From positions 1-38,651 of the IMG/VR virus record IMGVR_UViG_3300017700_000457: DNA of 38,651 nucleotides. The stretch is one strand, 5' to 3'. Below the pieces are notes generated by a model. It was not told the DNA's origin and did not search any database. It worked only from the letters and a program-made list of their open reading frames with translations. Made by a program: the position numbers and the translations under genes. How positions within the stretch are numbered: position 1 is the first letter of the stretch; every line of letters starts with the position of its first letter. The DNA is from a virus. Taxonomy: Duplodnaviria; Caudoviricetes. Below are positions 1 to 38,651 of the stretch, piece after piece.

Positions 1-123
1 GCGTGGCAGATAGCCAAGGGCGCGACAAACCCACCATCTGGTGGAATTGCTCCATCTACGGCAAGCGCGGCGAATCCCTCGCCCAATATCTGACCAAAGG
101 CCAGGCCGTAACAGTTGGCGGCA
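1..123. repeat. Terminal direct repeat (copy 1), circular-assembly overlap
   Basis: 1-123 is identical to 38529-38651, and the ssb reading frame runs through the junction. Confidence 0.97.
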
Positions 124-341
124 CGATCACTGAGCGTGAGTGGACTGACAAGGATGGCAACAAGCGCAAGGCGATGGATATCCGCGTGGCCGATGTGGCC
201 CTGCAAGGTGGCAAGCGCGAGAGCAGCGGCAACGAAGGCTATCAGGGAGGCACCGGCCAGCGCGACACGCCAAAGCCTGCTGCCAAGCCGCAGCGCGCAC
301 CAGATGCCGATCCGTTCATTGACGACGATATTCCGTTCTAA
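3..341 (+). CDS. ssb: Single-stranded DNA-binding protein, 3' part (starts at 38444 across the junction)
   Basis: OB-fold motifs (W.NC..YGKRGE.LAQYLTKG..VTV.G, REWTDKDG.KR), Gly-rich linker and acidic tail DDDIPF. Confidence 0.95.
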   Translation: MADSQGRDKPTIWWNCSIYGKRGESLAQYLTKGQAVTVGGTITEREWTDKDGNKRKAMDIRVADVALQGGKRESSGNEGYQGGTGQRDTPKPAAKPQRAPDADPFIDDDIPF

Positions 342-353
342 TCCACCATAAGG

Positions 354-371
354 GGCGGGGTAACTCCCGCC
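354..371. other. GC hairpin after ssb (GGCGGG-gtaact-CCCGCC), no U-tract
   Basis: 6-bp inverted repeat in a short intergenic gap. Confidence 0.4.
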
Positions 372-378
372 AACGAAC

Positions 379-681
379 ATGATCGACCTGACCAAGATTG
401 ACGATGAAACGCTGATGGCGCGAGGTGCGTACTCAACGGTGAATGCGCGCCTTAGCGATGAGAAAAAGCGCCTTGCCACTCTGTGCGGCGAATTGCATAC
501 GGTAGCCACCAAAATTCTGGCTCACATGCAGCCAGGGGGAGCGCATGTGCCAATCGGCGCTGAAATGTACACGCTGGCAGCTCGCTCCGCTATGGATGAT
601 ATTGAGGCATGCACGCAATCTATCGTGGCGCTGTCGCAGCAAAAGTTCGACCTGTACGCGCAGGCATGGGGGTCTGAATGA
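379..681 (+). CDS. Hypothetical helical protein
   Basis: ATG ORF, ATGA-coupled to the next gene. Confidence 0.75.
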   Translation: MIDLTKIDDETLMARGAYSTVNARLSDEKKRLATLCGELHTVATKILAHMQPGGAHVPIGAEMYTLAARSAMDDIEACTQSIVALSQQKFDLYAQAWGSE

Positions 682-1130
682 CGATCTTTCGCGGAGAACT
701 GCAATTACTGCGTTGGTCCGAGACTTCGACGGGCGGCGCAACGGTGACGTTTCAACTTGCTGACGTAGGCGACTTGAACGGCTTCAAAGACCTGACGCTA
801 GCGAAGAAGGGTATGGCCGGCCAGCGCATCGCAGCAATCATGGTGCAGGTTGATGACGATGCGGAGCAATCGCCAGCGCCCGCCGCACCGAAGACGAAGC
901 CAGGCGAGCTTTGCATCATGGCTTGCACGTTCTGCGCTGATCGACAGTTTCAGGATTGGCTCCACGCGCAGCAGCTTGGAATATGCCAAACCGAGCAGCA
1001 CGCAAAAGACTTGATTTGCGGTTTATGCAGCATCCAGAGCCGCAAGGAATTGGACACGAACAAGATCGCCGCAACGCGTTTTCACACGCTTATCCGAGAA
1101 CCATTCTTAGCTTGGAGGGTTGCACAATGA
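678..1130 (+). CDS. Hypothetical phage protein (C-terminal C..SR.ELD.N..A...F domain)
   Basis: ATGA overlaps at both ends; two domains joined by a Pro/Ala linker. Confidence 0.8.
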   Translation: MTIFRGELQLLRWSETSTGGATVTFQLADVGDLNGFKDLTLAKKGMAGQRIAAIMVQVDDDAEQSPAPAAPKTKPGELCIMACTFCADRQFQDWLHAQQLGICQTEQHAKDLICGLCSIQSRKELDTNKIAATRFHTLIREPFLAWRVAQ

Positions 1131-1525
1131 CTGCTACGCCGAATCGCTGCGTCATCAAGCGCGGCCCGAAGAAATGCGACCGTGCCACAGAGCGCGCCAA
1201 CGCCGACAAGCTGCGCGCCCGCATGATTGAGTTGCTGACCGTGAAGTCAATGACCGTCAAGGAAATGGGCGAGGCGCTCGACTGCAAGCCGTCCACGCTG
1301 CGCGACTACCTGCACCGCATGACGAACGAAGGTCTTGTGCAATCGGTGCTGGTGAAAGGCTATTGCGGCGCTCCGACCGCTGCGCTTTACAGCTTAGGCA
1401 ACGGTAAATCCGATACAGCGTGCGACCGCTCATCGCAGAAGACGCTGAAGGTGTACCCGCTGAACCATGTTCGGGATGCGCTAGTTGAAGCGCTATTTGG
1501 GGTGGCGCGCGCTAATCTGGCTTAG
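1127..1525 (+). CDS. Winged-helix DNA-binding protein
   Basis: Start reassigned to ATG 1127 (ATGA overlap); MTVKEMGEALDCKPSTLRDYLHRM..EGLV is a wHTH pattern. Confidence 0.75.
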   Translation: MTATPNRCVIKRGPKKCDRATERANADKLRARMIELLTVKSMTVKEMGEALDCKPSTLRDYLHRMTNEGLVQSVLVKGYCGAPTAALYSLGNGKSDTACDRSSQKTLKVYPLNHVRDALVEALFGVARANLA

Positions 1526-1685
1526 GCTTGGGCGGCTTGGCTTTGGCGATGGCCTCGCGCGCCCATCTCTGCCCGTGAGCCTTGACCTTCTCCTTTAGCG
1601 CAGGCGTTAGCCTGAGGGAGATATTCACCATGAGTTCGTCGGCAGATTTGGCGGGCCGTCCGCGTGAGCGTTTTTCAGTATCCAT
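1512..1685 (-). CDS. Small ribbon-helix-helix-like regulator with RGRP arm, probably leaderless
   Basis: RGRP then VNISLRLTPALKEKV (strand-helix). ATG 1685 lies 6 nt after TGTATAAT and has no SD. Confidence 0.7.
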   Translation of the reverse strand: MDTEKRSRGRPAKSADELMVNISLRLTPALKEKVKAHGQRWAREAIAKAKPPKPKPD

Positions 1686-1760
1686 GCGCCGATTATACAC
1701 GCGTAAAGAAGTAACGCGAATAAAGCTTGTTGACGCCCAATAAAAGCGTTACTATTACCC
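1686..1760. promoter_or_regulatory. Divergent promoter/operator region
   Basis: Minus-strand extended -10 TG-TATAAT (1699-1692); plus-strand -35 TTGACG (1730-1735); four TAACGC/GCGTTA-like half-sites (about 1701, 1712, 1731, 1746). Confidence 0.65.
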
Positions 1761-1792
1761 ATCGAATAAAACCACCCCGGAGAGATGATCAA

Positions 1793-2428
1793 ATGAACTT
1801 ACCGAACCTCAACGCCGCTTTGACTGTCTACGCTGCCAGCCCGACCGCTGAGAACCGTGAGGCTATCCGCGTCGCTTGCAGTATTGATGTTCCTGCGGCG
1901 CTTGGTGCCCCTGTAGCGCAAGCCCAGCAGAGCGTGCCGACTGACTGGCTGATCGTTGATTCGCTGCTGTACCGCCTGAACGAGTACGACGTCAACTGCG
2001 ACGAAATCAATGTGACGATGGCCGGTGGATCGCGCAAAGAGGCACCAAGGGCCGAGCGCGCCAAGCAGTTGCTGGCGATGCTCGCTGCCCGTGCTGCTGC
2101 GCCAGTGAGCGGACAGGGCGCGAGCATCGACACGCCGGAGTTCCGCGACTTGCTCTACGCCTGCTACGCGGAAACGCACGGTCACAAGGCGCAGGACGCG
2201 CTGGTGCAGTTCATCGACAGCCGCCCCCGTAGCGAGGACAGCCGCGCCAAGGTGCTGGAAGCGGCAGAGCTTTGCGAAGCGGAGGCTGCAAAGACACGGG
2301 TCAAGGCCGCCGAAAACAATAGCCGAGCGTCTGACATGGCGTTCGGTCGCATGTCGGCCGCCGAAGACCTCGCCGCCGCTATCCGCGCCCTCGCATCCAC
2401 CACCCCACCGAAAGCCGACAATGAATAA
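1793..2428 (+). CDS. Mosaic early (Ea-like) hypothetical protein
   Basis: Start reassigned to ATG 1793 after GGAG; Ala/Pro linkers separate modules. Confidence 0.75.
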   Translation: MNLPNLNAALTVYAASPTAENREAIRVACSIDVPAALGAPVAQAQQSVPTDWLIVDSLLYRLNEYDVNCDEINVTMAGGSRKEAPRAERAKQLLAMLAARAAAPVSGQGASIDTPEFRDLLYACYAETHGHKAQDALVQFIDSRPRSEDSRAKVLEAAELCEAEAAKTRVKAAENNSRASDMAFGRMSAAEDLAAAIRALASTTPPKADNE

Positions 2429-3503
2429 CGACATGCTGCGCAAGGCGCTGACCAAGCTTCTGGACGCTCAGCGCTGGAACCAAGACGGCCCACTCTACAA
2501 GCTTGCAGTGCAAGAGGCCGAAGAAGTGCGCGCAAACCTTGCAACAGCAGACCAGTTCCCCGATGCGACGCCTGTCGAGGTAAAAGATGCCACCTTTGCG
2601 GCAGTGCACTACAAGCTTCCATCAAGCGACATACCGGCGCTCATCGCGTTTGAACGGCACCGCGCCGAGCAGGCCAAGATTATCGGCATGCCGGGATTGG
2701 CTGTGATCCCGAGCTTCATCGCGGGCTTCCATGCTGGCGGCGCTGCACCTAGTAGCGAGGACAGCGCAGCGCCTGCGCCCATCCAGAGCGCCGAATTGTC
2801 ATTGGCCGATTTCACGAAAATGGAAAAGCACGGCGTAGTGTCACTGATCCGCGAGAAGAACACCACGATCAAGGCGCACCAGTCCGTGCTCGCTGACCGT
2901 GACACCGAGATTGCACAGATGCGCGCCGCCCTCGCAGCCCCTGCGCAGGCTAGCAGCGAGCCAAGCGCGCCTTTGCTGTGGTTCGACGCTACTCCCGGAT
3001 CGGGCGACTGGATCGAAACGGAGATGTACGATGGCGTCAAGCTGATCAATCTCGCTGCAACCACGCACAAGTGGGGCCGTAGCACGACGCCGCTTTATGT
3101 CGGGGCCGCGCAGCAAGAGCAGGCCAAGCCGACCGACTTGCACGCGGCCCTGGCGCTCATGTTCGACCGCTACGAAGCTGGCGTTGTCGTGTACGAGGTG
3201 TCGGGCGGCGAAATGGGCGGGCCTGCGCTTGGACAGTGCGTCAACCTGAGTGCCGACGAGGAAGCGCACATTATCGCGCTGCTCGCCGCTGCACCGGCAC
3301 AAGAGGCCAAGCCGACCGAGGCGCGGGAATTGACGGATGCGGATATCGATTGGAGCCGCGATCTGCAAACACGCCTGATGAATGCCAGCCAGAACATCGC
3401 CGAAAATGAAGATGCCCGGCAGATCATGGCTGAAGCTGCCTGCTTGCTCGCATCGCTGAGTCACACCGAGACCGCTCGCCACATCACCCCATCGAAAGCA
3501 TAA
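2421..3503 (+). CDS. Mosaic early (Ea-like) hypothetical protein
   Basis: 360-aa ORF overlapping the previous stop; repeated AKPT linker; PLYVG and RELTD motifs typical of such genes. Confidence 0.8.
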   Translation: MNNDMLRKALTKLLDAQRWNQDGPLYKLAVQEAEEVRANLATADQFPDATPVEVKDATFAAVHYKLPSSDIPALIAFERHRAEQAKIIGMPGLAVIPSFIAGFHAGGAAPSSEDSAAPAPIQSAELSLADFTKMEKHGVVSLIREKNTTIKAHQSVLADRDTEIAQMRAALAAPAQASSEPSAPLLWFDATPGSGDWIETEMYDGVKLINLAATTHKWGRSTTPLYVGAAQQEQAKPTDLHAALALMFDRYEAGVVVYEVSGGEMGGPALGQCVNLSADEEAHIIALLAAAPAQEAKPTEARELTDADIDWSRDLQTRLMNASQNIAENEDARQIMAEAACLLASLSHTETARHITPSKA

Positions 3504-3505
3504 TC

Positions 3506-5137
3506 ATGACCACCACAAATCAAGCTGCGGCCATCCTGCGCGATAGAATCCTGTCAATGACGGGCTTCTGTACCTACTACACTGACACTGCCCGTGCAGG
3601 GGCTTATGTCGAAGGATGGCGCGCTGGCGTAAAGCAGGCTGCTGATGTGGTTGAGGCCGACGCCACCGAGCGCGCAGCTATTCAACCTGCTGGCGATGCC
3701 ATCTACCAGCTAGCCGTCCCAAGTCCTCGTTCTGGCGGGAAGGTGTGGCATGACGTGGCTAAGTCTGAGCACGATGCGTCTCCCCAATGTGTGCGGCGTA
3801 TCGTCTACACGCACCCGGCAGCACCTGTACAAGCTGCGCCCGATGACACACACCAGTTGCTGAAAGACTGTCAGCAGGAATGCTGGAAGCGCGGCGCTCG
3901 CATAGCGGAGTTGGAGGCTGTACAAGCTGCGCCCGAGCTGACCGTATGGTATGGCTCGATGCCAGAGTCGAACGGTAAGTCGAACTTTACGGCCACCCTG
4001 AAGCGCAAGGATCATGCCTCGTTTGGCGGCGTGCTCACTAGTTTGACCAATGGCTACTGCTTCTCGCGTTCCGAGTACCCCGAGCGCGTCCGCTACGAGG
4101 CGGATTGCATGCGCTTCCTGATCGGAGAGATCGAAAAGAAGCCACACATCCTCGACTACGACGCCGACAAGCACAGTGGCTATGTCGCCCCGGCTGTACA
4201 AGCTGCGCCAGTGGGTTCCGGTAAGGTGCAGCCATTTGCGACGTGGCTGGCTGGCGCGGGCCATGTCGCTAACGTGGGGCATAAATTTCTGAAATGGAAC
4301 CGCGCGCTTGAAAAGCCAGTGGTCGAGATATCGAAAGAACTGTATGTGGCACGCAAGGTGCTGGAACTGGCTGCGCCCGAGGTCAAGGCGAGCGAGTTGC
4401 CGAGCATCGGGGATGATGCGGAGTTCGGGAAGTTGCTGTATCGGTACGCCGCTGCAATTTATCACGGCGAAACGCCAGCGCGAGCTGATGCTGCTAAGTC
4501 GGCAATCTTCACCTACATTGCCGCTCGCTCGCCAGTTGCAGCGCCCCAGCCCGATGATCCGCAACTAGACGCGTGCAATCAACTGTTGAGCGCGGCGCAT
4601 GAGTTCTGGAATGCGTGCAAGCAAGCCAAGCAATACGGTGCGGTGCAATGGCTGGAAGGCGATGACGGCTCGTTGCTGATCTTCACCCGGAGCGAGTACC
4701 GCGAAACGCTGATGAAGAATATCCACGACACCGACACTGTGACGCGCTTCATTGCGCCCCAGCCCGATGTGAGCGCGAGGGATGCGGCGCTGGAAGAAGC
4801 GCACAAGATGTGCCTGTACATCGCTGAAGGAACAAGCGGCGACTACCGTCAGGCGTGCTACACGCTTGCGAGCAGCATGCAGGCGCTGAAACACGAAATG
4901 TTCAGCAAATCCCGCGCTGCACCGGAGAGCGCCGAGCCGAGCGCGATTGATGCCGCGAACTACATCGACACGAAGGCGAATGTCTACCTCAACAACCACG
5001 CCGACCAGGACCCCGACACCGGCTGCACCGTGTTCCACTATGGCGAGGCGGGCCGCGACTATCACAGCAGCCTTGTCGAACTGGCCGAGGAAATCCGCAT
5101 TCTTGCCACCAGTAGCGCAGCGAAGGGGGCGCAATGA
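3506..5137 (+). CDS. Eaa-like multi-module protein
   Basis: Module LTVWYGSMPESNGK.NFTA.L.RK...RSEYPERVRYEAD.MRFLIGE...P.ILDYDAD recalled from lambdoid Eaa-type proteins; VQAAP x3 and APQPD x2 linkers. Confidence 0.8.
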   Translation: MTTTNQAAAILRDRILSMTGFCTYYTDTARAGAYVEGWRAGVKQAADVVEADATERAAIQPAGDAIYQLAVPSPRSGGKVWHDVAKSEHDASPQCVRRIVYTHPAAPVQAAPDDTHQLLKDCQQECWKRGARIAELEAVQAAPELTVWYGSMPESNGKSNFTATLKRKDHASFGGVLTSLTNGYCFSRSEYPERVRYEADCMRFLIGEIEKKPHILDYDADKHSGYVAPAVQAAPVGSGKVQPFATWLAGAGHVANVGHKFLKWNRALEKPVVEISKELYVARKVLELAAPEVKASELPSIGDDAEFGKLLYRYAAAIYHGETPARADAAKSAIFTYIAARSPVAAPQPDDPQLDACNQLLSAAHEFWNACKQAKQYGAVQWLEGDDGSLLIFTRSEYRETLMKNIHDTDTVTRFIAPQPDVSARDAALEEAHKMCLYIAEGTSGDYRQACYTLASSMQALKHEMFSKSRAAPESAEPSAIDAANYIDTKANVYLNNHADQDPDTGCTVFHYGEAGRDYHSSLVELAEEIRILATSSAAKGAQ

Positions 5138-5349
5138 GCCGCTCAATGTATAGCGATGGCGCCGAGTCCTTGGCACTGATGGCAGCATTGTCGATAGCCA
5201 GCCTCGGCGCCAGCAGGACGCGGCGCGCGGAGCCAATCCGAACCCGCGAGCAGGTAGCCATCGCCGATAAGCGTACCGAGCGCCAGCGCTGGAACGATGA
5301 AGTGGAAGCAACCAAACAGGCCAAGCTGGCCGCGAAAGGCAAGGAATGA
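5134..5349 (+). CDS. Hypothetical protein
   Basis: ATGA overlaps on both sides; purine-rich SD. Confidence 0.7.
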   Translation: MSRSMYSDGAESLALMAALSIASLGASRTRRAEPIRTREQVAIADKRTERQRWNDEVEATKQAKLAAKGKE

Positions 5350-6566
5350 AATCCCACGCACCAACAAGCGCTGAGCGGGAAGCGCAGCAAGAACGCGCCT
5401 GCGAAATCATCAAGCAACTGGACGCGCTGTACAACTCCAAGCGCCCCGGTGGCGGCGTACACGGCCAAGTCATCGGAATGGAGCCGTGGACTATCCGCAC
5501 GACCGGCGACGGCCTGCAATGCCTGTCAGACGCGCAATTCCTGCTTGATGAATTGCTCGACCCGCTCAACCGGCGTGCAGCAATGCAAACCGCCGAGCCT
5601 TCATCGTCCGTGCAGAAGCGCCTGATCGCATACGCAACGCTGGTCGAGGCGAAGGATGGGCAGATCGCGCACTTGAAGGCCATGCTTGCCAAGCAAGCTG
5701 CCCCGGATCGCGCACCGAGCATTGCCCCGTTATCTCCGGAGCTTAGCGCGGTAGGTCCGGAGGTAGCACCGCAAGCCCCGGAGGTAGCACCGAGCATTGC
5801 CCCTGTTCTCGACCGCCAAGTAGCCGACTGGCGCAAAGAGGTCGCGCGCTTGCAGGACTTGATCGACACAGCGACGGGTGCACCGAGCATTGCCCCTGTC
5901 AAACAAGGCGGCGCGCACCGTGCAATGATGGCCGCTGGCTTCGTTTCCGAGTACACCAAGAGCACAGGCGTACACACGTACACGGGCCACATCGAAGACG
6001 CCGAGCGGCTATTGGCCAGTGCACCGAGCATTGACAGCGCGGCCATAGAGGCCAACCCAGTAGCCTACGTGAACCGCTTTGAACTGGACCACACGAAGGC
6101 AACCGGCGCGGCGCTACCAGCATCGGGAACCATGTTTGGCAACCGCACCGTGCCACTTTACGAGCAGGGCATTGACAGCGTGGCAGATGCGAAGGATGCG
6201 TTGATTGATCCAGTAGTTGAGGCTGTTCGCACCGCACTGCTCAAGCGCTCGCAATTGGGTATCAAGAAGTACGGCGACACCTTGCACAACATGGACTATT
6301 CCGAGCGCGAGATTTTGCAGCACGCCATCGAAGAATCTATGGACCTGTCCAATTACTTGATGGCGCGGATCATGAAAATTGATGAGCAGACGCCCGCTCA
6401 ATGTAGGTGCGGGAAGTGCGATTGGCGAGACTTTTACACCGGATCACAAATCACTCACTCGATCTGCGCGCAATGTAACGACATGATCCCATCCGACCAC
6501 TGGAAAGCGCCGCGCGCCACTCGCCCAGAACCGGCTATCGCTGCATTGCAGCCAGAGGGGGAGTGA
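5346..6566 (+). CDS. Multi-module protein with MazG-like all-alpha NTP-pyrophosphatase-like domain and C-terminal Zn ribbon
   Basis: APSI repeats; module RSQLGIKKYG.TL...EILQHAIEESMDL.NYL (EExxD); CGKC...CAQC. Confidence 0.7.
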   Translation: MKSHAPTSAEREAQQERACEIIKQLDALYNSKRPGGGVHGQVIGMEPWTIRTTGDGLQCLSDAQFLLDELLDPLNRRAAMQTAEPSSSVQKRLIAYATLVEAKDGQIAHLKAMLAKQAAPDRAPSIAPLSPELSAVGPEVAPQAPEVAPSIAPVLDRQVADWRKEVARLQDLIDTATGAPSIAPVKQGGAHRAMMAAGFVSEYTKSTGVHTYTGHIEDAERLLASAPSIDSAAIEANPVAYVNRFELDHTKATGAALPASGTMFGNRTVPLYEQGIDSVADAKDALIDPVVEAVRTALLKRSQLGIKKYGDTLHNMDYSEREILQHAIEESMDLSNYLMARIMKIDEQTPAQCRCGKCDWRDFYTGSQITHSICAQCNDMIPSDHWKAPRATRPEPAIAALQPEGE

Positions 6567-6844
6567 TGCGCGAAGTGACCGAACTGGATTTCAGGCAGCC
6601 TGAGTTTTGGGGCGCCAAGGTAGAGGATTACGAGTTCCGCGACGATGGCAAAATCGTGCGCAAAGACCGCTGGGAGACTGCGATTTTCAGCATCGCGCAT
6701 TCCATGGGCTTTAGCTCGCGCTCGGGCTTCGAGATTGTCGATGTGGTGGAAAAGACTTGCGCGATGGCGCGCATGGTGGACGAGCACATCGGCTCGGCGC
6801 TGTGGCTGGAACTGACAGGGAAGGAGTCGAGCGATGGCACATGA
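6563..6844 (+). CDS. Hypothetical phage protein
   Basis: GTGA/TGATG coupling; GGGGAG SD. Confidence 0.75.
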   Translation: MMREVTELDFRQPEFWGAKVEDYEFRDDGKIVRKDRWETAIFSIAHSMGFSSRSGFEIVDVVEKTCAMARMVDEHIGSALWLELTGKESSDGT

Positions 6845-7037
6845 GGCAGGCAAGGGCGACAAGCGCGTACCGATGGCAATCACGCGCGACCAGTTCGTCA
6901 GCAACTGGGACAAGGCTTTTGCCAACGTCCCGCTTATTTGCCCGGCATGCAATACCGAGCCGTGCGACTGCGAGCGGACGGAGGACGGGCCGGGGCAGGA
7001 TGAGGCGGCGGAAGGTGCTACTTCGTCAGGTTGTTAA
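6834..7037 (+). CDS. Hypothetical protein (GKGD.R.P...F..NWD..F, CxxC), last gene of the early unit
   Basis: AAGGAG SD; converges on and overlaps the last late gene. Confidence 0.65.
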   Translation: MAHEAGKGDKRVPMAITRDQFVSNWDKAFANVPLICPACNTEPCDCERTEDGPGQDEAAEGATSSGC

Positions 7038-7539
7038 TCGTGTCGTCCTTTGTCTTGTTCGCCCGGGTGGTGCCAAATTCAAAACTAAATATTTGCTCCA
7101 CCCATCCCAGCGCGCGACCACAGATAAGCGTGATTGTCGCTTTTGCGAAGTCGTCCATCTGGCTTGCCCATACGACGATTAGAAGACAGAACATCACCAG
7201 CATCCCCGCGCCTGCCGCAAGGGCATTTGCACGGTAATTAACCTGACCAGTTTTTGCCAACTCTACATCGCGTTTGCGTGCGTCTTGAACATCGAGCAGG
7301 TACATGTTTTCCAGCGCCTGCTGCCGGTCTTCCATGGCAAGTTGGAAATCGAGCGCCTTGGCTGGGTCAATCTGGATCGCAGCAACGGCTTTTTCTTCTG
7401 TCGGCGCACCGGTCACGACCTTTGCAATGTCGAGCACGTGGCCGGCGACTTCGCCCGCCTTATCGTTACCAGTGATGAGCTTGATGATGCCGGGGGCGAA
7501 TTGAGCCAGTTGCAGTGCCAATGGGATAAGGGGAATCAT
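7018..7539 (-). CDS. Membrane protein of the 3-TM (GTA-type) holin-like family
   Basis: N-terminal amphipathic helix, DVQDARKRD motif, two C-terminal TMs, F.FG(T/S)(T/S) ending; follows the endolysin. Confidence 0.7.
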   Translation of the reverse strand: MIPLIPLALQLAQFAPGIIKLITGNDKAGEVAGHVLDIAKVVTGAPTEEKAVAAIQIDPAKALDFQLAMEDRQQALENMYLLDVQDARKRDVELAKTGQVNYRANALAAGAGMLVMFCLLIVVWASQMDDFAKATITLICGRALGWVEQIFSFEFGTTRANKTKDDTINNLTK

Positions 7540-7541
7540 GA

Positions 7542-7670
7542 TCAACCTTTCGTGGTTTGATTGAGAATGTCGCGCAGGGTGCTCATGTTCACCTCAAACA
7601 CCCAGCAAACAGCGCGGACGCCGATGCAGAAGCCGATGATCATGGCAATGATGTGCGTGACGATGTTCAT
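7542..7670 (-). CDS. Small membrane peptide (42 aa, MNIVTHIIAMIIGFCIG...)
   Basis: Read by hand; ATGA-coupled to the endolysin stop; one hydrophobic stretch. Confidence 0.55.
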   Translation of the reverse strand: MNIVTHIIAMIIGFCIGVRAVCWVFEVNMSTLRDILNQTTKG

Positions 7671-8086
7671 GGAAATTCACCCGTGCGCATGATCGCGGCC
7701 AGGCGCTGCGCTCGAGCACCGACTTGACGCGACCAAAGCGAGTCGAGCATGCCCTTGGCGGCGTCGTCATAGCGACCGCCAAGCATGGCAGCAAGAGTGT
7801 TCTTGAACTTGAGCAGGCCAGCTATCCCCATGTTGAACGCCATGTTGGCAAGCACGGTCTGACGCGCTTCGTTCATGGAGCGCCACCAAGGAAGCTCGAT
7901 ATCAAGCTGCCGCTCGACTAGCTCAATGTCGTTGGTCAGCATGAGGTCGATTTCGTCATCGGAGAAATCGCGGTCTGTCAGGTTGCGCCCGACGCCGGCC
8001 GTAATCTTGTTCATCGTATCAACATAGATGCGCTTCTTGCGCCCCTCGTCAATCGTGAGCTGCGCTTTCAGCTTGTCGATGTTCAT
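7667..8086 (-). CDS. Endolysin, T4-lysozyme-like (GH24)
   Basis: DEG.....Y.DT....T.G.G.NL catalytic E-D-T motif; NMAFNMG; MLDSLW.RQVG.RA.RL. Confidence 0.93.
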   Translation of the reverse strand: MNIDKLKAQLTIDEGRKKRIYVDTMNKITAGVGRNLTDRDFSDDEIDLMLTNDIELVERQLDIELPWWRSMNEARQTVLANMAFNMGIAGLLKFKNTLAAMLGGRYDDAAKGMLDSLWSRQVGARAQRLAAIMRTGEFP

Positions 8087-8415
8087 GGCGTTCTCCGCTC
8101 GATGATGTGCAGAATTGTTGACATCTTGTCGGCCAAGTGCTTTTCGATGCTGTCCATTCTGTCCTGGAACTGGCTCACGACAGCAGCAAATTTCTGCTCA
8201 TATTGCACTTCAAGCCGCGCTGTTTCGCGCTGGTGCCGCTCCGACTGGTCGCGCAGGTCAGAGCGCCATGCCTCTTTCGCTTCCTCCAGCGCTTTTAGCG
8301 TGGCCTTTTGCTCAAGGCCAATCTTGATTTGCGTGTGCGCGTCCTTAAGGAAATAGGCCAGCACCAGAACCAACATGCCGATAATCCAAGGGATTGGGTT
8401 TGACGGGTCAAGCAT
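8083..8415 (-). CDS. Single-TM plus coiled-coil protein, holin/antiholin candidate
   Basis: N-terminal TM; directly upstream of the endolysin with ATGA overlap. Confidence 0.65.
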   Translation of the reverse strand: MLDPSNPIPWIIGMLVLVLAYFLKDAHTQIKIGLEQKATLKALEEAKEAWRSDLRDQSERHQRETARLEVQYEQKFAAVVSQFQDRMDSIEKHLADKMSTILHIIERRTP

Positions 8416-8776
8416 GATGGAGCCTCTTTACGATTGGACCAGATAGAAAAATGCACACAATCAACTCTGCGTGCTCAAGGAATTTTACGCCAGCATGGTA
8501 CGGCGAAGCCGATGGGTAGCCATCCAGAAGCCACCCAAGCCCATGAAACACGAATAGCAGCGCCGACATACGGACGACTAGCGGTGACGCCTGCGCGCCG
8601 ATCCTGTTTGCCAGCAAGCCGACAAGCAATTCAACCAGCATGCAAACAAGGTAAAACAGCGCGTCAGGAACCGGGAAGAAAATACCCGCGCCGACGACTA
8701 GCGCCAGCGCGAGCATGCTTTTATCTGCTGCGTTCAGCGCCAAGGCCAAGCACAGCAGGACCGCGTAGGAAGTCAT
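8408..8776 (-). CDS. Hydrophobic about 4-TM membrane protein
   Basis: 122 aa, almost entirely hydrophobic segments, with intramembrane E/H residues. Confidence 0.8.
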   Translation of the reverse strand: MTSYAVLLCLALALNAADKSMLALALVVGAGIFFPVPDALFYLVCMLVELLVGLLANRIGAQASPLVVRMSALLFVFHGLGWLLDGYPSASPYHAGVKFLEHAELIVCIFLSGPIVKRLHHA

Positions 8777-8850
8777 TTCTTCGGCGGCTTCTTCGGCGTG
8801 GTCTTCGGCTTCGGTGGTTCGCCGTTGCCGGCCATTTGAATCTGATGCAT
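8773..8850 (-). CDS. 25-aa Pro/Lys-rich peptide MHQIQMAGNGEPPKPKTTPKKPPKK
   Basis: AAAGGAG SD 7 nt before the ATG; its TGA overlaps the ATG of the 4-TM gene (ATGA). Confidence 0.75.
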   Translation of the reverse strand: MHQIQMAGNGEPPKPKTTPKKPPKK

Positions 8851-8896
8851 GGTAGTTCTCCTTTGGTTAAATCAATTTACTCGTTTAAACAGGGGT

Positions 8897-11122
8897 TTAG
8901 TCTTGGAACCAGACGCCCGAGCGGTTGACCAGCGAAATAGACTTGCCAGCCCCCACCACAACGTTAGCAGCCGTAGCCGTGTAGATCGTGACAGCGTTAT
9001 GCTGCACAGTGCAGCCGCTGCCGGTGGCAATGATCGTGATTCGCTGGCCGTCCTTGCCGTTGACAAAATTGGTGAACGTGTCGCCGGTAGTGGCGTTCAG
9101 GATGGCTGCTGCGGCGACGTTCGGCGTGGTCGTAGATGGTATTGTCACCACGCCAACATAGTAATCACCATTCACCTGCGCATACAGAGAACTTGCGCTG
9201 TTGAAGGCATTGGCGCCCATACCGTAGAACGTGTTTTCTCGCGCTGTGATTGTAAGAGGATTGTCAAGCGCGGGAGCGTACATAGGAAACGAGGTGCTTG
9301 CGAACGTCGTTGTGTTCACAAATTCATTGTTGCATAGATCGATATTTTTCGAGCGCAGCCCCTGGGTGGCAAAACTCATAACCGTCATGCGCTGCGGAGC
9401 GCCAGCCAGAAGATTCCCGGTATTGTGAAAATAATTCATCTTCACAGAACCACCAAGAATACCGCCGAAGAACACAATCGGCGTGTCAAAAATCGTGCCT
9501 TCGATGCGCCAGTCTCGGACCTTGTTGCCGTTCATAGTCAAGTTTTCAATAGGGTATCGCCCGACACCGCCGTCATCGTAGCCGATTAGCGCCTGTGCAT
9601 TTGATGCTCCAACATCATTGCGGGAGATATCCATTCCGCGCACACCGCCCACGTACCAGCGACGATTCATTACACCAACGCCGGAATCTTCCTGAACATT
9701 GTCTGTGAAGCTGGCATTGATCGGGCTGTCAGAGGCGACTGCGGTATGATCAGCGGCGCTGCGGCCAATAAAATAGAAATCGGACACTCCTGTAATATTG
9801 CGGAACGTGTTGCGGTACACGTGCATTTCTCGCGCTGGGACGGTCAGCGCTGCGCTCAAAGCAAAGCCGACAACGCCTGTTGCGCCGCCAATATCATCGA
9901 ACGTGTTGTCGTGGATGCGAATGTTTCGGATTTTTGCACTAGCCAAGATAGGCTCGATGTCGATAGCGCCAGGCATCGCCGGAGCAGCGGTGCGCGTCGT
10001 GCGGTAGATCGAATTATGGTGAATCGAAATGTTCGTACCTTCCAGAACCGATATTGCCTGCCGGTTGTCCTTGTTCACGCCGTCAAAGATGCAGCCAGAA
10101 ATTTCGACATCGTTGACGAAGGTTTCCAGCACAGCAGACAGCGTATTGTTGTCGTTGATGCCGAGCGTGATTGCATCGCCCGGCCAGCCGACAAAGCGAC
10201 CGTTGATGATTTTGCAGCGATTAACAGCGCCGATGTAGATCAGCGCCGTGTTTTCCAATGCCGCATTCCAGGCCGAGCCGGGCCGGGTGATGTACGGGTT
10301 GATAAAATTGATGTCGCGTGGCGCGCTTTCCAGACTGGTAACGGCCGCCAGAAGTCGCGTGGTGAACCCGATTACGCACGAAGGATCGAGGCGAACCTCG
10401 CCCAGCCCTGTCCATCGGTATGAAACGCCGCTTTCCAGCTTGATACCGTCTGTGATGCGCCCGCCGATGACGCCCCCACTACCCTTGAGTAGCAGCACGC
10501 AATTTATGATTACTTCTCCACCGCCCAGCAAGAACATTGCATTGGTCGCCGCTTGCAGCGCCGCTGTGGCGTCTAGCGTAGGCGTGCCGGTGGCCGAGTC
10601 GGCAACCTGTTCTGCGGTCATGAAATCAGTAACGGACACGCGCTCGCGCAACTTTGACTGCACAGTTCGCGCATTCGCCCCTGCACCGCCCTGGATAAAG
10701 CCAATGAACGACGAGCCAGCGGACGTTGCCAAGTCTTGCAGCCATTTCCCGATGGTTCCGGCACTATACACAGCCGCATACAGAAAACCAAGCATACCCG
10801 CGCCAGTGCTTCCCGCTAAGTCAGCAGGAGATACAGCCGCGATAATGCCGTCGCGCGTCCAGATGGTTGCGCCCGTTCCGCTTTTGAGCACCAGCGTATA
10901 AGCAATGCCAGGGGTCAGGAACACGGATGCCTCGCCCCTTGTATCGAGCGTGACAGGGTTTGTGTTCGATGCGGACAATGGTGCATCGCTATACGTCGCC
11001 GCCAGCGTGACAGTCCCTGACAGGTACGTGTACAGACTGTAGCCGGCAGCAGGCTTGAGCGCGCCCGTAATCAGGTCTGGATAGTCCGCGATGAATTTGC
11101 CGCCGATGATTTGCTGTGTCAT
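8897..11122 (-). CDS. Tailspike/depolymerase: head-binding N-terminus plus right-handed beta-helix
   Basis: TNPVTLD.RG particle-binding motif; RTVQSKLRERVSV.DF and D.TAALQAA signatures; pectin-lyase-like repeats. Confidence 0.88.
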   Translation of the reverse strand: MTQQIIGGKFIADYPDLITGALKPAAGYSLYTYLSGTVTLAATYSDAPLSASNTNPVTLDTRGEASVFLTPGIAYTLVLKSGTGATIWTRDGIIAAVSPADLAGSTGAGMLGFLYAAVYSAGTIGKWLQDLATSAGSSFIGFIQGGAGANARTVQSKLRERVSVTDFMTAEQVADSATGTPTLDATAALQAATNAMFLLGGGEVIINCVLLLKGSGGVIGGRITDGIKLESGVSYRWTGLGEVRLDPSCVIGFTTRLLAAVTSLESAPRDINFINPYITRPGSAWNAALENTALIYIGAVNRCKIINGRFVGWPGDAITLGINDNNTLSAVLETFVNDVEISGCIFDGVNKDNRQAISVLEGTNISIHHNSIYRTTRTAAPAMPGAIDIEPILASAKIRNIRIHDNTFDDIGGATGVVGFALSAALTVPAREMHVYRNTFRNITGVSDFYFIGRSAADHTAVASDSPINASFTDNVQEDSGVGVMNRRWYVGGVRGMDISRNDVGASNAQALIGYDDGGVGRYPIENLTMNGNKVRDWRIEGTIFDTPIVFFGGILGGSVKMNYFHNTGNLLAGAPQRMTVMSFATQGLRSKNIDLCNNEFVNTTTFASTSFPMYAPALDNPLTITARENTFYGMGANAFNSASSLYAQVNGDYYVGVVTIPSTTTPNVAAAAILNATTGDTFTNFVNGKDGQRITIIATGSGCTVQHNAVTIYTATAANVVVGAGKSISLVNRSGVWFQD

Positions 11123-11129
11123 ATGTGCC

Positions 11130-13151
11130 CTAGTTGTTATCTGCTGCGTCTTGCAAGCGGTTGCTGCTCGGCTTTTGAGGATTCAATGCGTTATTTACAC
11201 GTTTTGTCATCGCCCTGGATTCCAGTTTCTTGGCTCCATAGCGCAGCGCATGCCCGATAACCGGCGTACCTCCAACCATACCTTCTGCGCGTGATAGCAC
11301 CCGCTCTAGCGCGCTGGCGGTGTTCGAACTGTTCACGGTGCCGGCTGGCGTAGTGTAAATGTCCGTTGCCACATCCAGCGTGTCGCGGATTTCCTGAGCG
11401 CCCTTTTTGCCGTACAGGTATTCCAGCTTTCCTTCGTCGTCCAGTTCGGAAATGATGGCCTTCATTTTCGCTTCTGACCCTACCGTCTTGCCTGCGCTGT
11501 TGGCGCCAGCATTGCTGAAAAGTCGCTTCTTAATATCGGCCATCGCCGCGCCGCGCAAATCGCGTGCGGCCTGCTGACCAGCCGCCACGATTTCCGGCGC
11601 GGTGCCGGCTGGGTGCGCTTCCAGAACGCGGAAGGCGTGTTTCATGTCGTCAAGACTTCCGTTACTGATGATGTGCTTTGCCACGTCCTCATACGCAACG
11701 GCGCGATCACTAGTACCACGCTTGGTACGCAGCATCTTGTCGATCACGTCACGGTCTGAAAATTCCTTCATCATGTTTTCGTTCAGCCGGCGCGCCTGCT
11801 GGTATTGCGGGCCTCCCTTGCCTTCGCTGATTTTATCGATCAGCTTGATCGCCTGCCCGCCGTAATGGCCGTTCGGCTTGCCAGGCTCGGATAGGTTGTT
11901 CACCATCTTGCGCAATTCTTCCATGTCGTTGAGCGAGATTTTCCCGGTGTTGCCGGCCAAGCGGTTGGCTTCGTCTTCGATTGAATGCAGAATTCCCGCG
12001 TTTCGGGCCGCAGATCGGTTCTTTCCAACGAAATCAAGGATAGGCTGCACATCGATCTGTTCGGCCATGTCGCCGCTTTCGCGTGCCGCTTTGTAAGCGG
12101 TATCGACTTCGGCTTTCTTGGCTGCCTTTTTAGCCTCAATCGCAGCAGTGACCGATTTCCCGGTCGCACGCCGGCTGACAGCTGTCGAACCTGTTTCCTC
12201 GATCAGCGCGTCCATGTGCCGACCCATGCCTTCGTTCAGATTCGCATAGCGTGCGTCCAGCGCTTTTCCTTCAGGTCGCTTGGCGGCTTCGCGCTCAAAC
12301 TGCACGTCATCAATCGACCGTGACAGAATCCCCTTTGTTGGGGTCATTGGAGCGCGCATGTTGGCAAAGCGCTGTGCGCGCAAAGCTTCCTCTGCGGTTG
12401 CCGCTGCGCCGACACCAGCCATTGCAGGCTTTGGTTCACGGACCAGATTAGCCAGTGAATTAACCGACAGTTTCGGAGCGCCTGCCACTAGTCCTGCGTC
12501 TTGAGCAGCCATTGCTGCGGCGTTTGTCCCGGCAATATTGCGCAGCACGTTCGCGTTTGCGCCAGCCGTGCGTGCCATCTGCAAACCTTGGGCGCCCGCG
12601 ATTCCTTGCAAGCCCTCCAAGGGTGCGACAAGTTGCCCAATACCTTGCAACCCGGCTTTGCCGCTATCTGTACGTGGCTGGTATGTCATGGCGCCGGCCA
12701 CCTGATCGGCTACCTGCTTTCCTTGCCTAACACCCTCTTGCGTGCCAAACTTGCCGCCAGTGATCGACCGACCAACACCCGCCAAGTTGCCCGCAATCTG
12801 GCCAACCAGCCCGGACCCGACCGTCATAAATGGCTCGACGGAACCAACCAATCGTCCAAGCATGTTGTCGTTGTTCGGCTGTACTGCGCCTTCGTTGCGC
12901 AGGCGTGCCGCGTTGTCGATATCCGCTTGCGTCGTTCGGCGCGTGGTTCCTGGCGCGTATCGGCCATCGGGGCCGGGGTCTGCCTCTACAGGCTCGCGCG
13001 ATGCACTTGGCAGGTAGGCGGAGCCAGTTGCAGGCGCAGCCAACTTGGAGACATCGTATCCATTGCGCGCAAGTTTAGCCGTCAAGTCGGCCTGGCTCAT
13101 ACCTTCAGGCACGCCCTTGATAACTGTTCCATCTGGCAGGCGAACGTCCAT
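11130..13151 (-). CDS. DNA ejection/internal virion protein (P22 gp16-like position)
   Basis: Ala/Gly-rich helical protein; third of three ejection-type genes. Confidence 0.7.
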   Translation of the reverse strand: MDVRLPDGTVIKGVPEGMSQADLTAKLARNGYDVSKLAAPATGSAYLPSASREPVEADPGPDGRYAPGTTRRTTQADIDNAARLRNEGAVQPNNDNMLGRLVGSVEPFMTVGSGLVGQIAGNLAGVGRSITGGKFGTQEGVRQGKQVADQVAGAMTYQPRTDSGKAGLQGIGQLVAPLEGLQGIAGAQGLQMARTAGANANVLRNIAGTNAAAMAAQDAGLVAGAPKLSVNSLANLVREPKPAMAGVGAAATAEEALRAQRFANMRAPMTPTKGILSRSIDDVQFEREAAKRPEGKALDARYANLNEGMGRHMDALIEETGSTAVSRRATGKSVTAAIEAKKAAKKAEVDTAYKAARESGDMAEQIDVQPILDFVGKNRSAARNAGILHSIEDEANRLAGNTGKISLNDMEELRKMVNNLSEPGKPNGHYGGQAIKLIDKISEGKGGPQYQQARRLNENMMKEFSDRDVIDKMLRTKRGTSDRAVAYEDVAKHIISNGSLDDMKHAFRVLEAHPAGTAPEIVAAGQQAARDLRGAAMADIKKRLFSNAGANSAGKTVGSEAKMKAIISELDDEGKLEYLYGKKGAQEIRDTLDVATDIYTTPAGTVNSSNTASALERVLSRAEGMVGGTPVIGHALRYGAKKLESRAMTKRVNNALNPQKPSSNRLQDAADNN

Positions 13152-14506
13152 TACTTTAAGTCTCCGAAGTTGACGACACCAGCAGCCGGCGCTCCATGAC
13201 CGCCTTTGTTATCACCGCCAATTTCGCCAGTGAGATGCCCGCGCACAACACGCGGCGCCCGTTTTGCGGCCTCAATTTCTGCCATCATCTGGTTGACTTT
13301 TGCCTCATACGATTGCTGGCTTTGCGCCTCAGCAAGCAGGCTGCGAGCGTGCTCGTTATCCGAAACTGTAGGCTTGTTGCCTCGCGCCATGGCGGACGCG
13401 TAGGCCGTTGCAAGTCCAAGATTGGCAGTTGCAAAGCGCGCAAGTGCAGGATCATTGGTCTGCGTGTTGAACATGATTTGCGCCTTGCCGAATGGCAGCA
13501 GGCCAGAACGTGCAACGTCCTTAGATGCGGCCAGTGCCAGCGGCGCCAGTTGCGCGGCTTCTTCGGCGGCGTTTTCCACGCGTGCGCTGATATTTCCAGT
13601 TGCACGCAAGCCAGTGCGCAAACCTTCCAGTTCGGCCGATTGTGCGGTGATTTGCTCCGGGCTTAAACCCTGGCGAATACTCTCGCGCGTAACAGCGTTT
13701 TGCACGGCTGTAAGGTTTGCCGCGCCTTGTGCGCCGCGCCCGATATTTGCAAGCCCGGTTCTATCGCCGCGAATTACTTGCTTTGCCAGGCGCTCAACGG
13801 TTTCAGGGTCGAAACTCGGCTCGATAGCGGTTTTTTCAGAGTCCCGCTTTTTATCATACGCCAGTCGCGCCGCCGCAGTATTTGCTGTCTGATTCTGCCC
13901 GCGAATCTGCACGCCACGGTTTGCCGCGTCGTTGGTCTTGTCGTATGCAAATTTGTCTGCGGATAATTGATCCGCTATCTTCTGGTGCTGCGCTGCAAGC
14001 TGCTCTTTCACGGGCATTGCTTGCTGCCGCTTACTCTCAACCAATTGAGGATCATAGGCGGCAGGCATTTGCGCGGCGGCTTCTGGTCCAAACAATTGGG
14101 CCGTCTGCGCGCGCGCCTGGTCCCATGTAGTTTGATCGCGCACGCCAGCCATAATTTGGCCTGACAACTCGAACTTCTTCATGTGGCTTTCAATCTCGGC
14201 TTTCTTGGTCTCAAGATCGGCTTTTGCCGCCTCGCGGGTGCCCTTACCGTATTTCTCAGCCTCGTCCAAAGCGCCAATATTATTCAGCGCTTGCTGGTTT
14301 GCGGCGCGATCAGTCCCGAATCCGGAAACAGCGCCGCGCAGCCGGTTAGCACTTTCCACGCCCCGCGTGTACTCATCGGCCTTCTGCTGCTGCAAGGACA
14401 GAGCAAGCTGGTTCTGCTGCCCCTGCATGCGCTCGTTGTCATAGTCCTGCACAGACTTTACAGGCTGCGCGAACTGTCGGTAGATGCTGCTATCAATTCC
14501 GCTCAT
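13151..14506 (-). CDS. DNA ejection protein (gp20-like position)
   Basis: Gln/Ala-rich coiled coil; synteny. Confidence 0.7.
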   Translation of the reverse strand: MSGIDSSIYRQFAQPVKSVQDYDNERMQGQQNQLALSLQQQKADEYTRGVESANRLRGAVSGFGTDRAANQQALNNIGALDEAEKYGKGTREAAKADLETKKAEIESHMKKFELSGQIMAGVRDQTTWDQARAQTAQLFGPEAAAQMPAAYDPQLVESKRQQAMPVKEQLAAQHQKIADQLSADKFAYDKTNDAANRGVQIRGQNQTANTAAARLAYDKKRDSEKTAIEPSFDPETVERLAKQVIRGDRTGLANIGRGAQGAANLTAVQNAVTRESIRQGLSPEQITAQSAELEGLRTGLRATGNISARVENAAEEAAQLAPLALAASKDVARSGLLPFGKAQIMFNTQTNDPALARFATANLGLATAYASAMARGNKPTVSDNEHARSLLAEAQSQQSYEAKVNQMMAEIEAAKRAPRVVRGHLTGEIGGDNKGGHGAPAAGVVNFGDLK

Positions 14507-15291
14507 CGCACTGGTCCAATAAAGTTATATTCACCTTGTTGCGGCGGGCGATTGCTGCTGCTGTTGCTGTAATTGCCCCACGCGCTAACGCCTTGATTCA
14601 ATGCATTCTGTAGAGCGTTCCCTTGCGACAGATAAGACGATGCGCGGGCATTGGCTGCTCCCATCGTGTTCTGGCCGTTGTTCATGGCGTTATTCATCAT
14701 AATCTGGCCATTCGCCCCGGCCATGGATGCGCCCTGCTGGCCGATTTGCGTAGTGGCCTGCTGCCCCGAACCAGCGATGCCTGAAAGGCGGTTAAACGTG
14801 TTGGTCTGGTCGTTGTTGTAGCGGTTGTATGCATCGCCGTATTTCGTGCTTGCGTAATCGCTGTTATACCGACTAGCCGCTTTCAACTGTGCTCCACTGT
14901 AGTACCCGCCGCGCGCTGCTGCGCCAGCGTCAAGCCCGCGCTGTCCCTGCTGCAATCCGAACTGATAGCCAGGCTCTTGCTCAAGTTTCGCTCCTGTGAA
15001 CGGCTGCATGAGCGAGCCAAATCCGCCAGCGCCAGTATCTGTGCCCAGTCCCATCAGCCCCTGGAGGCGGCTCCCCGCAAGGTTGCCGCGCTCCATCGTC
15101 GGCAACATATCCGTGCGGTTCTGGTCGTACTGGCGCCGATTTTCATCGAGAGCCGCAGCACTAGAAGCGTCATTTGATGCGTTCGCGGAATTTGCCGCCT
15201 GTGCCTGCGCTTTCGATGCCTTACTTGACGCGCTCACAGATACAGCAGTACCTAGTACCGAAGCGCCTACCGCTACCCATGCAACACTCAT
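14503..15291 (-). CDS. DNA ejection/pilot protein (gp7-like)
   Basis: Hydrophobic Gly/Ala/Ser N-terminus; PGYQF.LQQG and AAARGG..SGA.LKA motifs. Confidence 0.8.
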   Translation of the reverse strand: MSVAWVAVGASVLGTAVSVSASSKASKAQAQAANSANASNDASSAAALDENRRQYDQNRTDMLPTMERGNLAGSRLQGLMGLGTDTGAGGFGSLMQPFTGAKLEQEPGYQFGLQQGQRGLDAGAAARGGYYSGAQLKAASRYNSDYASTKYGDAYNRYNNDQTNTFNRLSGIAGSGQQATTQIGQQGASMAGANGQIMMNNAMNNGQNTMGAANARASSYLSQGNALQNALNQGVSAWGNYSNSSSNRPPQQGEYNFIGPVR

Positions 15292-15809
15292 AAGGCCCCC
15301 AAACGTTTATGTACTACATCTAATTCTTCAAAACTCTCACACGCTATTTCTGCCTCAATCTTCTGTATGTCCGTTTCATCAGTACGGAATACATTGATAA
15401 ATATCGTGTCCTCATGCGCATAGCCGATCTTCATCAGCCCAGCCGGGGATTGCACTGTGTAGCCAGCGCCAACCCTTGCGCACCCGGTCTCTGTCATCAC
15501 AGTGATATCGCCCTTTGCAACTATATTCATACATGCTTTTTTGTGTATCTTGCCAATAAGCAATTGGCCTTTTGGGATAAACAACTTCCTTGTATACACC
15601 CCGTCTTCAACATGGTGAGTGACTTCAAATTCTTTTTGACTACCTTCAAGTGACAGCAAATAGTCCTTAAACTCAAGAATATTTGCGCGTGTTTCAATTG
15701 CGCTTTCCCCACTCAAAAATGCTAGCGGGTTGTCTATAGCTGGCGCACGATTGACGGCGCGCTCATGAACAATGTTGACAGCAACTTTTTTGTTGGAATA
15801 GTCAGCCAT
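15288..15809 (-). CDS. Cupin-fold-like protein
   Basis: H..DGVY.R.LFIPKG..L.GKIHK and SPAG..K.GYAHEDT pattern; more AT-rich than neighbouring genes. Confidence 0.7.
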   Translation of the reverse strand: MADYSNKKVAVNIVHERAVNRAPAIDNPLAFLSGESAIETRANILEFKDYLLSLEGSQKEFEVTHHVEDGVYTRKLFIPKGQLLIGKIHKKACMNIVAKGDITVMTETGCARVGAGYTVQSPAGLMKIGYAHEDTIFINVFRTDETDIQKIEAEIACESFEELDVVHKRLGAL

Positions 15810-15810
15810 C

Positions 15811-16077
15811 TCAATCCGGTATAAACGTCATCGTTGGCGCAACCGCGTAGGTGACACGTATCTGATCGCCGGCCAGAACGCGGAAAGTCCCGGCAATCAA
15901 GCCGACTAAATAGAAACTTGCCGCCCTGCCATATTCTACTACTGTAACCGTTCCGCCGCTAACGATTACGGTGCCATTGGCGAGCGCCGTATAGGCATAG
16001 GGCGACGCGCCAGGCGTGATGCCCATGGCTGCGCCCTTGTTGCTGATTAACTCCGCCTTTTCGCCAATGTGCGGCAT
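15811..16077 (-). CDS. Small beta-rich virion protein
   Basis: SP..YTA...G.V.V.GG and GD...VTY..APT motifs; TAATG coupling. Confidence 0.65.
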   Translation of the reverse strand: MPHIGEKAELISNKGAAMGITPGASPYAYTALANGTVIVSGGTVTVVEYGRAASFYLVGLIAGTFRVLAGDQIRVTYAVAPTMTFIPD

Positions 16078-16415
16078 TAGGTCGTTACCTCGCGGCCTGA
16101 CGAACGGATCGTAAGCGAAGTAGCGGCGCTCGCAATCGTGCTGATGAAGTCGCCAGCGTTCAGCACATGGCCAACAATCTCGGGGAAGGTGTAAGTTTCG
16201 CCGGCTGCAATCGATTTAAGCTTGACGATCAAGTTTTGATTGCCTGCCGTATCGGCCACAGTGACAAGATTAATCGACAGCGTGATAGCACCCGCGCTGT
16301 AGTTGGTCGCGGTGAATTTGTCGATGATTGTTCGAACATTGGTCGCGGTGTATTGCGTGGTCTGCGCATTCTCTGCGATTTTTGACGCAACGAGTGTTTT
16401 AGCAGTGACAGTCAT
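16077..16415 (-). CDS. Small beta-sandwich tail-associated protein
   Basis: Thr-rich beta protein; synteny. Confidence 0.7.
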   Translation of the reverse strand: MTVTAKTLVASKIAENAQTTQYTATNVRTIIDKFTATNYSAGAITLSINLVTVADTAGNQNLIVKLKSIAAGETYTFPEIVGHVLNAGDFISTIASAATSLTIRSSGREVTT

Positions 16416-16795
16416 AGCATGGTTCCCTGTTTTACTTCGTTAATCTGTGCCATCAAGACGGCGATTTGCTCGCCCATATCCCGTACCTGCATTTGCAACG
16501 CTTCCACCTCGACCATGAGCACTTGCACAGGCGTTTGCGTCAAGTCGTCGGGAAATTGGTGGACATGCGCCGGCAGTTGCGAGAACTCGTTATCAATCGA
16601 GCGCGTGAACATTTCCAGTTCAGCTACTCCTGAGTCTTCCGGCATGGAGATATCAAGCTCGGTATTCGTCGGCGCTTCAATCCCGCCCAGGCGTATGAAC
16701 GTGTCGGAAAAGAATCTGTACCATTCGCGCGTAATTAAGCCGGTCTTCGGATCGACCATTGGAACGCGTGGCGGCTGGCGGTTGACAGTGCTCAT
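16412..16795 (-). CDS. Tail needle-like protein (gp26 position)
   Basis: VDP.TG..TREWYRFF N-terminus, C-terminal coiled coil; follows the gp10-like gene. Confidence 0.6.
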   Translation of the reverse strand: MSTVNRQPPRVPMVDPKTGLITREWYRFFSDTFIRLGGIEAPTNTELDISMPEDSGVAELEMFTRSIDNEFSQLPAHVHQFPDDLTQTPVQVLMVEVEALQMQVRDMGEQIAVLMAQINEVKQGTML

Positions 16796-18189
16796 TCGAC
16801 GTTTGCCCCCACGATGGCGAATTGCACATCCTCAGTGCAGCGGATATGCCAGCAGCGATCGTGCGCTTCGCCTAAGCGACGGTAAATCGTGCGGTTTCGC
16901 CGCTCACCAATCGCACCCATGCTGGCTGTGCGCCAGTTACCCCAGGCTATGCCGCCATCATTCGAGTAGCGCATCATCAGTTGCGGCGCGCTGCCATCAG
17001 GCTTGCCCTTGCCGATGACGCAATCGACTTGCAGAACCGCGAATAATTGGCGCTTGTAAGTTGGAGTGGCCTGGTGCGGGCTGATGCGATCACGTACAAG
17101 CACATCGCCCGCGTTCGTATTCGCTGTTGGGTCGTACTGGTAAATCTTGCCGCTTGCCGTGCCGATAAGGTGCTTGCCGAATGCATAGGCGTGGAACTGG
17201 CCGCGATGCTGGGCGTATTCACCAGCCGTCAATTCTGCGCGCTCGTGCCAGTTCCCGGTTCCAACATCAAAGCACAGGGTCGTGGTTAGCCCCGGCACGT
17301 TGAGGCAGTAAAACGAATGACCGTCTTGCTGATAGGTGTAGGCAACGGCGCCTGACAGGTCCGTGACCGATTGCAGCATTTCCTCAATAGCCTGCGTGCT
17401 GATCCGTACCGGCGTATATCCGGAAAGCTTCCACACGATGCCTCCGCCGCGCTCGTCGTTCCCGAGCCAGAAAACGGTATTGTCCAGCTTCTTGACGCTG
17501 AATGCGGCGCTAGTTCCTGTCTCGATCTTAGCGCCTTCATTGCGCGACAGTGGAAAGTCAGTGCCGCCCGTGTCGTCCCAAATCTCAATACCATTTTCGC
17601 CGAAGAAAAACACCTGGCCGTGATCAACAATATGCGTCACGATATTGTCAGGCGAGGACTCAGCCGAAGCGAAATCGAGCGTATCAATCAGGTTCGCGTC
17701 GTCAATACCCGATAGCGAAAACTGCTGCGAATCAGGCTTGACGTAGATCGCACGACCATTCAGCACCGACACGCGCACACTTCCATTGAAGGCAGGCGCA
17801 TTGATCGGCTCAAACACGTTCGACGCGAAATTACTGGTGTAACCGTATGGTCCATCAACAACAATCAATTCTGTGAGATTGAGCGCAATGTCAGCCGCGC
17901 CCGTGGTGGTTGTCAGCGTGCCCCGGCTGGTGATTGCGCCAGCACTGTCAATCTCGTTCAACGCGGGGCCGCTGACGACGTACAAGCGCCCATCCTTCGC
18001 CGTGCGCATCGCCCGAATCTCTGCGCCAGTGTCGGCGAACAGCACAAGTCCCGGAATGGATTGCAGGATCGCAGGCGCCTTGCCAGTGCCCGATTCCACG
18101 ATTGACGGGAACAGGTTCACCGACCGCTGTACGTCCGCCTTACGGACCCGCAGAAAGTAGGACGGGCCGACGATGGGAATCTGGCTCAT
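16792..18189 (-). CDS. Tail hub / packaged-DNA stabilisation protein (P22 gp10-like)
   Basis: 465 aa; FASAESSPD.IV, RIST.AIE, YQQDGH.FY, S.DGG..W motifs. Confidence 0.9.
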   Translation of the reverse strand: MSQIPIVGPSYFLRVRKADVQRSVNLFPSIVESGTGKAPAILQSIPGLVLFADTGAEIRAMRTAKDGRLYVVSGPALNEIDSAGAITSRGTLTTTTGAADIALNLTELIVVDGPYGYTSNFASNVFEPINAPAFNGSVRVSVLNGRAIYVKPDSQQFSLSGIDDANLIDTLDFASAESSPDNIVTHIVDHGQVFFFGENGIEIWDDTGGTDFPLSRNEGAKIETGTSAAFSVKKLDNTVFWLGNDERGGGIVWKLSGYTPVRISTQAIEEMLQSVTDLSGAVAYTYQQDGHSFYCLNVPGLTTTLCFDVGTGNWHERAELTAGEYAQHRGQFHAYAFGKHLIGTASGKIYQYDPTANTNAGDVLVRDRISPHQATPTYKRQLFAVLQVDCVIGKGKPDGSAPQLMMRYSNDGGIAWGNWRTASMGAIGERRNRTIYRRLGEAHDRCWHIRCTEDVQFAIVGANVE

Positions 18190-18881
18190 TGGTTATTCAG
18201 GATATTTATCCTGCCAATGTCGTTACCCGTGTTGCCAGGCAGCGGCGCGCAAAGGATCGGAACAACCACGTTTGCCCGCTTGAGCGTGCGCATGACATTA
18301 ACGTAGACGCGCGCCACAGTCGTAGATGCTTCTTTCTGGTACAGCGGCGCAAGTTCGATTGCCAGCGCGTACATCAGCGCCTTGGCGTAGCCTTGCGGCA
18401 AATCATACAGCGTGTCCAGATCAGCGAACGCGGTCAACTGGTTCAGCACGGTAATGCGGTAATCGGTTGAAGCCGGAACAGGCCACACGTACACGCTGCC
18501 TGTTGGTGAGCCAGCGTCGTAGTAAATCACCTCGGGGTCGCCGCTGCTCGACTTCATCGAAATGTCGCTGTACTCCTGATCCGTGACAACACGGAGAGGG
18601 TAATCAATGCTGCTGCGACGCCAAAATGCGGACTCGATGCGGATCGGGCGCGGCGTGTTGACCGTCATCAGCGGGCCAATGGTAGCCGACGCTCCCGAGA
18701 ACGTTACCGGCAGTTCAGTCAGGCTGAAGATGCTCAGGCGCTCAAGGTTCCACGCATCAACCATGTTGTTGAGCATGAACAATCCGTCGTCCGAGTCGGC
18801 AGACTGCATGGTTTCGGCAGGGTCAAGCACGCCTATAAGCTTCAAAGCGCCTTGAATCGTTGCGCGTGCTGTGACACCCAT
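18186..18881 (-). CDS. Head-tail adaptor (P22 gp4-like)
   Basis: I..AL..IGV, LN.M.D.W, Y..AL.Y.LA.ELAP.Y motifs. Confidence 0.85.
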   Translation of the reverse strand: MGVTARATIQGALKLIGVLDPAETMQSADSDDGLFMLNNMVDAWNLERLSIFSLTELPVTFSGASATIGPLMTVNTPRPIRIESAFWRRSSIDYPLRVVTDQEYSDISMKSSSGDPEVIYYDAGSPTGSVYVWPVPASTDYRITVLNQLTAFADLDTLYDLPQGYAKALMYALAIELAPLYQKEASTTVARVYVNVMRTLKRANVVVPILCAPLPGNTGNDIGRINILNNQ

Positions 18882-18884
18882 GAT

Positions 18885-19121
18885 TTAAGCCTTCTCGATT
18901 TCAGAGGACAAGCGCTCATCCGACCAGCGCTTATCGACCTTGACGCCCTTTGCCGCCGCCAGATCAATCAGCGCCTGGCGGTCAATCACGGCATCGTGAC
19001 CGGCAACCGGCACATCGACCGGCGATTCATACCAACCCTTACCCAAGGCGGCGTGTGCAGCCTCATCAGGAACGATCTGCGCCCCGCTGGCGCTGTACAG
19101 CCACTTTGGGTAATAGATCAT
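18885..19121 (-). CDS. Small protein with C-terminal helix-extension-helix-like motif
   Basis: YPKWLY N-terminus; A..KGVKVDKRWS..RL motif; lies just after the capsid genes. Confidence 0.7.
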   Translation of the reverse strand: MIYYPKWLYSASGAQIVPDEAAHAALGKGWYESPVDVPVAGHDAVIDRQALIDLAAAKGVKVDKRWSDERLSSEIEKA

Positions 19122-19441
19122 GATGGCAGGCCGCCCACAGCGTCAGAATCCAAGCGAGCGACCATGATCTTGCACACGACGGCAGCAGCGTTGATAGCGC
19201 CGGCAGTCGGGTTGACGAACGTAACCGAGATGGTATTTGCCGCTTTGACGCGGTAGCCGGCGACACCGAGACCAGCCGTTGCGGTTTGCATCGCAAAGCT
19301 GAAAATGAAATCGCCAGGGAGCACGCCGGGAACAGTGAAATCCTGCTCTGCTGCGGTGATGGTTGCGACGCTTGCCGGGTCGAGCGTCAAACTGACCGCG
19401 TACAGCCCGGCAATGTTGCCGTCAATTACTGATGTAGACAT
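19118..19441 (-). CDS. Capsid decoration protein candidate
   Basis: Beta-rich DPASVA..T..EQ.FTV.G...GD motif; AGGAG SD; directly after the coat gene. Confidence 0.65.
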   Translation of the reverse strand: MSTSVIDGNIAGLYAVSLTLDPASVATITAAEQDFTVPGVLPGDFIFSFAMQTATAGLGVAGYRVKAANTISVTFVNPTAGAINAAAVVCKIMVARLDSDAVGGLPS

Positions 19442-19464
19442 AATGCTTCTCCTATTCGTTGGAG

Positions 19465-19485
19465 GTGGGGGCCGTAGCCCCCGCC
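19465..19485 (-). terminator. GC hairpin after the coat gene (stabiliser or weak terminator)
   Basis: GGCGGGGGC-tacg-GCCCCCACC stem; no clear U-tract. Confidence 0.45.
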
Positions 19486-19507
19486 ATTGCTACTTAGCCT
19501 ACTACAC

Positions 19508-20755
19508 TCACCCCGCGACCCTTACAGCCCACTCTGGCCTGAGCGCACCGTAGCCGGCCATCAAGTCGAAGCGGCTGATACGCTTGTTGTTGGTGATGTC
19601 GAAGCCGCGAACGAAGCGCAGGTTGACGCCTTCATAGGTGATCTGCTCGGCCATGTCCATGCCGTTTGGCACGTCCATTGCGACCGTGACCATGGTGAAC
19701 GCGTCCTTGTGGAAAATCATGTTCTGCGGGTAGGCAGTCGATGCGGTTCCGGTCAGGACGGTGACGGCTGCGTTATCGGCAGGCAGGCCCGACACGTTCT
19801 GGTAAGCACCGGCTGCGATGATTGCAGGCGACAGAATCAGCGTACCGGCGCCGCCAGCGGTCGAGGACACATCAGCGGTGACGACGAACTGTTTCAGGTT
19901 CGACAGGACGTTTTTGTTTTCCAGGTTGACCGCGAACACGCCGGCCAGGGTGATAACGTCGCCTTTCTTGAGGCGGGCCGCAGCAGCAGCAGTCCAGCCT
20001 TTGGTGAGCAGCGAAGTAGTGGCCGCGTACGGGTTTTCCGTGATAACCGCAGTCGTGGTGCCTTGGTTGGCGCCGTCAACCAGCGGAGTACCGCCCAGCG
20101 GGCCGACAGTGTGCGTTGGCACGTTCTGCGACATCTGGAAGTCCAGGCCCAGGTTAGTTGCCAGCAGGCCGGTTTTGGTCTGCTTGCCGATCACGCCGCC
20201 GTCGTTGAGCAGACCCTTCAAGCCATCAACCATGTAAGCCATCGCCAGCGGGTTCAGCGCAGCAACGCGGAAGCCGTCGCGCGGGCAGGAGCAGTCATCC
20301 AGGATGGCGGCAGCCTTGAGCATGGCCAGCGCGGTCGATGGCGTGGTGCCAGGGGTGCCGGAGAAGTTTGCCACCGACTGGTAGAAGCGGGTAGCGATGC
20401 GGGTATCGAGTTCGGTGGCCAGGCGGGTGCCGGCCGGCTTCATGTAGCGTTTGCTGAACTCGTCAACCGACAGGGTGCGGTCGAACTCGGTGAAGTCGAA
20501 GTCGATGCCGAATTCAGGCTCAACCGTGACGGCGACGCTGGTTTCGTTCACGTCTTGCAGCGACGCCGTGGCGCCGTCACGCACGCGGAACTGCACAGGG
20601 CGGCGTGGGTAGACGGTCGCGCCGGCCTTCATGCCCTTCTTGGCGAATTCGTCGTTGAACTCGGTGTTGATGTGGCCCAGGAACGCCGATTCGTTATGCA
20701 GAATCTGCATAGTCTTGTTCAGGATGATGGTGCTAGTGATGAGATTGTCAGCCAT
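19508..20755 (-). CDS. Major capsid protein (P22 coat family)
   Basis: 415 aa; GDVITLAGVFAVN...L.QFVV insertion domain, N..FHKDAF, R.D...G...LRPEWA; strong codon bias. Confidence 0.93.
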   Translation of the reverse strand: MADNLITSTIILNKTMQILHNESAFLGHINTEFNDEFAKKGMKAGATVYPRRPVQFRVRDGATASLQDVNETSVAVTVEPEFGIDFDFTEFDRTLSVDEFSKRYMKPAGTRLATELDTRIATRFYQSVANFSGTPGTTPSTALAMLKAAAILDDCSCPRDGFRVAALNPLAMAYMVDGLKGLLNDGGVIGKQTKTGLLATNLGLDFQMSQNVPTHTVGPLGGTPLVDGANQGTTTAVITENPYAATTSLLTKGWTAAAAARLKKGDVITLAGVFAVNLENKNVLSNLKQFVVTADVSSTAGGAGTLILSPAIIAAGAYQNVSGLPADNAAVTVLTGTASTAYPQNMIFHKDAFTMVTVAMDVPNGMDMAEQITYEGVNLRFVRGFDITNNKRISRFDLMAGYGALRPEWAVRVAG

Positions 20756-20763
20756 GATGTTTC

Positions 20764-21483
20764 CTATTTACGCCGTGCGGCGATTAATTTATCGTTCTCA
20801 AACTTGATCCAGGCCGCAGTATCTTTCGGGTCAGGCTCACGTGGTGCGCCCGTTGCCCCGGTGACCGGCGTTGCTGGTTTCGGTGCGTTCGATTGCTTTG
20901 GTTTTGCTTCAGCGCCCATTTCTTTTTCGATCTGGACGATGCGACGGATTTGTTTCGAGGGCGACAGTTCGGCAAGTTCGCCGGCCAGTTCGGGGTTGTC
21001 GGCAAGGTGCTGGATCAACTTGTGCGGCTCGTCTGCATCAAGAATCGCGGCCATGGTGCTGGTCGGCTTTCCCTTTGCATCGAACGGAGCGCCAATCTCA
21101 TCGACCAAGCCTTGAAAGGTCTTGGCAAAATCCTTGTTCGCTTTCACGCCCTTGTCGAATACCGCGTTGCAGTGCTGCTCAATCTGCTTCAGTTCCGCGA
21201 TTTCCCTTGCGCGCGTTTCCGCCCGCGTCTCGACTTCATCCTCCGTCAAGTGTTCTTTTTCGTCGTCGGCCTGCTGCTTTGGCGTCCGCAATTGGTCGTT
21301 CTCTGCCTTGAGCTGGTATTTCTCACGCGTCAAACGGTCAATCCGGCGTTGCAGTGCTTTGGCTGCTTTTTCGGCATCCTGTTGCACATTCTGGCCTTCG
21401 GCTTCGGGAGTCGTGGTCTCCGCAACTTCTTCCACTGTGTCAGCCGATACGTCCTCGGCAGTAGCTTGATACTCGCTCATCAT
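20764..21483 (-). CDS. Scaffolding protein
   Basis: Acidic N-terminus, QRRIDRLTREK coiled coil, S.AP.P..PV and basic C-terminus; between portal and coat. Confidence 0.85.
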   Translation of the reverse strand: MMSEYQATAEDVSADTVEEVAETTTPEAEGQNVQQDAEKAAKALQRRIDRLTREKYQLKAENDQLRTPKQQADDEKEHLTEDEVETRAETRAREIAELKQIEQHCNAVFDKGVKANKDFAKTFQGLVDEIGAPFDAKGKPTSTMAAILDADEPHKLIQHLADNPELAGELAELSPSKQIRRIVQIEKEMGAEAKPKQSNAPKPATPVTGATGAPREPDPKDTAAWIKFENDKLIAARRK

Positions 21484-21489
21484 TAGCCC

Positions 21490-23688
21490 TTAGCTAAAGT
21501 TAGGTTCATCGCCCAAGCCCGGCGAAGTGGGTTCTTGCATCTGTTCCATGCCCATTTCAGGCGGCATTTCCTGCATCTGTTCTGGCGGCATCATGCCCTG
21601 GTCCATCGGCATGCCAAGCTGTTCTTGCTGCTCGTGCATCTGCTCTTGCTCAGGCATTTCTTGCGGCTGGTGCAAAGGCGGCGCTTGCGTGGTCTGCTGC
21701 ATCAACTGCATGACCAGCAATTGCACCTGCTCAGGCGTCATCGCAGGATCAGGCGGCTTCAGCGCGGCAATGCGCTGTGTCTCGGCCTGGTACATGGCGA
21801 TATCGTTCTTCTGCCGGTTAATCTCGTTGTTCTCGTGGTCTTGGAACACCTTTGCCTGCTGAACATCAGCCGCTTGCGTAGCCTCTTGAAGCTGCTGCTT
21901 CATCTGCTCAATCTGCGATTTCAGGCTGGCGACGATTCCCTGCGCTTCTGGCGGGATGCTCGTATCTTCCTGCTCGATTGCCTGCACTTGAGGCGGGGCC
22001 ATGCTCATCAGAAGCTTGGCGATCTTCTCGGCATCCGGCCAATCCTGCATGCGCGCCCAGGATGGCCCCAACACGCTCATAAGCTCGGGCGACTTGCCGA
22101 CGATAGCGGTAAGTGCTTCGGACGCCTCTTGGCGCATCGTGGCGTAGGCTGGGCCGGTCTTGACGCGCACATCATACGTGCCATGCGACAAGTTGAATGT
22201 CGGCATCTTGGCCTGTGGCTTGCTGGCACCTTGCGGGTCAATCATCACCGTCTTTGCCTTGCCGTCCACGCCGAGAATGCGCATTGCTCGCTTTGTGTCG
22301 ATGTACTTCGGGATCATGTTGACCAGAATGCGGGCTACTTGCTCGATACCGCGCCCCTGGTTATCCACATAGTGATACGTGGCCGTGTCGCCCTCGCGCT
22401 GGTCCTGCATCTTGGCGCGGCCCGATGTTGCATTGCTTGGTGCGCCCAGGTTCGATTTGTACATGCCAATTGCTGCCTGCATGTCGTCGGAGGCCATCTG
22501 CGCCGATTGAATGAACGCGGCGGGTATCTGTGGAGGCGCAAGGCGTTGCGGCGCTGGCAATGGCCGGCCGCTGTCGTCCAGTGCGTTGTATGGCAGGTAG
22601 GCTTGATTCGACGTGTTCGCCGATGCCCATTGCGTTTCGAAGTTCTCCACCGACTCAAACGGCAGGATGAACGGCGATTTAGGCTGAAGCGCGATCATTT
22701 CAATCTGTGCGCTGCGCTCGTAGTTCTTGGCGCGCTGGCCGTCCATGAGTTGCCGGGTCAGGCCGCACACGTAGCGCTTGCCGTCGATCCACAGCACGTT
22801 GCCGTAGACAGGGACGATAGGCAACCACTCCGACAACACTTCGGTTTCTTCCAGGATATCGGAGCCAGTCATCAGGCACCAGTCGAACGAACGCGTTGCA
22901 AGCTGGTACTGCGCCGTGACCATCGGCTGATAGCCTTCGGACTGCGCGAACTTCCAATACTCATCCTCGCCCAGCGTGAGCGTGTCACCGTTCGGCAGTT
23001 CGATATCGAGGCGGTTGGTCTTGACGGTGCGCAGCTTGTAGTACTCGCACACACGAATAGTGCGGTCAGTCTCCCATGCGCCGCTCTTGTGCTCCCATGA
23101 GGTCTGCGCCTTGCGTTTGCCATACTTGCGCTCGAAGGCTGTCACAGACATTATTGTCTCAACAAACCCATCGGTTGCATCGCTGCCGTTCGGCTCGAAT
23201 GACTCGGGCGAAATGGTGATCGATAGCGGGTCATGCACAGCCTTGATCAGCAATTGCTGCTCGTTCAGAGCAGGATTGACAATTTCTGTCACTACACGCA
23301 TCCAGCCTTGGCCGCATCGGGCCGCGTGCTCGATTGCCGTATCGTAGGCAATCCCAGCACGTGAGGCGTATTCAATCTGGCGTATAGCGCCCTCGTAGAC
23401 TTCGGCGGTCTGGATATCAGCGCCGGAATCTACTGGAAGGCACTGGATGCCCGGCTTGTTCTGCCTGGCGTCGTTGACTACCTGATTGACGTATTGGTTT
23501 GTGTGGTCGAATGTGAGCGTCGGGCGCCCTGCAAGCGTGCGTGCGGTGCGGACAGCATCATCCCACTGCTGCGGGTCAGACGGGTTGGAAAAGCGCAGGT
23601 CTTCCAGCATCCGGCGACGCTGTTCCGAGAAGTGGTCGCTGAAATCCTGAAACCGTTCCCTGTTCGCCTGGAGCTTGTCCTGTGGCAT
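21490..23688 (-). CDS. Portal protein (P22-like)
   Basis: 732 aa; QW...R...GRP.LT, SG.A...Q..GD, G.YDV.V.TGP.Y.T.RQE motifs; Gln-rich barrel tail. Confidence 0.93.
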   Translation of the reverse strand: MPQDKLQANRERFQDFSDHFSEQRRRMLEDLRFSNPSDPQQWDDAVRTARTLAGRPTLTFDHTNQYVNQVVNDARQNKPGIQCLPVDSGADIQTAEVYEGAIRQIEYASRAGIAYDTAIEHAARCGQGWMRVVTEIVNPALNEQQLLIKAVHDPLSITISPESFEPNGSDATDGFVETIMSVTAFERKYGKRKAQTSWEHKSGAWETDRTIRVCEYYKLRTVKTNRLDIELPNGDTLTLGEDEYWKFAQSEGYQPMVTAQYQLATRSFDWCLMTGSDILEETEVLSEWLPIVPVYGNVLWIDGKRYVCGLTRQLMDGQRAKNYERSAQIEMIALQPKSPFILPFESVENFETQWASANTSNQAYLPYNALDDSGRPLPAPQRLAPPQIPAAFIQSAQMASDDMQAAIGMYKSNLGAPSNATSGRAKMQDQREGDTATYHYVDNQGRGIEQVARILVNMIPKYIDTKRAMRILGVDGKAKTVMIDPQGASKPQAKMPTFNLSHGTYDVRVKTGPAYATMRQEASEALTAIVGKSPELMSVLGPSWARMQDWPDAEKIAKLLMSMAPPQVQAIEQEDTSIPPEAQGIVASLKSQIEQMKQQLQEATQAADVQQAKVFQDHENNEINRQKNDIAMYQAETQRIAALKPPDPAMTPEQVQLLVMQLMQQTTQAPPLHQPQEMPEQEQMHEQQEQLGMPMDQGMMPPEQMQEMPPEMGMEQMQEPTSPGLGDEPNFS

Positions 23689-23691
23689 CGA

Positions 23692-23967
23692 TTAGGCCAC
23701 GTAGGTGATATTGGCCTTGGCGCTGGCGGTTTCTTCGATCAGGCGCAGCTTCGACAGTTCACCGTCGTAGTACAGCGTGTCTCCAACGACCAAGCGCATA
23801 CCAATTGCGGCAGTTGGGGCCGTACCATCATCGCGCCACCGGATAGCCTGCGTCTCGGCGTGGATGATTGCGGCTCGCGCATTGACAGGCACGGTGAGCA
23901 GTTGGGCGGTGGTCAGTACCGCGATCTGCTGAAAACCGCAATTCGTTGTTTTCTCTTTGACAGCCAT
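23692..23967 (-). CDS. Small beta-rich protein (RWRDDG.APTA..G), possibly virion-associated
   Basis: Start reassigned to ATG 23967 after GGGG; lies between terL and portal. Confidence 0.7.
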   Translation of the reverse strand: MAVKEKTTNCGFQQIAVLTTAQLLTVPVNARAAIIHAETQAIRWRDDGTAPTAAIGMRLVVGDTLYYDGELSKLRLIEETASAKANITYVA

Positions 23968-23995
23968 CGCGCACCCCATATATCAATATGAGGCG

Positions 23996-24023
23996 ATTAT
24001 ACCTGTTTCTTATGACTAATCAA
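23996..24023 (-). promoter_or_regulatory. Sigma70-like promoter for the head operon
   Basis: TTGATT-N16-TATAAT in an AT-rich gap between terL and the portal block. Confidence 0.6.
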
Positions 24024-24055
24024 TCGTTGTGCTATTTCTTTATTACTTTAGCGTC

Positions 24056-25321
24056 TTATCCTGCCATCCAACTACCAGATTGCGGCATATCGTCACTCTT
24101 TGGCGCCTTCTTCTTTGGCTCCTTGATGGCAACGGCGAAGTATCGGAACGCGTCGGCACCGTGCGAAGCCCAATCGTGTAACGGCTGAGTGCTGTATTGC
24201 TGTGTGTCCGGGTCAACGTCATAGCGGTAGTTGCGCAAGCACTGGATACCATCGGCGCACTTCTCGAGGTCAAACCAGCAATTGGCGAAGATCGTCCGCG
24301 CGGCGTTGATGCCTACCGCGATGCTTGTCTTTGGCGTGATACGCACCTTGAACCCTGCGGCTCGAGCCTGCTGAGCAATCGTGCGCTCGCTGGCCAATAG
24401 CTCGTTGTCGGCGTCGTGCGGCAGCCAGGTATCGCCATAGATGTATGGCCGGCGCTGCAACTCTTTCATGTAGTGCCCGAGCGCGTGGCCCTGGTTCTCG
24501 TAATAGTCGATGACGCGGTATTCGAAGCCTACCTGTTGAATGAACCAGATAGCCGTCTTGTCCGCGCGCCCCAAGTCCCAAAACGTATGAACCGGCTTGC
24601 TTTCCTCGTACGGAACACGCGTAAAGCGGTTGCCAGTAGTCGCAGCGCGCACCTCATTAGCATAGATAGCACCGTCAAGCGTCTGCTTGCAATGCCCCTC
24701 CCACACGGTCAGGTAGGCGTCGTAATCCTTGGCCTTGAGGTCTTCCATCTCCTGCTTGAGCACATCGGGGAACCATGGGTTATCCGACCAGTTGATCTTG
24801 CTCACAATGGAGTTGCTAGGTGGCTTGACGACGAAGCGCTGATAGGTCTCGTCCGCCTCAAGCGACGGATTGAAGCTGATCCAGATTTCCGAGCCACCCT
24901 TACGGATCGTCGGTATCAGCGTGTCCCAGCTGGTCTTGCTCACGGTCTGCGCTTCTTCGACCCAGCAGATATCCGTGCCCTCGACAGACTTGATGTTTGC
25001 GATGTTGTGTTTCAGCCCATGGAACGTGAATTCAGTCCCATTGCGGCCCTTGATGACGTACTGCTGCACCTCATAGAACGAATCCAGCCCGAGCGCGCTT
25101 ATCTGGTCCTTGAGCAACTTGTGTACCGACTGCGCGATAGAAGTCTGCATTTCCCGAGCGCACAGCACGCGGAGCGGCTTTGATGCCCCAATCGTCAAAA
25201 GGGCGCGGGCAATGCCCCATGACTTGGAGCCGCCGCGCCCACCGTGCAGAATCTTGTAGCGCATTGGCTCGAACAGGAAAGCCAGCGCCTCGGGGAAATG
25301 GATTTCGCTCTCAACCTGCAT
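24056..25321 (-). CDS. terL: Terminase large subunit (PBSX-type)
   Basis: Walker A GGRGGSKS, Walker B WVEEA, SFNP coupling motif, nuclease WDLG..D and H.ADAFRY. Confidence 0.96.
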   Translation of the reverse strand: MQVESEIHFPEALAFLFEPMRYKILHGGRGGSKSWGIARALLTIGASKPLRVLCAREMQTSIAQSVHKLLKDQISALGLDSFYEVQQYVIKGRNGTEFTFHGLKHNIANIKSVEGTDICWVEEAQTVSKTSWDTLIPTIRKGGSEIWISFNPSLEADETYQRFVVKPPSNSIVSKINWSDNPWFPDVLKQEMEDLKAKDYDAYLTVWEGHCKQTLDGAIYANEVRAATTGNRFTRVPYEESKPVHTFWDLGRADKTAIWFIQQVGFEYRVIDYYENQGHALGHYMKELQRRPYIYGDTWLPHDADNELLASERTIAQQARAAGFKVRITPKTSIAVGINAARTIFANCWFDLEKCADGIQCLRNYRYDVDPDTQQYSTQPLHDWASHGADAFRYFAVAIKEPKKKAPKSDDMPQSGSWMAG

Positions 25322-25601
25322 TGGGCTTGACGAACTTTAGCTTGAGGCTCAGTTCCAGCGGCCCGCCTCCCTCGCCTGTCACTTGCAGCGGCAAGAGCTT
25401 CGGATAGATCGTGCCCCAGAATACGCGCTCGTTCTGCGGGTCTTCCTGCGCCCAAGCCGTCAAACGGTCGGCGCCACCCAATGCCTGCGCGGCTGCTGCA
25501 ATCGCGTCCTTGGCCGTCTGCGTGAGCTTATTGGGCACGCCCTTAGGTCTGCCTGGTGAAATTGGCATAACCTTTTTGGGCCTTTGTTTTTCGTTACCCA
25601 T
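25311..25601 (-). CDS. terS: Terminase small subunit
   Basis: GRPKG.PNK.T motif, KLLPLQVTG..GGP; overlaps the terL start. Confidence 0.8.
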   Translation of the reverse strand: MGNEKQRPKKVMPISPGRPKGVPNKLTQTAKDAIAAAAQALGGADRLTAWAQEDPQNERVFWGTIYPKLLPLQVTGEGGGPLELSLKLKFVKPNAG

Positions 25602-25603
25602 GA

Positions 25604-25798
25604 TTAAAGCGCAACAGTCGTCATTGGCTGGCTAAACTTCAGGCAGTGTGCGATACGAAACTCGCCTTCCATCGCGCCGGAGGTTAAAACATCCTCCCTT
25701 AGCTTTGCTGCGTCACCCCTTGCGGCCTGAGTGTCCATCCGCATGAAAGGGTTGCAAAGACGCTCCATTTCCTTTTCTATGATTCGTGCTGTGATCAT
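25604..25798 (-). CDS. Hypothetical protein
   Basis: GAGG SD; fills the gap before terS. Confidence 0.55.
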   Translation of the reverse strand: MITARIIEKEMERLCNPFMRMDTQAARGDAAKLREDVLTSGAMEGEFRIAHCLKFSQPMTTVAL

Positions 25799-25864
25799 TT
25801 TGTTACCTCATGCGTCTAGCGCAAGTTAAACATGCCATCCGGGCAAGTGCGGTTTGTTGCTATC

Positions 25865-26185
25865 TTACACGTTCACCGTAAAGCTTGCGATATCCGACAC
25901 CAAGTGCAGTGGCGGGACCGATGCGGTGTTGTCGAACGTCAGGCGCGCCGTGTACTGTCCTGCTTGGCTCAGGTCGCCTGACTGAAAATAGTATTTCGCG
26001 TACTCGCTCGCCGCGAACGTGCCCAGGCTGGTAACGAGCGGCGTGGCCGGCGCGGTAACGTCTGCCCCTGTCCTGGTGATCGTCGTCGCATCCGGTCGCG
26101 TGATGTTCAACGTCAATGTTGTGAACGCGCTAATGTTATAGCTGACGTTCAGGTTAAAGGCAATTCCGTATTCGCCGACGTTCAT
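25865..26185 (-). CDS. Ig-like (BppU N-terminal-like) beta protein
   Basis: RPD.T...Y.FQ.GDL.QAG.Y pattern. Confidence 0.6.
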   Translation of the reverse strand: MNVGEYGIAFNLNVSYNISAFTTLTLNITRPDATTITRTGADVTAPATPLVTSLGTFAASEYAKYYFQSGDLSQAGQYTARLTFDNTASVPPLHLVSDIASFTVNV

Positions 26186-27417
26186 AGCATCCCCGCTGTT
26201 AGATTAGTTGCTGTATCCCGCATAGTACCAGCAGAGTTAGCGGCGATTGACCGCATGATGGTTGCTTGGCTCTCTGCTGCACTCATCGTGCCGCCTAAGG
26301 CCGCTGTGGTGGCGCTCAGGGCTGCTACTGACGCGCTGGTCACTGATGCGCGCATGATGGTTGATGCGTATTCGTTTGCCGTGCTCGGGATGCCTTGCGT
26401 GATCGTTGGGGCATACCCGGTAATCGTGATGCTTCCCGACCCTGGCAATATCTCTTGCTGCGTCGTTTGCGCGATGGTCGGCGCGTAGCCGGTCAGTACA
26501 ATCGAGCCAGCACCTGGCGCAATGGACTGGTTGGCTGTTTGTGCCACCGTTGGCGCATAGCCGGTGATCGCCACACTTCCAACGCCTGGCTCTATCGACT
26601 GATTCGCCGTTTGCGTGATGCTTGGCGCATAGCCTGTAATTGCAATGCTTCCTGCGTCCGGGTTGACCTGGGTGTCCGTTGCTCCACTAGCCGTGTCACC
26701 GACATACAGCGCTTGCTGCGAGCGGAATACCTGCCACGGGTTCGCCGCAAGCGATGCGATTTCCTGATCGCCAAGCGCGCGATTGTGTATCAGCACAAGG
26801 CCCGTTGCGCCGTTCCAACCCAGCGAAAAAGTACTCCGAAGTAGGCCGCCGACAGCAAGACGGTCAAATGTTGTTGCGCTGGCGGTGCCCACGGCGACAC
26901 TGCCGCTCAAAATGCCAGCGGCGTAAGCACGTTGAAAGCCGGCAGCTTGTGAGCGCGTCCCTGTAACAACGCAAGGCGCGCCATTCGCCCACGCTGCGAC
27001 TAGCGTTGTTGCTGACGTTGGAGAGTCAACACCAGCAATATCGCGCGTGCGAAATTGCACATAGTTGGCAGTCCCATGCTGACCCAATATAAATAATGGA
27101 TTACCGCTGGCGACTTGACCGCAGCTCATGGCGGTTGTCCCACGTGTTGCTGTTTTGACCGGCGTTAGAAGGGCAGTGGTCGCGCCCTTGTCGCGGCTGA
27201 ACAGCGGCGCGGAGTTACTATAAGCGTAGGTCGTTCCGTTGGTGGCAAGATTGACGCCCTGCGGCCCTGCGCCACGGGTTGGCACTCCCGACTTTAGCAG
27301 TACGTCAGAAGTTGGCACCCACGCAAATACCAGCCCCCGCGTGACCGGGTTCGACCAGTCAATAAGCGGCGACTGTTGCGGCTGGCGCGCTCGCCTGCTT
27401 GGCAGTAGCATCGCCAC
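26182..27417 (-). CDS. Fibre-like protein: LamG/ConA-like domain plus four 24-aa repeats
   Basis: IDWSNP.TRGL...; IHNRAL...EI.SL..NPWQ; repeats PG.GSI.ITGYAPT..QT. Confidence 0.7.
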   Translation of the reverse strand: MAMLLPSRRARQPQQSPLIDWSNPVTRGLVFAWVPTSDVLLKSGVPTRGAGPQGVNLATNGTTYAYSNSAPLFSRDKGATTALLTPVKTATRGTTAMSCGQVASGNPLFILGQHGTANYVQFRTRDIAGVDSPTSATTLVAAWANGAPCVVTGTRSQAAGFQRAYAAGILSGSVAVGTASATTFDRLAVGGLLRSTFSLGWNGATGLVLIHNRALGDQEIASLAANPWQVFRSQQALYVGDTASGATDTQVNPDAGSIAITGYAPSITQTANQSIEPGVGSVAITGYAPTVAQTANQSIAPGAGSIVLTGYAPTIAQTTQQEILPGSGSITITGYAPTITQGIPSTANEYASTIMRASVTSASVAALSATTAALGGTMSAAESQATIMRSIAANSAGTMRDTATNLTAGML

Positions 27418-27420
27418 GCT

Positions 27421-27942
27421 TTACACCGTCTGCGCCTGGATGCGCTCGTACTCGATCACGTGATTGCCGCCCGTCGCATTGAGCGCAACAGCGGTGTTGT
27501 GCACGATGAATAATCCCCAAAACTTGGGCATGGCCCCGAACAGGCTGGCAATCGATACCGGGGCGAAGTAGTAGGCCCGCGCCGTGGTAGCGTCCACTGT
27601 CAGCGATGCTACCAAGCGCAACATGCCATTCTTTACGTTGGAACTTGTCAGCGTTTCAGCAGAATCGGTGCCGTCCAACACATCGGGGTAGCTTGGCGTT
27701 CCGCTGGCGGTCTTCCATGATGCGTAGGCCCACACTTCGATGCGTGTGCTTACAGTTGGCGTGGTGCCGGTGGTGATCATGCCCGATACAAGGTGGTCGA
27801 TATCGAGATTGGCGGTGTTGTCAACCGCTGCCAACTCCCAGCCGGACAGCAGCGTGGTATCCGACGCGAGCGAAGCAATACCCGTCGCGGTGATAGCAAC
27901 ACTGCTTGTGCTCGGGTATTTGGTTTTGATATCGCTAGCCAT
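27421..27942 (-). CDS. Thr/Ala-rich jelly-roll-like protein
   Basis: 173 aa, beta-rich; TAATG coupling. Confidence 0.7.
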   Translation of the reverse strand: MASDIKTKYPSTSSVAITATGIASLASDTTLLSGWELAAVDNTANLDIDHLVSGMITTGTTPTVSTRIEVWAYASWKTASGTPSYPDVLDGTDSAETLTSSNVKNGMLRLVASLTVDATTARAYYFAPVSIASLFGAMPKFWGLFIVHNTAVALNATGGNHVIEYERIQAQTV

Positions 27943-28490
27943 TACAGCTCCCGCGCATCTTGAATGTCAACATACGTCAACTGCCCCTCGAAGCCGAGAT
28001 TGCCAGGGCTTCCCGCAGTGCCGGTTCCAGAGGTGATCAGTGCCTTTTCTGCGCGCGTGGCATTGCGCTGCATCGCAGTCTGAACGGAAGCCCAGCCACC
28101 AGAGCGCGAGACGCCGCCCACACCGGACGGCAGGCTGGTCAGTGCGTCTTGCAGTCCCGCACGAATGCTGGCTTTGTTCGAACTAATCGATTCGCGGCCG
28201 GCCAGTATCGTTTGCAGGTTGAACTGCTTACCCTGGCAAGCCAGCGCGCGATTGGTCCACAGTGTGGTGCCGTCCGGCGCATCGGCTGGCGTCATGTTCG
28301 TCCAGCTTACGGCGTCGAAAATGACCTGCGCCGATGTGCTGGACTGCCACACGATAAAAGCAGGGTTAGCCGGTGCATTGAGCGCGGTCGCGATGGCATC
28401 GGCGCCGCTGCTGGTCTGCGGCATGCTGCTGAGTGCTGGGTCAGCATCGATAGCGGCGCGGATCAGGACCAGCTGAGATGGTGTAGGCAT
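27942..28490 (-). CDS. Hypothetical protein (MPTPSQLVLIRAAIDADP...)
   Basis: Start reassigned to ATG 28490 (TAATG overlap, GGGAG SD). Confidence 0.75.
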   Translation of the reverse strand: MPTPSQLVLIRAAIDADPALSSMPQTSSGADAIATALNAPANPAFIVWQSSTSAQVIFDAVSWTNMTPADAPDGTTLWTNRALACQGKQFNLQTILAGRESISSNKASIRAGLQDALTSLPSGVGGVSRSGGWASVQTAMQRNATRAEKALITSGTGTAGSPGNLGFEGQLTYVDIQDAREL

Positions 28491-28948
28491 TAGGTTGCTC
28501 CCATGATTCCAAGTGCATTCGGTGTGACGGTCAGCGTGTTGCCGGTCGTGGTTGCTGGCACATCTGCCGGGGTCGAATCGCCCAGAAAGTGGCCGACAAT
28601 TGGATTCACCTTGCCGTTGAGTGTTCCGACTGCGTACACGACACCACGGCGCCAAGCTGCTATCGAGCCGCCAGAGGCAGTCCATACGGCAGGGTCGCAC
28701 GTGAACTTGACAACGCCCGCCGTTTGGGTCAGCGCGTCATTAGCAAGCGCAATCCCGCCCGCCGTATAGCCGTTTGCGGTCGAAAGCTCGTTCGTTACAT
28801 CCGCAAAGACTTCATCGGTGCTATTGGCCGGCGTCCATCCACTGGCAACCAATGCCAACTTAAACGAGTTCGCCGGGTTAAGCAGATTGGTTGGGCTGAA
28901 CATGTTCAGCTTAGCTTTGTCTGGAAAGATAAATGGGCCTGCGGCCAT
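28490..28948 (-). CDS. Virion-type beta protein (FKLALV...E.S..NGYTAGG..L)
   Basis: GGGAG SD; motif recalled from phage structural/fibre-base proteins. Confidence 0.7.
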   Translation of the reverse strand: MAAGPFIFPDKAKLNMFSPTNLLNPANSFKLALVASGWTPANSTDEVFADVTNELSTANGYTAGGIALANDALTQTAGVVKFTCDPAVWTASGGSIAAWRRGVVYAVGTLNGKVNPIVGHFLGDSTPADVPATTTGNTLTVTPNALGIMGAT

Positions 28949-29003
28949 ACTGGCTCCCGAGATTGAGGTTTATTCTTGCCGTATGATATCACTTAAACAG
29001 AAG

Positions 29004-29034
29004 CGGCCCGCGCAGTTTTTAGCTAGGCGGGCCG
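29004..29034 (-). terminator. Strong hairpin CGGCCCGC...GCGGGCCG followed by CTTCTGTTT
   Basis: 8-bp GC stem with a partial U-tract, upstream of the late genes. Confidence 0.55.
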
Positions 29035-29186
29035 TTCTCTTATCGACGTTGCGCGAATGTGTCCTACCGTTGCACCGGCTCCGCGCTCCACTTCCGCATG
29101 CCCACGTAGACTGCTGCGGTTCAGTCTGAAAGGTGGCCCTATTACAGGCTCTGCGCGTAGGCCGCGCGTGAAATAGTTGTGGATTT

Positions 29187-29260
29187 AGGCGACTGGTGGG
29201 ACTCGAACCCACGACCTCCCGCCCGCAAGCGTTTTCTCTATCCAACTGAGCTACATGCCA
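29187..29260 (-). tRNA. Degenerate tRNA-like element (pseudo-tRNA; anticodon not assignable)
   Basis: TAGCTCAGTTGGATAGAG D-arm and AGGTC-GTGGG-TTCGAGT-CCCAC T-arm are near-canonical. Acceptor and anticodon stems pair poorly; no CCA. Confidence 0.7.
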
Positions 29261-29276
29261 TCGATCCACAAAAGTT

Positions 29277-29305
29277 AGATTACAGATATTCACTCTTGCT
29301 GTCGA
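29277..29305 (-). promoter_or_regulatory. Putative promoter for the tRNA-like leader (pR'-like position)
   Basis: TCGACA-N17-TAATCT, 16 nt upstream of the tRNA-like 5' end. Confidence 0.45.
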
Positions 29306-29334
29306 GCGATTTCTCACGCGACTGTGTTATTTCA

Positions 29335-29478
29335 TCACATGCGCCCCTCATAGTGCGTTGCAGCGGTATCGTCATCCCCGCCACGGCCAGCCTTGATGAA
29401 TTTGCCCATGAAGATAGAAGCGGCAAAGCAGAAGATAATAACGGTGATGATTAATGCGATGATTTCAGGCGTGGTCAT
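29335..29478 (-). CDS. Small single-TM protein
   Basis: MTTPEIIALIITVIIFCFAASIF; AAGGA SD. Confidence 0.6.
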   Translation of the reverse strand: MTTPEIIALIITVIIFCFAASIFMGKFIKAGRGGDDDTAATHYEGRM

Positions 29479-29656
29479 GGCGGTCCTTGGTTGATTCATT
29501 CCACTTGCTAATGAGTTCTTCTGCCGCCGACAGCAACAGCATATGGGCCACAGTTTCAGCTTTAAGGGCCTTTCGCGCTTCTCGCAGCTCGGAATTAAGC
29601 CACAAGGTAAAAAGAAACCAAACTGCAAGCGCTAATCCTAGAGCTACGTTTTCCAT
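29465..29656 (-). CDS. Small single-TM protein
   Basis: AAAGGA SD; N-terminal TM. Confidence 0.6.
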   Translation of the reverse strand: MENVALGLALAVWFLFTLWLNSELREARKALKAETVAHMLLLSAAEELISKWNESTKDRHDHA

Positions 29657-29705
29657 ATCTTCCTTTCAATGTGCCGCGCAGGGTGAGTGCGCGGCGGGGT
29701 GGTTA

Positions 29706-30083
29706 TCAGACTTTGGTGAACGTGCGCTGCACAACCATGACTTCTTCTTCCGTGCAGGTCAGGCCGTAGGCGTCTTCCATCCATTCAACCGCTTCCGGTT
29801 CGCCGTGCTTGCCGCCGCCATACCAGTACGTCCAGCCGATCCATGAGCCATCGGGCGCTTTGGCGGCGACGGATTGCGCTTCGTAGTGGCGGGAATGCGG
29901 CTCAGGGATATTCGTTTCCATCTCGCCGCCGCGCACTTCGCTTCGCAGGTCCTGCATGCTGTCTTCGTCGTCTTCTTCGACTTTTCCGTAGATATCATCG
30001 ATGTTCTCAGCCGTGATTTCCGGCAGAGTCAAGCCGATAAAGCGGTTGAGGATCATGTGTTTGAGTTTTTGCTGTGGTGTCAT
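29706..30083 (-). CDS. Acidic hypothetical phage protein
   Basis: GGGAG SD; SRHYE..SVA...PDGSW.GWTYWYGGGKHGEP motif. Confidence 0.8.
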   Translation of the reverse strand: MTPQQKLKHMILNRFIGLTLPEITAENIDDIYGKVEEDDEDSMQDLRSEVRGGEMETNIPEPHSRHYEAQSVAAKAPDGSWIGWTYWYGGGKHGEPEAVEWMEDAYGLTCTEEEVMVVQRTFTKV

Positions 30084-30126
30084 TTTTGTTATCTCCCTTG
30101 TGCTGCGTTATTGCCAGAATGGGCGG

Positions 30127-30729
30127 TTACTTACTGAGTGCGCGAAGCTTTGCGCGGTAGTGCGTCTTGATTTCGATAAGCTGCTCGACGGTCCACTTTC
30201 GCGGCGTCTGGTCGGCTTCCAGCGCTTCGACAGCGGCAAGGCCGATACGGGCAATCAGGCCAATGCGATAGTCGGTAGCGTTGCCAGATGCGTAGCGGTT
30301 CTCCTGCTTGCTCTGTGCATGGCAGTTGCGCTCATCGAATCGTAGGTGGGGCGCGCTCCCCCGGCTCCTATAGTGGCCGGCATCGACGTTGTTCCCGGAC
30401 CAGTCGAGCGGCTTGCCACTGGAAATGCAGGCGTGGCCGGCGAGTTGGTCCCGCATCCTGATAAACGCATTGAACGCGATTTGAGCATCCGACACGTGAT
30501 CGCCCCGCGTCTTTAGTGCCGCCTTCCGTACCTTGTCGGCTTTGCGCTCGCGCGCCTGGTGCTTTGCCTGCCCGACGACGACAGCGCAAGTAGGCGAGCA
30601 CGCATCGTGAGTCATGCTGCGCGGTGCAAACGGTGTACGGCATGATTTGCACTTGCGCATCCGTGGCCCCTTGGCTGGTCTAGGCTCTTTGCTCGGCACG
30701 GTGCGTAATCCGGTACGTTGCAGCGTCAT
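30127..30729 (-). CDS. ninG: NinG/Rap-like recombination endonuclease
   Basis: CK.C...F.P.....CS..CA, AQ.AFNAFIR.RD, DAGHYRSRG.APHLRFDE.N.HAQ. Confidence 0.9.
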   Translation of the reverse strand: MTLQRTGLRTVPSKEPRPAKGPRMRKCKSCRTPFAPRSMTHDACSPTCAVVVGQAKHQARERKADKVRKAALKTRGDHVSDAQIAFNAFIRMRDQLAGHACISSGKPLDWSGNNVDAGHYRSRGSAPHLRFDERNCHAQSKQENRYASGNATDYRIGLIARIGLAAVEALEADQTPRKWTVEQLIEIKTHYRAKLRALSK

Positions 30730-30893
30730 GCGGCCTCCTGTTTTGTTGGCATCGCCTTGAATTTCGTCCGCAATATCACACGCTGTAACAGGTCTGCATT
30801 ATCTGTGAGACAGTTGTCGTTCCTATTGTGCTTCGGGCGAGTTTTATTGCAATGGACGCACAACTTCGCCTGATCTTTCGAATCACTCATCAT
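30726..30893 (-). CDS. Small Cys/His protein (CVHC...H....C)
   Basis: Read by hand, 55 aa; ATGA overlaps on both sides; GGAGG SD. Confidence 0.55.
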   Translation of the reverse strand: MMSDSKDQAKLCVHCNKTRPKHNRNDNCLTDNADLLQRVILRTKFKAMPTKQEAA

Positions 30894-31579
30894 GCGGCCT
30901 CCAATAAGTTAGCCTGATAAAATTTCTTCTCCCAGAACGGCGAGCACTGTATTGCATCCCACCTGTCGGCCATTTCGCGCGCCGTGCGCTTCCCGTTGCT
31001 ATGGTTGCGGCCAATGTCGGTACTGTCCACGCTGGCGAATGGGTAGCCCCACCGCGCTGCGTTCATTCCGCGTAGCATATGCAACCAAGCCGGCACGCGC
31101 CCAGTCTTACATATTGTGTTCATTGCCTCAGTCATGCGGTGATGCCAGTTGTCCGCGCCAACAACTCTATATTCAGCCGATGACCCAATACAAACCCGTT
31201 CCCATTCGTCGCACAACCGCTTGAGCCGGTCGATTGGCTCGTGCATGTGCCAGACTGGCGCGCCGCGCTGTCCATGCGGCCACTGCTTAATTAACGCGTC
31301 GTTTTGCTCAGCATCGCCCATGATTACGTCCGGGATAACTGCCCAGGTGGTGCGATATGCAAGCCACTTGTCGCACCATGCATAAAAGTCTGGCCAGTCT
31401 GGCACGCGGCCTTTGGTCCAAGCTGTGAAGGCGCCGTTATCGAGCATCACACCTTCTCCATTTTTGTGACACCAAACAACGTCATCTTTGCGGGCAGCTG
31501 ACACGCAAAAGGAACGCCCCGGCAATTCCTCAAGAACGGGGCGCGGTGTAATCGGCGTGCCGTGGTAGTGGATCGTCAT
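30890..31579 (-). CDS. TGT/DpdA-like TIM-barrel transglycosylase
   Basis: Ordered motifs LDNGAF, IPDVI.G, PVWH, CIGSS, HMLRG, SVDST parallel the TGT core. Start at ATG 31579 (TAATG overlap). Confidence 0.72.
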   Translation of the reverse strand: MTIHYHGTPITPRPVLEELPGRSFCVSAARKDDVVWCHKNGEGVMLDNGAFTAWTKGRVPDWPDFYAWCDKWLAYRTTWAVIPDVIMGDAEQNDALIKQWPHGQRGAPVWHMHEPIDRLKRLCDEWERVCIGSSAEYRVVGADNWHHRMTEAMNTICKTGRVPAWLHMLRGMNAARWGYPFASVDSTDIGRNHSNGKRTAREMADRWDAIQCSPFWEKKFYQANLLEAA

Positions 31580-31722
31580 TAGCGGCCGTCCCAATGACTG
31601 TATGATTCTTTTGCATCACAATGGCGACATGTGATTGTCCAGCAACCACTGTCGTTCATGTCAGACCACACCGCCGAATGGAACCCTAAGTAGCAAAACA
31701 GTTTTCGGATCAATGATTTCAT
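31579..31722 (-). CDS. 47-aa Zn-finger-like peptide (C..G.H...C..C)
   Basis: Read by hand: MKSLIRKLFCYLGFH...CRHC; coupled at both ends. Confidence 0.6.
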   Translation of the reverse strand: MKSLIRKLFCYLGFHSAVWSDMNDSGCWTITCRHCDAKESYSHWDGR

Positions 31723-31967
31723 ACGCCGCCCCGCACAGTTTCAATACCGACACCATGATGATGAGCCGTCAAAGTCTGGCGCCCTGGTAATGCCTGAGTG
31801 AGTGAGTCCGCAATATCTTCGTGGTATCCATCTCTAGGCAAGGAATCAACAACTGACATGATTTCCTCGACCATAATCGTTACCTTGGACTCGATGGAAA
31901 GCGCGTAGATGATAACCGCATCATTATTCGGGCACTTCGCCATAAATTTAATTGTGTAAGTGTTCAT
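31719..31967 (-). CDS. Minimal QueF-like T-fold protein
   Basis: F.AKCP, M-VEEI, YHE.IAD.L, HHGV.I.T motifs; GGAGG SD; ATGA overlap. Confidence 0.65.
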   Translation of the reverse strand: MNTYTIKFMAKCPNNDAVIIYALSIESKVTIMVEEIMSVVDSLPRDGYHEDIADSLTQALPGRQTLTAHHHGVGIETVRGGV

Positions 31968-32101
31968 ACCGGACACCTCCGCTTACTTTCCCTGAGGTAC
32001 GCGCCAAGCCGGCAGCGAAGGCGAGTCATCAGCATGCGAAATATGAGTTCGGCGCAGGCGTGCGAGCGGTCGTAGTTGATGTACTGGTAGCGGGCAGTCA
32101 T
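31964..32101 (-). CDS. Small basic hypothetical protein
   Basis: Read by hand; ATGA overlaps on both sides. Confidence 0.45.
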   Translation of the reverse strand: MTARYQYINYDRSHACAELIFRMLMTRLRCRLGAYLRESKRRCPV

Positions 32102-32877
32102 GAGCTCACCTGGCCGCGCTGTGATGCCCAATCGAACGTTACCCAGATGCCGCCCTCGCGCAGCCGGTCAAAGCTGCGATCACCGAGGAACGTTTTCAAG
32201 CCCGCCTTGCCTTGGTTTGTGAGCAGGATCGTCGGCATCAGGTCGCGATAGCGCTTGTCGATAATGTCGAACAGGTTCACTTGCTCGGCTTCGGTCCCGT
32301 ACTGGACGCCGACTTCGTCAAGAATCAGCAGGTGGACGCCGGCCAGCAGGTTAAGCACTTCCGTTTCCGTCTTGTCTGACCCACGGCGCCATGTGTCCCG
32401 GATCATGCGTACGGCGTCGATGGCGGAGGTGTACAGCGCCGTATGCTGGTCCATGACAGCCTGAGCAATGGCGATAGCAAGATGGCTTTTGCCAGTGCCG
32501 GGCATTCCCGAGAACACGACGACAGTACCACTCCGGTAATGCTGGTCGAAGTTATGCGCAAACTCCATCGCCGTAGTGAGCGCTTTTTCCTTGTCCTGGC
32601 TATCAGCAACGAACGAGGCGAAGTCCTTCGAGCGGTAGCGAAGCGGAATTCCGGATTGCAAAAGCCTGCCTTCCAAGTGCTTTTGCGCGTCCTCGGCGTC
32701 CTTCTTTGCCTTCGCTACTGCTTCTGCCTCTAAGGCGATCTGGTTGCACTCCGGGCAGCTCAGCCAGTGTGTCTTCTTTCCAAGCGTAAACCCCTTACTA
32801 GTGAAGACGCCATGGAATCGGCACTCATCTTGCTTTTCGTGCTGCGCGATCAGAGGCGCGTTATGTGATCCGTCCAT
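32098..32877 (-). CDS. DnaC/IstB-like AAA+ helicase loader
   Basis: C..HG...CP.C; Walker A G.PGTGKSHLA; LLILDEVG; R..DRL. Start reassigned to ATG 32877. Confidence 0.92.
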   Translation of the reverse strand: MDGSHNAPLIAQHEKQDECRFHGVFTSKGFTLGKKTHWLSCPECNQIALEAEAVAKAKKDAEDAQKHLEGRLLQSGIPLRYRSKDFASFVADSQDKEKALTTAMEFAHNFDQHYRSGTVVVFSGMPGTGKSHLAIAIAQAVMDQHTALYTSAIDAVRMIRDTWRRGSDKTETEVLNLLAGVHLLILDEVGVQYGTEAEQVNLFDIIDKRYRDLMPTILLTNQGKAGLKTFLGDRSFDRLREGGIWVTFDWASQRGQVSS

Positions 32878-33691
32878 CTTCGATCCCTTCCCTGTAGTCG
32901 ATTTTGTCAAAGTTGCTATGCCGTGATTGCGTTGCTAGTGGTGCACCTGCTTGCGGCCTTCGGTCATCACGGATCGGGTACACATCAACCCAGTTCGCCA
33001 TGGTCGATTTATCGAGAACTGCGGCAATGTCCTGACCGGAACCACGCATTGAATCCAAAGCAGCAAGCAGGAGTTCGATCGCTCGCTCTGTTGGAGGCTT
33101 CTTGATCTTCTTGCGCATTTCAAGATAACCAGACCAAGATTCCATCGGCAACCAATCGGGCAGAGCCGAAGGCGACGCCTTGGGTTTGACTTTCTTTGGT
33201 TCTTGGTTCTTGGTTATTGGTTCTTGGTTATTGGTTATTGGTTGGTTGACCTCCCGTTGACTTCCCGTTGACGTTTCGTTGACGCTCCGTTGACCATCCG
33301 TTGAACGGTCGTTGAACGGTCGTTGAACGGCCGTTGACGTTCCGTTGACCGCCTGTTGCCGCCTAGCCTGTTTTGCAGCCGCTGAAGCCACACCAGCCGC
33401 TGAAGCTTGAGACTTTGTTTTACGGTATGCCGCCAACTCTTCTTCGCACCGGCCATGGAACCATCCATTGGGAGTCTCGGCAAAGAACTCGTCAAGAACG
33501 GCAATAACGGCCGCTTTCTCTGCCTCATCACGGGCTAGAACTTTGCGACAGATCATGGCAACGTCCAAAGGCAATTGCTGCTCTGTTGTGTAGTAGAGGT
33601 GCATCATATCCAAATAGATGCTTCGCTCTATTCTTGTAAGGTGGCGGGTCTTCTTGTCGAAGTCGCCTATATTGTGCTGGTAGTAATACAT
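32861..33691 (-). CDS. Replication initiator (DUF1376/YdaU-type)
   Basis: MYYYQHNIGDF...T.HL...E..IY..L...YY motif; internal iterons; precedes the DnaC-like gene. Start reassigned to ATG 33691. Confidence 0.88.
   Translation of the reverse strand: MYYYQHNIGDFDKKTRHLTRIERSIYLDMMHLYYTTEQQLPLDVAMICRKVLARDEAEKAAVIAVLDEFFAETPNGWFHGRCEEELAAYRKTKSQASAAGVASAAAKQARRQQAVNGTSTAVQRPFNDRSTDGQRSVNETSTGSQREVNQPITNNQEPITKNQEPKKVKPKASPSALPDWLPMESWSGYLEMRKKIKKPPTERAIELLLAALDSMRGSGQDIAAVLDKSTMANWVDVYPIRDDRRPQAGAPLATQSRHSNFDKIDYREGIEDGRIT
33196..33350. repeat. Putative replication origin: about 10 iterons of 11-bp period (CGTTGAC core) plus 7-bp TTGGTT(A/C) tandem repeats
   Basis: GTTGA recurs every 11 bp over 33245-33350; TTGGTT(A/C) x6-7 over 33196-33247; inside the initiator gene, as in lambda O. 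Confidence 0.85.
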
Positions 33692-33710
33692 TTGAAGCGC
33701 CCATAAAAAA

Positions 33711-33788
33711 AGCTTCTCTAATGCACCGTCCCGTATTTCTACGGGTTGGCGGAACCAGTCAGGACTGGCCACGGGGCATTGAGAAGCT
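33711..33788 (-). ncRNA. C4/CI-type cloverleaf antisense RNA candidate (78 nt)
   Basis: Long closing stem AGCTTCTC-AATGC/GCATT-AGAGAAGCT, two inner hairpins, unpaired CCGCCAA complementary to upstream TTGGCGG (33810-33804). Confidence 0.75.
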
Positions 33789-33855
33789 CCCTGATTTTTA
33801 AGCCCGCCAAGGCAAACAAATATTCGCACGGAAATTGATACTCCGCAAGCTATTT

Positions 33856-34044
33856 CTACGGAAATTTCCATCCTGCTAGATCAGCATAGCCTGGTACCAC
33901 ATAAAACCCGGAGCCGTCCAAGTAGACAGTGAGCAGCGCTTCAGAGCCATTGCGATGCACGCCGACTATCTGGAAGCCGTCCTTATGTGGAATGCTCGCC
34001 AGCGGGCGAATACGGGCGTTGTCGGGGCGGTTAGGGTTGGCCAT
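33856..34044 (-). CDS. Hypothetical protein
   Basis: AAGGAGG SD before ATG 34044. Confidence 0.7.
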   Translation of the reverse strand: MANPNRPDNARIRPLASIPHKDGFQIVGVHRNGSEALLTVYLDGSGFYVVPGYADLAGWKFP

Positions 34045-34135
34045 TGTTTCCTCCTTCAATTACCCAAGCAAGAGCCACGAAGACGATGGCCGCGAAATAG
34101 AACGGGTGCGCCAGGTAGTAGCGGATTGTTTTCAT
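34031..34135 (-). CDS. Small single-TM peptide (MKTIRYYLAHPFYFAAIVFVALAWVI...)
   Basis: Read by hand; ATGA overlap. Confidence 0.5.
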   Translation of the reverse strand: MKTIRYYLAHPFYFAAIVFVALAWVIEGGNNGQP

Positions 34136-34536
34136 GGCATGGCACCAAGCGCCGACAGCCAGTTATTCGGACGGCTGATAGCCTTCTTTGCTGCATAGCG
34201 CGCACGGTGCCGCGACAGAAAGAGGTCGTATGCCTCCGGGTCGGCTTTGATGCGCTTGATACGGTTGCGCTCGTTGATGACGTTGCTGCGCGGCTTGGGC
34301 TTGCGAGCATTGGTGCCAGCACCCCACACGTACAGCGCGACACGGTGGCGAACGCCATCAAGGCGCCAAGCGGCAATGTGCATCTTGCCGTCAGCGATCA
34401 GCGCGCGCAGGTACTGGCCGGCGCTTACCTCGTTCATGAAGCAGGCGGCGGAAAGTTCCTTTTGCGAGACAGGGGAGGCGGTGGCCGCTTCAATGTCTGC
34501 CAGGCGCTTGATAGTGCGGGTGTCGAGTGGGTTCAT
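34132..34536 (-). CDS. Winged-helix-like DNA-binding protein
   Basis: SQKELS..C.M..VS..QYLR.L...G..HI..W pattern. Confidence 0.7.
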   Translation of the reverse strand: MNPLDTRTIKRLADIEAATASPVSQKELSAACFMNEVSAGQYLRALIADGKMHIAAWRLDGVRHRVALYVWGAGTNARKPKPRSNVINERNRIKRIKADPEAYDLFLSRHRARYAAKKAISRPNNWLSALGAMP

Positions 34537-34700
34537 GCCGGCACCGTTATCAGCGGCATATCAGACATAGCACGCCACTCTTTCATGCTTAGAACAAACG
34601 GCATTGCATGAGGGCGGCGCACCATGACATACGTGTCAGTCCACGCCATTGCGGTAATTTTGCCCAAGCTGTCATACCGAATATTGCTCACGGCGCTCAT
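34533..34700 (-). CDS. Small hypothetical protein (YVMVRRP.A.PFV)
   Basis: Read by hand; ATGA overlaps on both sides. Confidence 0.6.
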   Translation of the reverse strand: MSAVSNIRYDSLGKITAMAWTDTYVMVRRPHAMPFVLSMKEWRAMSDMPLITVPA

Positions 34701-34906
34701 GATGCCACCTGCGCCACATCAACACGCATCTTCGCGGCTGGCGTAAAGTTGGACACTTGGGAGGCGCAGCGGTCGTACTCAGCAAGCCAGTCAACGAGAG
34801 CGAGGGCGCCGGGGTTCATGCCGTGCGAGTCGCGGGATTTGCCGCCATCGAAAGCGGCGCGAGCACGTGCGCGGATAGTGGCGCGGGAAACGATTTGATT
34901 TGTCAT
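34697..34906 (-). CDS. Hypothetical protein
   Basis: ATGA-coupled. Confidence 0.7.
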   Translation of the reverse strand: MTNQIVSRATIRARARAAFDGGKSRDSHGMNPGALALVDWLAEYDRCASQVSNFTPAAKMRVDVAQVAS

Positions 34907-35103
34907 TGGTTCACCTTCGATACTTTGCGGAGTTCTTCGACCGAGCTGGCAAGCGCCTCGCCGGCAACCTCATAGCGACCCAATGAGCGAACGCGGTCAC
35001 GCTGCGGGCCTTTACTGAATGCTTGCGTCTCTTGGCGACGGTCGAGCCATTTATCAGCCGTCGCCAGCACTTTCGTTACTGCGTATTCTTGTGCTTTACT
35101 CAT
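34903..35103 (-). CDS. Hypothetical protein
   Basis: AAAGGAG SD before ATG 35103. Confidence 0.7.
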   Translation of the reverse strand: MSKAQEYAVTKVLATADKWLDRRQETQAFSKGPQRDRVRSLGRYEVAGEALASSVEELRKVSKVNQ

Positions 35104-35149
35104 AACTTCTCCTTTTACGCCCACCGATGAGTGGGCTATTTTCCGTGGT

Positions 35150-35437
35150 TCATTTCTTCGTGGTGATGTGAGCTGCTGCTTGCTTCTTGCGCGCCCTTGA
35201 TTTAGGGAGCCGGTTTGTCTGCCGCATGTATTCCCAATCAGTAGCCGGCCAGAAGTCCTCGCAACGAATCTTGCCCTCAGTCAGACGCTCAACTGTCGGG
35301 CAGTATTCGGCGGGCAAAGTCTGCTCGCGCTTGATCCAGTTCCACAGGCGCTGTGGTGAGATATCGAGCGCAGCGCAGAACGCCGGGCGGCCTCCTAAGA
35401 GGTCGATTGCTTCGGTGAGTTTATTTGATTTGTCCAT
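35150..35437 (-). CDS. Cro-like (YdaS-type) HTH regulator
   Basis: AI..LGG....A.L.ISPQ...NW....P..YCP..E..T.G....E...P..DW; first gene of the replication unit. Confidence 0.9.
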   Translation of the reverse strand: MDKSNKLTEAIDLLGGRPAFCAALDISPQRLWNWIKREQTLPAEYCPTVERLTEGKIRCEDFWPATDWEYMRQTNRLPKSRARKKQAAAHITTKK

Positions 35438-35442
35438 GCGCT

Positions 35443-35564
35443 ATTTAAACACGTGTTTATAGATCGCGTCAAGTGACATGAACACCTGTTATTTTGTGTG
35501 GTTGAATTTATTTCGCAAATTTCTTAAACAGTGGTTGACGCGGCGATAAACAATCGTTTATCAT
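35443..35564. promoter_or_regulatory. Divergent early promoters with four TAAAC-N4-GTTTA operators
   Basis: Operators at 35446-35459, 35479-35492, 35525-35538 and 35547-35560; TTGACG -35 boxes at 35472-35467 (-) and 35535-35540 (+); TATCAT at 35559-35564. Confidence 0.85.
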
Positions 35565-35613
35565 TCTTCTATCGGTTCAGCAACAACGAACCACAGACAA
35601 CCAGGAGATGAAC

Positions 35614-35925
35614 ATGAAAGCTTTTACCTTCTAGGCATTCGGCAACAGCAAGTCGTATGGCGACATTACCGCACCAGCCAGCATTGTGGTCGTCAAGGGC
35701 GCAGCAAGCAAAAGCGAAGCGCGCGACGTTGCTTCGAAGCACATCGCAAACCTTCGCATCGTCAACGGTGGCCGCGCACATACAAGCGAGCAAGCTGCTG
35801 TAGACCATTCGGAAAGCCGGATCAGCTTGTACAACCGCACCAAGAAACCAGGCGTAGCCGACACGACATTGGTTGTCATCGACATTCGCATGCAGCGCGA
35901 CCTTGCTCGCCTGGTCGGACTGTAA
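35614..35925 (+). pseudogene. First early gene interrupted by an in-frame TAG at codon 7
   Basis: AGGAG SD, ATG 35614, TAG 35632-35634, then open in the same frame to 35925. Confidence 0.6.
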
Positions 35926-35952
35926 TAGCCAGCCCACCCAAGGAAAATTGAA

Positions 35953-36120
35953 ATGATTGATCTTTCCCACCTTCCCGCAAAGAGCCTGGCGCTTGCCGCT
36001 TCCAAGTTTCACAAGATGCCTGCCTCGCCAATGTGTGCCGAAGAAATAGCCGAGCGCCTGGCTGACAGTCGCGCAGCCGATGCATACCTGGCAAAACCAG
36101 CCGAGCGCGCAGAAACCTAA
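35953..36120 (+). CDS. Small hypothetical protein (55 aa)
   Basis: Read by hand; AAGGA SD. Confidence 0.6.
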   Translation: MIDLSHLPAKSLALAASKFHKMPASPMCAEEIAERLADSRAADAYLAKPAERAET

Positions 36121-36140
36121 TGTAGCTCACAGGAGCCGTC

Positions 36141-36281
36141 ATGTACACGAAACCAACGCCGCAACAGGTCAGGGATTGGATGCAGAAGCGGCAAGTGGAT
36201 CAGAAACCACCGCCGACGCCCGAGCAGATTAGACGGGAGCTTGGCTGGGAATTTTTTAAACAGGATAGGGGTACACGATGA
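36141..36281 (+). CDS. Small protein MYTKPTPQQVRDWM...PPPTPEQIRRELGW
   Basis: AGGAG SD; ATGA overlap; motif recalled from Oxalobacteraceae small proteins (unverified). Confidence 0.7.
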   Translation: MYTKPTPQQVRDWMQKRQVDQKPPPTPEQIRRELGWEFFKQDRGTR

Positions 36282-36604
36282 ACACACCGAACAAGCAAGC
36301 CTACTTTGCCCCGCCACTCTCCGGCCAGTTGATCGGCAAGGCATACCAGCACACCGACACGCTGTTTCTGGACCTGTACGGCGCGCTGCCTGATGAGGAT
36401 GACGAGCACTACACGGTCGAGAGCGTCACGCTGGTAGGCGGCACGGTTGACATTGTTGAGCTGTTCACGCGCTCGCAGCTGGACAACATGGGCAAGTACC
36501 TGACGTTCAAGGACGACACGAATCCAACGATGCGTAGCTTTGCGGCCGACTGCAAGCACGAAGCGATGCAGGGGCCGTTTGAGAAGCGGCGCGGGGCGTA
36601 CTGA
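36278..36604 (+). CDS. Hypothetical protein
   Basis: ATGA-coupled ORF. Confidence 0.75.
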   Translation: MNTPNKQAYFAPPLSGQLIGKAYQHTDTLFLDLYGALPDEDDEHYTVESVTLVGGTVDIVELFTRSQLDNMGKYLTFKDDTNPTMRSFAADCKHEAMQGPFEKRRGAY

Positions 36605-36662
36605 ATTCACTAATTACAGGGAGAAATAGCATGAAGACAGCAGCACATACCGGGGCAGCATC

Positions 36663-36782
36663 ATGATCCGCGCCGCCATTCTGTTCACGATAGTAGCGGT
36701 CGTCGCTACTGCATGGATTGCCTCTTGCGTCGAGTCTAGCGAGGCTGCGTATGTGCAGGCTGTGCGCGGGAGCCACCTGTGA
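36663..36782 (+). CDS. Small single-TM peptide
   Basis: MIRAAILFTIVAVVATAWIASC; GTGA overlap with the next gene. Confidence 0.55.
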   Translation: MIRAAILFTIVAVVATAWIASCVESSEAAYVQAVRGSHL

Positions 36783-37075
36783 GCGCCCCGAAGCAAGGCG
36801 ATCTGCGCGTCTGGTGGATTCCGCAAATTGGCATGGGTGCAGTTTTCCATGTCTCAGTATCCACACCAGCCGAAGCAAAGAAGCTGATTGCCGTTCTGGC
36901 CGACTATGACATATTCCAGTTCGAGAACAACGTCACGCCAGATTACAGCAACGTAGGCGGATTGGAGTGCTTCCAGCAGTACGGCGCGCCAGCTTCGGAT
37001 GATGATTTTCCTGACTGGTGCGAATGGGAAGACGAGGACTGCAACAACATCGGCGACCACGAGGTGTCAGCATGA
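36779..37075 (+). CDS. P22 gp17-like (anti-exclusion) protein
   Basis: LRVW.IPQ....F.V.V....E.......LADYD.FQ..NN..PDY.N..GLE matches P22 gp17 as recalled. Confidence 0.85.
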   Translation: MSAPKQGDLRVWWIPQIGMGAVFHVSVSTPAEAKKLIAVLADYDIFQFENNVTPDYSNVGGLECFQQYGAPASDDDFPDWCEWEDEDCNNIGDHEVSA

Positions 37076-37167
37076 CCGCCTACATGAACTGGACCGACCG
37101 CCACCAGGGCGCGGTCGCTCTTGCCGCGCTGGTCGTGTGCTGCATCGGCTTGTGGGTGGGGGCGTAA
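37072..37167 (+). CDS. Small single-TM peptide
   Basis: GAGG SD; coupled at both ends. Confidence 0.55.
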   Translation: MTAYMNWTDRHQGAVALAALVVCCIGLWVGA

Positions 37168-37526
37168 TGGCGATGAACAAGAAAGAGCAAGCCGAGTTCG
37201 ACGCAGCTAAGAAAGCCGTCATCGTAGCGCGTGCGCTGAATTGGAGCGAGCCTGTTGCGCCCGATGTGCCGGCTCCAAGGAATGGCGAGGTACGAGGCTT
37301 CCTATTTGGTCGTGATTGCGCAATGCACGCGCTTTCCTCCCCTGTAAGCCATGCAACGGGCTGGATCGACTCCGAGCCGCCGAAACAGACTTCAAGCCAG
37401 GGAGGGCGGTCTATGTACTCAACAAAGTTGCTTGCACTAAAAGCGCTGCGCCACACGACCGAATTGGAATGCGCCGAAAGACTTGCAAAGATCGATATGC
37501 AGATTGCAAACGAAAAGGAATTATGA
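37167..37526 (+). CDS. Hypothetical phage protein
   Basis: Start reassigned to ATG 37167 (TAATG overlap). Confidence 0.75.
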   Translation: MAMNKKEQAEFDAAKKAVIVARALNWSEPVAPDVPAPRNGEVRGFLFGRDCAMHALSSPVSHATGWIDSEPPKQTSSQGGRSMYSTKLLALKALRHTTELECAERLAKIDMQIANEKEL

Positions 37527-37666
37527 AATCCACCCCACGCATCCCCACGCGCCGCAGTATCGGCGAACGCATCTTCGAGTACATGGAATCCTCGTGGATT
37601 CCTGCCATTGTGATTTACGCGGTGATCGGTATTGCGGTTGCCGCTGCGAATTGGAGCCAACTATGA
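37523..37666 (+). CDS. Small membrane protein
   Basis: AAGGA SD; ATGA overlaps; C-terminal TM. Confidence 0.6.
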   Translation: MKSTPRIPTRRSIGERIFEYMESSWIPAIVIYAVIGIAVAAANWSQL

Positions 37667-37842
37667 AGCGACTACAGCAAGACGCCGCCGACCGCCTGGC
37701 CGAGTTCAAGCAGGCAGAGCGCGCACGGTGGGCGAGAGTGCAAGGTGCTGTGATGACCGGAACATGGTCGCCACCAGAATTGACCGAGCAAGAGCGCATG
37801 GAGCGCGAGCAGCAGATAGACGCTGGAACCATCCCGTTTTGA
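37663..37842 (+). CDS. Small helical protein ending IDAGTIPF
   Basis: GGAG SD; ATGA overlap. Confidence 0.7.
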   Translation: MKRLQQDAADRLAEFKQAERARWARVQGAVMTGTWSPPELTEQERMEREQQIDAGTIPF

Positions 37843-37868
37843 TTCACCCAACCACCTAGGCAGAGCAG

Positions 37869-38447
37869 ATGAAAACATCCGACAGCATCAGCAACATAGC
37901 AGGCGCGCTACTCAAGGCGCAGCAAGAAATCACCTTTGCGGCGAAGGACAGCAAGAACCCGGCGTTCAAGTCCACGTATGCCAACCTGGAATCGGTCATC
38001 GAGGCCATAAAAGGCCCGCTGAACGCTAATGGCATCGTGTTCATGCAAACCTTCAGTCCGTCCAATCCTGGCTTCCTGGCGCTGTCCACGCGCTTGCTGC
38101 ATACCTCCGGTGAATGGATCGAGGACGAAATGACCGTGCCGCTGCAAAAGAACGATGCACAGGGCTACGGCAGTGCCGCCACATATTCGCGCCGCTATGC
38201 GCTGGCCGCAATCACTGGATTGTATCAGGCTGACGATGACGGACAGGAGGCAGCGAAGCCACAGCCTAAACTGGTAGCCGCCAAGGTTGACGTAATGGCG
38301 CTGTTGGCCGCTATGGACGTCGCCGAGACCGTGGGCGAGTTGCAGGAAACTTTCGCCCATGCATGGCGCGAGAGCAAGCAAGACAAGAGCGTTAAGGCGC
38401 ACTACGACAAATTGAAAGCCAAACTTATCGAAGGGAATCCAGCATGA
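37869..38447 (+). CDS. erf: ERF-family single-strand annealing protein
   Basis: KD.KNP.FKS.YA.L, H.SGEWI, Q..GSA.TY.RRYAL.A..G....DDDG. Confidence 0.93.
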   Translation: MKTSDSISNIAGALLKAQQEITFAAKDSKNPAFKSTYANLESVIEAIKGPLNANGIVFMQTFSPSNPGFLALSTRLLHTSGEWIEDEMTVPLQKNDAQGYGSAATYSRRYALAAITGLYQADDDGQEAAKPQPKLVAAKVDVMALLAAMDVAETVGELQETFAHAWRESKQDKSVKAHYDKLKAKLIEGNPA

Positions 38448-38651
38448 ACAACATCACCATTGCCGGCCAATTAGGGAAAGACTGCGAAAGCCGATTTCTA
38501 CCAAATGGCGATGCCATCACGAGTTTTAGCGTGGCAGATAGCCAAGGGCGCGACAAACCCACCATCTGGTGGAATTGCTCCATCTACGGCAAGCGCGGCG
38601 AATCCCTCGCCCAATATCTGACCAAAGGCCAGGCCGTAACAGTTGGCGGCA
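38444..38651 (+). CDS. ssb: SSB, 5' part (continues across the junction to 341)
   Basis: MNNITIAGQLGKD.E.RFLPNGDAITSFSVAD; ATGA overlap with erf. Confidence 0.93.
   Translation, partial: MNNITIAGQLGKDCESRFLPNGDAITSFSVADSQGRDKPTIWWNCSIYGKRGESLAQYLTKGQAVTVGG
38529..38651. repeat. Terminal direct repeat (copy 2), circular-assembly overlap
   Basis: Identical to 1-123. Confidence 0.97.

What the first reader, a model, noticed from the sequence alone, without database searches (positions are those of the whole stretch)
8408..8850. Hidden 25-aa peptide coupled to a 4-TM protein at the head of the lysis cassette
Seen: below the ORF-track cutoff is MHQIQMAGNGEPPKPKTTPKKPPKK, with a very strong SD (AAAGGAG). 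Its stop overlaps the ATG of a 122-aa, roughly 4-TM protein carrying polar residues within or next to the hydrophobic segments (VE, FH, LEHAE). That gene overlaps the holin candidate, which is coupled to the endolysin. Inference: a short peptide plus small membrane partner in front of lysis genes is not part of the canonical holin/endolysin/spanin set. It could be a ligand-receptor or substrate-processing pair that tunes lysis timing (lysis inhibition or phage-phage signalling). The repeated PP/KP motifs could instead act as a ribosome-pausing, EF-P-sensitive leader that sets lysis-gene translation.
Basis: partly seen in the sequence, partly recalled or inferred. Interest (0 to 1): 0.7.

Follow-up and report, generated by a model that had tools for sequence, protein, structure and literature searches.

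The report
Peptide–receptor pair heading phage lysis genes
Many unrelated bacterial viruses keep an overlooked tiny peptide gene locked to a small membrane-protein gene just in front of their cell-bursting genes, and the pair likely works as a signal and its sensor that would tune when the infected cell bursts.

Summary
Confirmed (minus strand): a 25-codon gene with a strong ribosome site overlaps a 122-aa membrane-protein gene, which overlaps a 110-aa TM/coiled-coil gene and the lysozyme. All 23 non-redundant loci found by protein homology (window included) carry a coupled upstream ORF with the core [AVT]-G-N-G-[NDEK]-P-P, which varies only at third codon positions. The core is sometimes doubled or fused to a longer ORF. 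The membrane protein matches no named family; it is predicted to have five helices, with conserved polar residues facing outwards. A likely distant family (phrog_15451; PEi21, Klebsiella, Vibrio, Aeromonas phages) has the same layout in 12 of 13 records read, with proline-free Gly cores. This weakens the EF-P reading. Best model (0.45, untested): the peptide, released at lysis, is the ligand of an outward-facing sensor that adjusts holin timing. The 110-aa 'holin' is unverified. Ten paper searches and the scan's own notes showed no description of the pair. The conserved module is solid; binding, expression and function are not shown.

The parts
8858..8864 (-). Shine-Dalgarno AAAGGAG of the peptide gene
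   Evidence: duplex energy -8.7 kcal/mol
8773..8850 (-). 25-aa peptide gene; no hydrophobic signal sequence
8812..8832 (-). conserved core A-G-N-G-E-P-P (family consensus [AVT]GNGNPPP); the pattern occurs once in the genome
8408..8776 (-). 122-aa membrane protein, predicted 5 TM, N-out/C-in; conserved N15, P35, Y42, C45, E49, H78, Y93, E101; coupled to the peptide by an ATGA overlap
8083..8415 (-). 110-aa single-TM plus coiled-coil protein; third gene of the module in this clade; holin role unverified
7667..8086 (-). phage lysozyme (endolysin)
   Evidence: PF00959; phrog_7
7542..7670 (-). 42-aa hydrophobic ORF of the lysis cassette, no family
7018..7545 (-). 173-175-aa membrane protein, phrog_1544 (unknown function), last gene of the cassette
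8897..11122 (-). tailspike-like gene directly upstream (context only)

Best explanation
A conserved short peptide gene is translationally coupled to a gene for a predicted five-helix membrane protein at the head of the lysis genes, and the peptide's glycine core is likely the ligand of that protein, which would then adjust when the holin fires. Shown: the coupled gene pair, protein-level selection on the core, duplicated cores, the lack of a signal sequence, and the position before lysis genes. Inferred steps: (1) the peptide is made late and abundantly and stays in the cytoplasm; (2) it gets out when a cell lyses or its membrane is breached; (3) the core, perhaps trimmed after the small residue A/V/T, binds an outward-facing pocket (Y42, E49, H78, Y93, E101) of the membrane protein in other infected cells; (4) the membrane protein acts on the third gene product or the holin, most likely delaying lysis when many neighbours are bursting, as in lysis inhibition.
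For: The core is present in 23 of 23 homology-found loci and in 8 more found by the motif; codon pattern 0/0/35 of 92. Only the core is kept: peptides run 16-46 aa, net charge -5 to +9, and the core lies 9-40 codons from the stop. Two full cores occur in L043, L053 and L061, three in PEi21, and two each in Aeromonas phages 4_L372X and AeroV_348, as expected of a dose-dependent ligand. K+R per segment is 1.6-3.7 in loops 1, 3 and the C-tail against 0.4-0.7 in loops 2 and 4, and the distant family shows the same pattern. This places Y42, E49, H78 and Y93 in the outer half, on the other side from where the signal-less peptide is made (highest 11-residue hydropathy 0.55). Core and pocket change together: GNGNPP goes with H78/E101, GGxG[KR] with Asn and no Glu; 4_4512 bridges the two with AAGNGSQR. 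The pair survives exchange of gene 3 (TM/coiled-coil, a 150-aa membrane protein, or phrog_13707) and of five endolysin families. A named endolysin lies within 1.5 kb downstream in 20 of 29 loci with downstream DNA.
Against: No experiment ties the pair to lysis timing; the link is gene position. A 2.8-kDa peptide would need trimming to pass the outer membrane, and no protease or exporter gene was seen next to the pair. Topology rests on the positive-inside rule, and the pocket on helix positions rather than measured coordinates. The link to phrog_15451 is weak by sequence: hhalign probability 56-80%, 1.3% for the single sequence, and 1 of 84 members hits the PHROG at E 0.0054. Vibrio phage CP-T1 has the membrane gene and gene 3 but no upstream peptide. 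In L014 a tail gene follows instead of an endolysin, and in VP16C, 1.009.O and phiPLPE no annotated endolysin is adjacent. The membrane gene depends on ribosomes from the peptide ORF (median SD -1.5 vs -5.6 kcal/mol), which also fits a cis-acting leader. JD001 and PEAT2 have degenerate cores.
Confidence: 0.45

Rival explanations
1. The pair works inside one cell: the peptide binds the membrane protein, or gene 3, from the cytoplasm or after the first membrane lesions, as a stoichiometric inhibitor or timer (antiholin-like or toxin-antitoxin-like), with no cell-to-cell signal.
For: There is no signal sequence or exporter. Tight coupling fixes the ratio of the products. The core is also found at the C-terminus of longer ORFs in L018, L034 and L120. 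Multi-gene antiholin-like sets are known (CSP1, PMC13577005; N4 gp62, PMC12642591).
Against: The conserved polar residues map to the predicted outer half, while the cytoplasmic loops keep mainly N15 and S64.
Confidence: 0.22
2. The peptide is a cis-acting leader: ribosomes pause at GN-PP(P), and EF-P supply or proline status sets how many reach the coupled membrane and lysis genes.
For: PP is invariant in all 34 cores of this clade (the search pattern demanded PP, but all 23 homology-found loci met it). The leader has a strong SD and the downstream gene has almost none. Consecutive prolines stall ribosomes without EF-P (search-listing abstracts PMC6544042 and PMC11611912).
Against: The core-to-stop distance is 9-40 codons, cores are duplicated, no terminator-like site lies in or before the leader, and the distant family has no PP in its core.
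Confidence: 0.15
3. The membrane protein is an AgrB-like enzyme that cuts, modifies or exports the peptide; the product signals to a receptor encoded elsewhere.
For: H78 (99%), C45 (83%), E49 (88%) and E101 (95%) are conserved across 84 sequences. A small residue always precedes the first Gly. Multi-core precursors are typical of processed peptides (own knowledge).
Against: Cys and His are replaced by Ala and Asn in the distant family. No Pfam or NCBIfam protease model matches. The core has no Cys or Ser for ring closure.
Confidence: 0.13
4. The pair has nothing to do with lysis (for example superinfection exclusion or a virion-carried factor) and only shares the late operon.
For: It always lies after tail genes in this clade; L014 has a tail gene downstream; CP-T1 lacks the peptide.
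Against: In PEi21, AeroV_348 and 4_4512 the module has moved to a unit divergent from the endolysin and still carries its third gene, which hits holin PHROGs weakly in PEi21.
Confidence: 0.05

Closest known systems
T4 lysis inhibition (RI/RIII antiholins, T holin) and other lysis-delay systems (ICP1, N4 gp62, CSP1_020-022, BSPM4 ORF52)
   Same: Accessory genes that tune holin timing, in T4 through a periplasmic sensor of an outside cue. Seen: N4 results part 1 (PMC12642591), CSP1 results part 2 (PMC13577005), BSPM4 abstract (PMC11657625), ICP1 search listing (PMC7182436); T4 detail recalled.
   Different: In the text read, none uses a coupled micro-peptide with a repeatable core or a five-helix membrane protein (N4 gp62 has 2 TMs, CSP1_021 has 1 TM). 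Their sequences were not compared directly; tblastn of the 122-aa protein against 50,697 phage records gave no match.
Arbitrium (AimP/AimR) and phage Rap-Phr (recalled)
   Same: Phage-encoded short peptide with a small active core, sometimes duplicated, encoded next to its receptor.
   Different: Here there is no signal sequence, the partner is a membrane protein rather than a cytoplasmic TPR protein, the cultured relatives infect Gram-negative hosts, and the genes sit with lysis genes rather than lysogeny genes.
AgrB/AgrD (recalled)
   Same: Small multi-pass membrane protein with His/Cys next to a short peptide gene.
   Different: No AgrB model hit, no amphipathic leader, no ring-forming Cys or Ser, no sensor kinase, and His/Cys are not kept in the distant family.
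phrog_15451 (unknown function: PEi21 ORF-50, Jedunavirus, Vibrio and Aeromonas phage proteins)
   Same: Similar predicted fold (Foldseek probability 1.00, TMq 0.64, E 0.04), aligned Y/E-D/S/H-N/GW/Y pattern, same charge topology, same peptide-membrane protein-small membrane protein layout.
   Different: About 16% identity, GGxG[KR] cores without prolines, a different third gene; itself uncharacterised.
Proline-rich EF-P-sensitive leaders such as mgtL (search-listing abstract PMC6460261; detail recalled)
   Same: Short upstream ORF with consecutive prolines before a membrane-protein gene.
   Different: Direct start-stop overlap, variable position and duplication of the motif, and a conserved G-N-G before the prolines.

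Membership tests
Arbitrium / RRNPP | Pro-peptide with a hydrophobic N-terminal secretion signal | tested here: not met
   highest 11-residue hydropathy 0.55 among 28 peptides
Arbitrium / RRNPP | Cytoplasmic TPR receptor | tested here: not met
   the partner is a 122-aa hydrophobic helical bundle; no Pfam hit
Arbitrium / RRNPP | Peptide acts between cells | not testable with these tools
   needs added peptide
AgrB/AgrD | AgrB sequence family | tested here: not met
   no Pfam or NCBIfam hit at E 0.1
AgrB/AgrD | Catalytic His/Cys pair | tested here: inconclusive
   H78 99% and C45 83% in 84 sequences, but Asn/Ala in the distant family; geometry not measured
AgrB/AgrD | Cys/Ser for a (thio)lactone ring in the peptide core | tested here: not met
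   core positions -1 to +6 contain neither in 34 cores
AgrB/AgrD | AgrB fold | tested here: inconclusive
   only generic helical bundles among the listed rows
T4 RI-type antiholin | Single anchor plus soluble periplasmic domain | tested here: not met
   five hydrophobic helices with outer loops of about 11 residues
Antiholin / lysis regulator (functional class) | Binds holin and changes lysis time | not testable with these tools
   needs lysis assays
EF-P-sensitive leader | Consecutive prolines in an upstream ORF | tested here: met
   PP in all 23 homology-found loci; absent from the cores of the distant family
EF-P-sensitive leader | Stall site at a fixed distance from an attenuator or ribosome site | tested here: not met
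   9-40 codons from the stop; no terminator-like site in the leader
phrog_15451 | Direct HMM match | tested here: not met
   none for the window protein; 1 of 84 relatives at E 0.0054
phrog_15451 | Remote homology (profile, fold, layout) | tested here: inconclusive
   hhalign 56% and 80%, P 1e-4 and 1.5e-5; Foldseek probability 1.00 at E 0.04; same layout in 12 of 13 records; likely but not proven
Holin (110-aa gene) | Match to a holin family | tested here: inconclusive
   only weak coiled-coil hits; L007, L008 and L048 encode a recognised holin further downstream

The most novel reading that the evidence does not exclude
Tailed phages of Gram-negative bacteria widely use a peptide released at lysis, read by a five-helix membrane receptor, to sense how many neighbouring cells are bursting and to reset holin timing; the peptide core and receptor pocket differ between phage groups like dialects.
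Probability: 0.35. Interest if true: 0.92.

Novelty: categorically new. Interest (0 to 1): 0.74.

Why it matters
How phages other than T4 sense outside conditions to delay lysis is open: the N4 preprint says the T4 parts are not conserved in N4 (abstract, PMC12642591). Peptide signalling between phages is established only for Gram-positive hosts (recalled). This module gives a concrete, two-gene, chemically synthesisable candidate that sits beside lysis genes in podo-, sipho- and myovirus-like genomes. Likely distant members are in cultured phages (PEi21, Klebsiella Jedunaviruses, Aeromonas and Vibrio phages), where the peptide gene is often unannotated, so it can be tested at once. Even under the intracellular rival it would be an undescribed accessory lysis component.

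Tried and rejected
Complex prediction: the window's membrane protein with alignment A1 against the 34-aa peptide of relative L002 (not the cognate pair; the window's peptide is under 30 aa) gave no verdict. Sequencing runs: no RNA holder listed. Fold searches of the PDB gave only generic helical bundles (best Z 10.9, rmsd 3.3 over 112 residues, a designed cage), and the profile search of PDB sequences found nothing. ESM Atlas for the window protein gave scores of 0.78 only. Search for fused longer forms found none, which is weak evidence; two long low-complexity hits and one fragment (P0115, P0129, P0118) were dropped from alignment work as spurious or partial. The genome-contig scan with the single protein gave one unconvincing 29-residue hit, so presence in prophages is untested. 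Loci for the distant clades were not found, so their upstream DNA is unread. tblastn of cultured phages with P0001, P0128, the 110-aa gene and the L043 protein gave no match. The phiCbK fold hit K4JPZ4 was not located in about 123 kb of 216 kb read. Aeromonas phage vB_AsaM-56 was a wrong guess. The DNA motif alone is not diagnostic: 102 of 120 motif loci had no membrane-protein homologue, and the AGGRGKTR scan gave 6 loci, of which two carry the PEi21-type triple repeat, one lay inside a long unrelated ORF and three were not read. A DNA-binding role for the basic tail was rejected as general because 10 of 28 peptides are net acidic. Chance micro-ORF rejected. Paper searches showed no description of the pair; subscription papers and bioRxiv supplements were not visible.

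Full report
Setting. The window is a complete 38,651-base virus genome with direct terminal repeats. It has P22-type coat, portal and terminase genes; the nearest cultured coat protein is only 40% identical. On the minus strand a tailspike-like gene (8897-11122) is followed by four overlapping ORFs: a 25-aa peptide (8773-8850), a 122-aa membrane protein (8408-8776), a 110-aa TM/coiled-coil protein (8083-8415) and a lysozyme (7667-8086). A 42-aa and a 173-175-aa membrane ORF close the cassette.

The peptide gene is real. The membrane protein has 41 close relatives and 88 hits among 50%-identity representatives, two of them low-complexity false hits. Searches gave 33 loci. I dropped ten duplicates or near-duplicates, all of which also carry the core, and one locus cut at its 5' end. 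That left 22 relatives plus the window. All 23 have an upstream ORF ending within 8 nt of the membrane gene's start and containing [AVT]-G-[NG]-G-[NDEK]-P-P. At four core codons the non-majority bases at positions 1, 2 and 3 number 0, 0 and 35 of 92. The motif appeared in 7 of 46,000 composition-matched controls. A reverse scan for the motif gave 120 viral loci: 10 re-finds, 8 new loci with a more distant membrane-protein homologue directly behind, and 102 unrelated.

Only the core is kept. Among the 28 peptides with their own ATG, length is 16-46 aa, net charge -5 to +9, and none has a hydrophobic stretch. The core lies 9-40 codons from the stop. L043, L053 and L061 carry two full cores. In L034 and L120, and probably L018, the core ends a longer ORF. 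The peptide has a good ribosome site (median -5.6 kcal/mol, window -8.7) and the membrane gene has a poor one (median -1.5, window -1.1), so the second gene likely depends on the first for translation.

The membrane protein. It has no Pfam, PHROG, NCBIfam or PDB sequence match. AlphaFold gives a confident bundle of six helices (pLDDT 95.9). Across 84 sequences five segments are hydrophobic; loops 1 and 3 and the C-tail are basic, and loops 2 and 4 are neutral to acidic. The positive-inside rule (own knowledge) then gives five passes, N-out/C-in. Conserved polar residues are N15 93%, P35 94%, Y42 79%, C45 83%, E49 88%, H78 99%, Y93 100% and E101 95%. Y42, C45, E49, H78 and Y93 fall in the predicted outer half. 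That they line one pocket is inferred from helix positions.

A wider family. Foldseek against viral models returned no hit at E 0.001 or better, but eight uncharacterised proteins at probability above 0.9, TMq 0.59-0.73. The top hit, N0DPG0 of Edwardsiella phage PEi21, I matched by organism and length to ORF-50. ORF-50 is preceded by a 41-aa ORF with three copies of DAGGRGKTR and followed by an 89-aa protein with weak holin hits. tblastn found relatives in 92 phage records. I read 13 records chosen for diversity. Twelve have a short upstream ORF with a Gly core: AGGRG, AGGNG, GGGNG, AGGQG, or AAGNG in 4_4512. The cores are degenerate in JD001 and PEAT2, and the ORF overlaps oddly far in phiPLPE. 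CP-T1 has none. All ten proteins scanned are phrog_15451, unknown function. Profile comparison with the window's family gives 80% (P 1.5e-5, 100 columns) and 56%, aligning Y42, E49, S71, H78, G81-W82 and Y93 with Y, D, S, N, G-W and Y; the single-sequence comparison gave 1.3%. The charge topology is the same. The Atlas lists 30 unnamed clusters at 0.9 or above for the PEi21 protein; the three shown are about 95% viral. Homology is likely, not proven.

Context. Gene 3 is the TM/coiled-coil family in 22 of 23 loci by HMM, and in L034 by eye. It is an unrelated 150-aa membrane protein in all 6 motif-found loci with downstream DNA. Of 29 loci with downstream DNA, I sent one hand-picked candidate from each of 28 to PHROGs. 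Twenty are named endolysins from five families, 7 are phrog_3108 (unknown, in the same slot), L014 has a tail gene, and L059 offered no candidate. The pair is therefore the constant unit while its neighbours are exchanged. The 110-aa gene is not shown to be the holin: L007, L008 and L048 have a recognised holin further on.

Mechanism. A movable, repeatable core, a signal-less peptide, and polar residues on the far side of the membrane fit best with a ligand that reaches its receptor only after release by lysis or membrane damage, with the receptor acting on holin timing (0.45). An intracellular inhibitor or timer (0.22), a proline-stall leader (0.15), an AgrB-like processing enzyme (0.13) and a lysis-unrelated role (0.05) remain. 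Everything beyond gene structure, conservation and context is inference.

Comparison. It would work like T4-type lysis inhibition in output and like arbitrium in input, but it fails the defining tests of arbitrium, AgrB/AgrD and RI-type antiholins. Papers seen: N4 (PMC12642591; abstract and results part 1 of 2), CSP1 (PMC13577005; abstract and results part 2 of 2) and BSPM4 ORF52 (PMC11657625; abstract and outline). The others were seen as search listings only. Arbitrium, Agr, mgtL and T4 details are recalled. Ten searches found no description of this pair; subscription journals and bioRxiv supplements were not visible. The scan's earlier notes held no related look-alike.

Verdict. This is a real, widespread, unannotated peptide plus five-helix membrane-protein module at the head of phage lysis genes, with function untested. 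Interest 0.74.

Noticed in passing
L001:5398-5946, L003:4702-5196, L021:1894-2406, L031:3691-4200, L043:3381-3878, L048:159-656(-), L061:226-723(-): phrog_3108 (unknown function, about 165 aa) fills the endolysin slot in 7 cassettes, so it may be an unannotated endolysin family.
   Followed up: partly
window 7018-7545; L003:5201-5719; L005:5254-5736: phrog_1544 (unknown) ends these cassettes, and I saw no Rz/Rz1-like pair in them; it may replace spanins or be the true holin.
   Followed up: no
L043:2500-2952 and five related loci: A 150-aa multi-pass membrane protein (weak phrog_20672) replaces the TM/coiled-coil gene behind the pair; in L048 a PHROG-named holin follows it.
   Followed up: partly
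L157:1381-1497, L158, L159, L165, L166, L177: The peptide gene is missing from the public annotation of several cultured phages (JD001, PEAT2, VP16C, 1.009.O, 4_4512).
   Followed up: yes
L162:686-1620 (Vibrio phage CP-T1): The membrane gene and gene 3 are present but the peptide is absent; a 169-aa membrane gene is coupled upstream instead. This is a natural 'receptor only' variant.
   Followed up: partly
L018:2211-2648, L034:1122-1385, L120 upstream ORF: The core sits at the C-terminus of longer ORFs next to tail genes; the two scanned have no PHROG hit.
   Followed up: partly
L064, motif on the minus strand: A 120-aa ORF ends in two GNG-PPP cores with no membrane-protein homologue behind it.
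   Followed up: no
proteins P0049 and P0061: Their N-terminal extensions look like the peptide core read in another frame, i.e. mis-called starts over the peptide gene (by eye).
   Followed up: no
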